From Chiloscyllium plagiosum (Eukaryota), in the NCBI RefSeq assembly GCF_004010195.1, contig NC_057719.1:27075623-27139622 (forward strand): a stretch of 64,000 nt of DNA, written 5' to 3'. How positions within the stretch are numbered: position 1 is the first letter of the stretch; each line of letters begins with the position of its first letter. A model generated the notes under the pieces. That model was not told the origin of the DNA, did not search any database, and saw nothing but the letters and a program-made list of their open reading frames with translations. Below are positions 1 to 64,000 of this stretch, piece by piece. The translations under genes and the position numbers were made by a program.

Positions 1-132
1 GAATAGGAAAGGTTTGGAGAGATATGGGCCGGGTGCTGGCAGGTGGGACTAGATTGGGTTGGGATATCTGGTCGGCATGGACGGGTTGAACCGAAGGGTC
101 TGTTTCCGTGCTGTACATCTCTGACTCTATGA
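1..132 (+). mobile_element. 3' tail of a CR1 LINE (HER1-type)
   Basis: gggactagattgggttgggatatctggtcggcatggac...ccgaagggtctgtttccgtgctgtacatctctgactctatgac; the same tail ends the RT-encoding copies at ~28388, ~39856 and ~45141. Confidence 0.9.
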
Positions 133-337
133 CAATCAATACTGTAATCTTAAGTACAGTACTTACACGTTAGAAAATATATTTGAGTTGAGTATCTTCA
201 TTAAAATCAGCTGTATCTTTCAGGCAGCCCATGGTTGACCAGCACCTGCTATGAAGTTAGGTATAGTGATGGCTGCCTCTCTGCATTTTAATGCAGAGAG
301 CAGTTTTGTTGTGGTACTTCCATCTGTAATACTGTGA

Positions 338-676
338 GGCGGCACCATTGTTTAGTGGTTAACACTGCTGTCTCACAATGCCAGGGACCTGGATTCTATT
401 CCATCTTCAAGCAAATCTCTGCACAGAGTTTGAACAGTCTCACCGTATCTGCATGGGTTTCCTGCAGGTGCTCCAGTTACCTCCCACAATCTAAAGATAT
501 GCATGTCAGTTGAATTGGCCATGCTAAATTTCCCATAGTATCCAGGGCTAGATGGGTTAGCCATTAGAAATGCAGGGTTATTTGGATATTTAAAGGGGTG
601 GGATGCTCTTTAGAAGGTAGGTGTGGACTCGATGGGCCGAATAGCCTGCTTCCACACTGTAGGGATTCTATGATTC
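338..676 (+). mobile_element. HE1-type tRNA-derived V-SINE (diverged)
   Basis: tRNA-like head (tagtggttaacactgctg...ggattctattcc), central gggtttcc..ggtgctcc..ctcccaca domain and CR1-like tail; homologous to copies at 20493, 32640, 40176, 41638 and 56449. Confidence 0.85.
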
Positions 677-2081
677 ATCCTGCCTTAGAGATTTTCCAGC
701 CATTTTGATGGTCAGTGGTTCTGACAGGACTAGACGTGGCCACTGCCAGAACCACAGGCAGTTCCAATGCTATATTTCAGAAGCACCTTTACTTATTGTT
801 GTAGGACCATTTTCTTTGGTCCTATGATTCTGATCCAGATATCATTCGGCATACAATAACTTAGACACAGTTCCACTAAATGTGGTAAATCTTTATTAAA
901 CTGCAAATCAATAGTGCATCCAATGTGACACTGTTCATGGAGAAGTTCCATAAGCTATGGCATGCCTCACATAGTCAATCTAACATATCTCCAAGTGCTG
1001 CTTCAGAGTGGTTCCTCAACTGGACTACCCACTTCAGAAGCAAGTCCTTTTCAAAGACTTTCTTTATATCTTTTCCTTGTTATGACTACATACCATATAA
1101 GCTTATGCCTCTTTTTAGTTCACTCATTTGGTTTTCCATTACATTACTGTCCTGTTTGAAGGCCTATTTTTCATTCAGTTATAGGACATTGGTATCACTG
1201 GTTGGCCAGAATTTATTGCCCATTTCTGTACTTTCTGGGCCCAATTTCAAGGTCATACCTGAATCAGCAAAGACAGTTGTCAATACTGTTATCTCTAACA
1301 TTCACTGTCATACAAACAATGAGGCCATTTTTCTTTCACAGCTTTAACACAGTATTAAAATTGATCATTTGGCAGACTTTATTAAATCTGTGTCTTGACC
1401 AGGTTTCCCATCTTACCTTCCTGCTCGGAAACCCAAAATGCAGTTCTTCACCAATATCTCCTTCAACGTTCCATTCCATTACCATGAGGCAATATTAATG
1501 CACAGGCCTATTCCACAGCCAGTTTAATTTATTAAGATGAAAGGAAGATTAGAACAATTACCAGATTCAAAGTGATTAATATGACACAAGAGAAAATAAA
1601 GTGTTGGCTTTCAGAGCTAGTGTGTGTCAGAGAGCATGAGCTTATGCCTTCAAATCCATCAAATTTGTGAAACAATTAGAAATTTAATTACAAATCAAGC
1701 AAAGAGATAGGTGAGGCAAGATAGTGAGATAAACAATATTTTCAGGAGTATTATGGGTGGAAAATATATGTACAACATCTGAATCAGAAGCTAATCCAAA
1801 AGGAGTGGAATGAGGTAATTTTGTCATGGTTGTTTTTTAAAGGCTTTGCCAATGATATCACATTGTTGTTAATCATGGTGATCCACAATTCAGTAGCCAG
1901 TCAGTTGGACCTAGGTCTTGGCTTGAGTTAGAAGTTTTCTTCCTTCTTCAAAGTCTTTGAGTGTTACTGTTTTTATTCATGGAGAGAGGGAGAGAGATTT
2001 CACTTTCTGGCAGGCTTGAAGGTCTGAGTTCCAACTGCTTTGTCTCCTCCCAGTACTGTGGCACATTCTCACTTATAACCA

Positions 2082-2989
2082 CTTATAGTCACTTCCATGA
2101 CTACCTGGTCAGGTCCACGCCCCCCCCCCCCAATAACCCACCCTCCCGTCCTGGCACCTTCCCCTGCCACCGCAGGAATTGCAAAACCTGAGCCCACACC
2201 TCCTCCCTCACCTCCATCCAAGGCCCTAAAGGAGCCTTCTACATCCATCAAAGCTTTACCTGCACATCCACCGATATCATTTATTGTATCTGTGCTCCTG
2301 ATGCGGTCTCCTCTACATTGGGGAGACTGGACGCCTCCTAGCAGAGCGCTTTAGGGAACATCTCCGGGACACCCGTACCAATCAACCACACCATCTTGTG
2401 GCCCAACATTTCAACTCTCCCTCCCACTCAGCCGAGGACATGGAGGTGCTGGGCCTCCTTCACCGCCGCTCCCTCACCACCCGACGTCTGGAGAAAGAAC
2501 GCCTCATCTTCTGCCTCGGAACACTTCAACCCCAGGGCATCAATGTGGACTTCAACAGTTTCCTCATTTCCCCTCCCCCACCTCACCCCAGCTCCAAATT
2601 TCCAGCTCAGCACTGTCCCCATGACTTGTCCTACCTGCCTATCTTCTTTTCCACCTATCCACTCCACCCTCCTCTCTGACTTATCATCTTCATCCCCACC
2701 CCCATCCATCCATTGTACTCTTTGCTACCTTCCCCCACTCTCCTCCCCGACCTATCACCTTCACCCCACCCTCATTCACCTATTGTACTCTATGCTACTT
2801 TTTTCCCATCCCCACCCTCCTCTCATTTATCTCTCCACCCTTCAGGCACTCTGACTGTATTCCTGGTGAAGGGCTTTTGCCCGTAACGTCGATTTTCCTG
2901 CTCCTTGGATGCTGTCTGAACTGCTGTGCTTTACCAGCACCACTCTAATCTAGAATCTGGTTTCCAGCATCTGCAGTCATTGTTTTTAC
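2082..2989 (+). mobile_element. 5'-truncated Penelope-like element: GIY-YIG endonuclease remnant plus 3' pLTR
   Basis: Frameshifted IIYCI...LYIGETGR...RFREH...VAQHFNS...RRLEKERLIF motifs; degenerate HHR at 2863-2892; exact 14-bp TSD ctcacttataacca at 2068-2081 and 2990-3003. Confidence 0.9.
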
Positions 2990-4706
2990 CTCACTTATAA
3001 CCAACCCAATCCCTGTTGTTGAGCAGTTACATCTTTTTTCCAAAGTTACCTGCTGCCAGAACATAAGTATCTAATCCAGTTCCAACAAACTAATCATTTT
3101 TCTCTTTGAGTTGTTAAAACAACAAAGCTAGGAATTCAAGCTTCCATTTCCTTGGTTCATATTTCCAAATTAAAAAATATGCAAATACACAGCGCTGCTT
3201 GGGGTCCCCTGAGTTACTAGGCTTCCTTGATGGACAAAGTGGTGACTAACAGGCCAACTAATGATTAATTAGTCACCCACCTCTCTTCAACAGACAGCTA
3301 AATAGCTGCCATTCTCACTTCTCGAGATATTCTTTGGTGGTGGATGGATTTTACTCTTGATACCTTATGTTACATCCACCCATCTGGCTCATTTGTAATG
3401 CTGCAAAACAGCCACCCTGCAAAACAAAAATGGTGTAGCCTTGATATTTTTGTCTAGGGATGTGACTGTGTTTGGCAAGTATAGGTCTTGTCATCTGAAC
3501 ATGAGCATTTCTCTGCCTACGTTAGTACAGCTTGATTGCTGATTGCTTTTGTTCAGCTTCCAAGCAATTCTGTATGTTTATGTTTCAAAATTGCTTGGAG
3601 AAAATGTCTAAAATCTATATTGACTTCACTTGTTTTTAGTGTGATTTTTCAGAGGTAAAGAGAGTGCATGTATGAGAGAACAATAATAGACTAATTACAT
3701 AACTGTAGATTTTGTTTATATTATAAACTTCACAATGCATGTAGCAATGGGAGAGAATCATTCCTCTTCTGAATTTGAAATATATTCCTAGAAATATTTT
3801 GAAAGTGGATATTTGTGCCAGCTAACTTTGATGTTCTAATTACTAATAATAGTTAAAGTGATAAAATAAGTCTGATGGAGATGCAGTAATATAATGGGAC
3901 AGTTCGTACAAAATTCCTGAGTTTAGGAAGGCATGTCAGGGGTGAGGTAGGGGTCGAATTGTGAACGGATTGAGGAGGGTGTGCACTAGAGAGCACAGGA
4001 TGTAATTGTAATGTCCATTATATTAAACATTATAGGAATCAGAAGAGTTAGGATGGCACCTTGTAAATATCTTGCTGCAATTTTTCAGTTTTAAAATGGT
4101 AAAGGAATTTATATAAAACAAAGGCCACACTTGAAATGATAACCAGTGTCACAGATTGGATCTTGCAACATCTGTAAAATTAGTTCAGAGAACCAAACTA
4201 AAAACTAAATTACACCAGCACCGTATATCAAAAGCTCTAATTTTATCTATCGCATCCCTATTATAATAAAATAGCAAATTACCTAAGTATTACTGCAGAT
4301 TTGCAAGGATTCAGAAATATATCCAAAGCCCTTCAAATTGATAGATGATAGTTGACACCTTTCAGTCAATATAATATCTGGGAGGGTGGGGAGTGCCCTC
4401 ATTTTTATAGCTTTAATTTCCTTCCCTTTATATTTACTTCTGTCATGCACCATTTCCCAGCTCCAAGTGGGAAACTAATCTACACCTAGCTCCAGGCCAC
4501 TGGCATTTCTGATCAGGGAACTTGCAGTGATGTCTTTGCTCATTTCCCATGTTGGCTCACTTGCCTCAGCTTCGTATTTCCCTGCCACTCTTCATCAAAA
4601 ATAAGCAATTTGTCATGTGAATATACAATTACAATCAAATCTGCTACAATGAGCTCTGATTTAAAAATAATTAAATTCTGATTATTTTTCTCTAATTTTA
4701 TTTTAA

Positions 4707-5000
<294 letters not shown>

Positions 5001-5269
5001 TAATGTCAACATTTGGTCTTGAAATTAACTTTTACTACTTACTGCTTCACTGTAGGGTAACGCTCAAAGTTTAGACGATGGTGAAGATTTGTGTGTTATA
5101 TGTTGAATGTTACTTGTTGTTGAAGGGAAATCTCAGCCTGCAGAGAAATTGTTTGGAAGACCAACTTTCCAATTTTGAGGGTCAATATCCTCACAAACTG
5201 AGGAGATACTGTCCCAGTTGACAGCTCAGGATTTTCCAGCTGATGTCCTCCAGCTTCTATCTTACCATA

Positions 5270-6242
5270 ATGAGTTTGTTTTATTATCATGAGACTATCC
5301 ACACAGAGATCCCAGTAATGATCTGAGGATCTGGGTTTGCCTCCCACCATGGCAGATGGTAGAAGTTGGATTCAGTTAAAAATCTGGATGAACAGTCTAA
5401 TGGTGACTATGAAACCGTTGTTGATTGTCACAAAGACCATCTGGTCTGCTTATGTCCTTTTAGGAAGGAAACCACCATCCTTACCTGGTTATAGAGTCAT
5501 ATAGCAGGGAAACAGGCCCTTTGATCCATCCCTAGCAAGTTTCCCCAAACTAAACGATTCCCATTTCCCTGCATTTGGCCCATATCCCCCTAGACATTTC
5601 CTATTCATGTACATGTCCAAATGTCTTTTAAATATTGTAACTGTATATGCATCTTCCACTTCCTCTGGCAGTTTATTCACTTACAAACCACACTGTGTGT
5701 GAAAACATTGTCCCTCAGGTTCCTTTTAATTTTTCTCCTCTTACCTTAAAAATATGCCGTCTTGTTTTGAACTCCCCTACCCGAGGGAAAAGACCTTTGC
5801 TATGTAAGTTAACTATGCCCCTCATAATTTTATAAAGCTCTGTAAGTTCAGTCCTCAACCTCCACACTCCAGCGAAATAATTTCCAGTCTATTCAACCTC
5901 TCCTTATTACTCAAACCCTCCATTCCCATCAATGTCCTGGTAAATCTCTTCTGAACTCTCTTCAGTTTAATAATATCCTTAATATAGCAGAGAGAGCCCA
6001 ACTGCACACAGTACTCCAAAAGAAGCCTCACCAATGACCTGTACAACTTCAACAAGATGTCCCAACTCCGAAATTCAATGGTCTAAGCAATGAAAGCAAG
6101 CATGCCAAATGCCATCTTAACCACCCTGTCTACCTCCGGACCCACAGCAATGTAGTTGATTCTAAACTTTGGGAATTAGGGATGGGAAATAAATGCTGGC
6201 TTAACCAGAGATGCCATCATCCCATGAATGAATTTTTTAAAA
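5270..6242 (+). mobile_element. tRNA-headed SINE (second family) split by an antisense CR1 fragment
   Basis: 5270-5488 and 6135-6242 are the two halves of the element seen intact at 55893-56247. Confidence 0.75.
5489..6134 (-). mobile_element. CR1 LINE 3' fragment
   Basis: Minus-strand ORFs LYRSLVRLLLEYCVQ...KRVQKRFTR and NKLPEEVEDA...FKRHLD, typical CR1 ORF2 C-terminus, plus tail. Confidence 0.9.
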
Positions 6243-7565
6243 TTCCAGAATTTCAGGAAGGTAACTACACTTGTGGGCCACGGCCAGTAAGAGACAGTGC
6301 TTCTCCCTACAGTGACTTGCCCCCAATGCCAGAGAGTGAGTCTTGCTCACTGCTTAGAGAGGTTTACAAATATTTCCAATACTTAGCAATTTTCGAAGCC
6401 TATTATAGCCTAAGGGTGCAGACCAATATATAATTTTTTAAACACCATCATTGTTGAAGGGCCAGTAGATGTGTCTGAACTAGACTCCCACAACAGAGTC
6501 ACCATGAAGCTGTTATCATTTCCTGTAACATGAAAATGCCTCCCAAGTTTCCAATTCAGAGGAGAATTATCTATTAGCACAGAGAGATAAATACTAAGGG
6601 GTCCTCATGTAACACAGCTAATGTTTGGTAATGATGTCATGTTTTAAAGGTTAAATCCTGACTAAAATCTGCTCCAGTCATTAAATTTACGAATATATAC
6701 AGATATTTTCTTTCAATTTTCTACAATTTTACTTCTTTCATGGTATATGAACACAGCCAGTATTTGTTGTCCATCACTGATTTCCCCTGAGAAGATGATG
6801 GTTACTTTCTTAAATCATTACCTTCTGTATAATGTAGCTATACAGATAAAATAACAAAAAATAATTGGTGCCTGAAATATTTCCTTTGACTGAAAGAATG
6901 GACTGGAATTTAGTGTGTGATATGGAGGAATTATGTTAGTACTGGGGGATGGTAACCAAAGATAATTCAATTTCCCCAATTTGGTCATAGTTATTGTTCA
7001 ATGTTAGCATTTACACAATTATCTCACCAATTATACTGCTGTGGCATGGTTCTACTTATACATGTTAATGATCCATTTATGTCTTGAGGTAGTTACTGCC
7101 GATCTCAAATTAAAAATAAGGAGGAAATTAGAACAACTGTTAATTTGGATGATATTGAGTTGTCATATCAACAGAATAGGTCCTGTCAAGTTCCTGCTTT
7201 CTTCCAGTCATGCAAGGAAAGGTTGCTGAGTGAAAAGTGTTAGTTAAATATTTTTATCTGTATTCACAGTGTGCATGTATAATACACATCTTTTTCATTC
7301 TGTTTTAATTTTGCGGAATTGTTATGTTATTCTTAAAATGATATCCACATAGAATTTTTTTGACCTCATCATGCTCTTGCTCTTGCACTGTCACCTGACC
7401 TGGTTAAAGGAAAGCCATGTTACACAGGTTTTGTGGCACCCTATCCATTGTGTAGGGTTTCCAGTACAGTTTCAATCATAACAAAGCCTTAAATGTATTG
7501 CAATGTAAAAGACATACAAGAAGTTAAACTGACAGTCAATTGGTCATGCAGAACTTAAACATGGT

Positions 7566-7879
7566 TGAAAAATGACACACTCAATTGCATCTGTCTTGAA
7601 CTTATCAGGACAATTTGCAAGAATACCACTTCAAGTGGAAACCCAACATTTAAATTCTGCAAGAAAGGAGAGTGTTGATTAGTTGGTAGGTGGATTCTGA
7701 TTGGTTGTCATGGAGAATGCATAATTCCTCTACCAATCACAGTCCACTTCTCAACCAATCAACATTCACCTCTCTTGTTATATATAAATGTTGGTTTTTC
7801 CCTTGAATTGATGCTGTTGCCAATTGTCCCGAAAAGTGCAAGATGACAAGCTTTCACAGAATGTGTGTGTCTTTTTTCA
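7566..7879. repeat. Old fold-back (inverted-repeat) element of HHR family C
   Basis: Left arm gtcttgaacttatcaggacaatttgcaagaatacc...gattggt pairs imperfectly with right arm accaatc...ttgccaattgtcccgaaaagtgcaagatgac; homologous to 57426 and 58588. Confidence 0.7.
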
Positions 7880-9779
7880 GAAATGCTTAAAATAACTGAG
7901 TCAAGTGTGTGTCCAAAGTTCTAACAATTGTGAATCTATGTTTTAAGGTTCATTGCACAGAACATTTCTGAACTTTAAAAAAAAGATTTTTAAAGGCATT
8001 TTTTATGAGAAAATATATTAATTTAATCTGAAAATAGAGCAATATGCAGTTTTATCATTTGTGGTGTGTAAGCTTTTTTACACCTGTGTTTGAAACAAAT
8101 GAATAGCGAGAGTTCTGATACAGTTTTGTGTCAAGCATCATCAAGTCTTGCCACTCCAGTCAGAGAGAATAGTTGTGCTCAAAGCTGATTAGGCAGAAGG
8201 TTTTTTTTCATACCTTTAAAAGCTTTAAGTACAACTTTAATTATTGTTTGTCCCCTGAGGAACTGAGTCCACTGTACATTTTGACATATTTCGGTGGTGC
8301 AGAGTGAAGCACAGCTAAGGTGGCAGTTAGCTCTGTACAATAGCATTCTCCATCCAGTCTGCCAACATGCTGAATCCAGACAAAGAGCCTTTTGTCAATT
8401 GAAATGCAAAGAAAGCAGCTGTCTAAGCACTCACAATGAATATTCTGCCTCCCCAACTCCTGACTGGAACCAAAACGGAGCTGCTGGCTCCAAATTAATC
8501 ATTAAGATGCAGACGAATCATTAGATTAATTGCTAAAGGGTCCATACCTACAATTTTAACTTGTCGGTTATCTACATTGATTCTAACTAATTTGCTGAGT
8601 GTTAACAGCATTTTCTGTTTTTTTTTGTTTATTTGCAACTTTCAAGTTTTATGCTATTTGTTTATCTTTTGGACTTAAAGTATCTCCACTTGGGGGGCTA
8701 CCATGATGATAAAGAGCTATGATGCATGACTGTTAAGCTACATGCAGTGAACTCCTCCACATGTGCCCTCACAATGTGAATATAGCAAAGGTGTTTGGCA
8801 GTTTCTGTGATGTGACTGCAGGTAACTGGTGCCTTGACAGCATCCTGCTTTTAAAATCAAGCCTTTGACGCTTGGCTGCTGAGAATGACTAATTGGTTGG
8901 TCATTGGTGAATGGATCCTGCTGCTGATTCAGTTTTAAATATCACTCAGTGTATCCCTGTGCTAGAGTTCTAATTGTCCTGGTTTCCAGATGTTTGAAAT
9001 AATCACATTTGAGATTGGATAGATGAGAGATCATTTTATTTAATACTTGCCATTTTGCCTTGTACAAAAGAACAGGCTTGTGCTGGTCCTGTAACTTTCT
9101 AGTGCTGCTTTGACTATGATTCCTGAATTATTTCCAATCTCTGTATGGATAATACGATTTATAACATTGCATCATTTTTTAAAAAGTAATGTCCAATCAG
9201 TGTAACTATTCCAGTCATGGATTTTATTAAATGTGGAGTTGGAAGAGGGAGACTTCATGTCATGGTCCATTTTGGAACCATGGTCCATTTTATTTGCGTT
9301 TGGAGTGATGTCCTCTGAGTAGAATTTCAAAACTTAAGTTGTAAATTAAAATGGAGAACCTTAATTGTAATCTATTCTGGACTGTTACGTGAGCCATACA
9401 CCAATTGGCAGAGGGTCACTTATTTTACAGAATTAAATTTATAATTAAAGAGTGGTGTGGCAAGAATGGGTTTCACTTCACGGAACACTGGCATCAGTAT
9501 TCAGGGAAGCATGCATAGCAATTGGTTCCTCTTGAACTTGCTGAGGCTAGTATCCTGGTCAATCATATATCTCAGGCTATGGACAGGAATTTAAATTAAC
9601 ATAGGATGCTTACCGTGAAGGGAGATTTCAGAATTCAAAGCAAAAGCTCAAAGTGTTAGATCCATATAGTGATGTGGGTAAAGGTAAGTAAAGTGAGACA
9701 GAAAAGAGATGAACAAAAAAATGTACATCAATGTATAAGGTCATTACAGGTAAGAAAGCTAAAAAGAAAAGTAATTGTA

Positions 9780-10900
9780 GATTCTTTAGCTAAATCCAAG
9801 AAGGATTTGCAATGAATTAAATAAACCAGTGACAAAACTAAAGGTAATGATTTAATTCCAATCACAATCACAGAGACATGGTTTCAAGGTGATCAAAGAT
9901 CGGAAATGAGCATTCCAAGCTAAATAGGATTGTGGAGAGACTGGCAGAATGGCAAAGGAGGCTGGATAATCCATTGCGGAAACGTTCCGCAATGTTTCAG
10001 AGAATACCTCTGGGACACCCGGACCAACCAACCCAACCACCCCGTGGCTCAACACTTCAACTCCCGCTCCCACTCCACCAAGGACATGCAGGTCCTTGGA
10101 CTCCTCCATCGCCAGACCATAGCAACACGACGGCTGGAGGAAGAGCGCCTCATCTTCCGCCTAGGAACCCTCCAACCACAAGGGATGAATTCAGATTTCT
10201 CCAGTTTTCTCATTTCCCCTCCCCCCACCTTGTCTCAGTCAAATCCCTCAAACTCAGCACCGCCCTCCTAACCTGCAATCTTCCTCCTGACCTCTCCGCC
10301 CCCACCCCCACTCCAGCCTATAGCATTCCCAATGCCCCTCCCCCAAGTCCCTCCTCCGTACCTTTTATCTTAGCCTGCTGGACACACTTTCCTCATTCCT
10401 GAAGAAGGGCTCATGCCCGAATCATCAATTCTCCTGCTACTTGGATGCTGCCTGACCTGCTGCGCTTTTCCAGCAACACATTATCAGCTCTGATCTACAG
10501 CATCTACAGTCCTCACTTTCTCCAGGAATATATATAGAAATATATACATTTGCTAATAATACAAAGCTATCTGGAAATGTAAGCAGTAGGAGGAAGGATA
10601 CAAAGAGGTTGGAGACAGATATTGACAGGTTAAGTGAATGGGCAACAAGATGACAGATGGATTATAATGCAGAGAATTGTGACGTTTTACACTTTGGTCA
10701 TAATTATAGTAATGCAGAATATTTATTAAGAGGTGTGAAATTTGATTTCAGAGAGACTTGGATGTGCTTGTGCAAGGAACACAGAAAGGCAGCATGCAGC
10801 TATGGTAAGCAGTCATATAATAATGTTAGCCTTTATTGCAAAGGTTTGGGCAATGGAAATAAAATAGTCTTATTCCAGTATTACAGTGTTTTGATGCGAA
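9780..10900 (+). mobile_element. Old degenerate CR1 LINE remnants (endonuclease and RT parts) flanking a PLE insertion
   Basis: ITETWFQGD-like sequence at ~9865; MDYNAENCDVLHFG at 10657. Confidence 0.7.
9972..10524 (+). mobile_element. 5'-truncated Penelope-like element (GIY-YIG C-terminus plus pLTR)
   Basis: FREYLWDTRTNQPNHPVAQHFNS...RRLEEERLIFRLGTLQPQGMN; degenerate HHR ctgaaga-agggctcatgccc-gaat-catc at ~10399-10427; ends gtcctcactttctcc. Confidence 0.88.
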
Positions 10901-10924
10901 CATTCAGAATATTGTCAGAACATT

Positions 10925-10955
10925 CTGAGGAAGAGTCACTGGACCCGAAAAGTTA
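10925..10955 (+). ncRNA. Minimal hammerhead ribozyme motif, family B (start of a ~140-bp pLTR-like repeat running to ~11060)
   Basis: CTGAGGA-A-GAGTC-ACTG-GACCC-GAAA-AGTTA; core boxes intact, helix II 4 of 5 pairs. Confidence 0.6.
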
Positions 10956-12189
10956 ACTCTGATTTCTCTCCACAGATTATGCCAGATCTGCTGAGTTTTT
11001 CCAGCACCTTCTGTTTTTGTCTCTGACTTATGGCGTCCAACAGTTCTCTCGCTTTTTATCAATCATTTCATGCTTTGTTCTGTGCACCTTTTCCCAATGA
11101 TTAGTCTTTGCAAACGTTGTGCAGATTGACCTATTTGAGGGACTTTTACTTCTATCTATGAATTCATGTGGCCACCCATGTTCCTGCACATCCTTTCCTC
11201 TGTTCAATTTATGTTGTTCAGTTGCTGCTGCCTTTCTCTTGCTTTAACTGAAGCATTGCCGTTTGAGCAGTCAGTGCCTTCATCTGTCTACTTGTGGCCT
11301 TGTGTGTCCTGGCAGTGTCCACAGCCAGAGATGTTGCGAGCTCAACCTGTTCAATAAGTGCTCTCTGTACTTAAGGGTATGCAGAACCACAAATTATTGA
11401 ATCTATCAATCTTTGAACTTTGACTTTTGTTTTCTAGCTACAATTTTCAGCCTTGTTAGAAAATTATCAATAGGCTAATATATTCCCATCTGACCTAAAG
11501 ATTCACACTAGTAGCTCTGATGAGTGGAGATTTGGCTGGAGATGAGTGGAGATTTTGTGTGAGTTCCTGCTGACCTCCTTCACAAGCTGCCAGCTGTTAA
11601 ACATATTTAGACTTGTTTTACCTACCCATGGGAGGATATAGCTGATCCTTTCTTCATTACCAGTGCATTTTATGAAGTTACTGAATGGCCACCTGTGGAT
11701 GCTTAAACTTCTTAAGTACATCTATGATATCATCAGCTTGCCAAATTATTTAGGGGTCCAGCTGTGCATTCATTACTGTGTCAATCGGCATCTCACTTCT
11801 CACGTTCACTCATTGCAAAGCTTTTCTTCAGATGCAGTGTGGCTCAGTTATCCAAATCAGTGTTAACTTAATCTAAAATGTTTACATTTGTTGAGTTCTA
11901 GCTGGCTTTTGGTTACCAGATGTTTGCAATAATTACACTCTTTATTTGATACTTGCTATGCTGCCTTGTATAAAATAACAGGTTAGGTTGGACCTGATGC
12001 CCACCATAACTCATTAGTGCAGCTGTGAATGTTATCCCCTAGAGCACATAAACATTAATGCCTATTTTGGAGATAAGATACCAATATATAACACTTTGGG
12101 CTAAATTCTACATTATTTCACTGAGTCTGTCTTTTTTGTTTTTTTCTGCTGTGAGGCCCAATGTGTTTTCTTGCCATATTTTATCCAAC

Positions 12190-15062
12190 CCACCTTATTA
12201 ATTACTTACAAATCCCCAATGGCATCTCTCAGGTCTGATTTCAGCCCCACCATGCCATTCCCAGAACAACCCACGACTCAGCAATTATCCTTGCATTCCT
12301 TGTGACCGTGCTCCCTTTGAAAGGTGACTGTACACCTGGATAAGCATTGGCATCCTGATGGTGACAGACTGAGTCAGAAGATGGTGGAGAAGGGGTAGAT
12401 GGCACGGCGATTTTCCAAGAGGGGAGGGCTGGCAGAGGAGACCATGCCACCAAATCTGGCAGCCTAGTCCAAGGTGCCCACCTCGCTCTGTGCTGTCTCC
12501 AGGATGTTGAGGGACAGCCAGTAGTACAGAAAGAAGGTCAAAGACCTTCTCTATTGGCCAGGGTAAGTGCTGCACTCTGCTCTCTGCCATCGCACACTCA
12601 CTGCATCCCTGCTACAGCACTCATCTCTCAGCAAGGCTAATATTCTCTCTCCACCCCCTCCCCTCCCACAACTCTAGCCTCCATGTTACTTCCTCAGCTC
12701 TTCAGAACAGCCCACCACCTTTCCCTCACATGCACCTGCATGAGGAGCCATGTCACTCACTGTTGTCTCACTGATTCCACACCCCCCCTCACCCCCCCAC
12801 TTTCCATCATGGCATAACAGGGTCAAACAATCCCATTAACATGGGGGAGTGCGCGACATTTAAATCCCCGTCCCCATCTGGCAAGAATTCTGGCCCTCAC
12901 AGGAGAAAATTGGCACTGCTTCTGCGGGGATGCTGAAACATGATCCTCATGAGAAGTGAGTAAGTAGCACTCTGTGTGCCACAGCAGCTCTGTTGTTAAC
13001 TCTGTTGTTAATCATTGCACACCAATTCTAACCACTGGGCATGACGCCGTATCTCTTCCCTGCATCTTGCGAGTTCATGCAGCCTGTCCAAGAATGCTGT
13101 GAAGAAAGGTCTACCTCTCCTGGAAATGCCCTCCCAGACCTCCAGGGACAAGAGTACCAAGGGTTTGGTAGTATTGGCAAGGCTGTCTCCTGCCTGCCCC
13201 ACGCTTAGGCATAGACAGTGTTGGCACAGAACCTAGTGAACATCTCATGGCAACTGCTCCACAGTTGGCTCAATGGAAGAAATGGCCCAGACAGGATGTC
13301 CCTGAGGCAGACAGTGATGTTATCCACAGGGACGGGGAGAGACAGAAGTGGCAGACATTCAGCATGAATGCAGTGGGTCTCGTTGCTTAAAAGCTTGCAG
13401 CAGTGCAGGGAGGTATGTGATTGTTAATAGGTTGTAGTCTGCCCTGGAGACCAGGTATAGCATCATCAGGGCTTGCTGAAAAGTGCACAGACCTGCACTC
13501 CACCACTCAGCCTCTAGAATATTAACATGGAGACAAGGGGGCAGGAAGTCTTTAACCCCTCAGTGAACAGACAAGGTGATGCCATGAGGCAGCCAGCTGG
13601 ATGTGGAACCACATACAGGCCCCTTCACAGTCTCCATTCAGGGCCACTGCAGACACTGCAGAGAGGGCTACCCCTGCATCTCCAACCTGTCTGCCCACAC
13701 TCCCCCCCCCCCGACCTTTGGAATTCGCTGAAGAGGGTCAACAAGAAGACTTACAACACGCTTCTCCAGCCAGTCTTTACCCTATCCCCAGCCTGAAAAA
13801 TCCTGCTCTCCCCTCTCCCCCTCACAGTTGTACTGTGCCCTGCCCTTCAGCCTGAAGGCCACAGTGTCAGACAGCAACCTGATGAAGCTCAGTCCCAGGG
13901 TAACGGCCACATTCACCCCACTCCCTACTCCTCCCCTTCTCCATTATGAACTGAGGATGTACACACCATAGACCAATTCCCCCTGACATGACTGGACAGC
14001 CCAAACCCCTGACTGAGGCTAAATTGTCTGCATTAGCCATACCTTTGGACTGACCGTTATGGAGCTAGCAGACTGACCACGCCCCACTCCCTGGACATCA
14101 AAAACACGGACACCACTGTCTGATAAAACTGACCAGGCATCTGACCACAACCAATGTCCTGGGCTTGGAAGATTGCCCTTGACTTACTGTGCCTGAAGTC
14201 CTGACAGGTGGGTACCTCCATGGTCCTCACTGAGGATGCCTGCCTTTGGAATTGGATAAGTGGCTGTCTGCTTACTGCACATGCAGTATGCTTGCTCTGT
14301 AAGCTGCTGGTGTAGGCAGTAGGTGCAAGATTGATGTGGCACGCTGTCAAGCAACCAGATGTGTGTCCCCTAGACTTAAGATTGCTCAGCAGCAAAGTAA
14401 GCCGCCTGTTTTAGTCACTGCTATAATTAGAATGGCAGGGCCGGCCAAACAGGAATGCTGCATGCCAACAGGTAGGGGCTAAGGACCGAGTGTGAAGACT
14501 GCAAAAGAGCACCTCGGGGATGCAGGGCTGTGAGCTGGGTGCCTGTGGCTGTGTGCAAAGTATTCCTGTTGCAGTCTTTCATTGTTAGTTGTTGCTGCAC
14601 TCTGTAATACAAATTTGTACTTCCCAAGCCCGATGCCAGTGCATGGGAGAAGTGCCAGGATGAACATGTGGTACAGACAGATGGCACATGCCAATGTCTT
14701 GTCTGATCTTGTTTGATTGGAGGCAGAATGGATGCCATTTGAAATAAGTGACAATCTGAATCCGACAGGTGTATGCTCTGGTTTCCTTGTTGAGATTCCC
14801 TGACATTGAGCTTGTTTGTTGAGACAGGAGGCTGAGTATTAATGAAGTGAATTGTGTTGTTAAGAAGTTCTTTAACAAGTACTAATCCTTGTCAGTTGGG
14901 ATCTCACCACTTCCTACAAAAATTTCACAGCCATTTGTGAAAAGCATAAAAGATGGCACGAGTTGCTCCCGATGTTGAGATGGGTCTTGCCCCACTTGTC
15001 ACCTGATTCTACCACATATTGCACCATTGCCCACAGCGCTCAGACCCCTTCACAATTCTGCA
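12190..15062. mobile_element. Possible highly degenerate PIF/Harbinger-like DNA transposon relic
   Basis: GC-richer block. 12462-12562 reads A*SKVPTSLCAVSRMLRDSQ*YRKKVKDLL followed by gtaagt, resembling a Myb/SANT-like helix. No transposase motif convincingly found; boundaries very uncertain. Confidence 0.3.
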
Positions 15063-15290
15063 CACTGTGTTTACTCTGTATGAACCCCCTGAGGTTGGTA
15101 CACTGGTGTTTTGCCTTGTACCCAAAGAGTAAGTGACATATGATGTGTCAATTGTTGATTTTTAGAGAAATACGAGTCTTGTGTAATGTATTGACTCTGA
15201 AGGGGTTAATGTTGTTGACTGCACTAAACTCCACGCAATCTAATAATGTCATATGGACTTGGGTAGGGAAACTCAGAGCAGCTTAGGATC

Positions 15291-16032
15291 ATTGATATAA
15301 TGATTTGGATGTGAACATAGGAGGCATGGTTAGTAAGTTTGCAGATGACAAAAAAATTGGTGGTGGAGTGGACAGTGAAGAAGGTTACCTCAGAGTACAA
15401 CGGGACCTTGCTCAGAAGAGACAATGGGTCAAGGAGTGGCAGATGGAGTTTAATTTAGATAAATGTGAGGTGCTGCATTTTGGAAAAGCAAATCAGAGCA
15501 AGACTAATACACTTAATGGTAAGGTCTTAGGGAGTGTTGCTGAACAAAGAAACCTTGGAGTGCATGTTCATGTTTCCTCAAAAGTGGTATCCCAGATAGA
15601 AAGGATAGTGAAGAAGGCATTTGGTATGCTTGCCTTTATTGGTCAGTCCTTTGAGTACAGGAGTTGGGAAGTCATGTTGCGGCTGTACAGGACATTGGTT
15701 AGGCCACTTTTAGAATATTGTATGCAATTCTGATTTACCTAATATAGGAAGGATGTTGTGAAACTTGAAAGGGTTAAGAAAAGATTTACAGGACTGGAGG
15801 CTTTGAGCTAAAGGGAGATGTTGAATAGGCTGGGGCTATTTTCCCTGGAGCATCAAAGGCTGAGGGGTGACTTTATGGAGGTTTATAAAATCATGAGGGG
15901 TATGGATAAGGTTAATAGACAAGGTCTTTTTCCCAGGGTGGGGGGAGTCCAAAACAAGAGGGCATAGGTTTAAGGTGGGAGGGGAAAGATTTAAAAGGTA
16001 CCTAAGGGGCAACGTTTTCACGCAGAGGGTGA
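15291..16032 (+). mobile_element. CR1 (HER1-type) RT C-terminal fragment
   Basis: ORF 15305-15733: SKFADDKKIGG...WQMEFNLDKCEVLHFG...LVRPLLEYC. Confidence 0.92.
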
Positions 16033-18429
16033 AAAGACTATAGTGACAGCAAACCACCCTGACTACAATCTGTTAATGGATGGCATTGTGACACATACAA
16101 CAACTAGATCACACTTGTTAAAAAGTACTTCTTGTGACACACCCTTATGCAGAAAGAGAAAAGGGACATATGTTAGTTTAATGGTTGCTCAAAAGCAATT
16201 AAAATATTAAAATATCTGTCGTAATCCGTTTGTGAAAGAACATACTAAAGGAAAGGGCTTGAATGAATAAGAGAATGATGAGGAATATGAAAAGGATTAT
16301 GCTTTTCCTGGTTTATAAGGAGAAGCCTTTGACTTTACCATACCATGTTCCCTACATGGCTTCTGGCCAAATGATGTGGAAGGCAATGTCTTGAAATAAA
16401 TTCAAGATCTTAACATTGCAAGACTCTTCTCTGAACTGCACTTGCTGTCTTCAGTGACATGACATCTTGACCTGCATGTCAAGTAGACATTAGAAGTGTT
16501 TGGAATACATCAGGGAGGCGATGCTTTAAAAGATCTGATATTGAATTAGTCACATAGATACACATAACCCGATAACAAAAAGAATGAATGCGGTTTGGGA
16601 AAGGGGCATCTTCCTTTGAATCCCTTTAATGAATTTCAATATGTCACCTTAATGTGATTAAATCAGCAAGTAACACGGAATTAAATATGTGGATACTTCC
16701 ATCCAGCCCTTTACTGAGCTCCTGATGCTGTCGGTATTTACGTTCCTTTTGTATAGAAAAATGGGTATTCCTTCCTTTCTAAATCAGCTCCATTTAATCG
16801 GTGCAATTTACTGTTGTGAGGGAGTGAAGACATTCCTTATTTTGTGTTATATTGCAATAGTTTTTGCTGATTGAATTAAGGGAGTCCATGGTTTCTTTTT
16901 ATTGATTTATTGTGTGAGAAGAAACTAATTCATGATCCCTGTCTAGCCTCACTCTACCAAATGCTTCCTCGCTTTGTCTTTGAGAAATTAGTGTGTGAAA
17001 GGCTCAAATCTCTCATTCAGATCATCAAAAGTTTTTGTCGTTCCACTGACATTATGCTATTGAACGATTAGTTATTGTATACAAAGGACATACCCTTAAA
17101 TGTGAGATGTGTGGAATTTTTACTGGAGTAATCTGTTGCTGCTTTTTCAGGCAGCACCCAAGACTTCCTATTATGCCATATGTTCTCAACACATACCTGA
17201 GACCTTGTTTTAATATTTCACCAGAAAGATGGCACCATTTTTGTTCAAAATTCAAGTTGTGAGCTGCTCCTTTTCCACTGGTTCTGCAGAAATTGGAAAA
17301 TGCTTACTAACAGTCAAGCATACTCATTGCTCAAATTCTGGGATTTAATTTGAACTGTCAGATTGGAAACCTCCAGGCAGATTAAGGGAACTGGAAAGTT
17401 CAGCCTTTTAAAATCTCCTGAGGTATCATCAGAGCCCAACTTGTCCATCCAGATTTTCTTAGAACACAGATGTGAATAGTATTTAAATAAGTAATGAACT
17501 CTGTGTACAGTTTGATATGGGTCCTCGTCCTGACTGAAGTGTGATTGCATGCACATATACAGACATGCTAAGGATTTCCATGCCTGCCTTTAGCTGCAAG
17601 CACAGTATTTTGGTGACTCACTTGAATTGAGCCTTAAACTTAAATAAATGATTATTGATTGAGAAAGAAATTGTTTGGATTTTATTGATTTATGGAAAGA
17701 AAACTAGGACAATAGTTCTGCAACAGAAGGAGAAAACTTTGGACAAAGAGGATCTTAAAGGTTGAAAAATGATGCCTGTCACAAACATTAGAATACTGAG
17801 AGAATATTTACAATCAGGTATTTATTTTACTGTAAATTATGTACCTTCTGGAAAGCCTATTTGTGTAATGGTACAGTCAAAAATAACTGTTATGTTAGAC
17901 AACCCACTGTTATGTCTCTGTAATAATGTGCCCAAAAGCCACACAACTTCTATTAAGAACATCCAAGACAGCACTTCAGAGACACCACTGAATCATTTAT
18001 TTTAATATTCAGTAAATAGATACAAAAACATGCTTCAGCTTCAATGAACTTCCAAATGCACGTTCTATATGTCTGTTCCAAGTAATCTTGTTGCAGTAAT
18101 TCAAGATACATAATAGAATTTCACTGCAACCTTACTGAACTCCATTCATTTAGTATTTTTCACCAATGCAATAGCACTTGCACTTTTAAGTTGCTTTTAA
18201 CATAAAAGCCTAAGGAAATTCTGATGACAATTTGTTTTTTTTTTGTTTCTCATGTTAGAAGTTAACTGACTGACCTGAACCTTGTTTAAAAAGTTGTAAC
18301 TCAATAAATCATTCATCCGTTAACAATTCCTGCAGGGAATTATTTTCTCAGATCCAGTTACACACTTGTAGTATAAGGATCTAAGGAAAACTGAAAAGGT
18401 ATATTACTATATTAAATTTCAAAGTGATT

Positions 18430-19640
18430 CAGTTAAGTCCCCTGGTGTTAAAAGTCTCCCCTAGTTCTGGACTGACCCATAGAGGAAATATTCTTTCCAA
18501 GTCCACCTTGTCAAGGATGTTTAGTATTTTATACGCTTCTGTCAAGACCCCCTCACTCTTCTCAACTCCAATGAAAGCAAGCTCAGCCTGTCCAACCTAT
18601 TCTCAAAAGTCAGTCTGTTCTGTCGCGGTATCAACCTAATAAACCTCTTCTGAACTGCCTACAATAGACAATAGGTGCAGGAGTAGGCTATTCTGCCCTT
18701 CGAGCCTGCACCACCATTCAATATGATCATGGCTGATCATCCTTAATCAGTATCCTGTTCCTGCCTTATCTCCATAACCCTTTATTCCACTATCCTTGAG
18801 AGCTCTATCCAACTCTTTCTTAAATGAATCCAGAGACTGGGCCTCCACTGCCCTCTGGGGCAGAGCATTCCACATAGCCACCACTCTCTGGGTGAAGAGG
18901 TTTCTCCTCATCTCTGTCCTAAATGGTCTACCCCGTATTTTTAAGCTGTGTCCTGTGGTTCGGCACGCACTCATCAGCGGATACATGTTTCCTGCCTCCA
19001 GAGTGTCCAATCCTTTAATAGTCTTATATGTCTCAATCAGATCCCCTCTCAGTCTTCTAAACTCAAGGGTATACAAGCCCAGTCGCTCCAGTCTTTCAGT
19101 GTAAGGTAGTCCCACCATTCCAGGAATTGACCTCGTGAACCTACGCTGCACTCCCTCAATAGCCAGAATGTCTTTCCTCAAATTTGGAGACCAGAACTGC
19201 ACACAATACTCCAGGTGTGGTCTCACCAGGGCCCTGTACAGCTGCAGAAGAACCTCTGCTTCTGTATCAATCCCTCTTGATATGAAGGCCAGCATGCTAT
19301 TAGCCTTCTTCACTACCTGCTGTACCTGCATGCTTACCTTCATTGACTGGTGTACAAGAACACCCAGATCTCTTTGTACTGCCCCTACAATGCATTTACA
19401 TCCTTCCTTAATTAGGGAGACTAAAGAGGGAGCTCAGCGAGCAAGCTTACATCCAGGGAGACCAAATACAAACACCGTATTCAAGGTAAGGCCTCACTAA
19501 TGCCCAGTATAACTGAAATGCAACATCCTTACTTTTATATTGAATACCTGACATAATAAAGGATAGCATCCCATTTGCCTTCTTGATTCTGTACTGTACC
19601 TGCATACTAACATTTTGTGACTCATTCACCAGAACATCTA
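18430..19640 (-). mobile_element. Older CR1 fragment interrupted by a younger CR1
   Basis: Minus-strand ORF 19447-19629 (KKANGMLSFI...LVRPYLEY); homology continues on the other side of the insertion at 18430-18660. Confidence 0.75.
18666..19383 (-). mobile_element. Young 5'-truncated CR1 LINE
   Basis: 198-aa ORF 18747-19343 (LYRALVRPHLEYCVQFWSP...RRLRGDLIE...WNALP); 8-bp TSD cctacaat at 18658-18665 and 19384-19391. Confidence 0.92.
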
Positions 19641-20492
19641 ATACTTCATTACGTACTTTAGCAGCTCACATCTCTGACAGTGGGACTGCCAATTTTTCAG
19701 TGTTGGACAGCCTCCTGTTGATCCTCCAGATTCAACAGCAAATTAGCAGGCTACCTCTGGGAAAATAGATTAATTGGTCTGTGCTCCTGGCAATCCAGGC
19801 TCAGCATTCCCATTTTGTCCTGACTTTGGTGTTGCAAAGACCGTGGGAAAGTTCTGCCCAATGCAGTTAGAAATTTCTCCCACACGTTCAAATGCCGTAA
19901 GTGAGATTACAGCAAATGTTTAAAATACACTCAAAAGTAGATATTATCTGTGAAGAGAAAAGCTACTAATATTTCAGCAGTAACTCATCAGACATGAATG
20001 CTGAAAGACAAACAGATGTATTGCTGAAAGAAACAGCAGGTGCTTCCATCTCAAAAGAAATGGTGAATAGATGAAATGATAGGGAATCAATTTAAAAAAT
20101 GAAAGCAGGCCTATCAAGGTGGTGAAACTAAATGTGATACTTACATAAGTAAAAGATTTGAGTTGTATTTGGTAAAGATCAATGATGAGGTAAGTGTATT
20201 CTCCTTGCTGATTTTGCAGCTTTTGATAGAATCATCCCTAAGAATCACATTGAGCAGATGTTGGGTCAGTATGGTTTGGCTTGAGTGAGAGCAGGCACAA
20301 TGTAGATTCAGTTCCGATAGAGCCGACTGCCACAGTTGATGTTGGCCGGTATTGCTTTAGCCAATTTAAAGGCAAATAGATGTTTAACTGTTTTGAATAG
20401 AAGAGCTTAAATGGTAATGGACCCATATTTGAAGTTACATACAAAGTTATTTTTAGTTGCCAGGAGTTTGGAAGACTTTATTTAATTTACGT

Positions 20493-20807
20493 AGATTAGA
20501 TTAGATTACTTACAGTGTGGAAACAGGCCCTTCGGCCCAACAAGTCCACACCGCCCCGCCGAAGCACAACCCACCCATACCTCTACATGTACCCCTTACC
20601 TAACACTACGGGCAATTTAGCATGGCCAATTCACCAGACCTGCACATCTTTGGACTGTGGGAGGAAACCGAAGCACCTGGAGGAAACCCACGCAGACACG
20701 GGGAGAACGTGCAAACTCCACACAGTCAGTCGCCTGAGGCGGGAATTGAACCCGGGTCTCTGGCGCTGTGAGGCAGCAGTGCTAACCACTGTGCCACCGT
20801 GCCGCCC
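20493..20807 (-). mobile_element. Young HE1-type V-SINE
   Basis: CpG-rich, intact A/B-box head and (aatct)n tail; closely matches the reverse complement of 56449-56772. Confidence 0.93.
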
Positions 20808-21329
20808 ACTAATAATGCCGAACATGAAACAAAGGAAATTATATTTATATAGTGCCTTAAAACTTGCTCGCTATCTCAAAGTTATTTGATGTGATTTTCT
20901 TTCAAATGTAATCATAGTCTGGTGATCAGTTAAAAAGAGCAAGTTCTTCATAAACAGGAAATGAGCTGAATAGCCTGATCTTTTAGGGACTGGATGGGAA
21001 GCGGAGTCATAGGCCTGGGGTGGTATTTATTTCTGAGGGTAGTATGTTGGCCATTCAGATTGGACTCAGCAGAATATATAATGATGCTTATGTAATGTTG
21101 CTGGCAGTGTACGTGATGATATACTGAGGATTGGAAGGGGGCAGAGGTTTTACCAGAGTCTTAATAGAATGTGTTATCTATTCAGTTGTAAGTGAAGGGG
21201 TCTTGTAGGAAGTACCTAGGACTGAAGAAGCAGTGTCTGTGTTTGGGCCTGGTACTAATGATAAAAGATCAAGCTGGCCCATCAGAATTCCATCACTTCA
21301 GCATTGAGTTTGCATTACTTATTAATCTT

Positions 21330-22372
21330 TTGATTTAATTGATTATTGTCAATTTTCATGCAGTACAGGCAGATTACAGGGGTAATAAAACAGAGCAAAG
21401 AATGTAATGTTACGGCTGCAGGAAAGGTGCAAAGAGCAATGTCAGCATTAAATTTGAAGTTTGAGAGGTCTATTCAGAAGTCTAATAACAGAGGGGAAGA
21501 AGCTGTTCTTGAATCTGTTGGTATGTGTGTTTAGGCTTTTATATTTTCTGCCGACAGAAGAGATTGGAAAAGACAAAGAGCAATGTCAGCATTAAATTTG
21601 AAGTTTGAGAGGTCTATTCAGAAGTCTAATAACAGAGGGGAAGAAGCTGTTCTTGAATCTGTTGTTATGTGTGTTTAGGCTTTTAATATCTTCTGCCCGA
21701 CAGAAGAGATTGGAAAAGATTATAACTGGGATGGAGGGGGTCTTTGATTATGTTGGTTGCCCTTTTAAGGCAACAAGGAGTATAGGAGGAGTCAGTGGAT
21801 GGAAGGTTGGCTTGCATGATGGACTGAGCTATGCTGACAGCTCTCTGTAATTTCTTACTGTTGGGCAGAGAAGTTGCTGTACAAAGCAATGATGCAATCA
21901 GATAGAATGCTTTCTATGGTGCATCTATAAAAATTGGTTAAGAGATTTTACAGACATGCCGAATTTCCTTAGCATCCTGAGGAAGTGGAGGTGTTGTTGT
22001 GCTTTGTTAACCATCACAAAAAGGTAGGTGATCCAGGACAGATTGTTGGTGATTGTGACTCCTAAGAACTTGACCCCCTCGGCCATCTCCACTTCAGCTC
22101 AATTGCTGTAGATAGGGGCATGCCTCCACCTTGCTTCCTGAAGTCAATGACCAGCTCTTTCATCTTACTGCTGTTGAGAGACAGGTTGTTATCTTCACAC
22201 CACGCCACTAAGCATTCTGTTTCTTTCCTGTATTCTGCCTCGTCATGATTTGAGATCCAGCCTACAACAGTGATATAATAGCAAATGTGTAGATGGAGTT
22301 AGGATGAAGTTTAGCCACATAGCCATGAATGTGCAAGGAGTCTGGTAAGGGGCTGAGTTCACATCCTTATGG
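21330..22372 (-). mobile_element. Rex1/Babar-clade LINE 3' fragment
   Basis: Minus strand gives degenerate P.GCELSPL...SIYTFA RT motifs near 22260-22370 and the C-terminus KLQRAVSIAQSI...IIKDPLHPSYNLFQSLLSGRRY, typical of Rex1/Babar ORFs. Confidence 0.8.
21430..21719. repeat. Tandem duplication of two ~145-bp units
   Basis: caaagagcaatgtcagc...gattggaaaaga at 21430-21573 and 21574-21719, differing by about 4 substitutions/indels. Confidence 0.92.
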
Positions 22373-22456
22373 ATTTATCCACGTACACTGCCAGCAACAT
22401 TACATTAGCATCATTATATATTCTGCTGAGTCCAATCTGAATGGCCAACATACTAC

Positions 22457-23615
22457 CCTATTTGATTTCAGATAGTCAACATGGTTTCGTCAAAGGCAGG
22501 TCGTGTATCACAAACCTCATTCAGTTTTTTGAGAAGGTGACCAAGCATGTAGATGAGGGTATGGCAGTTGACGTGGTGTACATGGACTTCAGTAAAGCCT
22601 TTGATAAGATTCCACATGGTAGACTGTTGGAGAAAGTGCAGAGGCATGGAATTGAAGGCGATTTAACAGTTTGGATTAGAAACTGGCTTTCTGTAAGAAG
22701 GCAGCGAGTGGTGGTTGATGGAAAATATTCAGCCTGGAGTCCGGTTACTAGTAGCATGCCACAAGGATCTGTTTTGGGACCATTGCTGTTTGTCATTTTT
22801 ATAAATGACTTAGATGCAGGCATAGGTGGATGGATTAGTAAGTTTGCAGATGACTCTAAAATCGGTGGGATAGTGGACAGTGTGGAAGAATGTTGCAGGT
22901 GGCAGGCGTTCTTGGATAAATTGCAGAATTGGTCTGAGAGGTGGCAAATGGAGTTCAATGCAGCTAAACATGAGGTGATTCACTTTGGGAAGAATAACAG
23001 GAAGGCAGAACACTGGATAATGGAAAGATTCTTAGTATTGTGGATATGCAGAGGGATCTTGGAGTCCATTTACATAGATCCCTGAAAGTTGCCATCCAAG
23101 TTGATAGTGCTGTTCAGAAGCCATACAGTGTGTTAGGTTTTATTGGTAGAGAGATTGAGTTCTGAAGCCATATGTCATGCTGCAACTGTACAAATGCTAG
23201 TGCAGCCGCACTTGGAATATTATGTACAGTTCTGGTCGCCCCATTAGACGAAGGATGTGGAAGCATTGGAAAAGGTGCAGAGGAGATTTACCAGGATGTT
23301 GCCTGGTCTGGAGGGAAGCTGTAATAAGGAAATGCTGAGAGAGTTGGGTCTGTTCTCATTGGAAAGAAGAAGGCTAAAAGGGGATATGATAGAAACATAC
23401 AAGATGATCAGAGGATTAGATAAGTTAGAAAATGGAAGTTTTTTTCCTAGGATGATGACGTCTGCTTGTACGAGGGGGCATAGCTACAAATGAGAGGTGA
23501 TAGGTTTAAGACAGAGGTCAGAGGCAGGTCCTTACTCAGAGAGTGGTAAGGGCGTGGAATGCCATGCCTGCCAATGTAGTTAACTCAGCCATATTAGGGG
23601 CATTTAAACAGTCCT
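22457..23615 (+). mobile_element. CR1 LINE RT fragment
   Basis: ORF 22441-23085: QHGFVKGRSCITNL...DFSKAFD...PQGSVLGPLLF...FADDSK. Confidence 0.92.
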
Positions 23616-23849
23616 ATGTTATGACATACTTCCATAAAGTAATTTCATGATAACTTTCAGCATAACACTTAATCTTTGAGATTAATTGCCCCTGATGGCA
23701 CACACTCATAGAAAGCGTTAAGACACCATATGTCTCACATGCACATGTAATGGATAATTATGAGGACTTGATTATGGCATGTGAAGGACTGACTGAAGAT
23801 GGACAAAATGAGACAGAGCTGCAGGACAAGTATATTCTGAAAGTGTCTT

Positions 23850-24190
23850 TTTTCTCACTCGTGGGACTTAGACATTGCTGGCTGAGCCAGCGTTTATTGC
23901 TCATCCATAGTTGCCTTTGAGAAAGTGGTGGTGAGCTGTCATCTTGAACCATTGCAGTCCACAATGCCATTAAGGAGGGAATTTGAAAGAAGATGAGATT
24001 GACTGAGCTGAAGGAATGGCAATATATTTCCAAGTCATGATGGTGGGTGATTTGGAGAGGAATTTGCAAGTAGTGGATGCCCTTTTCTTCTAGTTAGTAG
24101 TGATTGTGCATTCGGAAGGTGCTGTCTAATGAGTTTAGCTGAATTACACCATGGCATCTTGTAGATGGTACACAGTGCTGCTGTGCACAG
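23850..24190 (-). mobile_element. 3' fragment of the second LINE family (same as 43235-45556)
   Basis: Reverse-complement match to 45190-45550 (accaccttctcaagggcaact...aataaa..ctggc..agccagcaa). Confidence 0.7.
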
Positions 24191-24454
24191 ACAAGATAGA
24201 TTAGGAACAACTGTTCCCAGTCTCTGGGCAGCCTCTGAAGTAGAGACACATAGTCACAAAATTGGAGCCAGCCTTTTCAGGAATGAAATTAGGAACTGCT
24301 TCTTCACACAAAACATGGTAGGTGTTTGGAGCTCCCTTCTGTAAAACCCATTGACCATAAGTCAATTGTTTTAGTTCTGAGGTTGATAGATTATTGCTGA
24401 TCAATAGCATTAAGGAATGCATCAATCTGTCTTATCTGCTCCCTTAACATCTTT

Positions 24455-24860
24455 AAAAACTTGGAGAGAAAGTAAAGTTTCAGGTCCAGTGACCCTTCTT
24501 CAGAGCTGGTTGTAACTAAGATAAAGGTGGTATATATGCTGAAGATGAGGTGGAGATGGAGCACAGGGCGAGAGAACAACAGTTGACCGTTACCCATTCC
24601 TTTGTCTGCCCAACTTTCTGTCCACAGATACTCGGAAAAACTAGGACTGCAGGTGCTGGAGAGTCAGAGTCAACAAGTGTAGCACTGGAAAAGCTCAGCA
24701 GGTCAGGCAGCATCCGAGGAGCAGGAGAGTCGATGTTATGGGCATAAGCCCTTCATCAGGAATGTGGAGGACCATTCCAAAGCAACCCATATTGTTGTGG
24801 GTCTGGAGTCTCCACAGATACTGCCAGACTTGCTGCGTTTCTCCAGCAATTTTCTTTCTA
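24455..24860. mobile_element. Inverted family-B pLTR-like element with a nested family-A pLTR insertion (24633-24810)
   Basis: 12-bp TSD tccacagatact at 24621-24632 and 24811-24822; minus-strand HHR motifs at 24473-24503 (family B) and 24730-24759 (family A, GAAA mutated). Confidence 0.75.
24473..24503 (-). ncRNA. Minimal hammerhead ribozyme motif, family B
   Basis: Minus strand CTGAAGA-A-GGGTC-ACTG-GACCT-GAAA-CTTTA; both core boxes intact, 5-bp helix II with one G-U pair. Confidence 0.6.
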
Positions 24861-24867
24861 AACCTTA

Positions 24868-25066
24868 GGTTCACTTATGTCCTTTAAGGAAGGATGGCTG
24901 CCTACCCAGTCTGACCTGCATGAGACTTCAAACCCACAGCAATGTGGTTGCTTTTTAATGGTCCTCTGAAATTGCCAAGCAACCCATTCAATCCAAGGAG
25001 AAGTAGGAATGAGCCTTAAATGCTGGTTTTGTCAGTATCATCTGTGTTCCACGAAAGAATTAAAAA
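24868..25066 (+). mobile_element. 3' half of the second SINE family
   Basis: ggttcacttatgtcctttaaggaagg...cccacagcaatgtggttg...aaatgctgg; homologous to 56070-56247. Confidence 0.7.
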
Positions 25067-26062
25067 TGTTCCAAATCATATATGTATCCCAAATTATGGA
25101 AAATTGGTAGATTTCCAAGAACCTTCCAAAAGTACAGCCAATTCAAAGACAAAATATTGAAAAAGTCTCACGGCATTGCTTTTAAGAAAAAGCCTTACAA
25201 GCTCCATTGTAGTGAGGTGCTGTAATTTTTCTAATGTCGTTTTAGCATTCCTAATAGCTAATACCTGTTTCTGCTTTTGTTATACTTGTCCGTATTTTCT
25301 TGATGGTTCAACCTGTTTTAGAGTGAAACACCCCTTTGTAGATTATATTCTCTGTTTTGTCATTAATGTCCTTTACTTTGGGAATATAACATCTCCTAGG
25401 AGCTTCTTTGTCCTTCAACATCACTTTAAAATGAACCAGTTTGCCTCTGTATCACAGTTTTTGCTCTCAGTACACTTTTTCTAAAACTATCTTGAGAAAT
25501 CTGAACCCTTCGGAAATTAAGCTCTTGTCAAAAAAAATCAGTTGTGTTTATTATTTTGCCTCAGCAGCTGAAACCGTGATTGCATTGGTGTTTCTCCTAC
25601 ATACGAATCAGATGATATCACCAGCACACAAATAAACACTAAATCAAATAATTGTCACCTCTAGGATTTACCTAATACCTTGCGAGGCAGAGAGACAGTC
25701 ATTAGCAAGATCAATTTTAAGCACTGATTATATCTGAAAACTTACTGGAAACAAACGGCCATCATTTCAGCTTTAATTTCAATCATTCTGATATCAAGTT
25801 CAAAATATTTGAAAAGCTTCCTCATATGCTTACTTGCTTGCCCTGCGTAAACAATCAATCATTCCTTGTAGTTGGAGTTAGTGAATTTGTTGTTATTTAT
25901 ATCAGTTGCCTAGCATTAGTGGGAGTTTGTAATGAATTTCTGTTTCTTTGTTCCAAGCCGTTTGAAAGACACTCACGACATTTTAAGCTGATCTTTTACT
26001 TCCTGATTCAAGTGGACCCCCTATCCTCCCTGAAAACCCTATATATCCTAGGAAGTATCTAT

Positions 26063-28388
26063 TAGAAAAGGTGCAAAACTTGACCTACTCTTGGGAAATA
26101 AGGCAGGGCAGTGTGACTGAGGTGTCAGTGGAGGGGCATTTTGGGGCCAGCGACCATAATTCTATTAGTTTTTAAAAAGTGTTGGAAAAGGATAGACCAG
26201 ACCTAACAGTTGAAGTTCTAAATTGGAGGAAGACTAATTTTGACGGTATTAGGCAAGAACTTTCAAAAGCTGATTGGGGCCAGATGTTCACAGGTAAAGG
26301 GACGGCTGGAAAATTGGAAACCTTCAGAAATGAGATAATGGGAGTCCAAATATTCCAGTTAGGGTGAAAGGAATGGCTGGTAGGTTTAGGGAATGCTGGA
26401 TGACTAGAGAAATTAAGGGTTTGGTTCTGAAAAAGCATATGTCAGATATAGACAGGATAGATCGAGTGAATCCTTAGCAGGCTAAAAAGGCAGTAGGAAT
26501 ATACTTAAGAGGGAAATCAGGAGGGCAAAAAGGGGACATGAGATAGCTTTGGCAAATAGGGTCAAGGAGAATCCAAAGGGTTTTTTGCAAATACATTAAG
26601 GACAAAAGGATAACTAGGGAGAGAATAGGGCCCCTCAAAGATCAGCAAGGCAGCCTTTGTGTGGAGCTGCAGGAGATATGGAAGATACTAAATGAGTACT
26701 TTTCATCAGTGTTTACTGTGGAGAAGGACATGGAAGATATAGAATGTGGGGAAATAGATGGTGACATCTTGAAAAATGTCAATATTACAGAGGAGGTAGT
26801 GCTGGATGTCTTGAAACTCATAAAGGTGGATAAATCCACAGGACCTGATCAGGTATCACCTAGAACTCTGTGGAAGGGTGGGGAAGTGATTGCTGGGCCT
26901 CTTGCTGAGATATTTGTATCATTGATAGTCACAGGTGAGGTGCCGGAAGACTAGAGGTTGGCTAATGTGGTGCCACTATTGAAGGCAGGTGGTAAGGACA
27001 AGCCAGGGAACTATAGATTAGTGAGCCTGACATTGGTGGTGGGCAAGTGCTTGGAGGGAATCCTGAGGGACAGGATGTACATGTATTTGGAAAGGCAAGG
27101 ACTGATTAGGGATAGTCAATATGGCTTTGTGCATGGGAAATCATTCTCACAAACTTGATTGAATTTTTTGAAGAAGTAACAAAGAGGATTGATTAGGGCA
27201 GAGTGGTAGACATGATCTATATGGACTTCAGTAAGGCATTCGACAAAGGTCCCCATGGGAGACTGATTAGCAAGGTTCGTTCTCATGGAATATAGGGAGA
27301 ACTAGCCATTTGGATCAAAGGTAGGAGACAGAGGGTGGTGGTGAAAGATTGTTTTTCAGATTGGAGGCCTGTGACTAGTGGTGTGCCACAAGGATCAGTG
27401 CTGGGTCCTCTACTTTTTGTCATTTACATAAATGATTTGGATGCGAGCATAAGAGGTACAATTAGTAAGTTTGCAGATGACACCAAAATTAGAGGTGCAG
27501 TGGACAGTGAAGAGGGTTACCTCAGATTACAACAGGATCTTGACCAGATGAGCCAATGGGCTGAGGAGTGGCAGATGGAGTTTAATTTAGATAACTGTGA
27601 GGTGCTGCATTTTGGGAAAGCAAATCTTAGCAGAACTTATATACTTAATGGTAAGGTCCAAGGGAGTGTTGCTGAACAAAGAGACCTTGGAGTGCAGGTT
27701 CATAGCTCCTTGAAAGTGGAGTCACAGGCAGATAGGATAATGAAGAAGGCATTTGGCATGCTTCCCGTTATTTGTCAGAGTATTGAGTATAGGAGTTGGG
27801 AGGTCATGTTGTGGCTGTACAGGACATTGGTTAGGCCTCTTTTGGAATATTGCATGCAATTCTGGTCTCCTTTCTATTGTAAGGATGTTGTGAAATTTGA
27901 AAGGGTTCAGAAAAGCTTACAAGGATGTTGCCAGGGTTGGAGGATTTGCGCTGTAGGGAGAGGCTGAATAGGCTGGGGCTGTTTTCCCTGGAGCATGGGA
28001 GGCTGAGGGGTGACCTTATAGAGGTTTATAAAATCATGGGGGACATGGATAGGATAAATAGACAAAATCTTTTCCCTGGGACGGGGGAGTCCAGAACTAG
28101 AGGGCATAGGTTTAGGGTGAGAGGGGAAAAATATAAAAGAGATCTAAGGGGCAACTTTTTCACGCCGAGAGTGGTGTGTGTGTGTGGAATGGGCTGCTGG
28201 AGGAAATCGTGGAGGCTGGTACAATTGCAACATTTACAAGGCATCTGGATGGGTGTGTGAATAGAAAAGGTTTGGAGGGATATGGGCCAGATGCTGGCAG
28301 GTGGGACTAGATTGGGTTGGGATATCTGGTCGGCATGGACAGGTTGGACTGAAGGGTCTGTTTCCGTGCTGTACATCTCTATGACTCC
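26063..28388 (+). mobile_element. 5'-truncated CR1 (HER1-type) LINE with disrupted ORF2
   Basis: Successive ORF2 pieces (GPDQVSPR, PGNYRLVSLT, PQGSVLGPLLF, FADDTK, RLRGDLIEVYK) ending in the HER1 tail. Confidence 0.95.
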
Positions 28389-29606
28389 AAACTGCAGGTA
28401 GTGAATATCAGTAGGAGTAGTTTGCAAACCCTCCCTATATAATTTGATTCAGTATCAATCATTACATAATGGAAGCTTATAATAAAGATTGTGCAACAAT
28501 CATGGGGTGCCTTTCATCTTTCTAGAGACTGGACAGCTTAAATTGGCAAAGATAATCTGGAGTGCACTTGGGGCAATGTCCTGGACATTAAGCAATAATG
28601 TTATAATAATATGAGGATGAAGATAACATGTGAGGATGAGGATTAATCAAATATGATAAAATTTCTTAGAAATATGCATCTTTCAAACATAATGTATGAA
28701 ATAAGAATCTTAAATAAAGCCAATTACATCAGAATCAAAACAAATTGACTGGAAAAGGCTTATACTACTGGAAAGAATAGTAGTGCAGGTGTATGTCTGA
28801 GGATTGGACGTATTTTAGGCCCAGCAAAGGATGACCGAAATATTAATAAAAAGGTGGAAAATGGAATGAGAATAAAGTAGCAAAGATTACATAAACAGCC
28901 TTTATGAGCTTCTAAAAGTTTCTGTTTATAAAACGGAGTGTAGTTGAAATTAATATGTATTCCTTAGATGCCAAGGTGGAAGAAGTGACACACTGAATGG
29001 CCTTGGTTGGGTAGATGTCAAAATGTGTGGTGCTGGAAAAACACATTTATTTCCCAATCTCCCTCACACCTAATGGTTCCATTCAAATTCTTCATCCACT
29101 TCTACTGTCAAATCATGGTCTAGTGTGCCAGCTTTGGACACTTAATTTAATATTTCATTTTCTAAACATTCACTCATGATCAAGTATAGAAGCAACAGCT
29201 TCTTTAACTTTAGTAATCACAGTTTAAAATAAATATATAAAAATATTTCAACAAATAATTGCTAGATTAACCTAATAAAGTATGATTGCATTTATTTACA
29301 TTTGGCACACAACTAGTGGATGGCATAAACAGAACATTCAAGTTTAGTAGTTTGTGAATGATAAGGATCACTAAAACAATCTTGTACCACGTTCACTCAC
29401 CAACATTACCCCTCTGGAAAGTGGAGTTATTTCCATATCTGTTCATTTAAACTGCAAGTGTCTTCTCTGTTCACCACCAAATACTAGATCACAAATTTTC
29501 ATCTGTTATACAGATGTTAATTTCAATGCACACGAATTCTGTGCCAATGTTCATCATGTAGATTTGGTGCCTGCAAAATCAACATGTTCCAAAAATTAAA
29601 CTGTAT

Positions 29607-31205
29607 CAGAACATAAGAACTAGGAGCAGGAGTAGGCTATCTGGCCCATTGAGCCTGCTCCGACATTCAATAAGATCATGGCTGATCTTTTCATGGACTC
29701 AGCTCCACTTACTCGCGTTCTCACCATATCTCTTAATTCCTTTATTGTTCAAAAAAAGTCTACCTTAGCTGTAAAAACATTTACTGAAGTAGCATTAACT
29801 ACTTCACTGGGCAAGGAATTTCATAGATTTACAACCCTCTAGGTGAAGAGGTTCCTTCTCAATTCATTCCTAAATCTGCTCCCTCTAATCATGAGGCTAT
29901 GTCCACCTGCCAGTGGATGCATCCTCTTTACTTCTATCTTATCTATTCCATTCATAATGTTATATGTTTCTATAAGATCCCCCCTCATTCTCTGAATTCC
30001 CTTGAATATTCTCCCCATCTACTCAGTCTCTCCTCATAAGCCAACACCCTCAACTCCAGAATCAACTTAGTGAACCTCCAGTACCAGTACATCCTTTCTC
30101 AAGTAAGGAGACTAAAACTGCACACTGTACTCCAACTGTGGCCTCACCAGCACCCTATAGAGCTGCAACATAATCTCCCACCTTTTAAACTCAGTACCTT
30201 TAGCAATGAAGGACAAAATTCCATTTGCTTTCCTAATTACTTTTTGTACCTGCAGACCAACCTTCTGTGATCTGTACACAAGGACACCAAAGTCCCTCCG
30301 CATAGCAGCATGCTGCAATTCTTTTACCATTCAAATAATAGTCCTTTTTACTTTTATTCTGACCAAAATGCATGACTTCACATTTATAAACATTGTGCTT
30401 CATCTGCTAGACCTTTACCCACTCACGTAAACTATCTGTGCACCTTTGCAAAGTTTCACAGTCCTCTGTACACTTTGCTCTACCATTCATTTTAGTGTCA
30501 TCCGCAAACTTTGACACATGACATGTGGTCCCCAACTCTGAATCATCTATGTAAATTGTGAGTAATTGCGGTCACAACACTGATCCCTGAGGCACACCAC
30601 TAGTCACTGATTGCTAACCAGAAAAGTTTATCTGCACTCTTTGCTTCTTGTTAGTTAATCAATCCTCTATCCATGCTGATACATTATCCATAACACCATG
30701 CATCTTTATCTAACGCAGCAGCCTTTTGTGTGGTACCTTGTCGAATGCCTTTGGAAATCTCGATAGACCACATCTACTTGGGTCCCTGTTGTGCACCGTG
30801 CTTGTAATGCCTTCATAGAATTCTGGTAGATTATCTAAGCATGACCTGCCCTTCATGAACCCATGCTGTGTCTGTCCAATAGGACAATTTCTATCTCGAT
30901 GTCTTACTATTTCGTCCTTGATAATCGATTCAAGCATCTTTCCCACTACAAGAGTTAAGTTAACTGGGTTATAATTCCCCATCTTTTGTCTACCTTTTTT
31001 AAACAGTGGCATCAGATTTCCTGTTTTCCAGTCTGCTGGAACTGCCCCAGAGTCCGGCGAATTTTGGAAAATTATGACAAGTGAATTTGCTATCTCTCCC
31101 CGCCGTCTCTTTTTGTATCCTGGGATCCATTCCATCAGGGCCAGGAGACCTGTTTGCCTTTAGTTCCAATAGCTTGCCCAATGCTATCTCTTTTGTGATA
31201 ATGAT
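29607..31205 (-). mobile_element. CR1 LINE fragment (different subfamily)
   Basis: Minus-strand ORFs RSPGPDG, PADWKTGN...GNYNPVNLT...QHGFMKGRSC and LYRVLVRPQLEY; tail agaacataagaactaggagcagg. Confidence 0.92.
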
Positions 31206-32639
31206 ATGTATAGTTATATTATAATATTTGTTTAATTTCTTGTCCATGTGTCCCAATTTAAAATGGGTGTTATTGGCATCAGTAGTTTGTTTTCAGCATT
31301 CTCTGATCTTTACATTCCCACCCAATCATTCTGAAAGGCATCCTGGGCTGATTGGCCTGCATCTCCCAATGTGGTATAATTTCATAATGCAATGATATGC
31401 TGATCTTCTTCACATGATAGAAGTGTCAGAATCACATGAAGTTTGTAAAAGCAGAAAAACGAGAGTTTTTAATAGGGTCATTTTTATTTCTTTATAACAA
31501 GTTATCTACCGAATGTGAGGTTGACCTAGTTCTGACAGTTTCTGCTGGTAATGACAGCAGCTGCAGCAAAAAGATGCAATGGAAGCACAACCATCACATA
31601 GGCTGAAAATAATATTCTCATACGTGTTACTGTCAGCAACCTATAAACTCCGGGTGCTTTAGAATGTAGTTAAAATTTCTCCTGCCCTCTGACCAATGAC
31701 TGTAGTGTCTCCCTTGAAGCAAGCCATCATGTATTGCAATCATAGCCTGACAGTAGCTGAGAACATATTCAACTAAGGCAGACAGTATGGGTTACACTGC
31801 AAGTGTAAGCTGCCAGGCATGCTGTCCATCCTGTATACCGCACCGGTGCGTATATTTCTCGATCCATAGCAGATATTAATTTTGAAATCCTTCAGCTGTT
31901 TATCATTTTTGTTTCTTCATAAACAGTTAATTTACTTATCCAAGTGATGGATTTATGAACAGTCTAAATTGTCAGAACATAAGATAAATGGTAATTCCAG
32001 TTGTCGAGATGAGTGCAGAATATAATGTTGCATTTGGCATGACAAATGAAGCACCTATGACTAAAGAAGTATTAAATAAGGTTAAGGTTGCAAACAAATG
32101 AAGTTGAACTGTACGTGACAGAATGACAAATTCACTGCCACATGAAGCTTTATTACCTATGTTGCCACAGAATTTGCATTGTATTTTAAATAGGTATTTA
32201 TTATTCAATGTTATTTTTGTTCAATGGAGTAAACTCCAACTATGGACGATCATTTGCACCTTAATCACATATATCTTGAACTTTTGTATGTACTCAGTTG
32301 CTGCCAAAGCTTCACTGTTGACACCTTATATTATTCAGTATCATTTGTCCATCATTTAAATGTGTATGCTCTGATAAATCCTTTGTGAATATATGTAATA
32401 GTTATTTGATGGTTGTTTGAAAAGGCACAATGTGCAGAGTTGCAGGGAGAAGACAAAAGATTGGCATTAAGTGAGGTAGGTGCTCATTCGGAGAGCAAGT
32501 CCAAACACGAGGGACCAAATGGCCTCCTTGTGCATGATAACAAATCTGCAATTCTGTGATTTTAAAGGCTATCCAAGGATGAGAGGGATCTCAGTGGTTT
32601 ATCTTCTTATTCATGGTCAGCTGTGTATAACTTGTTTTC

Positions 32640-32981
32640 AGGGTGGCTCAGTGGTTAGCACTGCTGCGTCACAGCACCAGGGACCCGGTTTCAGTTCTCG
32701 CCTAGAGACACTGTCTGTGTGGAGTTTGCACATTCTTCCCATGTCTACGCAGTATTCCGCCAGGTGCTCCGGTTTCCTCCCACAATCCAAAGGTGTGCAA
32801 GTTAGTTGATTTGGCCATGCTAAATTGCCTTTAGTTTTAAGGGATGTGTAGGTTAGCTGCATTAGTCAGGCGTAAATGTAGAGCAATAGGGTACGGGAAT
32901 GGGTCTCGTTGGGTTACTCTTTGGAGGGTTGGTGTGGACCTATTGGGCCGAAGTGCATGTTTCCACACTGTAGGGATTCTT
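32640..32981 (+). mobile_element. HE1-type V-SINE
   Basis: ggtggctcagtggttagcactgctg...ttccacactgtagggattct. Confidence 0.9.
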
Positions 32982-33952
32982 TAAAAAAACTCCATTGCTC
33001 ATGTATAATTTCAAAGTAATTCCCTTTGCAGAATAAGAGGGAATTTTGGCAAGCAAATTTTCGGTCATTTTGTTTGTCTAATATTTTTGGTTGCAATACA
33101 AAATCTAATAATTGACAAAATTCATTTTCCATAAAATATTTAAAGGAATTGTTTAAACTTATGAGGAGTTTTCTAGAACTGTGTGCAGTTGGTATCCTTT
33201 CGTGTTTATTAGCTCTTTGAGTGGACTGGTAATTAGTACACATTTTTCCATATAATTTTCAACATGTTGATGTCAGCTCAAGATTACTTATCTTAAGTAA
33301 CAAAGTATTCTCTTGTCAGGCTTGTATCAATAGAGGAAACAATACTTTATAATGAGTAGAACCTTACTGTCTTTTATTTAAAAATATTTAGTTCTGCAGA
33401 GTTAAAAAAATCTTCTTTACAAAATAATTATAGTTAGCTGTAAATCTTTCCTAATATTTTCCCCACTGCTGGGAACTTGCAGAGTCGTGCAGTATGGTTG
33501 TTTTTTATCCAGGTCTGTTTATACATTCTAGATTTGTCTTCATTATAAAGTGACAATAATGAGAAAAGATGCTGTTTTGCTTTGCATCCACTGTCAGCAC
33601 TCGGCATTCTTGAGTCTGCTGTTATGCAGATGCAATTTAATATAAATTCACATCCAGTACTTCAATAGCGAACCTAGTCCTTTAGCAGTGGTGAAAGAAT
33701 TTGTGATCAGCCCCATCCCGTGCTAGCACATGCGCAGGGGAAAAAGTTAGAGTCAGGGTTCCTGAAGCTTCATTTTCCTCTTCACTAACTACAAATTGAT
33801 GAGTGAGAGCACAATTCATTCTATCTCATGTTGTCACTAGGGCAGGCCATAAGGTAAACTCCTCAGCAAGGAAGCATCTTGCTTACACATACTGATTAGT
33901 ACTCGTGCAGCTCGAGTGCACTGCAAATTGGCATGTATGAGATGGGATAGAG

Positions 33953-34141
33953 ACAGAAAATGTCTAGAAGGTCTGGCAACATCAATGGAGAGAGATGCAA
34001 CGTTCAGGTCAGTGACCTTTCATTCAAACCGATGGGAGTCATCAATCTGAAGCATTACTTCTGCATCTGTCTCCACAGATACTACCAAACTGGTTGAGAA
34101 TTTCCAGCATTCTCAGGTTTTATTTCAGCATCCATGGCATT
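33953..34141. repeat. Degenerate fold-back family-B pLTR-like element
   Basis: Left arm ggtctggcaacatcaatggagagag...cgttcaggtcagtgacctttca is inverted relative to right arm gatgggagtcatcaatctgaagcatt...tctccacagatactaccaaac...ttccagcattctc. Confidence 0.55.
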
Positions 34142-36104
34142 ATGATTATAGGTTAAGGGTACTGCCTCTATTGAAGGAGAAGTGCAAGCCGTCTAAACCA
34201 TTGTTCACTTAAAGGAGTTGGATTGGCAGCAGCAATGGTATGACAGTTTTGCAGGACAGGATGCTGAAATTCATGGACAGGGGAATACCTGGCTGGAAAG
34301 TTGGAGAAAGTGGGCTGCATTTTTTTGGATGTTGGAGTTTTGGATGGAATGTATCCCCACTGATCTCACAAGCCCTGCAGTTCTTGAAGTGTTATTTCAC
34401 TCGAGATGGGTCTTCAGCCCTACATACATGTGGACTTTGCACCTGAGAGAGTTGCCTGCCATTCAGATTCTACCCAACACCTCTGTAGTTCTGGCAATGT
34501 CAACAGGATTGGCAGTACCCAGATTTGAACTTCTGGAGCCAACTACTAGGTAAGTATAGGCAGTAGCAAAGGAGAGGGAGGGAGTTGAATGAGGGTCCCG
34601 ACAGTGAGGGAAGGGTGGGAAAGCATCTATTGGGGGCAGGCACCCAATGGGGAAGAGGGCCCTTGAGGGAGGCAACTCCCTTCTTCCCATCTGAGGCCTG
34701 AGCAGAGAGTCCTGCTGGGCTTCTCCGTGCCCCTGATCTCATCTCACCTTCAAAATTACAGAACGGACAGAGGCAGCACTTAGGGGCCTCAGTTGTGGTG
34801 AGGGTGGGACGCATTAGGCCTCATCTGATCCACGTAGGATTGCAGACAGGGTAGATGGGGGAGAATTGTTGAATTGACAAAGAACAACAATATACAATAG
34901 CCGTTGCCACAAAGGATATAACACAGTGAACTGGAGTGGCCTCAATCTCATCTGCGTGCTGAAGCATTCATTGAGGGGAAGGTGAAGATTTGGGAGAGAT
35001 ATATTGCTAAGAATTGCCCCTTTAAAATATGTTTGCTTTTGTATGTTAAAAAAGAATTGCATTTCTTGGTAACAAGAATCCAGTAGCATTTCACTGCATG
35101 TAGTAACTCTCAAAATTCACTCTCAGTGAAAGGGATTTAGTGATGCCAGGTGGTGTTCACAGTGTGAAGAGAAGAAAGTAACACAGTCAATATAAAGCAG
35201 TTAAAATCTGTCACTTTTATTTTACAGAGTAGAGGCTCAAGCTAGAATGTTTTATTAGCATCAGTAATCAAAGATTTTTTTTAGCCTGTTGTGCCTAACT
35301 TTAACTCTGAGAGAAATCTTTCCAGAGCCACGCTGTCTTTTCTTTCAATTTTCAGCTCAATCTCATTCTGCTGTCTCGGAATGAATCTATTAGATTAAGG
35401 GCTGTTATTCCCAAAATCCTGTGCAGTATCTATTCTGGACAATTCAATTTCACTATTTTCTTTTAACTCATGCACTGTGAAGACTCTTAAGAAGCTGGAC
35501 TATATATTTGACTTGAAATTCAGTTCCCATTTGGAAAATAATTTTACTTTGCAGGACTGTAGCATATTCTTACATTCACATTTACTATTTTTTAAAAAGT
35601 AACGTTCAGATTCAAATAACTTTGTACATGCTTTTCTTTAAAGGTTACTTTGTTCTGACTTTGTTGCAAGTAATTGCATTTCCTGTTTTATTAGCAAGTA
35701 TCAATAACCAATTTCCTGAATCTCAGAGGTAAGTTACACCATTTAATTGAAAACTGTTTTTTGTTGATTTAAATTTTGGAAACATTGTTTTGTACCAGTA
35801 ACATTGCTTGCACCAATTAATACATTCATTCAAATAGGTTTCTTAAGTGGCTAGCTATATAAGCCTTTTAAAGAGCATTAGCTGTGAAATTGTGGAAAAT
35901 AGGGTCTAAAATACGTAACTCCCAGTCCTGCAGTGGGAGACTAACAACATTCAAAGACAATTGAATGCACATAACATTTGGATGACTCATAACCAGTGTC
36001 TTTCCCTCTTCAATTATTTGTTGCTCAGTGATACATCATGCCAATGACTTTAACTGTTTGAGGTCCAGAAATGCACTTCTCCGTCAAAATCCAAATTATA
36101 ACTT

Positions 36105-39100
36105 TGTTCATTAAAGACCTGGAAAATATTCTTCTGCATTCAGTTAAGTTAATTGTAGTTTTAAGTCTGTCCAAGATAAAGGCTGCAGTAGTAAGTATAG
36201 TGGATTCTTTCTTGATTATATGTTTTTGGAGATAAGTCTCTTGATTAAACTTAAAATATAAGCCATAGCTATTAATTTAACCTGGGGCAGTGTTTGTAGA
36301 GGAATAAGACGGTGTTATTTTCTGGGTCTGTAGATTGTGAAGGAGCAAAAATGGCCTTTGCAGTGATATGTACTTCTTGTCAGATGTGGGACTTTAAAGA
36401 GAGTTTAAGAGTTACTGCAGATTATATCTGCCATAACCGCTGTTGGATGCGAATCTTATCAGATCGAGTGGATTGGTTGGAGAGATAGATAGGAGCAATG
36501 AGGAATTTGCAACTGCAACAGTATGTGATGGATGGCAGATATAGGAAGGGGGAAAGTCTCAGATACAGTCACACAGATGGGTTAACTCCAGGAAAGGTAA
36601 GCGAGGTAGGCAGCTAGTGCAGGAGTCTTTTGTGGATATACCCATTTCAAACAGGAATGCTGTTTTGGAAAATGTAGGGGGTGATGGATTCTCAGGGGAA
36701 CGTAGCACGAACAACCAAGTTTCTGGTATTGAGACTAGCTCTAATGCAACGAGGGGTATGTCGGCTTCCAAGAGACCAATTGTGTTAGGGGATTCTGTAG
36801 TCAGAAGTACAGACAGAAGTTTCTGTGGCCAGTAGAGAAAAAGCAGAAGGGTGTGTTGTTTCCCTGGTGCCAGGATCAAGGATGTCTCAGAGAGGGTGCA
36901 GTATGTTCTCTCGGGGGAGAGGGGCCAGTAGGAGGTCATTGTCCACATTGAAACCAACGACATTGGAAGGGAAAAGGTTGAGACTCTGAAGGGAGGTTAC
37001 AGAGAGTTAGGCAGAAATTTAAAAAGGAGGTCCTCAAGGATAGTAATATCTGGATTACTCCCAGTGCTACGAGCTAGTGAGGGCAGGAATAGGAGGATAG
37101 AGCAGATGAATGCATGGCTGAGGAGCTGGTGTATGGGAGAAAGATTCACATTTTTGGATCATTGGAATCTCTTTTGGAGGAGAAGTGACCTGTACAAGAA
37201 GGACGGATTGCACCTAAATTGGAAGGGGACTAATATACTGCCAGGGAAATTTGCCTGGAACTGCTTGGGAGGATTTAAACTAGTAAGGTGGCGGGGGGGA
37301 GGTGGTGAGGAAAGAGATCGATCTGAGACAGGTACAGCTGAGAACAGAAGTGAGTCAAACAGTCATGGCAGGCAGGGATAAGGTAGGACTAATAAATTGA
37401 ACTGCATTTATTTTAATGCAAGGGTCCTAACAGGGAAGGCAGATGAACTCAGGGCATGGTTAGGAACATGGGACTGGGATATCATAGCAATTACGGAAAC
37501 ATGGCTCAGGGATGGGCAGGATTGGCAGCTTAATGTTCCAGGATACAAATGCTACAGGAAGGATAGAAAGGGAGGTAAGAGAGGAGGGGGAGTGGCATTT
37601 TTGATAAGGGATAGCATTACAGCTGTGCTGAGGGAGGATATTCCCAGAAATACATCCAGGGAAGTTATTTGGGTGGAACTGAGAAATAATAAAGGGATGA
37701 TCACCTTATTGGGATTGTATTATAGACCCCCCAATAGTCAGAGGAAAATTGAGAAACAAACTTGTAAGGAGATGTCAGCTATCTGTAAGAATAATAGGGT
37801 AGTTATAGTAGGGAATTTTAACTTTCTAAACATTGACTGGGACTGCCATAGTGTTAAAGGTTTAGATGGAGAGGAATTTCTTAAGTGTGTACCATAATTT
37901 TATTTGTTTTAAAATAGTGATGGAAAAGGATAGACCAGATCTAAAAGTTGAAGTTCTAAATTGGAGAAAGGCCAATTTTGATGGTATTAGGCAAGAATTT
38001 CCGAAAGCTGATTGGAGGCAGATGTTCGCAGGTAAAGGGATGGCTGGAAAATGGGAAGCCTTCAGAAATGAGATAACAAGAATCCAGAGAAAGTATATTC
38101 CTGTTAGGGTGAAAGGGAAGGCTGGTAGGTATAGGGAATGCTGGATGACTAAAGAACCTGAGCGTTTGGTTAAGAAAAAGAAGGAAGCATATGTCAGGTA
38201 TAGACAATATAGATCGAGTGAATCCTTAGAAGAGTATAAAGAAAGTAGTAGTGTATTTAAGAGGGAAATCAGGAGGGCAAAACGGGGACATGAGATAGCT
38301 TTGGCAAATAGAATTAAGGAGAATCTAAAGGGTGTTTATAAATATATTAGGGACAAAAGGGTAACTAAGGAGAGAATAGGGCCCCTCAAAGATCAGCAAG
38401 GTGGCCTTTGTGTGTAGCCACAGAAAATGGGGGAGATACTAAATGAATATTTTGCATCAGTATTTACTGTGGAAAAGGATATGGAAGATATAGACTGTAG
38501 GGAAATAGATGGTAACATCTTGCAAAATGTCCAGATTACAGAGGAGGAAGTGGTGAATGCCTTGAAACGGTTAAAGGTGGATAAATCCCGAGGATCTGAT
38601 CAGGTGTACCCCGAACTCTGTGGGAAGCTAGAGAAGTGATGGCTGGGCCTCTTGATGAGATATTTGCAACATCGTTAGTCACAGGTGAGGTGCTGGAAGA
38701 CTGGAGGTTGGCAAACATGGTGCCAATGTTTAAGAATGGCAGTAAAGACAAGCCAGGGAACTATAGACCGGTGAGCCTGACCTCGGTGGTGGGCAAGTTG
38801 TTGGAGGGATTCCTGAGGGACAGGATGTACATGTATTTGGAAAGGCAAGGACTGATTAAGGATAGTCAACATGGCTTTGTGCGTGGGAAATCATGTCTCA
38901 CAAACTTGATTGAGTTTTTTGAAGAAGTAACAAAGAAGATTGATGATGGCACAGCAGTAGATGTGTTCTGTATGGACTTCAGTGAGGTGTTCGACAAGGT
39001 TCCCCATGGGAGACTGATTAGCAAGGTTAGATCTCATGGAATACAAGGAGAACTAGCCATTTGGATACAGAACTGGCTCAAAGGTAGAAGACAGAGGGTG

Positions 39101-39856
39101 GTGGTGGAGGATTGTTTTTCAGACTGGAGGCCTGTGACCATTGGAATGCCACAAGGATCGGTGCAGGGCCCTCTACTTTTTGTCATTTACATAAATAGTT
39201 TGGATGCGAGCATAAGAGGTACAGTTAGTAAGTTTGCAGATGACACCAAAATTGGAGGTGTAGTGGACAGCGAAGAGGGTTACCTCAGATTACAACAGGA
39301 TCTGGACCAGATGGGCCAATGGGCTGAGAAGTGGCAGATGGAGTTTAATTCAGATAAATGCGAGGNNNNNNNNNNNNNNNNNNNNNNNNNNNNNNNNNNN
39401 NNNNNNNNNNNNNNNNNNNNNNNNNNNNNNNNNNNNNNNNNNNNNNNNNNNNNNNNNNNNNNNNNNNNNNNNNNNNNNNNNNNNNNNNNNNNNNNNNNNN
39501 NNNNNNNNNNNAAATTATGAGGGGCATGGATAGGATAAATAGACAAAGTCTTTTCCCTGGGTTCGGGGAGTCCAGAAATAGAGGGCATAGGTTTAGGGTG
39601 AGAGGGGAAAGATATAAAAGAGACCTAAGGGACAACTTTTTCACACAGAGGGTGGTACGTGTATGGAATGAGCTGCCAGAGGCTGTGGTGGAGGCTGGTA
39701 CAATTGCAACATTTAAGAGGGTATTTGAATAGGAAGGGTTTGGAGGGACATGGGCCAGGTACTGGCAGGTGGACCTAGATTGGGTTGGGATATCTAGTCG
39801 GCATGGACGGATTGGACCGAAGGGTCTGTTTCCATGCTGTACATCTCTATGACTGT
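36105..39856 (+). mobile_element. Near full-length, inactivated CR1 (HER1-type) LINE: 5' UTR, ORF1, ORF2, tail
   Basis: ORF1 from ATG 36351 (CTSC...IC zinc-finger-like; GDSVV, HIETND, DGLHLN SGNH-esterase motifs). ORF2 from ~37397 (YFNAR, IIAITETW, YRPP endonuclease; PQGS, FADDTK RT). Stops, frameshifts, an internal deletion near 37892 and an N-gap; 5' boundary approximate. Confidence 0.93.
39366..39511. other. Assembly gap (146 N)
   Basis: Run of N. Confidence 1.
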
Positions 39857-40175
39857 AAGTGTTTCTCTCTTCCATCCTCACTTGTGTTGTATCATTACAT
39901 ATTGTTTGACCAAGAGGGTGATCCATGTGGTCAGCTTCAATGTTTACTATTGCAACACCATTGTTTATTTCTTTTTATTTTTTTCATATAGGATGTGGAT
40001 GTTGCTGGCAGGTCCAATGTTTGTTGCCCATTCTTGATTGCCCTTGAGAATGTGGTGGTGAAGCCACCTTGTTGAACCACTGCAGATATATGATCTGTAG
40101 GCACAGGCACTTTGAAATAGGGAAGAGTGGGTGAGTGTGGGATGCAGTGCAAAAACAGTAGACACCGACACCATA

Positions 40176-40500
40176 GGTGGTATGGTGGCTCAGTAGTTAG
40201 CACTGCTGCCTCACAGCACCAGAGTCCCAGGTTTGATTCCAGAATTGGGTGACACTCTGTGTGGATTTTGCACAATCTTCCCGCGGGTTTCTACTGGGTT
40301 TCTCCAGTTTCCTTCCACAGTCCAAAGATGTGCAGGTTAGGTGGATTGGCCATGTTAAATTGCTGTAGTGTCCAAGGATGTGTAGGCTAGATGGACTAGC
40401 CTCGGTAAATGCAGGGTTATGGGTCTGGGTGGGAGGCTCTTCCAAGGATTGGTGTGGACTCAGGCCAAATGGCCTCTTTGCACTGTAAGGATTCGATAAT
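40176..40500 (+). mobile_element. HE1-type V-SINE
   Basis: ggtggtatggtggctcagtagttagcactgctgcc...cactgtaaggattc. Confidence 0.88.
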
Positions 40501-40754
40501 ATCATTGTGAGTACCTTGATAGGGAACCTGAAGGTAATGGTGTTCCCATGTTTCTAGTGACCTTGTCCTTCCCGATGGTAAAGTCGTGAGATTGGAAGGC
40601 ACTGTTAACAGAGGTGTGGTGAGTGCTATAGTGCGTCTTGTATGTAGTACACACTGCTGCCACGGTGTTTTAATGGTGGAGAAGGTGAACTTTTACAATG
40701 GTGAATGGGTTCTCAAACAAACAGGCTGATTTGTCCAGATTGATGTTGAGCTTA

Positions 40755-40938
40755 GATTCATGGATTCATAGAATCCCTACAGTGTAGTGCTAATCGGTCT
40801 CCGCCAACCCTCCGAAGAGGATCCCAACCCAACCTACCCCGTTATCCCACATTTCTCATGGAGTCATCTGAGCGTGGAATTGAACTCAGGTCCCTGGTGC
40901 TGTGTGGCAGCAGTGCTAACCACTGTGCCACTGTGCCA
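40755..40938 (-). mobile_element. Internally deleted HE1-type SINE
   Basis: Tail (catagaatccctacagtgt) joined to head (gcagcagtgctaaccactgtgccac) with the central domain missing. Confidence 0.75.
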
Positions 40939-41637
40939 ATCTTCTTGAATATTGTTGGAGCTGCATTTATTCAGGCAACAAGAGAGCATTCCAGCATACT
41001 CCTGATTTGGACATCATAGACAAATTTCAGGAAGACAGGAGATAATTTGCCAGCTTTTAATCTACTCTTATAGCCACAGTATTTATACAGCTGGGAAAAT
41101 TTAGTTTCTCGTAAATAATAACCACTCCCAGGATTGTTAGTGGAGAGTTTACAGATGGTAATGGTATTGAACGTCATGAGACAATGGATTCTGTCTTGTT
41201 GAAGATGGTTATTACCAGGTAATGGTTTTGCCGGATGTTATTTGCCAGTTATCAGCCCAAACCTGAATTTTGTGCAGACATTGTTGCACATGCATCACTG
41301 ATTCAATATTGGAGAAGGTACAAATGGTAATTAGCATTGTAGCAATCATCAACACACCTAGTTGAAACCTACTAGTAATAGTATCATATAGCTACCTGGT
41401 CGTGTGGCTGTGCTAATTGGCAAGGCATGGCAAGACAAAGATGCCGTGAGTATACAGGTAGGCGGCTAAATGAATGAGGATTATTAGAGCTAATGAGCAG
41501 TGCAAGGATGTAGCCTGGTCCAAGGCAAGAGCTTGGACCCTGTCAATGCTCACAAAGTGTTCTTGTAGCAACCTTTCAATGCCAGTTGCCTGCAATGCAA
41601 GTCTGTGCTTCCTACAAGTAGATTGGAGACTTGTGAT

Positions 41638-41929
41638 TGGATTAGATTCCCTACAGTGTGGAAACAGGCCCTTTACCCCAACAAGTCCACACTGACCTTC
41701 CAAAGAGTAACCCACCCAGACCCATTTCCCTATATTTACCCCTGACTAATTCACCTAACACTATGAGCAATTTAGCATGATGAATTTACCTGACCTGCAC
41801 AGCTTTTGGAATGTGGGAGAAAACCCGAGCACTGGAAGAAGCCCATGCAGACACGCCCGAGAACAGAATCGAACATGGATCCTGGCGCTGTGAGGCAGCA
41901 GTGCTAACCACTGAGCCATCGTGCCGCCC
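41638..41929 (-). mobile_element. HE1-type V-SINE
   Basis: gattccctacagtgtggaaacaggccc...gcagcagtgctaaccactgagccatcgtgccgccc. Confidence 0.9.
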
Positions 41930-43234
41930 AAGGGTTGTGAGGTGTTTGCAAATTTCAGATGCCACGAGGAGTGTATGCGGCTGGTGCTAATGGATCATAC
42001 CCAGAGCTGTTGATGTATGGTGAGCAGCATGGAGGCACTTTGCAGCCAATGCCTAGGTACCCGCTCTGACTTCCATGTTGAGGTATCCTGATGTCTAGTT
42101 TATTTCCTGCATTTGCTAAGATAGGAAGCTGAATATTAATGAGCCGAGTTGTACCATTAAGGCATTTATCAAGCTATGATCCCCTTAATTAGAAGCTCTC
42201 CGTTGCCTGGTGAGAAACTCACTTTGCCTCTCAGCAAATACATAAAAGATGCATAAAGCAGCGAATTGGTCCTGACATCCAGATAGGCCTCACTGGACTT
42301 CTCGTGTGATCCTGCCAGAAGTCTTGTCATCACCTTCACTATTCAGGCCCCTATAAAATAGATTAATGATTGGGATTATTATTGGACTGAAAATTATTCA
42401 AAAGTTCTATAAAACATTGCATCACTTCTGGCTCAGAGAATCCCAGTGCAAACGACAAGGTTTCAGGGATCAAAGCATTTGGCTTAAAGAGGCAAGTTAA
42501 ATGTTTGTGATGGCTGCTGCAATGTAAACAAGAAAGTTAATCCCAAATATCAGCTTCCTGGCATTTACCTATGAGGCTTCTATTTATGAAGTTATTCTGT
42601 TATGCTTTTCAGTTATTGTTCTTTAATGCAATCTCCTCTGAATCCAGCAAGTATCATCTGATTTTAATTACCCTTTTGTATGTATTTGACTGTGAATACG
42701 TACTCTCTGACTGAATTATAATCTGCATAACACTGTACTGGTAGCACACTGCAAACAGATTCAAAGCAACTATTGTACTTCTCTGCATCAATTACACTTT
42801 AAACTTCGTGGAGATCATTAATCTTTGTAAAATAAATGTTTGTCTGCAAACTGAAATTTCTGCAGACTCATAATAGATAAAAAATGCAAACCAAAACAAA
42901 TCAATCTGAATCTCAGCAGGTTTATGGCTGTCATCAACTGTTTGCTTTCCAACTAAAAACTACTTTTTATTTAAATTCTTCCACAGAAAATGCATATGCA
43001 AGAGTTAACAATATAACAAAAAAAGGACGAGGCAACAGTTCTTGTTACCTACTTTGTAATGTTGATGGCATTGGTATTTACAGGATACATATTTTGTGTT
43101 GTAGTTTTAATATAGCCATTGAAATACTTACTTAAAAAAATGATCTTGATTCATAAAATAATCCTGAAACAATTTTTTAAGCAGTATTTACAATTTTTTT
43201 ACACAACGTAAATACCACCAAATCTAATGGGTAT

Positions 43235-45556
43235 TCACAAAAGGGTGGTTGGAGTCATGCCTGGCACATAGGAAGATGGTTGTGGCTGTTGGAGGTTAAT
43301 CATCTCAGTTCTAGGACATCTCTGCAGGAGTTCCTCAGGATAGTGTCCTAGGCCCAACCATCTCCAGCTGCTTCATCGATGACCTTCCCTTCATCATACA
43401 GTTGGAAGTGGGGATGTGCACAAAGTTCAGCACATTTGTGACTCCTCAGGTACTCCTCAGCAGTCTATTTTAAAATGTAACATGATCCAGGCTGCAGCTG
43501 GCAAGTGGCAAGTAACATTCACACCACATAGCTTTAATAAGAGACAATCTAACCACCGTTCCTTGACATTCAATGATGTTACCATCACTGAATCCCCCCA
43601 CTATCAACATCCTGGTAGTTACCATTGACCAGAAACTCAACTGAGTCAGTGAATGAAATACCATGTCCATGTCCCACTCAGTATTACTGAGTCAATGAAT
43701 TAAATACTGTGTCCCTGTTCAACTCAGTATTACTGAGTCAGTGGCAACAAGAACAGGTCAGAGGCTGGGAATACTGCAGTGAGTAACTCACTTCCTGACT
43801 CTCCAGAGCCTGTGCACAATTGACAAGAGTGTGATGAAATAATTCCCACTTGCCTGGATGAATGTAGCCCCAACAACACTCAAATAACTTGATACCATCC
43901 AGGGCTCACAAACTTGATTGAGTTTTTTGAAGAAGTAACAAAGAGGATTGATGAGGGTAGAGCAGTAGATGTGATCTATATGGACTTCAGTAAGGCGTTC
44001 GACAAGGTTCCCCATGGGAGACTGATTAGCAAGGTTAGATCTCATGGAATACAGGGAGAACTAGCCATTTGGATACAGAACTGGCTCAAAGGTAGAAGAC
44101 AGAGGGTGGTGGTGGAGGGTTGTTTTTCAGACTGGAGGTCTGTGACCAGTGGAGTGCCACAAGGATCGATGCTGGGTCCTCTTCCTTTTGTCATTTACAT
44201 AAATGATTTGGATGCGAGCATAAGAGGTACACCAAAATTGGAGGTGTAGTGAACAGCGAAGAGGGCTACATCAGATTACAACAGGATCTTGACCAGATGG
44301 GCCAATGGGCTGAGAAGTGGCAGATGGAGTTTAATTTTGATAAATGCCAGGTGCTGCATTTTGGGAAAGCAAATCTTAGCAGGACTTATACACTTAATGG
44401 TAAGGTCCTAGCGAGTGTTGCTGAACAAAGAGACCTTAGAGTGCAGGTTCATAGCTCCTTGAAAGTGGAGTCGCAGGTAGATAGGATAGTGAAGAAGGCA
44501 TTTGGTATGCTTTCCTTTATAGGTCAGAGTACTGAGTACAGGAGTTAGAAGGTCATGTTGCGGCTATACGGGACATTGGTTAGGCCACTGTTGGAATATT
44601 GCGTACAATTCTGGTCTCCTTCCTATCGGAAAGATGTTGTGAAACTTGAAAGGGTTCAGAAAAGAGTTACAAGGATGTTGCCATGGTTGGAGGATCTGAG
44701 CTACAGGGAGAGGCTGAACAGGCTGGGAACTGTTTTCCCTGGAGCGTCGGAGGCTGAGAGGTGACCTTATAGAGGTTTACAAAATTATGAGGGGCATAGA
44801 TAGGATAAATAGATAAAGTCTTTTCCCTGGGTTCGGGGAGTCCAGAACTAGAGGGCATAGATTTAGGGTGAGAGGGGAAAGATATAAAAGAGACCTAAGA
44901 GGCAACTTTTTCACGCAGAGGGTGGTACGTGTATGGAATGAGCTGCCAGAGGATGTGGTGGAGGCAGGTACAATTGCAACATTTAAGAGGCATTTGGATG
45001 GGTATATGAATAGGAATAGTTTGGCGGGATATGGGTTGGGTGCTGGCAGGTGGGACTAGATTGGGTTGGGATATCTGATCGGCATGGACGGGTTGGACCG
45101 AAGGGTCTATTTCTATGCTGTACATCTTTGTGACTCTATGACAGCCTGCTTGATTGGCACCACATTCCCTCCCTCCACCACCGATCTTCAGTAGCAGCAG
45201 TGTGTACTATCTACTAAATGTACAGCAGAAATTCATCAAAGATCCTCCAACAGTACCTTGCAAACCCAAGACCATCCAGAAGGACAAGGGCAGCAGATAC
45301 ATGGGAACACCACTACATGCAAGTTCCCCTCATCATCTTGGAAATATATTGCCATTCCATTACTGTCAGTGGGTGATAATCCCGGAATTCCCTCCCAAAG
45401 GGCATTGTGGGTCAAATTACAGCATGTGGACTTCAGCGGTTCAAGAATGTAGCTCACCACCACCTTCTCAAGGGCAACTAGCGATTATAGGGCAACTGGG
45501 GTGGTAAATACTGGCCAGCCAGCAACACCCATGACCCAGGAAGGAACTTAAAAAAT
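43235..45556 (+). mobile_element. Second (CR1/L2-group) LINE family 3' part, split by a HER1-type insertion
   Basis: GVPQDSVLGPTISSCFIDDLP RT motif at ~43327 and KWQVTFTP; resumes at 45143 and ends with a tail shared with the second SINE family. Confidence 0.75.
43905..45141 (+). mobile_element. 5'-truncated CR1 (HER1-type) LINE
   Basis: DFSKAFDKVPHGRL...PQGSMLGP...LVRPLLEYCVQFWSP...WNELP followed by the HER1 tail. Confidence 0.95.
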
Positions 45557-45779
45557 CCACATTTCTGGGGTGTATTGAAATCAGTAGATAATCTTAAATT
45601 TGCAATATGGGAAAAGACATTTCTTTCTGGATGTATTTAATGCACAGAGATATTCCAATGAGTTATATGTCATTGTTTCTCACATTAATTCTACTGGAAA
45701 ACTTAAGGCAGAAATTAGATTTGACATCAGCTGGTAAGGAAAGGAAAGTTTCAATACAATACAAAATTTGTATAAATTA

Positions 45780-48700
45780 ATTACATAAGTAGAGATGGCT
45801 GGACAGGTGATGTGCGTTAGCTCTATGATGTGGGGGCTGGCTGATCCCATTGTGAATGGCAGTGACCACATTTGCAGCCAGTGTTGGTTGCTGCAAGAAC
45901 TCTGGATCAGAGTTGATGATCTGGAATCTGAGCTTCAAACACTGCGGCACATCCGGGAGGGGGAGAGTTACCTGGACACTTTGTTTCAGGAGGCAGTCAC
46001 ACCCGGTAGATTAAGTAATTCAAATTCAGTTAGTGATCAGGAACAACAGGGTGTGACTGTAGGTGAGGTGGGTAGGGAGATTCTGAGTTCAGGAGTGCAG
46101 CACCTTGTCCAACAGATATGAGATTTTTGTTCCCTGTATGGATGAGGGAAAGGGCTGTGGACAGGATGAGCCAGCTGACCACAGCACCATGGGGCAGTAG
46201 GTCATTCAAGAGGGGGGAGCAAAAAGACCAATAGTTGTTATAGGGGATTCTATAATTAGGGGGACAGATAGTATCCTTTGTGAGCTGGATTGGGAGTCCC
46301 GCATGGTATGTTGCCTGCCCAGTGCAGGACACCTCCGACTGGCTTGAAAGGAAATTGGAGTGGGAGGGAGAGTATCCAGTTGTTGTGGTCCATGTTGGCA
46401 CAAACAACATAGGCAAGGCGAGGAAGGAGGACCTGTTTGGGGAGTATCAAGCACCAGGAAGGAAATTGAAGAACAGGGCCTCGAGGGTCATAATCTCTGG
46501 ATTACTGCCCAAGACGCGTGCTAATTGGCACAGGGATAAGAAAATTAGGGAAGTAAACACATGGCTAAGAGATTGGTGTGGGAACGAGGGATTCCACTTC
46601 ATGGGGCATTGGCATCAGTTTTGGAACCGGGGGGATCTGTACCGGTGGGACGGTCTCCACCTGAACTGATCTGGATCCAGTGTTCTGGTGAAAAGGATAA
46701 ATAGGGTGGTCACTGGGACTTTAAACTTGTGAGTTGGGGGGAAGGGAAAAGGAAAGTAACAGGGAATATGGAGTTAAGTAAAAGGATAAATGAGTGCAGG
46801 GTTTAAGTTCGAAGCAGGCTAGGAATGAAGCAAAAAGGAAGGATAACTTAGGACATACTACTACAGGTGATGGAATTATCATTAAGGTGCTTTACCTGAA
46901 TGCTCGTAGTACTCATAACAAAGTAGATGAATTAACGGCACAAATCATCGTGATTATGATGTGGTAGGCATCACAGTGACATGGTTCAGGACTGGTAGTT
47001 AAACATCCAAGGATTTACAACTTATCGAAAAGACCTGGAGGTGGGCAGAAGGGGCGGGGTTGCCTTGTTAGTTGAGAATGAAATTAAATTTATGGCAGTG
47101 AATGACATAGGGTCAGATGTTGTGGAGTCTGTGTGGGTGAACTTGAGGAACCACAAAGGCGAAAAATCCATAATGGGAGTTATGTGCAAACTTCCCAGCA
47201 GTGGTCAGGACCAGGGGTGCAAGATGTGCCAGGAAATAGATAGGGCATGTCAGAAAGGCAAGTTCACGGTGATCATGGGGAACTTCAATATGCAGGTGAA
47301 TAATGAGTGAATAATGTTGCCAGTGGATCCAAAGAAACGGAATTCATGGAATGTTTACAGGATGGCTTTTTGGAACAGCTTCTGATGGAGCCCACAAGGG
47401 AACAGGCTATTCTGGTCTTGGTGCTATGTAATGGGTCAGACTTTAGAAAAGATCTTAAAGTAAGGGAACACTTAGGAGGCAGCGATCATAATATGGTAAC
47501 AGTTCAGCCTGTAGTTTGAAAGAGAGAAGGCAAAATTGGATGTAATGGTGTTACAGTTACATAATGGTAATTATAAGGGCATGAGAGAGGAGCTGATGAG
47601 AATCAACTGGAAGCAGAGCCTAGTGTGGAAGACAGTACAACAACAATGGTAGGAGACACAGTAAAGAGGTTCATCCCAAAGAAAAGAAACATTCTTCGGA
47701 AGGGAATTAGACAGCCATGGCTGACAAAGGAAGTCAGGAAATGTATCAAAGAAAACGAGAGAGCCTATAAGTGGCCGAGAGTTACTGAGAAATCAGAAGA
47801 TTGGGAAGACTACAAAAACAAACAAATTAACAAAGAGAGAAATAAGGAAGGAGAGGATCAAATATGAAGGTAAGCTAGCCAGTAATATTAGAAATGATAG
47901 TAAAAGTTTCTTTCAATACATAAGAAACAAACAAGAGGCAAAAGTAGAAATTGGGCTGCTCCAAATTGATGCAGGAAGGTTAGTGATGGAAGATAAGGGA
48001 ATAGCTGAAGAACTTAATAAATACTTTGTGTCAGTCTTCACAGTGGAAGACGTGTAATATCCCAACAATTAAGGAGAGTCAAGGGGCAGGGTTCAGTATG
48101 GTAGCCAATACAAAACAGGAAGTGCTAGAAAAGCTGAAAAGTCTAAAAATTGAAGAATCTCCTGGCCCTGATGGGCTACATCCTAGAGTTCTGAGGGAGG
48201 TAGCTGAAGAAATAACGGAGCCGTTGGTTGTAATCTTTCAAAAATCACTGGAGTCAGGGAAAGTCACAGATGATTGGAAAATTGCCATTGTAACCCCCTT
48301 GTTCAAGAAAAGATCAAGACAAAAGATGGAAAATTATCGGCCGATTAGCCTAACCTCGGTTGTAGGTAAAATTCTAGAATCCATCGTTAAGGAAGTGCAG
48401 AGTCAGATTAGAACAAGTCAGCATGGATTTATAAGGGGAGGTCGTATCTGACAAACCTTTCAGAATTCTTTGAAGAGGTAACAAGTAGGTTAAACCAGGG
48501 AAACCTAGACTTCCAAAAGGCCTTTGATAAGGTGCCTCACATAAGGCTGCTGAGTAAGGTGAGGGCCCATGGTGTTCGAGGTGAGCTACTGGCATGGATT
48601 GAGAACTGGCTGTCTGACAGAGGCAGAGAGTTGGGATAAAAGGATCTTTTTTGGAATGGCAGCTAGTGACAAGTGGTGTCCTGGACGGTTCAGTGTTAGG

Positions 48701-48864
48701 GCCGCAACGGATAGGCAGGTCGTTCTGAGGAGGTGGGCAGGCTGAGAATGATTTAGACAGTTTAGGAGAGTGGTCCAGGAAATGGCTGATGAAATTCAGT
48801 GTGAGCAAATGTGAGGTCTTGCACTTTGGAAAAAAGAATATAGGGACAGACTATTTTCTAAATG
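45780..48864 (+). mobile_element. CR1 LINE of another family with ORF1 (zinc finger + SGNH esterase) and ORF2; 3' end missing
   Basis: MAGQVMC...HICSQC...coiled coil; IGDSII, HVGTNN, DGLHLN; then YLNARS, GGVALLV, SPGPDGLHPRVL, ENYRPISLTS. Cut off by the PLE at 48865. Confidence 0.9.
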
Positions 48865-48961
48865 GGGTAAAAACTACGACCGCAGATGCTGGAAACCAGA
48901 TTCTGGATTAATGGTGCTGGAAGAGCACAGCAGTTCAGGCAGCATCCAAGGAGCAGCGAAA

Positions 48962-48993
48962 TCGACATTTCAGGCAAAAGCCCCTCATCAGGA
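48962..48993 (-). ncRNA. Minimal hammerhead ribozyme motif, family A, intact core
   Basis: TC-CTGATGA-G-GGGC-TTTT-GCCT-GAAA-T-GTC-GA. Confidence 0.72.
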
Positions 48994-49238
48994 ATAAAGG
49001 CAGGTGAGCCTGAAGTGTGGAGAGATAAGCTAGAGGAGGGTGGGGGTTGGGAGAAAGTAGCATAGAGTACAATAGGTGAGTGGGGGAGGGGATGAAGGTG
49101 ATAGGTCAGGGAGGAGAGGGTGGAGTGGATAGGTGGAAAAGGAGATAGGCAGGTAGGACAAGTCCGGACAAGTCATGGGGACAGTGCTGAGCTGGAAATT
49201 TAGAACTAGGGTGAGGTGGGGGAAGGGAAAATGAGGAA

Positions 49239-50020
49239 NNNNNNNNNNNNNNNNNNNNNNNNNNNNNNNNNNNNNNNNNNNNNNNNNNNNNNNNNNNNNN
49301 NNNNNNNNNNNNNNNNNNNNNNNNNNNNNNNNNNNNNNNNNNNNNNNNNNNNNNNNNNNNNNNNNNNNNNNNNNNNNNNNNNNNNNNNNNNNNNNNNNNN
49401 NNNNNNNNNNNNNNNNNNNNNNNNNNNNNNNNNNNNNNNNNNNNNNNNNNNNNNNNNNNNNNNNNNNNNNNNNNNNNNNNNNNNNNNNNNNNNNNNNNNN
49501 NNNNNNNNNNNNNNNNNNNNNNNNNNNNNNNNNNNNNNNNNNNNNNNNNNNNNNNNNNNNNNNNNNNNNNNNNNNNNNNNNNNNNNNNNNNNNNNNNNNN
49601 NNNNNNNNNNNNNNNNNNNNNNNNNNNNNNNNNNNNNNNNNNNNNNNNNNNNNNNNNNNNNNNNNNNNNNNNNNNNNNNNNNNNNNNNNNNNNNNNNNNN
49701 NNNNNNNNNNNNNNNNNNNNNNNNNNNNNNNNNNNNNNNNNNNNNNNNNNNNNNNNNNNNNNNNNNNNNNNNNNNNNNNNNNNNNNNNNNNNNNNNNNNN
49801 NNNNNNNNNNNNNNNNNNNNNNNNNNNNNNNNNNNNNNNNNNNNNNNNNNNNNNNNNNNNNNNNNNNNNNNNNNNNNNNNNNNNNNNNNNNNNNNNNNNN
49901 NNNNNNNNNNNNNNNNNNNNNNNNNNNNNNNNNNNNNNNNNNNNNNNNNNNNNNNNNNNNNNNNNNNNNNNNNNNNNNNNNNNNNNNNNNNNNNNNNNNN
50001 NNNNNNNNNNNNNNNNNNNN
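49239..50020. other. Assembly gap (782 N)
   Basis: Run of N. Confidence 1.
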
Positions 50021-50489
50021 ACGAATGAGTGTGTTGGTGGAAGGGTACTGTTGGGGACGTCTGGAGAGGAAAAAAACGGAGGGTTTGGAGGCCCTGGTCA
50101 TGGCGGATGGAGGTGTAAGGGATTGGATATCCATGGTGAAGATGAGGTGTTGGGGGCTAGGGAAACGGAAGTCTTGGAGGAGGTGGATGGCGTGGGTGGT
50201 GTCTCGAACGTATGTGGGGAGTTCCAGGACTAAGGGGGATAGGACAGTGTCGAGGTAGGTAGAGATGAGTTCAGTGGGGCAGGAGCATGCTGAGACAATG
50301 GGTCGGCCAGGGTGGTCAGGCTTGTGGATCTTGGGAAGGAGGTAGAACCGGGCAGTGCGGGGTTCCCGGACTATGAGGTTGGAAGCTGTGGGTGGGAGAT
50401 CTCCTGAGGTGATGAGGTTGTGTATGGTCTGGGAGATGATGATTTGGTGATTTGGGGTGGGGTCATGGTCGAGGGGGCAGTAGGAGAGT

Positions 50490-51100
50490 CTCTGTTGTAA
50501 TATCAAAAACGTAGCAGTCAATTAGTATGCAACAAACTCTCACAAACATGTAATGTGACAAAGATCAGAGGGGGGCAGCTTAATTCAGTTGGGTAGATGG
50601 ATAGCATGTGTTAGAATAACTCTGACGATGTGGGTTTGTTTCTCATTTGGCTGAAGTAGACTTGGAACCTGCTGGCTCGTCCCACACCTGAGAGTTGAGG
50701 CAATGGCAAACCACCAATGACAAAACGCTGCCCAGAAAGTAACTCACTGTGAAGCATCAGCAGATACTGAGCCAAGCACCTGCTTTTTGGGCTGACCACA
50801 CAGACATTACAATGATCAGATTATCTATTTTTGTGTTCTTGATTGAAGAATAATACGTTGACTATGTTTTCAGGGAGAACTCCTGTTCTTCTTTGAAATA
50901 GAAAATAGGAGTGTCATGGAATCTTTTATATTCATTCAGCAAGGCCTTTGGTTCAACTTCTTGCCCCCAAAAATAAACTCTTCTCAGTACTGCATGGAAG
51001 AATCAGCTTTGATCTTCTGTATTCAAGTCCTACAATGGAACTGGAAGCGAGGACGCAGTGACTCAGATAAGAGTACTACTGACTTGAGACAGAGCTGACA
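50490..51100 (-). mobile_element. Old SINE resembling SacSINE1/DeuSINE, with a nested tRNA-headed SINE-like insert at 50570-50808
   Basis: ctgttgtaat...gcagtcaatt...ctcacaaaca...gatcaga / ttatctatttttgtg...ctcctgttcttctttgaaatag...catggaatctttta...ctcagtactgca resembles the Deu-domain SINE as I recall it. The nested insert is flanked by acaaagatcaga (50558-50569) and acaatgatcaga (50809-50820). Confidence 0.55.
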
Positions 51101-51723
51101 CTTAAATTCAGGACAAGTGTGTTGTCATCTCAATCATTCTTTATTTCTCATTCATTTCCAGTTTACATTCAAAAGACTCTGAAAATTAAGTTGATCCCTG
51201 TGTGATAGACTGTGATCCTATGTAATCCTAATCAGCATTACCTCCTGTCACTGTCACCTAAATGGTTGCTGAAAGTACAGAATACCAGCACACATTGATT
51301 TTCCTTTCAATTTTTAAGGTTAGTGAGTGAGGCCTGACAATAGATTTCAGCCATGTATTGGAGTAAGGCTGTAGGAGGACAAGTTTGGATATTGAAGGGA
51401 AAACAGGCAGCTTGGTTAATTTTTATTGCTGACAGAAATGATTCAAGTTGTTAACATCAGTTGTTACATGCAGTACTGAGAAGAGTTTATTTTTGGGGGT
51501 AAGAAGTTGAACCAAAGGCCTTGCTGAATGAATATAAAAGATTCCATGACACTCCTATTTTCTATTTCGAAGAAGAACAGGAGTTCTCCCTGAAAACATA
51601 GTCAACGTATTATTCTTCAATCAAGAACACAAAAATAGATAATCTGATCATTGTAATGTCTGTGTGGTCAGCCCAAAAAGCAGGTGCTTGGCTCAGTATC
51701 TGCTGATGCTTCACAGTGAGTTA
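50740..51723. repeat. 257-bp near-perfect inverted repeat (50740-50996 and 51467-51723), 470-bp spacer
   Basis: By-eye comparison gives only 2 mismatches between the arms. Confidence 0.95.
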
Positions 51724-54700
51724 TTCAGAATTCCAAAATCAGAATTGTCAATGTTCATAATGAAGGACACCAAAATATCAAAGGCTAAGTGAATGCTTTC
51801 TTCAATTTGTTAGTTTTTGCCACAAAGAGAAACCAGCAATTGAATCTGAGAAAGGATAAGCAGTAATTCACAAATATAAAGCACCAAGATTGGTGTCTTT
51901 CTGAGAAAAAAGGTCAGAATAACCAAAGTAACCATATGACAGGGACTTAAAGATTAAAATGATAACTCGTGAGAGTATATCTCAGAATGGCGAAGTGCAC
52001 AAAGCAGAAATTTGCACTGGATTCAATTTGTACTTGATTCGCAGGACTAGGTGTGGTTGCCTAAAGGAAATCAGAGGAATTTCCATGTTTTTTCACTTTA
52101 ATTTGCCTGGATTTTTAACCTTCTTGTTAACGTCTCAGGAGATCACATGGCATTTGGTTGAGTGTCAATTGATCCATGTCTTCCAGCCTTGGATTGTCAA
52201 AGAGCAGACTTACAACCTTGGGATGCAAGTCAGGACCTCACAGGAGTCCCAACACATCGACTCTGTGGGAATTACCCAAGAGGTTTGATTTTCCGATGGA
52301 AAATATCCTTGATACCCTTGACTTCCGAGATAGAATCAGAGACTTTGATGACTCCAATTTACTCACATAGACATTTACCTAGAAAATATTAGGCAGACAA
52401 TTCCTAGTGTAACTCCTGGGTAACTGTTGATCATTGTTTAAGAATATGGGAAATGTTTTTTGACTGAAATAAAGAGTTGCAGAGGAACTAGTGTGAAAGT
52501 TAAATGGCTCTAAAAAGCTATTATTTCAGGATACATTAACTCAAAGTTGAAGGTGAAGAGAAGGAGTGCACTGGATTGAAGATGTATTTTTAAACCTCTA
52601 AAATATGCTTGCTCATGATGATAGATGTTAAAACAATCGGAGACAGGTACAGTAAGATACCTTGCTATTCAGGAAGGAATGCATTTTCTTTTGTTGTAAT
52701 GATAGACTTGAAATAAATTAGCTTAAATGAGTCACTTGGGACTGTGGTTGGTTTACATTCTGGTTTAATATTGATTTATATTTATAATTAACGGCATTCC
52801 CCAAAGTCCCGACATACTTATTTTTCTTCCACGCATTAGCAGAAAGTGAAGTCAGAGGCAAAAGTAGCAATTTGGTATCAACCTACCTGAAAATGTAGAT
52901 GAGAAACTGAACTTGTACCCAAAATAGGAATAAAGCAATCAAAGCAATTGATTCATATACCAAATCAAGTCAGCATAAGAGTGATCGAAATTAGCCAGTG
53001 GATGTCATGAGTGCCTCAGTGCAGGTCAGAGCCTGATGGTCAAATTGGACAAAAATAGTCTCAGTGAACCGGGAGGACAAAGTGGAGAGAGTGAACTTGA
53101 GGAATCAGTATGTTATAGTATTCATGCAAAATTAGAAGGAATTGCAGCTCAACTTCTGACCATTTCCTGAGAAATCTCAGGTACACCCTTCATGAGAGTT
53201 AAATAGACTTCTGAAGGCCGAGTGTACGAGATGTATTTTGCACAGCACAAACTCTGCCCTTTATGAATACATTTTAAACAGAATCCTACAAAGGACATCA
53301 GTTTGTGAATTAACTCACCTGAGACATGTTTCATGTAGGCCTCACAGGACACCAGAAAGTAGCTTGCTTCCAAATTGTCAGCTGATGTACTTATGAGAGA
53401 GAGAATGAATATCCTTTTGGAATGATTGGAAGTATGTGATGTATGTTGTATGATACAAATGACATTCTGGTCGTTCCAAAATCAATTCTAAGATTGGAAA
53501 CAACAGATTGGATAATTTCTTCCCCATTACACCTATTTAAATAAGAAAATTGAATATTTGTTCAAAAATTATACTGCTTTTTGAGTAAAAGCTGAATAAA
53601 AATTATTTGGATTGGACAACTGAACAAGCACTGTTCCATTAAATATTTTTCCACTTGCCTTAAGGATTTGTGAAGGCCATTTCAAAAGTGTCAACTCAAA
53701 GCCAACGAGGATTCACTTGTATCCAAAGCATTTTTTCTCAACAGAATCATCTAGCCCCCTATTGTCCTGGTTAGCCAGTTCAAAAGAATGTGCCTTATTT
53801 TGAAGTTTCAAAGTAGAAATTAATATGTTAATTAGTACTATCACAAATAATAACCATGGAGCTTGTTTAATGTTCCTACATGAAAAAAAGATCACCAGCA
53901 GCACTCCACAGGACTGTTTGTCTCTTCAAAAGGAATCAAATATCAGGTCTTAAATTAATATAATTAGCTAACTCCTTCCAAAGGGAACCTTTGCTTATTC
54001 ATTCACAGCTAACAAATCTGTGCATCTCCAATTTTGTTTCCATGATCTTAATCATTTGATGTCAGCACTTAAATAGGTTCTCAGTGGCATAGCAGGTCAC
54101 AAAGTAGAGTATGATTTTAACTGGATTGCAAATCAGGCAATTTCTGTAATCTGAATCTGATCTGCGGCATTGATTTTACAGCTGGATAGCAGGTAAATAT
54201 CTACCAATGTATTTGTAAATGTGGCACGAATGTGTGAAAACATATAATGACTGAATGTTTACTTTCTCATTAACATGACTTGTTCATGAAATTAGAACTT
54301 AAGATATTTCATACTGCTTCTACTGTCTTCAGAGGATTTATTGATGTTAAATTTAAGAATGTATTATGGGCCAATATGCTTCCAGATGCAAAAAAAAACC
54401 CTGAGAAGTTGGAATACACTTTGTTAGTTTGACATTCTATCTGAAGAGAAAGATGTTTGTGGTGCAGTGGCAGTGTCCAAACCTCTGAACCAGGAGGCCT
54501 GTGTTCAAGTTTCACATACTCCAGAGATGTGTATTACAAAAATAGCTTATTATACCATCCTAATTATGAAAATTAAACAAAGCAAACAATCTATTTCTAC
54601 CTGAAACACAGATGTCTTGCTGAGGAAAATAGAAAATAGGAGCCAAAGTAGATCATTTGACACCTGAAGCCAGTTCCACCATTCGTTATGATCATGGCTG

Positions 54701-55892
54701 ATCACCAAGCTCAATGTCCTAATCCTGCCCCCACCCACCAAACTTGTCTGCTATTCTGCCGACACCACATTTGCTTGAGGAGTCAGTAGGTCCAACACAA
54801 TCCAGATCCACCTCCTTGGAGTGAAAATACTGTGTGGGGCCACTGATGTGGAGATGAAACTGTCAGCACAAGAAATTTTCCAATTCATATCTTTTAAACT
54901 GAGTAGCAAAACATCTAGCCCCACGTAACTGTCTCCAGAAAACCATGAAGATCTGAGATGTCACCTAGGTTCTGAAATGTGTCAATATGTTGGACTTCCT
55001 TGGAGTCTAGTAGAATTTTATGCTTTGGGAAGGCCGAGATGAACAATCCAACAGTTCTGTACTTGGGAAGACCAAACCAAAATATTCCAATGAAAGAATA
55101 TCCTCATCCAAGATGGGTTTGTGCTGTGGAAGTATTTAAACACATGGGAGGGTGACAAGTTGGGACCCCATCACCTTCCTGCCTCTGCCCTGATGGATCC
55201 TGGGTCTGTGATCTGCCCTCCTATCCAGTTGCCAATTAAGAAACTGAAGTGGGCAATTAATGTGTTCACTCAACAGTGGATGGTGGACTTACCATGCAGG
55301 AAGCCCAAAAGGCAAAACCTGCTTAGGGTTGCTTGCTGGATTCAGAGAAAGAAGGGGAGAGATTTTATTCAAAGACATTCGGTGCCTGATTGAGGAACCC
55401 AGAATCACCAAGAGAGAGGCACCCTGAGAGCCAGCTTCCAGCCCTTGCTACCCGATCCCCCTCTCACACTGCCCCATATCAGAATTGCCCTTCCACTTTC
55501 ACTCACCTGCACCCAGGATCCCATGGCAACCTCCATGACTCTGGTCATAGAGTCTGAATTTCACACTCAGCGTCCTTCATTTCTCCTGTAAGGCCTTCTT
55601 CTGCCAAGTACTTAGTAGGGCAGGCTTTCACCAACAGGGGTCAAGGAGACGCAGCAACATTAAATGCCACCCTTTGTATTGATCTAAAACTTTATCTCCC
55701 TCCTAAGCATATGTCCATTTATATTCATCCCATGGAAAAACCTGTGAATGGTATTATAAGCTGCTTCATTTGGTGCATACATATCACAATAGGAAAAACG
55801 TCCTAAAAATTGTGTTGTGTGTATCACAAAAGTGAAACTATTTGGACAAGCTGAATACTGCAAAGGAACCAAATAAGATCAGTTAAATCATG

Positions 55893-56247
55893 AGGGGGAG
55901 GCAATGGCCAAGTGGTATTATCACTGGACTGTTACTCCACAGAGTTCTGGGGAGCTGGGTTCTAATCCCACTATGGCAAATGGTGGAATTTGAATTCAAT
56001 AAAAATAGTCTGTAATTAAGAGTCTAATGATGACCATGAATCCATTGTTGATTGTTGTAAAAACCTGTCTCGTTCACTAATGTCCTTTCAGGGAAGGGGA
56101 CTGCCATCCTTATCCGGTCTGGACTACATGTGACTCCAGACCTACAGTAAATGCAGTTGACTCTCAACTGTCCTTTGGGCAATAAAGAATGGGCAATAAA
56201 TGCTGGCCCAGCCAGTGATGCCCTCATCCTGTGAATGAATTTAAAAA
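55893..56247 (+). mobile_element. Complete tRNA-headed SINE (second family)
   Basis: A-box-like tggccaagtgg, B-box-like ggttctaatcc; 3' end gggcaataaatgctggcccagccag shared with the second LINE family. Confidence 0.8.
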
Positions 56248-56448
56248 CGTAGTGATCTATTCCAAGGTGGAAGAAATGAAGATCTGGGGCTGGATTTTCA
56301 ATCGTGAGAGGGAAACATTGGAAATTTCCAGGCTCAATGTATCTGCTGTAGGAATAAATGCCATGATCAGTTGCAATTTTCACACAATGAGAATAGAAGT
56401 GGGATGGAATCGGGTGCATAATCTCTGAAAACAGATTGAAGGTGTCAT

Positions 56449-56772
56449 TGGAGTGACGGTGGCACAGTGGTTAGCACTGCTGCCTCACAGCGCCAGAGAC
56501 CCGAGTTCATTTCCCGCCTCAGGCGACTCTCTGTGTGGAGTTTGCACGTTCTCCTTGTGTCTGCGTGGGTTTCCTCCGGGTGTTCCGGTTTCCTCCCACA
56601 GTCCAAAAATGTGCAGGTTAGGTGAATTAGCCATGCTAAATTGCCCGTAGCGTTAGGTGAAGGGGTAAATGTAGGGGAATGGGTCTGGGTGGGTTGCGCT
56701 TCAGCGGGTCGGTGTGGACTTGTTGGGCCGAAGGGCCTGTTTCCACACCGTAAGTAATCTAATCTAATCTAA
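56449..56772 (+). mobile_element. Young HE1-type V-SINE
   Basis: ggtggcacagtggttagcactgctgcc...gggccgaagggcctgtttccacaccgtaagtaatctaatctaatctaa. Confidence 0.93.
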
Positions 56773-57425
56773 CCGGGTGCCAGGATGGGCTGTTCAAAAG
56801 GAGTTGTTTTTCTTTCGTATGAGGTCACCAAGTCGACCACCCCCCCCACTCACCTCACAAGCGCCCACTTACCCCCCTTAATGGCTGTCACACCCTCCAT
56901 GCAAATTCTTGCCTCCATCACCCACACCAATAGTCCCTTCTATCTCCCCACATGTCAAGTCATACCAACCCATATCCCAACTCACTATCCTTTGACCCCT
57001 CACACCAGTGCTTCCCAAACTCTTCCCAATGTGATCCTGTTTTCATGCCACAGACTTCATGTGACCCCCCCAGAAAAAAGATTGATAGGAATGAGATCTG
57101 TTGAATGGTGTATGGAGTCTGCAGGTCCTGTCCAAACGAAGGGAGAGAGATTAGAATTGCTAGAAAGATAAGGTTTCTACAAAAGAAAACAAGCACTTAA
57201 CTTTTCATGTACTTTTGTTGGAAAAGCAACTAGACCTCAGGCAGTAATCCATTGAAGCTCTGCGTTACACCCTCAAAGCTAATTCACCCATTGGCAGAAC
57301 TCAGGAACCACCTGAGATAAAATAAAACAAAGGTCTAACTATTTATTGAAGCTTTCACTTTAATAGAAAGACATCATCACAAAAGCCCATTCAAAATATT
57401 AAAAGCTCCTCATGTACTTAATCAT

Positions 57426-57900
57426 TGATAAAAAAACAAACAAACCTGTATTCATAATTGTCAAAGCTTTTTGTCTTGTGTTCATCAGGACAGACACAAG
57501 AATGCCATCTTTCACAGGGATCAATAATTTATTCTGCATGAGAAAAAGTTGCTAACTGGTTGGAAAGTGGACTCTGGCTGGTTAAGGCATTGCCACAGAA
57601 AATGTATAAAGATGGCTACTCCAAAGCTTTGCTTACATTAAGAAAAGCACAATGTCTCTGACTGGTTGAGACATTTCATGGGGATTGCACCAGAGGACAA
57701 AGACCCCTAAGCTTTTGTTTAATTGTAAAAGTGAAATGCCTGGAGATTTTTTTTTGTGCCAAGGATAGATTCCTCCATGTGTCTCTATGTAGCTTCTTTC
57801 AAATACAGGTGAGTCATATTGTAAGCTTGACAGATAATCTTAAGTTAATTATTAATATAATTCTTGGCAAACTTGGGATTGTTGAGTGGTGTTGTTGAAC
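57426..57900 (-). repeat. HHR family C repeat copy
   Basis: Minus strand TGTC-CTGATGA-ACACAAGAC-AAAA-AGCT-TT-GACA at 57459-57492; adjacent sequence homologous to 7590-7720 and 58600-58760; far boundary approximate. Confidence 0.6.
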
Positions 57901-58600
57901 ACTAGACAACATAACACCAAGGCAGATAATAAATTGTTGCTTGAGTTGTTACTAACAAACATCAAGGTAAAATAGATGAAGCATGTCTCCATTTTACAGG
58001 GTTATACGTAAGCCTCCATTAGCTTTACAAAAATCAGTGTTTTCTGTAATATTTACATTTGTTAAGTAAAAATAAAAGAGTCTATAGGTAGAATTCACAT
58101 TAGAGGGGAAACCATTCTGTCTGAAAGTGGTCCTTTGTGAGAAAAATCCACAATAGATTCCATTAACATGCACCATCCTAAAGCCTTGTACTTTACATTG
58201 TGAATGCTTATCCAAACCAATTATCTCAAGTACTCATCTATATTAGGAATTGCAGTAAAATTAATTAGAAATTATTAAGGATTTTCATGTACTTTAAATA
58301 TATCTGATATTTTGCTTTCACTCAATAAACTTTAAAATGCTGTGCAGCAAATAACTATGATATAAAAGCAAAAGGTGCTGGACATGCACAGCAGTAAAAC
58401 AATGGGAGTAAATACATTTCCAACAATTTGAATGAGACTCACCCTCAGAATGTAGATGCTGATAGCATTTTGTATTTTCTTAGTATTTTCAATTTTCACT
58501 TCAGGAATGATGTCCAACATTCAGTTTTTCAAGAATAGTGGTTAAAATGTTAAAGAATAACCTTAGTTTATGAATGTTTCATTAATTATTGAAAAAAAAC

Positions 58601-58642
58601 ATTTTGTCAATGCTTTTCATCTTGCACTCATCAGGACAAAAT
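58601..58642 (-). ncRNA. Minimal hammerhead ribozyme motif, family C (within a repeat copy at ~58588-58900)
   Basis: Minus strand ATTTTGTC-CTGATGA-GTGCAAGAT-GAAA-AGCA-TT-GACAAAAT: perfect 8-bp helix I closing intact CUGAUGA and GAAA boxes. Confidence 0.68.
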
Positions 58643-60412
58643 TCATAAGAAATACCAATGTAAAGGAAACACAACATTTGTACAGCATGAGATGGGAATG
58701 CTGATTTGTTGGCAAGTGCATTCTGTTTGGTAAATATGTCCCCATAAGGAATGAACCAGTTAGATGATGACTGACAGTTAATTGTCAAACTTTGTTTACA
58801 TTTTAAACGTGGTGTGTTCTTTGATACCGATTGGTAAAGGCATTTTCCAGAGGAATGAACCTGAGAATGTTTGTTACCTATTTTATTAAGTTGAAACAGT
58901 TGGAATGTGTGAGCATGTTTTTGTGCCTGAAAAGAACATCATCCTGTGTATTAATGTTTACGCATAAGTGCATCTTACTGCATGCCCAACCAACTGTCAC
59001 AAATTGGATGCCAGCAAAATAATTTGAGTGCAAGGCGAAAGACAATGACAAAATGTGTATTCTTTTTTCCAACGATACCCAAGTTCTGTAGTACCAAATG
59101 ACAATTTTTTTTTCCCAATGTTTATAGTGAGGTCTGACATTAATTGCCATATTTGAGGTATCAATAGTTACATGATCGATAACTACACTATTACTATCCA
59201 TACTTTTCTGTATAAAATTTACAACTAATAAATATTTTAGTTGGCTCTGATTTCTCCTACTATTCTGTTCCAGAACTCAGTCATGCCTTGCTAAGCCGCA
59301 AGAGATATTAAAGTAACTAAAGGCAGAAGCAACTAATTGTGGTACTTGATGCATAATTTTAACAAAGCTTTTGATAGTTGATAGAAATGAAACTTAAATT
59401 CCCCTGAAGCTATTTAAATCTCCCCCAAAGAATGAATTTAATTAATTAGCCTCTGGGTTCAGATTTGTCCATTATAAAAGATATATTAATATTGTCTTTT
59501 GTCGGAGATCTGGTGCATGCATATATTCCACATTGTACAGTGTTCTAAAATGACTTGCACATCAAATTAAATTCTTGGCAGAATCATTGGCTTGCTACAT
59601 TATTTCATTAAACATCTGACTAAGTTTAGCAGCCACCCCTATTGAATTTGTAGCTTGTCTTTTGTTCAACATTTCATTCAAGATATCCAGGCAGGACTGT
59701 CATCTTTGTACATGAATCTCTTGATGTTACAAGGCAGTACTTGTGAATTTTTTTTTTACTGTGACCCAATTTTGAGGCTTGACAATTGACATGATACCCC
59801 GAGGAGAACCAGGTCCTGTTAGAGTGGGAATACCATCATTCTAACCGGTCACAGCTCCACAGTAGTCATTTCTGTCTCAGGGCTTGTGACCCCAACCTTT
59901 CAGCTCATGACCCTGCTTAGGTTCCAAAACTCCATTTCAGGAAGCCCTGATGTAAATATTTTTCCATCAATCAAGTATCAACATTACATTCCTAAGTGGA
60001 GTGCATATTGGCTCTCAAACTGCATAACGTAGGGCAGTAAATATAGTTTGCCTTTACTTATTTTACTGACTCCAGTGTGAATTGCCTTTTACCAGCAAAA
60101 TGTATCCACTGGGTAATACATAATAGAACACAGAGAAAATCAGAGTTCACATACATTATACATGTTTTTATATTGAGAAAATATATTTAAAATAGAGCTA
60201 GCTCACCTTTGATACCAGCCGGCGCAGCAGTAACTTCTAATGATTTGGGACCTGTAGTTCTAGATTATATTTTCAAACAATTGCTTTCTTTTTCTGCTGT
60301 GTACAAACCTGTCATAATCTTTCCAGCTTCTCAAACCTAACCTTGTAGCTAAATTCACTCATCCCTGCAGCAATTCTGGTAAGTCTCCTCCAAGACCCTC
60401 ACATCCCTCCTA

Positions 60413-60643
60413 AGGAGAAAGTGAGGAGTGCAGATGCTGGGGATCAAAGGGAAAGAGTGTGGTGTTGGAAAAGCACAGCCAGTCAGTCAGCATCTGAGGA
60501 GCAGGAGAATTGATGTTTCAGGCATAAACCCTTCATCAAGAATGAGCCTCATTCCTGATGAAGGGCTTATGCCTGAAACATCGATTCTCCTGTTCCTCAG
60601 ATGCTGCCTGACTGAATGTGATTTTCCAGCACCACAGTCTTTA
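60413..60643. mobile_element. Fold-back pLTR-only insertion (family A) with HHRs back-to-back at the apex
   Basis: Arms ~60459-60546 and 60548-60635 with a 1-nt loop at 60547; probable 12-bp TSD acatccctccta (60401-60412) / atatccttccta (60644-60655). Confidence 0.85.
60552..60584 (+). ncRNA. Minimal hammerhead ribozyme motif, family A, intact core boxes
   Basis: TTC-CTGATGA-A-GGGC-TTAT-GCCT-GAAA-C-ATC-GA. Confidence 0.68.
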
Positions 60644-61127
60644 ATATCCTTCCTATGACATGGCATCCAGAACTGGATGCAATATTAAAGTTGAGATTGA
60701 ATCAAAGTTTTGTAAAAGGGCCCATTTTTGTGTTCAGTTTGTTAAAGACTTTCTCAATATGTCATGCCACCTTCAAAAATCTGCTCACGTACTATGCATA
60801 GGTCTCTCTGTTCCTGCATACTCTTCAGAATGACGTAATATTTCTATATTGCCTGTCCCTGTCTGTTCTGCCGAAATGCATCATCTCTCAATTCTTTGTA
60901 TTATGCTTCATCTGCCACTTGTCTGTGCATTCTGCTAACCTGACGACATTCTGTTGCAGATGATTTACTCACTGTTTGCCTTTACTACAGGTTTGGTATT
61001 CTTGGCTGAATTTGAAATTATACTCTGGATGCCAATGTCAAAGTAATTTATATATAACAACAAAACAAAATAGTGGCCCTAACATTGACCCTTAGGGAAC
61101 ATTACTATCTACCACTATGCACTCTGA

Positions 61128-61319
61128 AGATAGTGAGGACTGCAGATGCTGGAGAGTTGGAGTCGATAAAGTGTGGGGCTGGAAAAGGTACAGCAGATCA
61201 AGCAGCATCAGAACAGCAGGAGAGATGAGGACTGGTGAAGAGTCCTGCTCGAAATGTTGACTCTTCTGCTCTTCGGTTGCTGTGTGACCTGGTGTGTTTT
61301 TTCCAGCGACACACTTTAT
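61128..61319. mobile_element. Fold-back pLTR-only insertion (family A, older)
   Basis: gataaagtgtggggctggaaaa...gcaggagag inverted relative to ctcttctgc...ttttccagcgacacactttatc; 16-bp TSD ccacta(t/c)gcactctga at 61112-61127 and 61320-61335; degenerate HHR at ~61232-61260. Confidence 0.8.
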
Positions 61320-62792
61320 CCACTACGCACTCTGATCAAGACTTGCTATTTTCTGCCTTTAACCAGTATTTCATCCAGCTGATACTGAATCTCCTATTTC
61401 ACGAGCCTCAATTTTGTTAAAGAACCTTTTATGTGGCATTTTGTCAAGTGCTTCCTCAAAATCCATATTTACAACAGGTAGTATTTCCTTTATCACCTTC
61501 TCTGTTCCTTCACCAAAAAATTCAGTTTCCACAGTTTAATTACATTGTGTATTATATTTTGGGTTCAGCTATTTGGAGGTGATACAAACCTGCAGACACT
61601 GATATTTTATGTTTTATATCAGTCACAAAGGAATCATTAATATAGCATTGGATGAAGGTATCTGAGGATAATTAAAAGTAAGCTCAGTAATCTTCCCATA
61701 GATTATACGACTACCTTGCTGGTGTCTTCAACTTGTTATTCGATTTAGACCTAATATTTAAGCTTAAAGGCTTCGGATAGAATTTTACTTTCCCTGGTAT
61801 GGCATAAATAATTGTGAAAGAACAAAAGATAATGGAGCGGAATGAGGCCCATCGAGTCTGCTCCACCATTCGATCAAGGCTGATCATAGTCAGGAGAGAA
61901 TGAGAAAATCATAATCTCAACATCAAGAAAAATGTTTGCAATTTTCTCCTCATGCCTTGATGATGATCTTGCCAGGGGTTGCAATGACCATATTTCCATG
62001 CATTTGCATTTTCATGCGTCATTAAAGCCCCCAAATTGCCTTATTTAATCGTCACTTCCAATTCCAATTCTCCTCTGTTTCCCTGAGAAACTAGACCGAC
62101 AAAATTCCCAACATATAGATCAAAGCAGGTACCCATGACTGCTGCTCAGCAAATACTTATCCTGGCCATTATCCAAATGCTTCCTCGCAACAATGTCTCT
62201 TTATCCCATGGGCACCATCTTCCTCAAGCTTTCACCGACATAAGGTGGCTTCAGCAGAACACCAGCCTCAACACACCATCATGCCTGTTCTCTGATCAAC
62301 TCAAGCACTTCTTCACCCCTTCAGTTCTTTACTTTGGCATCAGGGACACCTGGGATTTGCATGTTTTTGCCAAGCTGTTTTGTACGCAGGGACACATGCA
62401 TCTTGGGCATTAACAGGATGCATCTTTTGACATCTACTTTCCTTGCAGACACTCTCTGACCTCAGCGGTGATTTACAGCATCTGTGGGTGTCACATTGCT
62501 TTCTTAGCACATAGAGTCTTCAGTGTTCAGTTACAGGCTGTCAGTCTCTGGGCTTGCGTTGGTTCTTTTAGCACAGAGCGAGAGACAGGCGCTTGGTTAC
62601 TGTGAGGAGTACTGAACAGTGAATATATTGCTGTACTGCACTGTGCTACACCAATATTAAACCAGCAGTACTTGCCAGCAGTTGTCAATACACTGTATAT
62701 GCCTCAAACAAATGGCCGTGCACTGAAATCAAAGGAGAACATTCCTTAATAGTGGACTCCAGTCAGGAAGTGGGCACTGCCGCAGTTAGTCA

Positions 62793-63444
62793 GGCAGTAT
62801 CCAAGGAGCAGGAGAATCGACGTTTTGGGCATGAGCCCTTCTTCAGGAATGCAGACAGGACCGTATCGAGGTGAGTTCGGTGGGGCAGGAGCAGGCTGAG
62901 ACAATGGATCGGCCGGGGCAGTCAGATTTGTGGATTTTGGGCAGGAGGTAGAAACGGGTGGTGCTGGGTTGTGGGACTATGAGGTTGGAGGCGGTGGATG
63001 GGAGATCCCCTGAGGTGATGAGGTTATGGATGGTCTGGAAGATGATAGTTTGGTGGTGGGAGGTGGGGTCATGGTCAAGGGGGCAGTAGAAGGAGGTGTC
63101 CGCGAGCTGGCGTTTAGCCTCAGCGGTGTATAGGTCGGTGCGCCAAACTACTACCGCGCCTCCCTTGTCTGCCGGTTTGATAGTGAGGTTGGGATTGGAA
63201 TGGAGGGAGTGGAGGGCTGCACGTTCCAAGGGTGAGAGGTTGGAGTGGGTAAGAGGGGTGGAGAGGTTGAGGCGGTTAATGTCGCGGCGGCAGTTGGCTA
63301 TGAAGAGATCGAGGGCATTCCTGAAGAAGGGCTCATGCCCGAAATGTCGATTCTCCTGCTCCTTGGATGCTGCCTGACCTGCTGCGCTTTTCCAGCAACA
63401 CATTTTCAGCTCTGATCTCCAGCATCTGCAGTCCTCACTTTCTC
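62793..63444. mobile_element. Rearranged Penelope-like insertion: inverted pLTR + antisense RT fragment + pLTR
   Basis: Minus-strand ORF piece ALDLFIANCRRDI...IKPADKGGAVVVW...FYLLPKIHK...GRSIVS (62853-63314); 18-bp TSD cactgccgcagt(t/g)agtca at 62775-62792 and 63445-63462. Confidence 0.9.
63317..63350 (+). ncRNA. Minimal hammerhead ribozyme motif, family A, intact core
   Basis: ATTC-CTGAAGA-A-GGGC-TCAT-GCCC-GAAA-T-GTC-GA. Confidence 0.72.
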
Positions 63445-63574
63445 CACTGCCGCAGTGAGTCAAGGGTGTGGTCCTATTTCTCTCAAAAGTGTTAGCCATC
63501 ATCAGTCAGGCATTTGCGGGTGTATGGGGATCTGCGAGTTTCCTGCCCAAGTCATGGGCCATGGTTAGTCTTGC

Positions 63575-63760
63575 ACATCAATTGCAACCAATCCAGCATT
63601 AGAACTTCCAAACCCTTGACTACTACCATCTAGAAGGATGAAGGCAACAGCAGCACAAGAAGGCAGCTCACCATCACCTTCTCAAGGGCAACTAGAGATG
63701 GGCAATAGCTGCTGGCGCAGCCAGTGATGTCAACATCCCCTGAAAGAATACAAAGAAGAT
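63575..63760 (+). mobile_element. 3' fragment of the second LINE family
   Basis: ccatctagaaggatgaaggcaacag...gctcaccatcaccttctcaagggcaactagagatgggcaatagctgctggc. Confidence 0.7.
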
Positions 63761-64000
63761 AGATTATTCATGGTGCTGTGGAGACATCAGTCTAGGTGGT
63801 GGACCAGTTTCTCCTGCAATGTGACAAAGCTAGGGATTGAGTGTAATGTGAGAAAGTTGTGTACAGCAGAGTTAGAGTGAGTGGTGGCTCTGTAAGTGTG
63901 AAGTAACAGAGTGAAGATGGTGTCACTTACCCTTGCAGAGTGCAATCTTCTTCCTGCACTGCTGGGTTTTCTGCTTTACCCCAGGATAGAGTGTTGACCT

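Follow-up and report, generated by a model that had tools for sequence, protein, structure and literature searches.

An old family of decayed type I hammerheads of probable Penelope-like element origin in Chiloscyllium plagiosum

Hammerheads of Penelope-like elements

Hammerhead ribozymes in the ends of Penelope-like elements (PLEs) were described in 2014 (Cervera and de la Pena, PMC4209133). In that account PLE hammerheads are slow in vitro, and helix II has at least 3 bp in all 56 motifs, most of which carry an extra base after CUGANGA. None of these 56 motifs comes from a cartilaginous fish, and a 6-nt helix III palindrome occurs in the rows for Drosophila virilis, Oikopleura, and Marsupenaeus (PMC4209133). 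A 2020 review portrays PLE hammerheads as lacking helix III or tertiary loop contacts (PMC7761336). Cleavage by the hammerhead of an anole PLE is reported to need protein, the tail of that element marks the start of reverse transcription, and insertion in vitro did not require ribozyme cleavage (Frangieh et al., 2024, PMC11167929). Hallmarks given for PLE insertions are an inverted, 5′-truncated copy beside the 5′ end and a tail that follows the repeat (Craig et al., 2021, PMC8557442). Penelope elements are described from the whale shark (PMC8455134), and PLE-derived retrozymes have been reported in one cartilaginous fish (preprint, 10.64898/2026.07.22.740005). Among hammerheads generally, pseudoknots are described in all three types, and one natural ribozyme, whose stem II has 1 bp and whose 6-bp pseudoknot is required, cleaves at more than 1.2 per minute (PMC3088659, 2011, Figure 4).

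The DNA analyzed here, called the window, is a 64-kb stretch of the genome of C. plagiosum. It holds five copies (A to E) of a repeat whose hammerhead resembles those of the 2014 account in being type I with a 4-5-bp helix I, G10.1-C11.1, a palindromic helix III, and U-rich flanks, and also in arrangement, since PLE hammerheads are mostly solo or opposite-strand copies 100-700 bp apart (PMC4209133). The family differs from the 2014 PLE min-HHR consensus in helix II, which falls short of the 3 bp found there. The insertions are also like the Penelope/Poseidon EN+ insertions, which show 5′ truncation and, at the C-terminus, a GIY-YIG that precedes pLTR and hammerhead (PMC8557442; Frangieh et al., 2024, PMC11167929).

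The family motif was absent from the full texts searched and from the supplements of PMC4209133 (one file), PMC8557442, and PMC3088659 (11 files). The A-E family, and even the layout of its hammerhead, may already be catalogued. Small variants of PLE hammerheads were reportedly treated by Lunse et al. in 2017. Topic searches of the literature, with that work, Repbase, and Dfam outside their scope, returned no description of the layout.

The hammerhead of copy A

The best-preserved hammerhead lies on the minus strand, exactly as the original prediction had quoted it. Its parts are:

58601-58642, minus strand: hammerhead of copy A, decayed type I, core boxes intact, sequence read directly
58642-58635, minus strand: 5′ strand of helix I
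58634-58628, minus strand: CUGAUGA box
58618-58615, minus strand: GAAA box
58609, minus strand: position 17
58608-58601, minus strand: 3′ strand of helix I

Copy A thus has CUGANGA, GAAA, the UH core, and helices I and III, as expected of a type I hammerhead, and the predicted cut falls between 58609 and 58608. Only one site in the window has the 20-nt core, and a match with at most three mismatches arose in 2 of 100 shuffles. An Rfam search of the window with E up to 5 gave five weak matches, none of them a hammerhead, and single-strand folding neither produced the hammerhead fold nor gave significant stability (z -1.75 to 1.44). The defects of copy A are the change of C11.1 to U, a U at position 17, and a helix III that exists only as a dimer palindrome, here AAGCAT with one mismatch. 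Judged by this decay, copy A is probably inert today.

The perfect 8-bp helix I that had been proposed does pair in copy A (duplex -7.0 kcal/mol); as a property of the family it does not hold. Helix I of the A-E family has about 5 bp, copies C and D reading AATTGTC, and the 8 bp of copy A depend on two extra T that are private to it. At 58639, 205, 198, and 168 contigs (one figure for each of the three organisms introduced below) leave the alignment and continue without the extra T; the long helix I is therefore attributed to expansion of a T run.

Other ancestral features had been reconstructed by reversing CpG decay. At positions 11.1-12 this was justified: the five copies read CA, CA, TG, TG, and CG, a mixture that supports an ancestral CG. 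The AAGCTT palindrome of helix III is intact in two of the five copies (B and C). The UUC cleavage triplet finds no support in the window, as position 17 is T in 5/5 window copies, with opposite-strand CpG decay there in none; C stands at this position in two sequences from outside the window, L053 and L039, which are discussed below.

Copy A is the sole member of the five with both core boxes intact, which together with the 8-bp helix I might indicate that the host kept this ribozyme functional. Such exaptation is highly improbable: copy A no longer has C11.1, lacks one pair of helix III, and retains its upstream pairing only in part, and its long helix I reflects the T-run expansion. Orthologous contigs differ by ~2-4%, too little to gauge constraint on 40 nt.

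Copies, pLTR, and insertion structure

The three further copies that had been claimed are present, with blastn matches to copy A at 7731-7864 (E 2e-12), 7594-7705 (E 2.5e-11), and 57458-57585 (E 8e-5). The pLTR of copy A and the remaining copies are:

58643-58877, minus strand: pLTR of copy A, non-coding, with a ~110-nt internal sub-repeat that carries CCAAT-like boxes
57459-57718, minus strand: hammerhead (57459-57492) and pLTR of copy B; G10.1 and G12 mutated, AAGCTT intact
59025-59102, plus strand: copy E, an inverted 5′-truncated stub, head to head with copy A
7535-7890: foldback of copies D (7535-7723, minus strand) and C (7718-7890, plus strand), two 5′-truncated pLTR ends, head to head

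Pairwise identity among the copies is only 57-71% over ~124 aligned nt, so the family is old. Copies A and B are colinear, with 267 of 434 columns identical and a score of 126.5 against a shuffle maximum of 45. The sub-repeat of the pLTR is also shown by contig joints that skip 109-128 nt, and its CCAAT-like boxes might serve a promoter role, by analogy with the pLTR promoters reviewed in PMC6765202.

The extent first assigned to the repeat, 58588-58900, was too short. The unit of copy A reaches 59024, where the inverted stub begins, and this fifth copy (59025-59102, plus strand) had been missed. Copy E starts inside the CUGAUGA box and retains the tail together with the hammerhead's 3′ half; contig depth over it (59075-59101) is 304 against 15. 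The hammerhead cores of C and D are both broken, and the foldback that they form is seen as a self-inverted match over 7594-7843 (74%, E 4e-37). Head-to-head inverted 5′ copies therefore occur at two of the three loci, and opposite-strand joints are found in other contigs too. The ribozyme region is present in all five pieces, whereas the 5′ ends differ: E ends inside the core, C and D ~110 nt upstream of it, and A and B ~390-400 nt upstream. The tail is common to C, D, E, and 104-130 loose ends per species at 58599. Inspection of the copy flanks by eye identified no target-site duplications.

Endonuclease remnants upstream of the pLTR

The original prediction held that none of the copies has an RT or GIY-YIG remnant joined to it. 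This proved incorrect for the endonuclease, the C-terminus of which lies directly 5′ of copy B and, more weakly, of copy A:

57719-57886, minus strand: decayed PLE endonuclease C-terminus of copy B, a single frame that two internal stops interrupt before the terminal stop
58881-59024, minus strand: decayed GIY-YIG endonuclease C-terminus of copy A, 48 stop-free codons, ending at the inversion junction

The remnant of copy B lies on the ribozyme strand, and its terminal stop precedes the hammerhead by 230 nt. A PLE profile of 121 proteins, made from L053 (chosen for its similar ribozyme) and 120 relatives, matches 57746-57886 (minus strand) at profile positions 777-823 of 832 (iE 0.43). With an endonuclease-only profile the iE is 0.019, which makes the remnant the second locus among 3198 tiles, behind a GIY-YIG fragment at 2287. 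It scores 13.6 bits and above all 1851 window tiles; 0/1000 shuffles reach its score in either of two tests, and the best alignment falls within the last 100 aa in 58 of 67 full-length proteins. Weaker evidence attends copy A, where shuffles scored as high in 30/1000 cases by mean pairwise score and in 168/1000 by HMM (not significant), and 119 of 2625 window tiles reach its score. The frame of copy A nevertheless aligns to the same C-terminus as that of copy B with a 4-codon gap, colinear from 58957 down. Only the last 50-70 codons are left in the two copies, and the GIY-YIG motif itself is absent. The spacing from stop to ribozyme is 230 nt in copy B and 243 nt in copy A, compared with 193 nt in the intact L053.

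The remnant shows a likeness to the L053 group, where an LCxQK-type motif closes the endonuclease. It is unlike the other PLE endonuclease fragments of the window at 2302 and 9924, against which 40-189 of 500 shuffles score equally. Pairwise BLASTP of the copy B remnant against L053 gave nothing (E 2.6), and database protein searches with the remnant found no PLE (0/3 candidates in one search, three tandem-repeat proteins in others) and no named vertebrate relative; one such search returned 12 proteins, driven by the L053 row. Pfam, run on the 191 window ORFs of at least 70 aa without N, missed the remnant, and its RT, AP-endonuclease, and esterase matches in these 191 ORFs all lie far from the copies, with a few sub-threshold matches besides. 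No PLE reverse transcriptase was found at the copies, all of which are truncated before the RT region, and the 64-kb window holds no full ORF or full-length member of the A-E family.

Origin, abundance, and age

Copies A and B are best explained as the endonuclease end, pLTR, hammerhead, and tail of a 5′-truncated PLE. Along the minus strand the order is endonuclease C-terminus, stop, ~240 nt of pLTR, type I hammerhead, and tail; these parts and their order, like the inverted 5′ stub and the abundance, are direct observations. As in the 3′ ends of EN+ PLEs, C-terminal endonuclease codons stand directly before the pLTR on the same strand (in B, and weakly in A), the hammerhead lies in the pLTR ~200 nt past the stop and is followed by the tail, and an inverted 5′-truncated copy adjoins the insertion at two of three loci. 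It is thus very likely that the feature at copy A is the 3′ end of a 5′-truncated insertion of an old endonuclease-bearing PLE. From what is known of PLE biology, the RT-endonuclease of the element would have nicked the target DNA, and reverse transcription would have been primed in the tail, immediately 3′ of the ribozyme. An early halt in synthesis would presumably have been followed by the attachment of a second, inverted short copy to the 5′ end. While the ancestor was active, its hammerhead could have paired through the 6-nt palindrome of helix III and cut tandem precursor RNA in dimeric form (compare PMC4209133).

Three DNA runs (organisms A, B, and C), of which 84%, 94%, and 64% were read, were matched to 58400-59200 at 80% likeness. 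Contigs matching these 800 bp numbered 1969 in organism A, 1787 in B, and 1364 in C. Summed depth at 58616-58642 was 24321, 15786, and 10286 against 9-17 in the flanks; it is not a copy number and shows a dispersed repeat with more than 1000 matching contigs per run. Depth stays above background as far as ~58966 and rises again at 59048-59128. The outer flanks on both sides are covered by contigs of organisms B and C, as two pieces abutting at the hammerhead and with ~2-4% differences, so the insertion predates the split of B and C. The copy A insertion is at the same site in three related species, and the A-E family is an old, abundant dispersed repeat. In RNA, 0 reads fell on 58400-59200 among 8.3 million records, only 6% of one poly(A) single-cell run.

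The high abundance and the lack of a full ORF in the window could also fit a non-autonomous, retrozyme- or SINE-like derivative consisting of the last ~50 codons and pLTR of a PLE, which would have spread on its own, possibly via RNA circles. Copies A and B do both end within ~50-70 codons of the stop, and there is the precedent of PLE-derived retrozymes in one cartilaginous fish (10.64898/2026.07.22.740005). The non-LTR retrozymes of that preprint are likewise units of a few hundred bases with a type I hammerhead and PLE ancestry. However, they are head-to-tail tandems without coding sequence and are defined by tandem repeats (10.64898/2026.07.22.740005), whereas the copies here are solo or inverted and two have endonuclease codons: direct tandems occur at 0/3 window loci and a coding remnant at 2/3. 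The 5′ ends differ among the five pieces (in the core, at ~110 nt, and at ~390-400 nt), and depth falls from 24321 at the ribozyme to less than 90 beyond 58913, although depth also tracks local identity. A derivative of this kind is accordingly unlikely, and origin from an endonuclease-bearing PLE is preferred.

On this origin the original prediction fared unevenly. An old family of decayed type I hammerheads derived from a PLE was the right description. "Orphan", "retrozyme-like", and "non-autonomous" are wrong or unsupported, because an endonuclease remnant and a head-to-head inversion are each found at 2/3 loci and tandems at 0/3; the search for tandem hammerheads that had been proposed was thus negative at the three window loci. 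The novelty of the repeat had been said to lapse if it were the terminus of a known autonomous element. By its sequence it is in substance such a terminus, the matter of catalogues aside.

Helix II and a candidate pseudoknot

The 2-bp helix II that had been put forward is doubtful, because its second pair, 10.2-11.2, is not kept: the five copies have U-A, C-A, U-A, U-A, and U-G, and both L053 and L039 have A-A. Position 10.2 reads T, C, T, T, and T in the copies and A in L053, while its partner stays A in four of the five copies and in L053. Helix II has at most 1-2 bp, without an extra base, in 5/5 copies, L053, and L039. A single pair with a pseudoknot is probably the better description. The strand concerned in copy A is:

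58644-58650, minus strand: candidate pseudoknot strand of copy A, complementary to 7 nt at 58620-58626, with four contiguous Watson-Crick pairs left

G10.1 and C11.1 enclose 7 nt (TGCAAGA in A and C) whose complementary strand lies 8-10 nt upstream of the core. By hand count, Watson-Crick pairs between this strand and loop II number 7/7 in B, 6/7 in D, 5/7 in C, and 4/7 plus a wobble in A. At 58646, 24-26 contigs per species carry the pairing base, and the consensus of loose ends (80-205 contigs per row, three species) gives the sense strand as TCTTG-Y-R, at an agreement no better than 0.55-0.59.

Outside the window, contig collections were scanned for a core that has G10.1 and C11.1 separated by 7 nt and a helix III of 6 nt. 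Matches were found at no fewer than 3 viral and at least 119 metagenome loci, and are mostly chance. Among the 122 matches listed, a palindromic helix III occurs in 11 (~8 expected), at least six upstream Watson-Crick pairs in two (L053 and L108), and a PLE ORF in L053 alone, which has the same ribozyme layout as the window family. Positions 1-2972 of L053 are an intact PLE in a metagenome contig, with an 886-codon frame, a terminal repeat (1-147/2795-2941), and a hammerhead at ~259-289, shortly upstream of the first ATG. Relatives of the L053 group make up 1639 of 8000 scored candidates, and a relative of the protein with 47% identity carries the name of the coral Chrysogorgia stellata. Like Penelope/Poseidon, L053 is without the CX2-5CxxC linker; the window copies lack the corresponding region. 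Loci for the L053 protein numbered 0 in viral or genome contigs, and blastn gave no alignment between L053 DNA and the window. Scans for the exact motif yielded 0 loci in viral, metagenome, and prokaryote genome contigs. L029, a similar-looking layout match, was rejected since it lies inside a bacterial ORF. L046 and L052, two hammerhead-like motifs whose helix III is a 6-nt palindrome, lie in low-GC metagenome contigs that contain foldback repeats, and no PLE ORF was found beside either.

In L053, TCTAGC pairs with GCTAGA, and in the window family TCTTGC with GCAAGA; both give six pairs, with one U-A replaced by A-U. This is a single independent compensatory change, and chance alone gives six upstream pairs in 2.4% of L053-like stretches. 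The tested 1-bp case resembles the family in its very short stem II and in a 6-bp pseudoknot joining stems I and II; it differs in being a metagenome ribozyme treated in a type II section and not a type I, dimer-dependent PLE motif (PMC3088659). The comparison of copies with L053 inclines slightly toward a helix II of a single G-C pair, with loop II joined to the strand 5′ of helix I in a pseudoknot of 6-7 bp.

The same PLE origin would be compatible with a hammerhead that forms no pseudoknot, having instead either a 2-bp helix II with a 5-nt loop or an upstream hairpin that silences the ribozyme unless refolded by a partner or protein. Single-strand folding places A, B, and D in an upstream hairpin and not in a hammerhead, although the program is unable to display pseudoknots, and the anole PLE hammerhead is protein-dependent (PMC11167929). 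L039, a relative of L053, has lost the pairing (three contiguous pairs within 20 nt, four within 40 nt), and the upstream strand of L053 also resembles a 3′ splice site (U-rich, AG). The pairing suggests a pseudoknot from few sequences, and the double change in copy B may be the product of two independent CpG decays. Against these points, the second pair 10.2-11.2 is not kept across the five copies, L053, and L039, and a 1-bp stem II with a required 6-bp pseudoknot does make a fast natural ribozyme (PMC3088659, Figure 4). A hammerhead without the pseudoknot is therefore a serious possibility that falls somewhat short of an even chance.

If the pseudoknot is accepted, it might further be proposed that one PLE lineage, present in this vertebrate and in the unrelated host of L053, carries a distinct type I hammerhead in which helix II has 1 bp, the pseudoknot has 6-7 bp, and helix III is a 6-nt palindrome. 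Its built-in contact between I and II would then allow fast dimer cleavage without protein. This proposal is tentative and rather doubtful.

Other repeats of the window

The window is rich in LINE fragments and other hammerhead-like repeats. A second, younger family of minimal hammerheads occurs at 60452-60642, 63316-63446, 48869-48995, 2859-2987, 10394-10524, and 24634-24764. The first of these is an 89% palindrome, and several come after GIY-YIG fragments (2302-2676, 9924-10268). N-terminal fragments of PLE reverse transcriptase lie at 62846-63340 and 50060-50476, both on the minus strand; the former is head to head with the hammerhead stub at 63316-63446 (plus strand), another 5′ inversion. 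A third, decayed hammerhead-like set has a longer helix II (10925-10950, plus strand; 24478-24503 and 19972-19991, minus strand).

An inverted repeat at 50740-51002/51461-51723 (263 bp, 98.5% identity, ~460 bp between arms) is possibly a young DNA transposon or MITE. Inverted repeats at 21036-21115/22380-22459 (80 bp, 98.8%, ~1.3 kb apart) enclose a 145-bp tandem duplication (21430-21719) and possibly mark a young non-autonomous DNA element. LINE fragments with esterase, AP-endonuclease, and RT domains lie at 36932-37894 and 46256-46666, with RT also at 15.3, 22.4, 27.3, 30.7, 43.9, and 48.0 kb; we take these LINE fragments to be CR1/L2-like. Pfam recognized no host exons among the 191 window ORFs. 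N gaps span 39366-39511 and 49239-50020.

Implications

As an element, the A-E family is ordinary, PLE-end hammerheads and shark Penelope elements being already known. Its ribozyme bears on the question of what PLE hammerheads do, given their slow cleavage in vitro and insertion without cleavage. If a lineage with a pseudoknotted hammerhead does exist, its ribozyme would contrast with the slow PLE motifs assayed so far. Descriptors that demand a 3-bp helix II would miss the hammerhead of this lineage, and structure-based counts of animal hammerheads would then overlook a whole abundant class. A pseudoknot kept across such distant hosts would, in turn, argue for selection on cleavage rate in the lineage.
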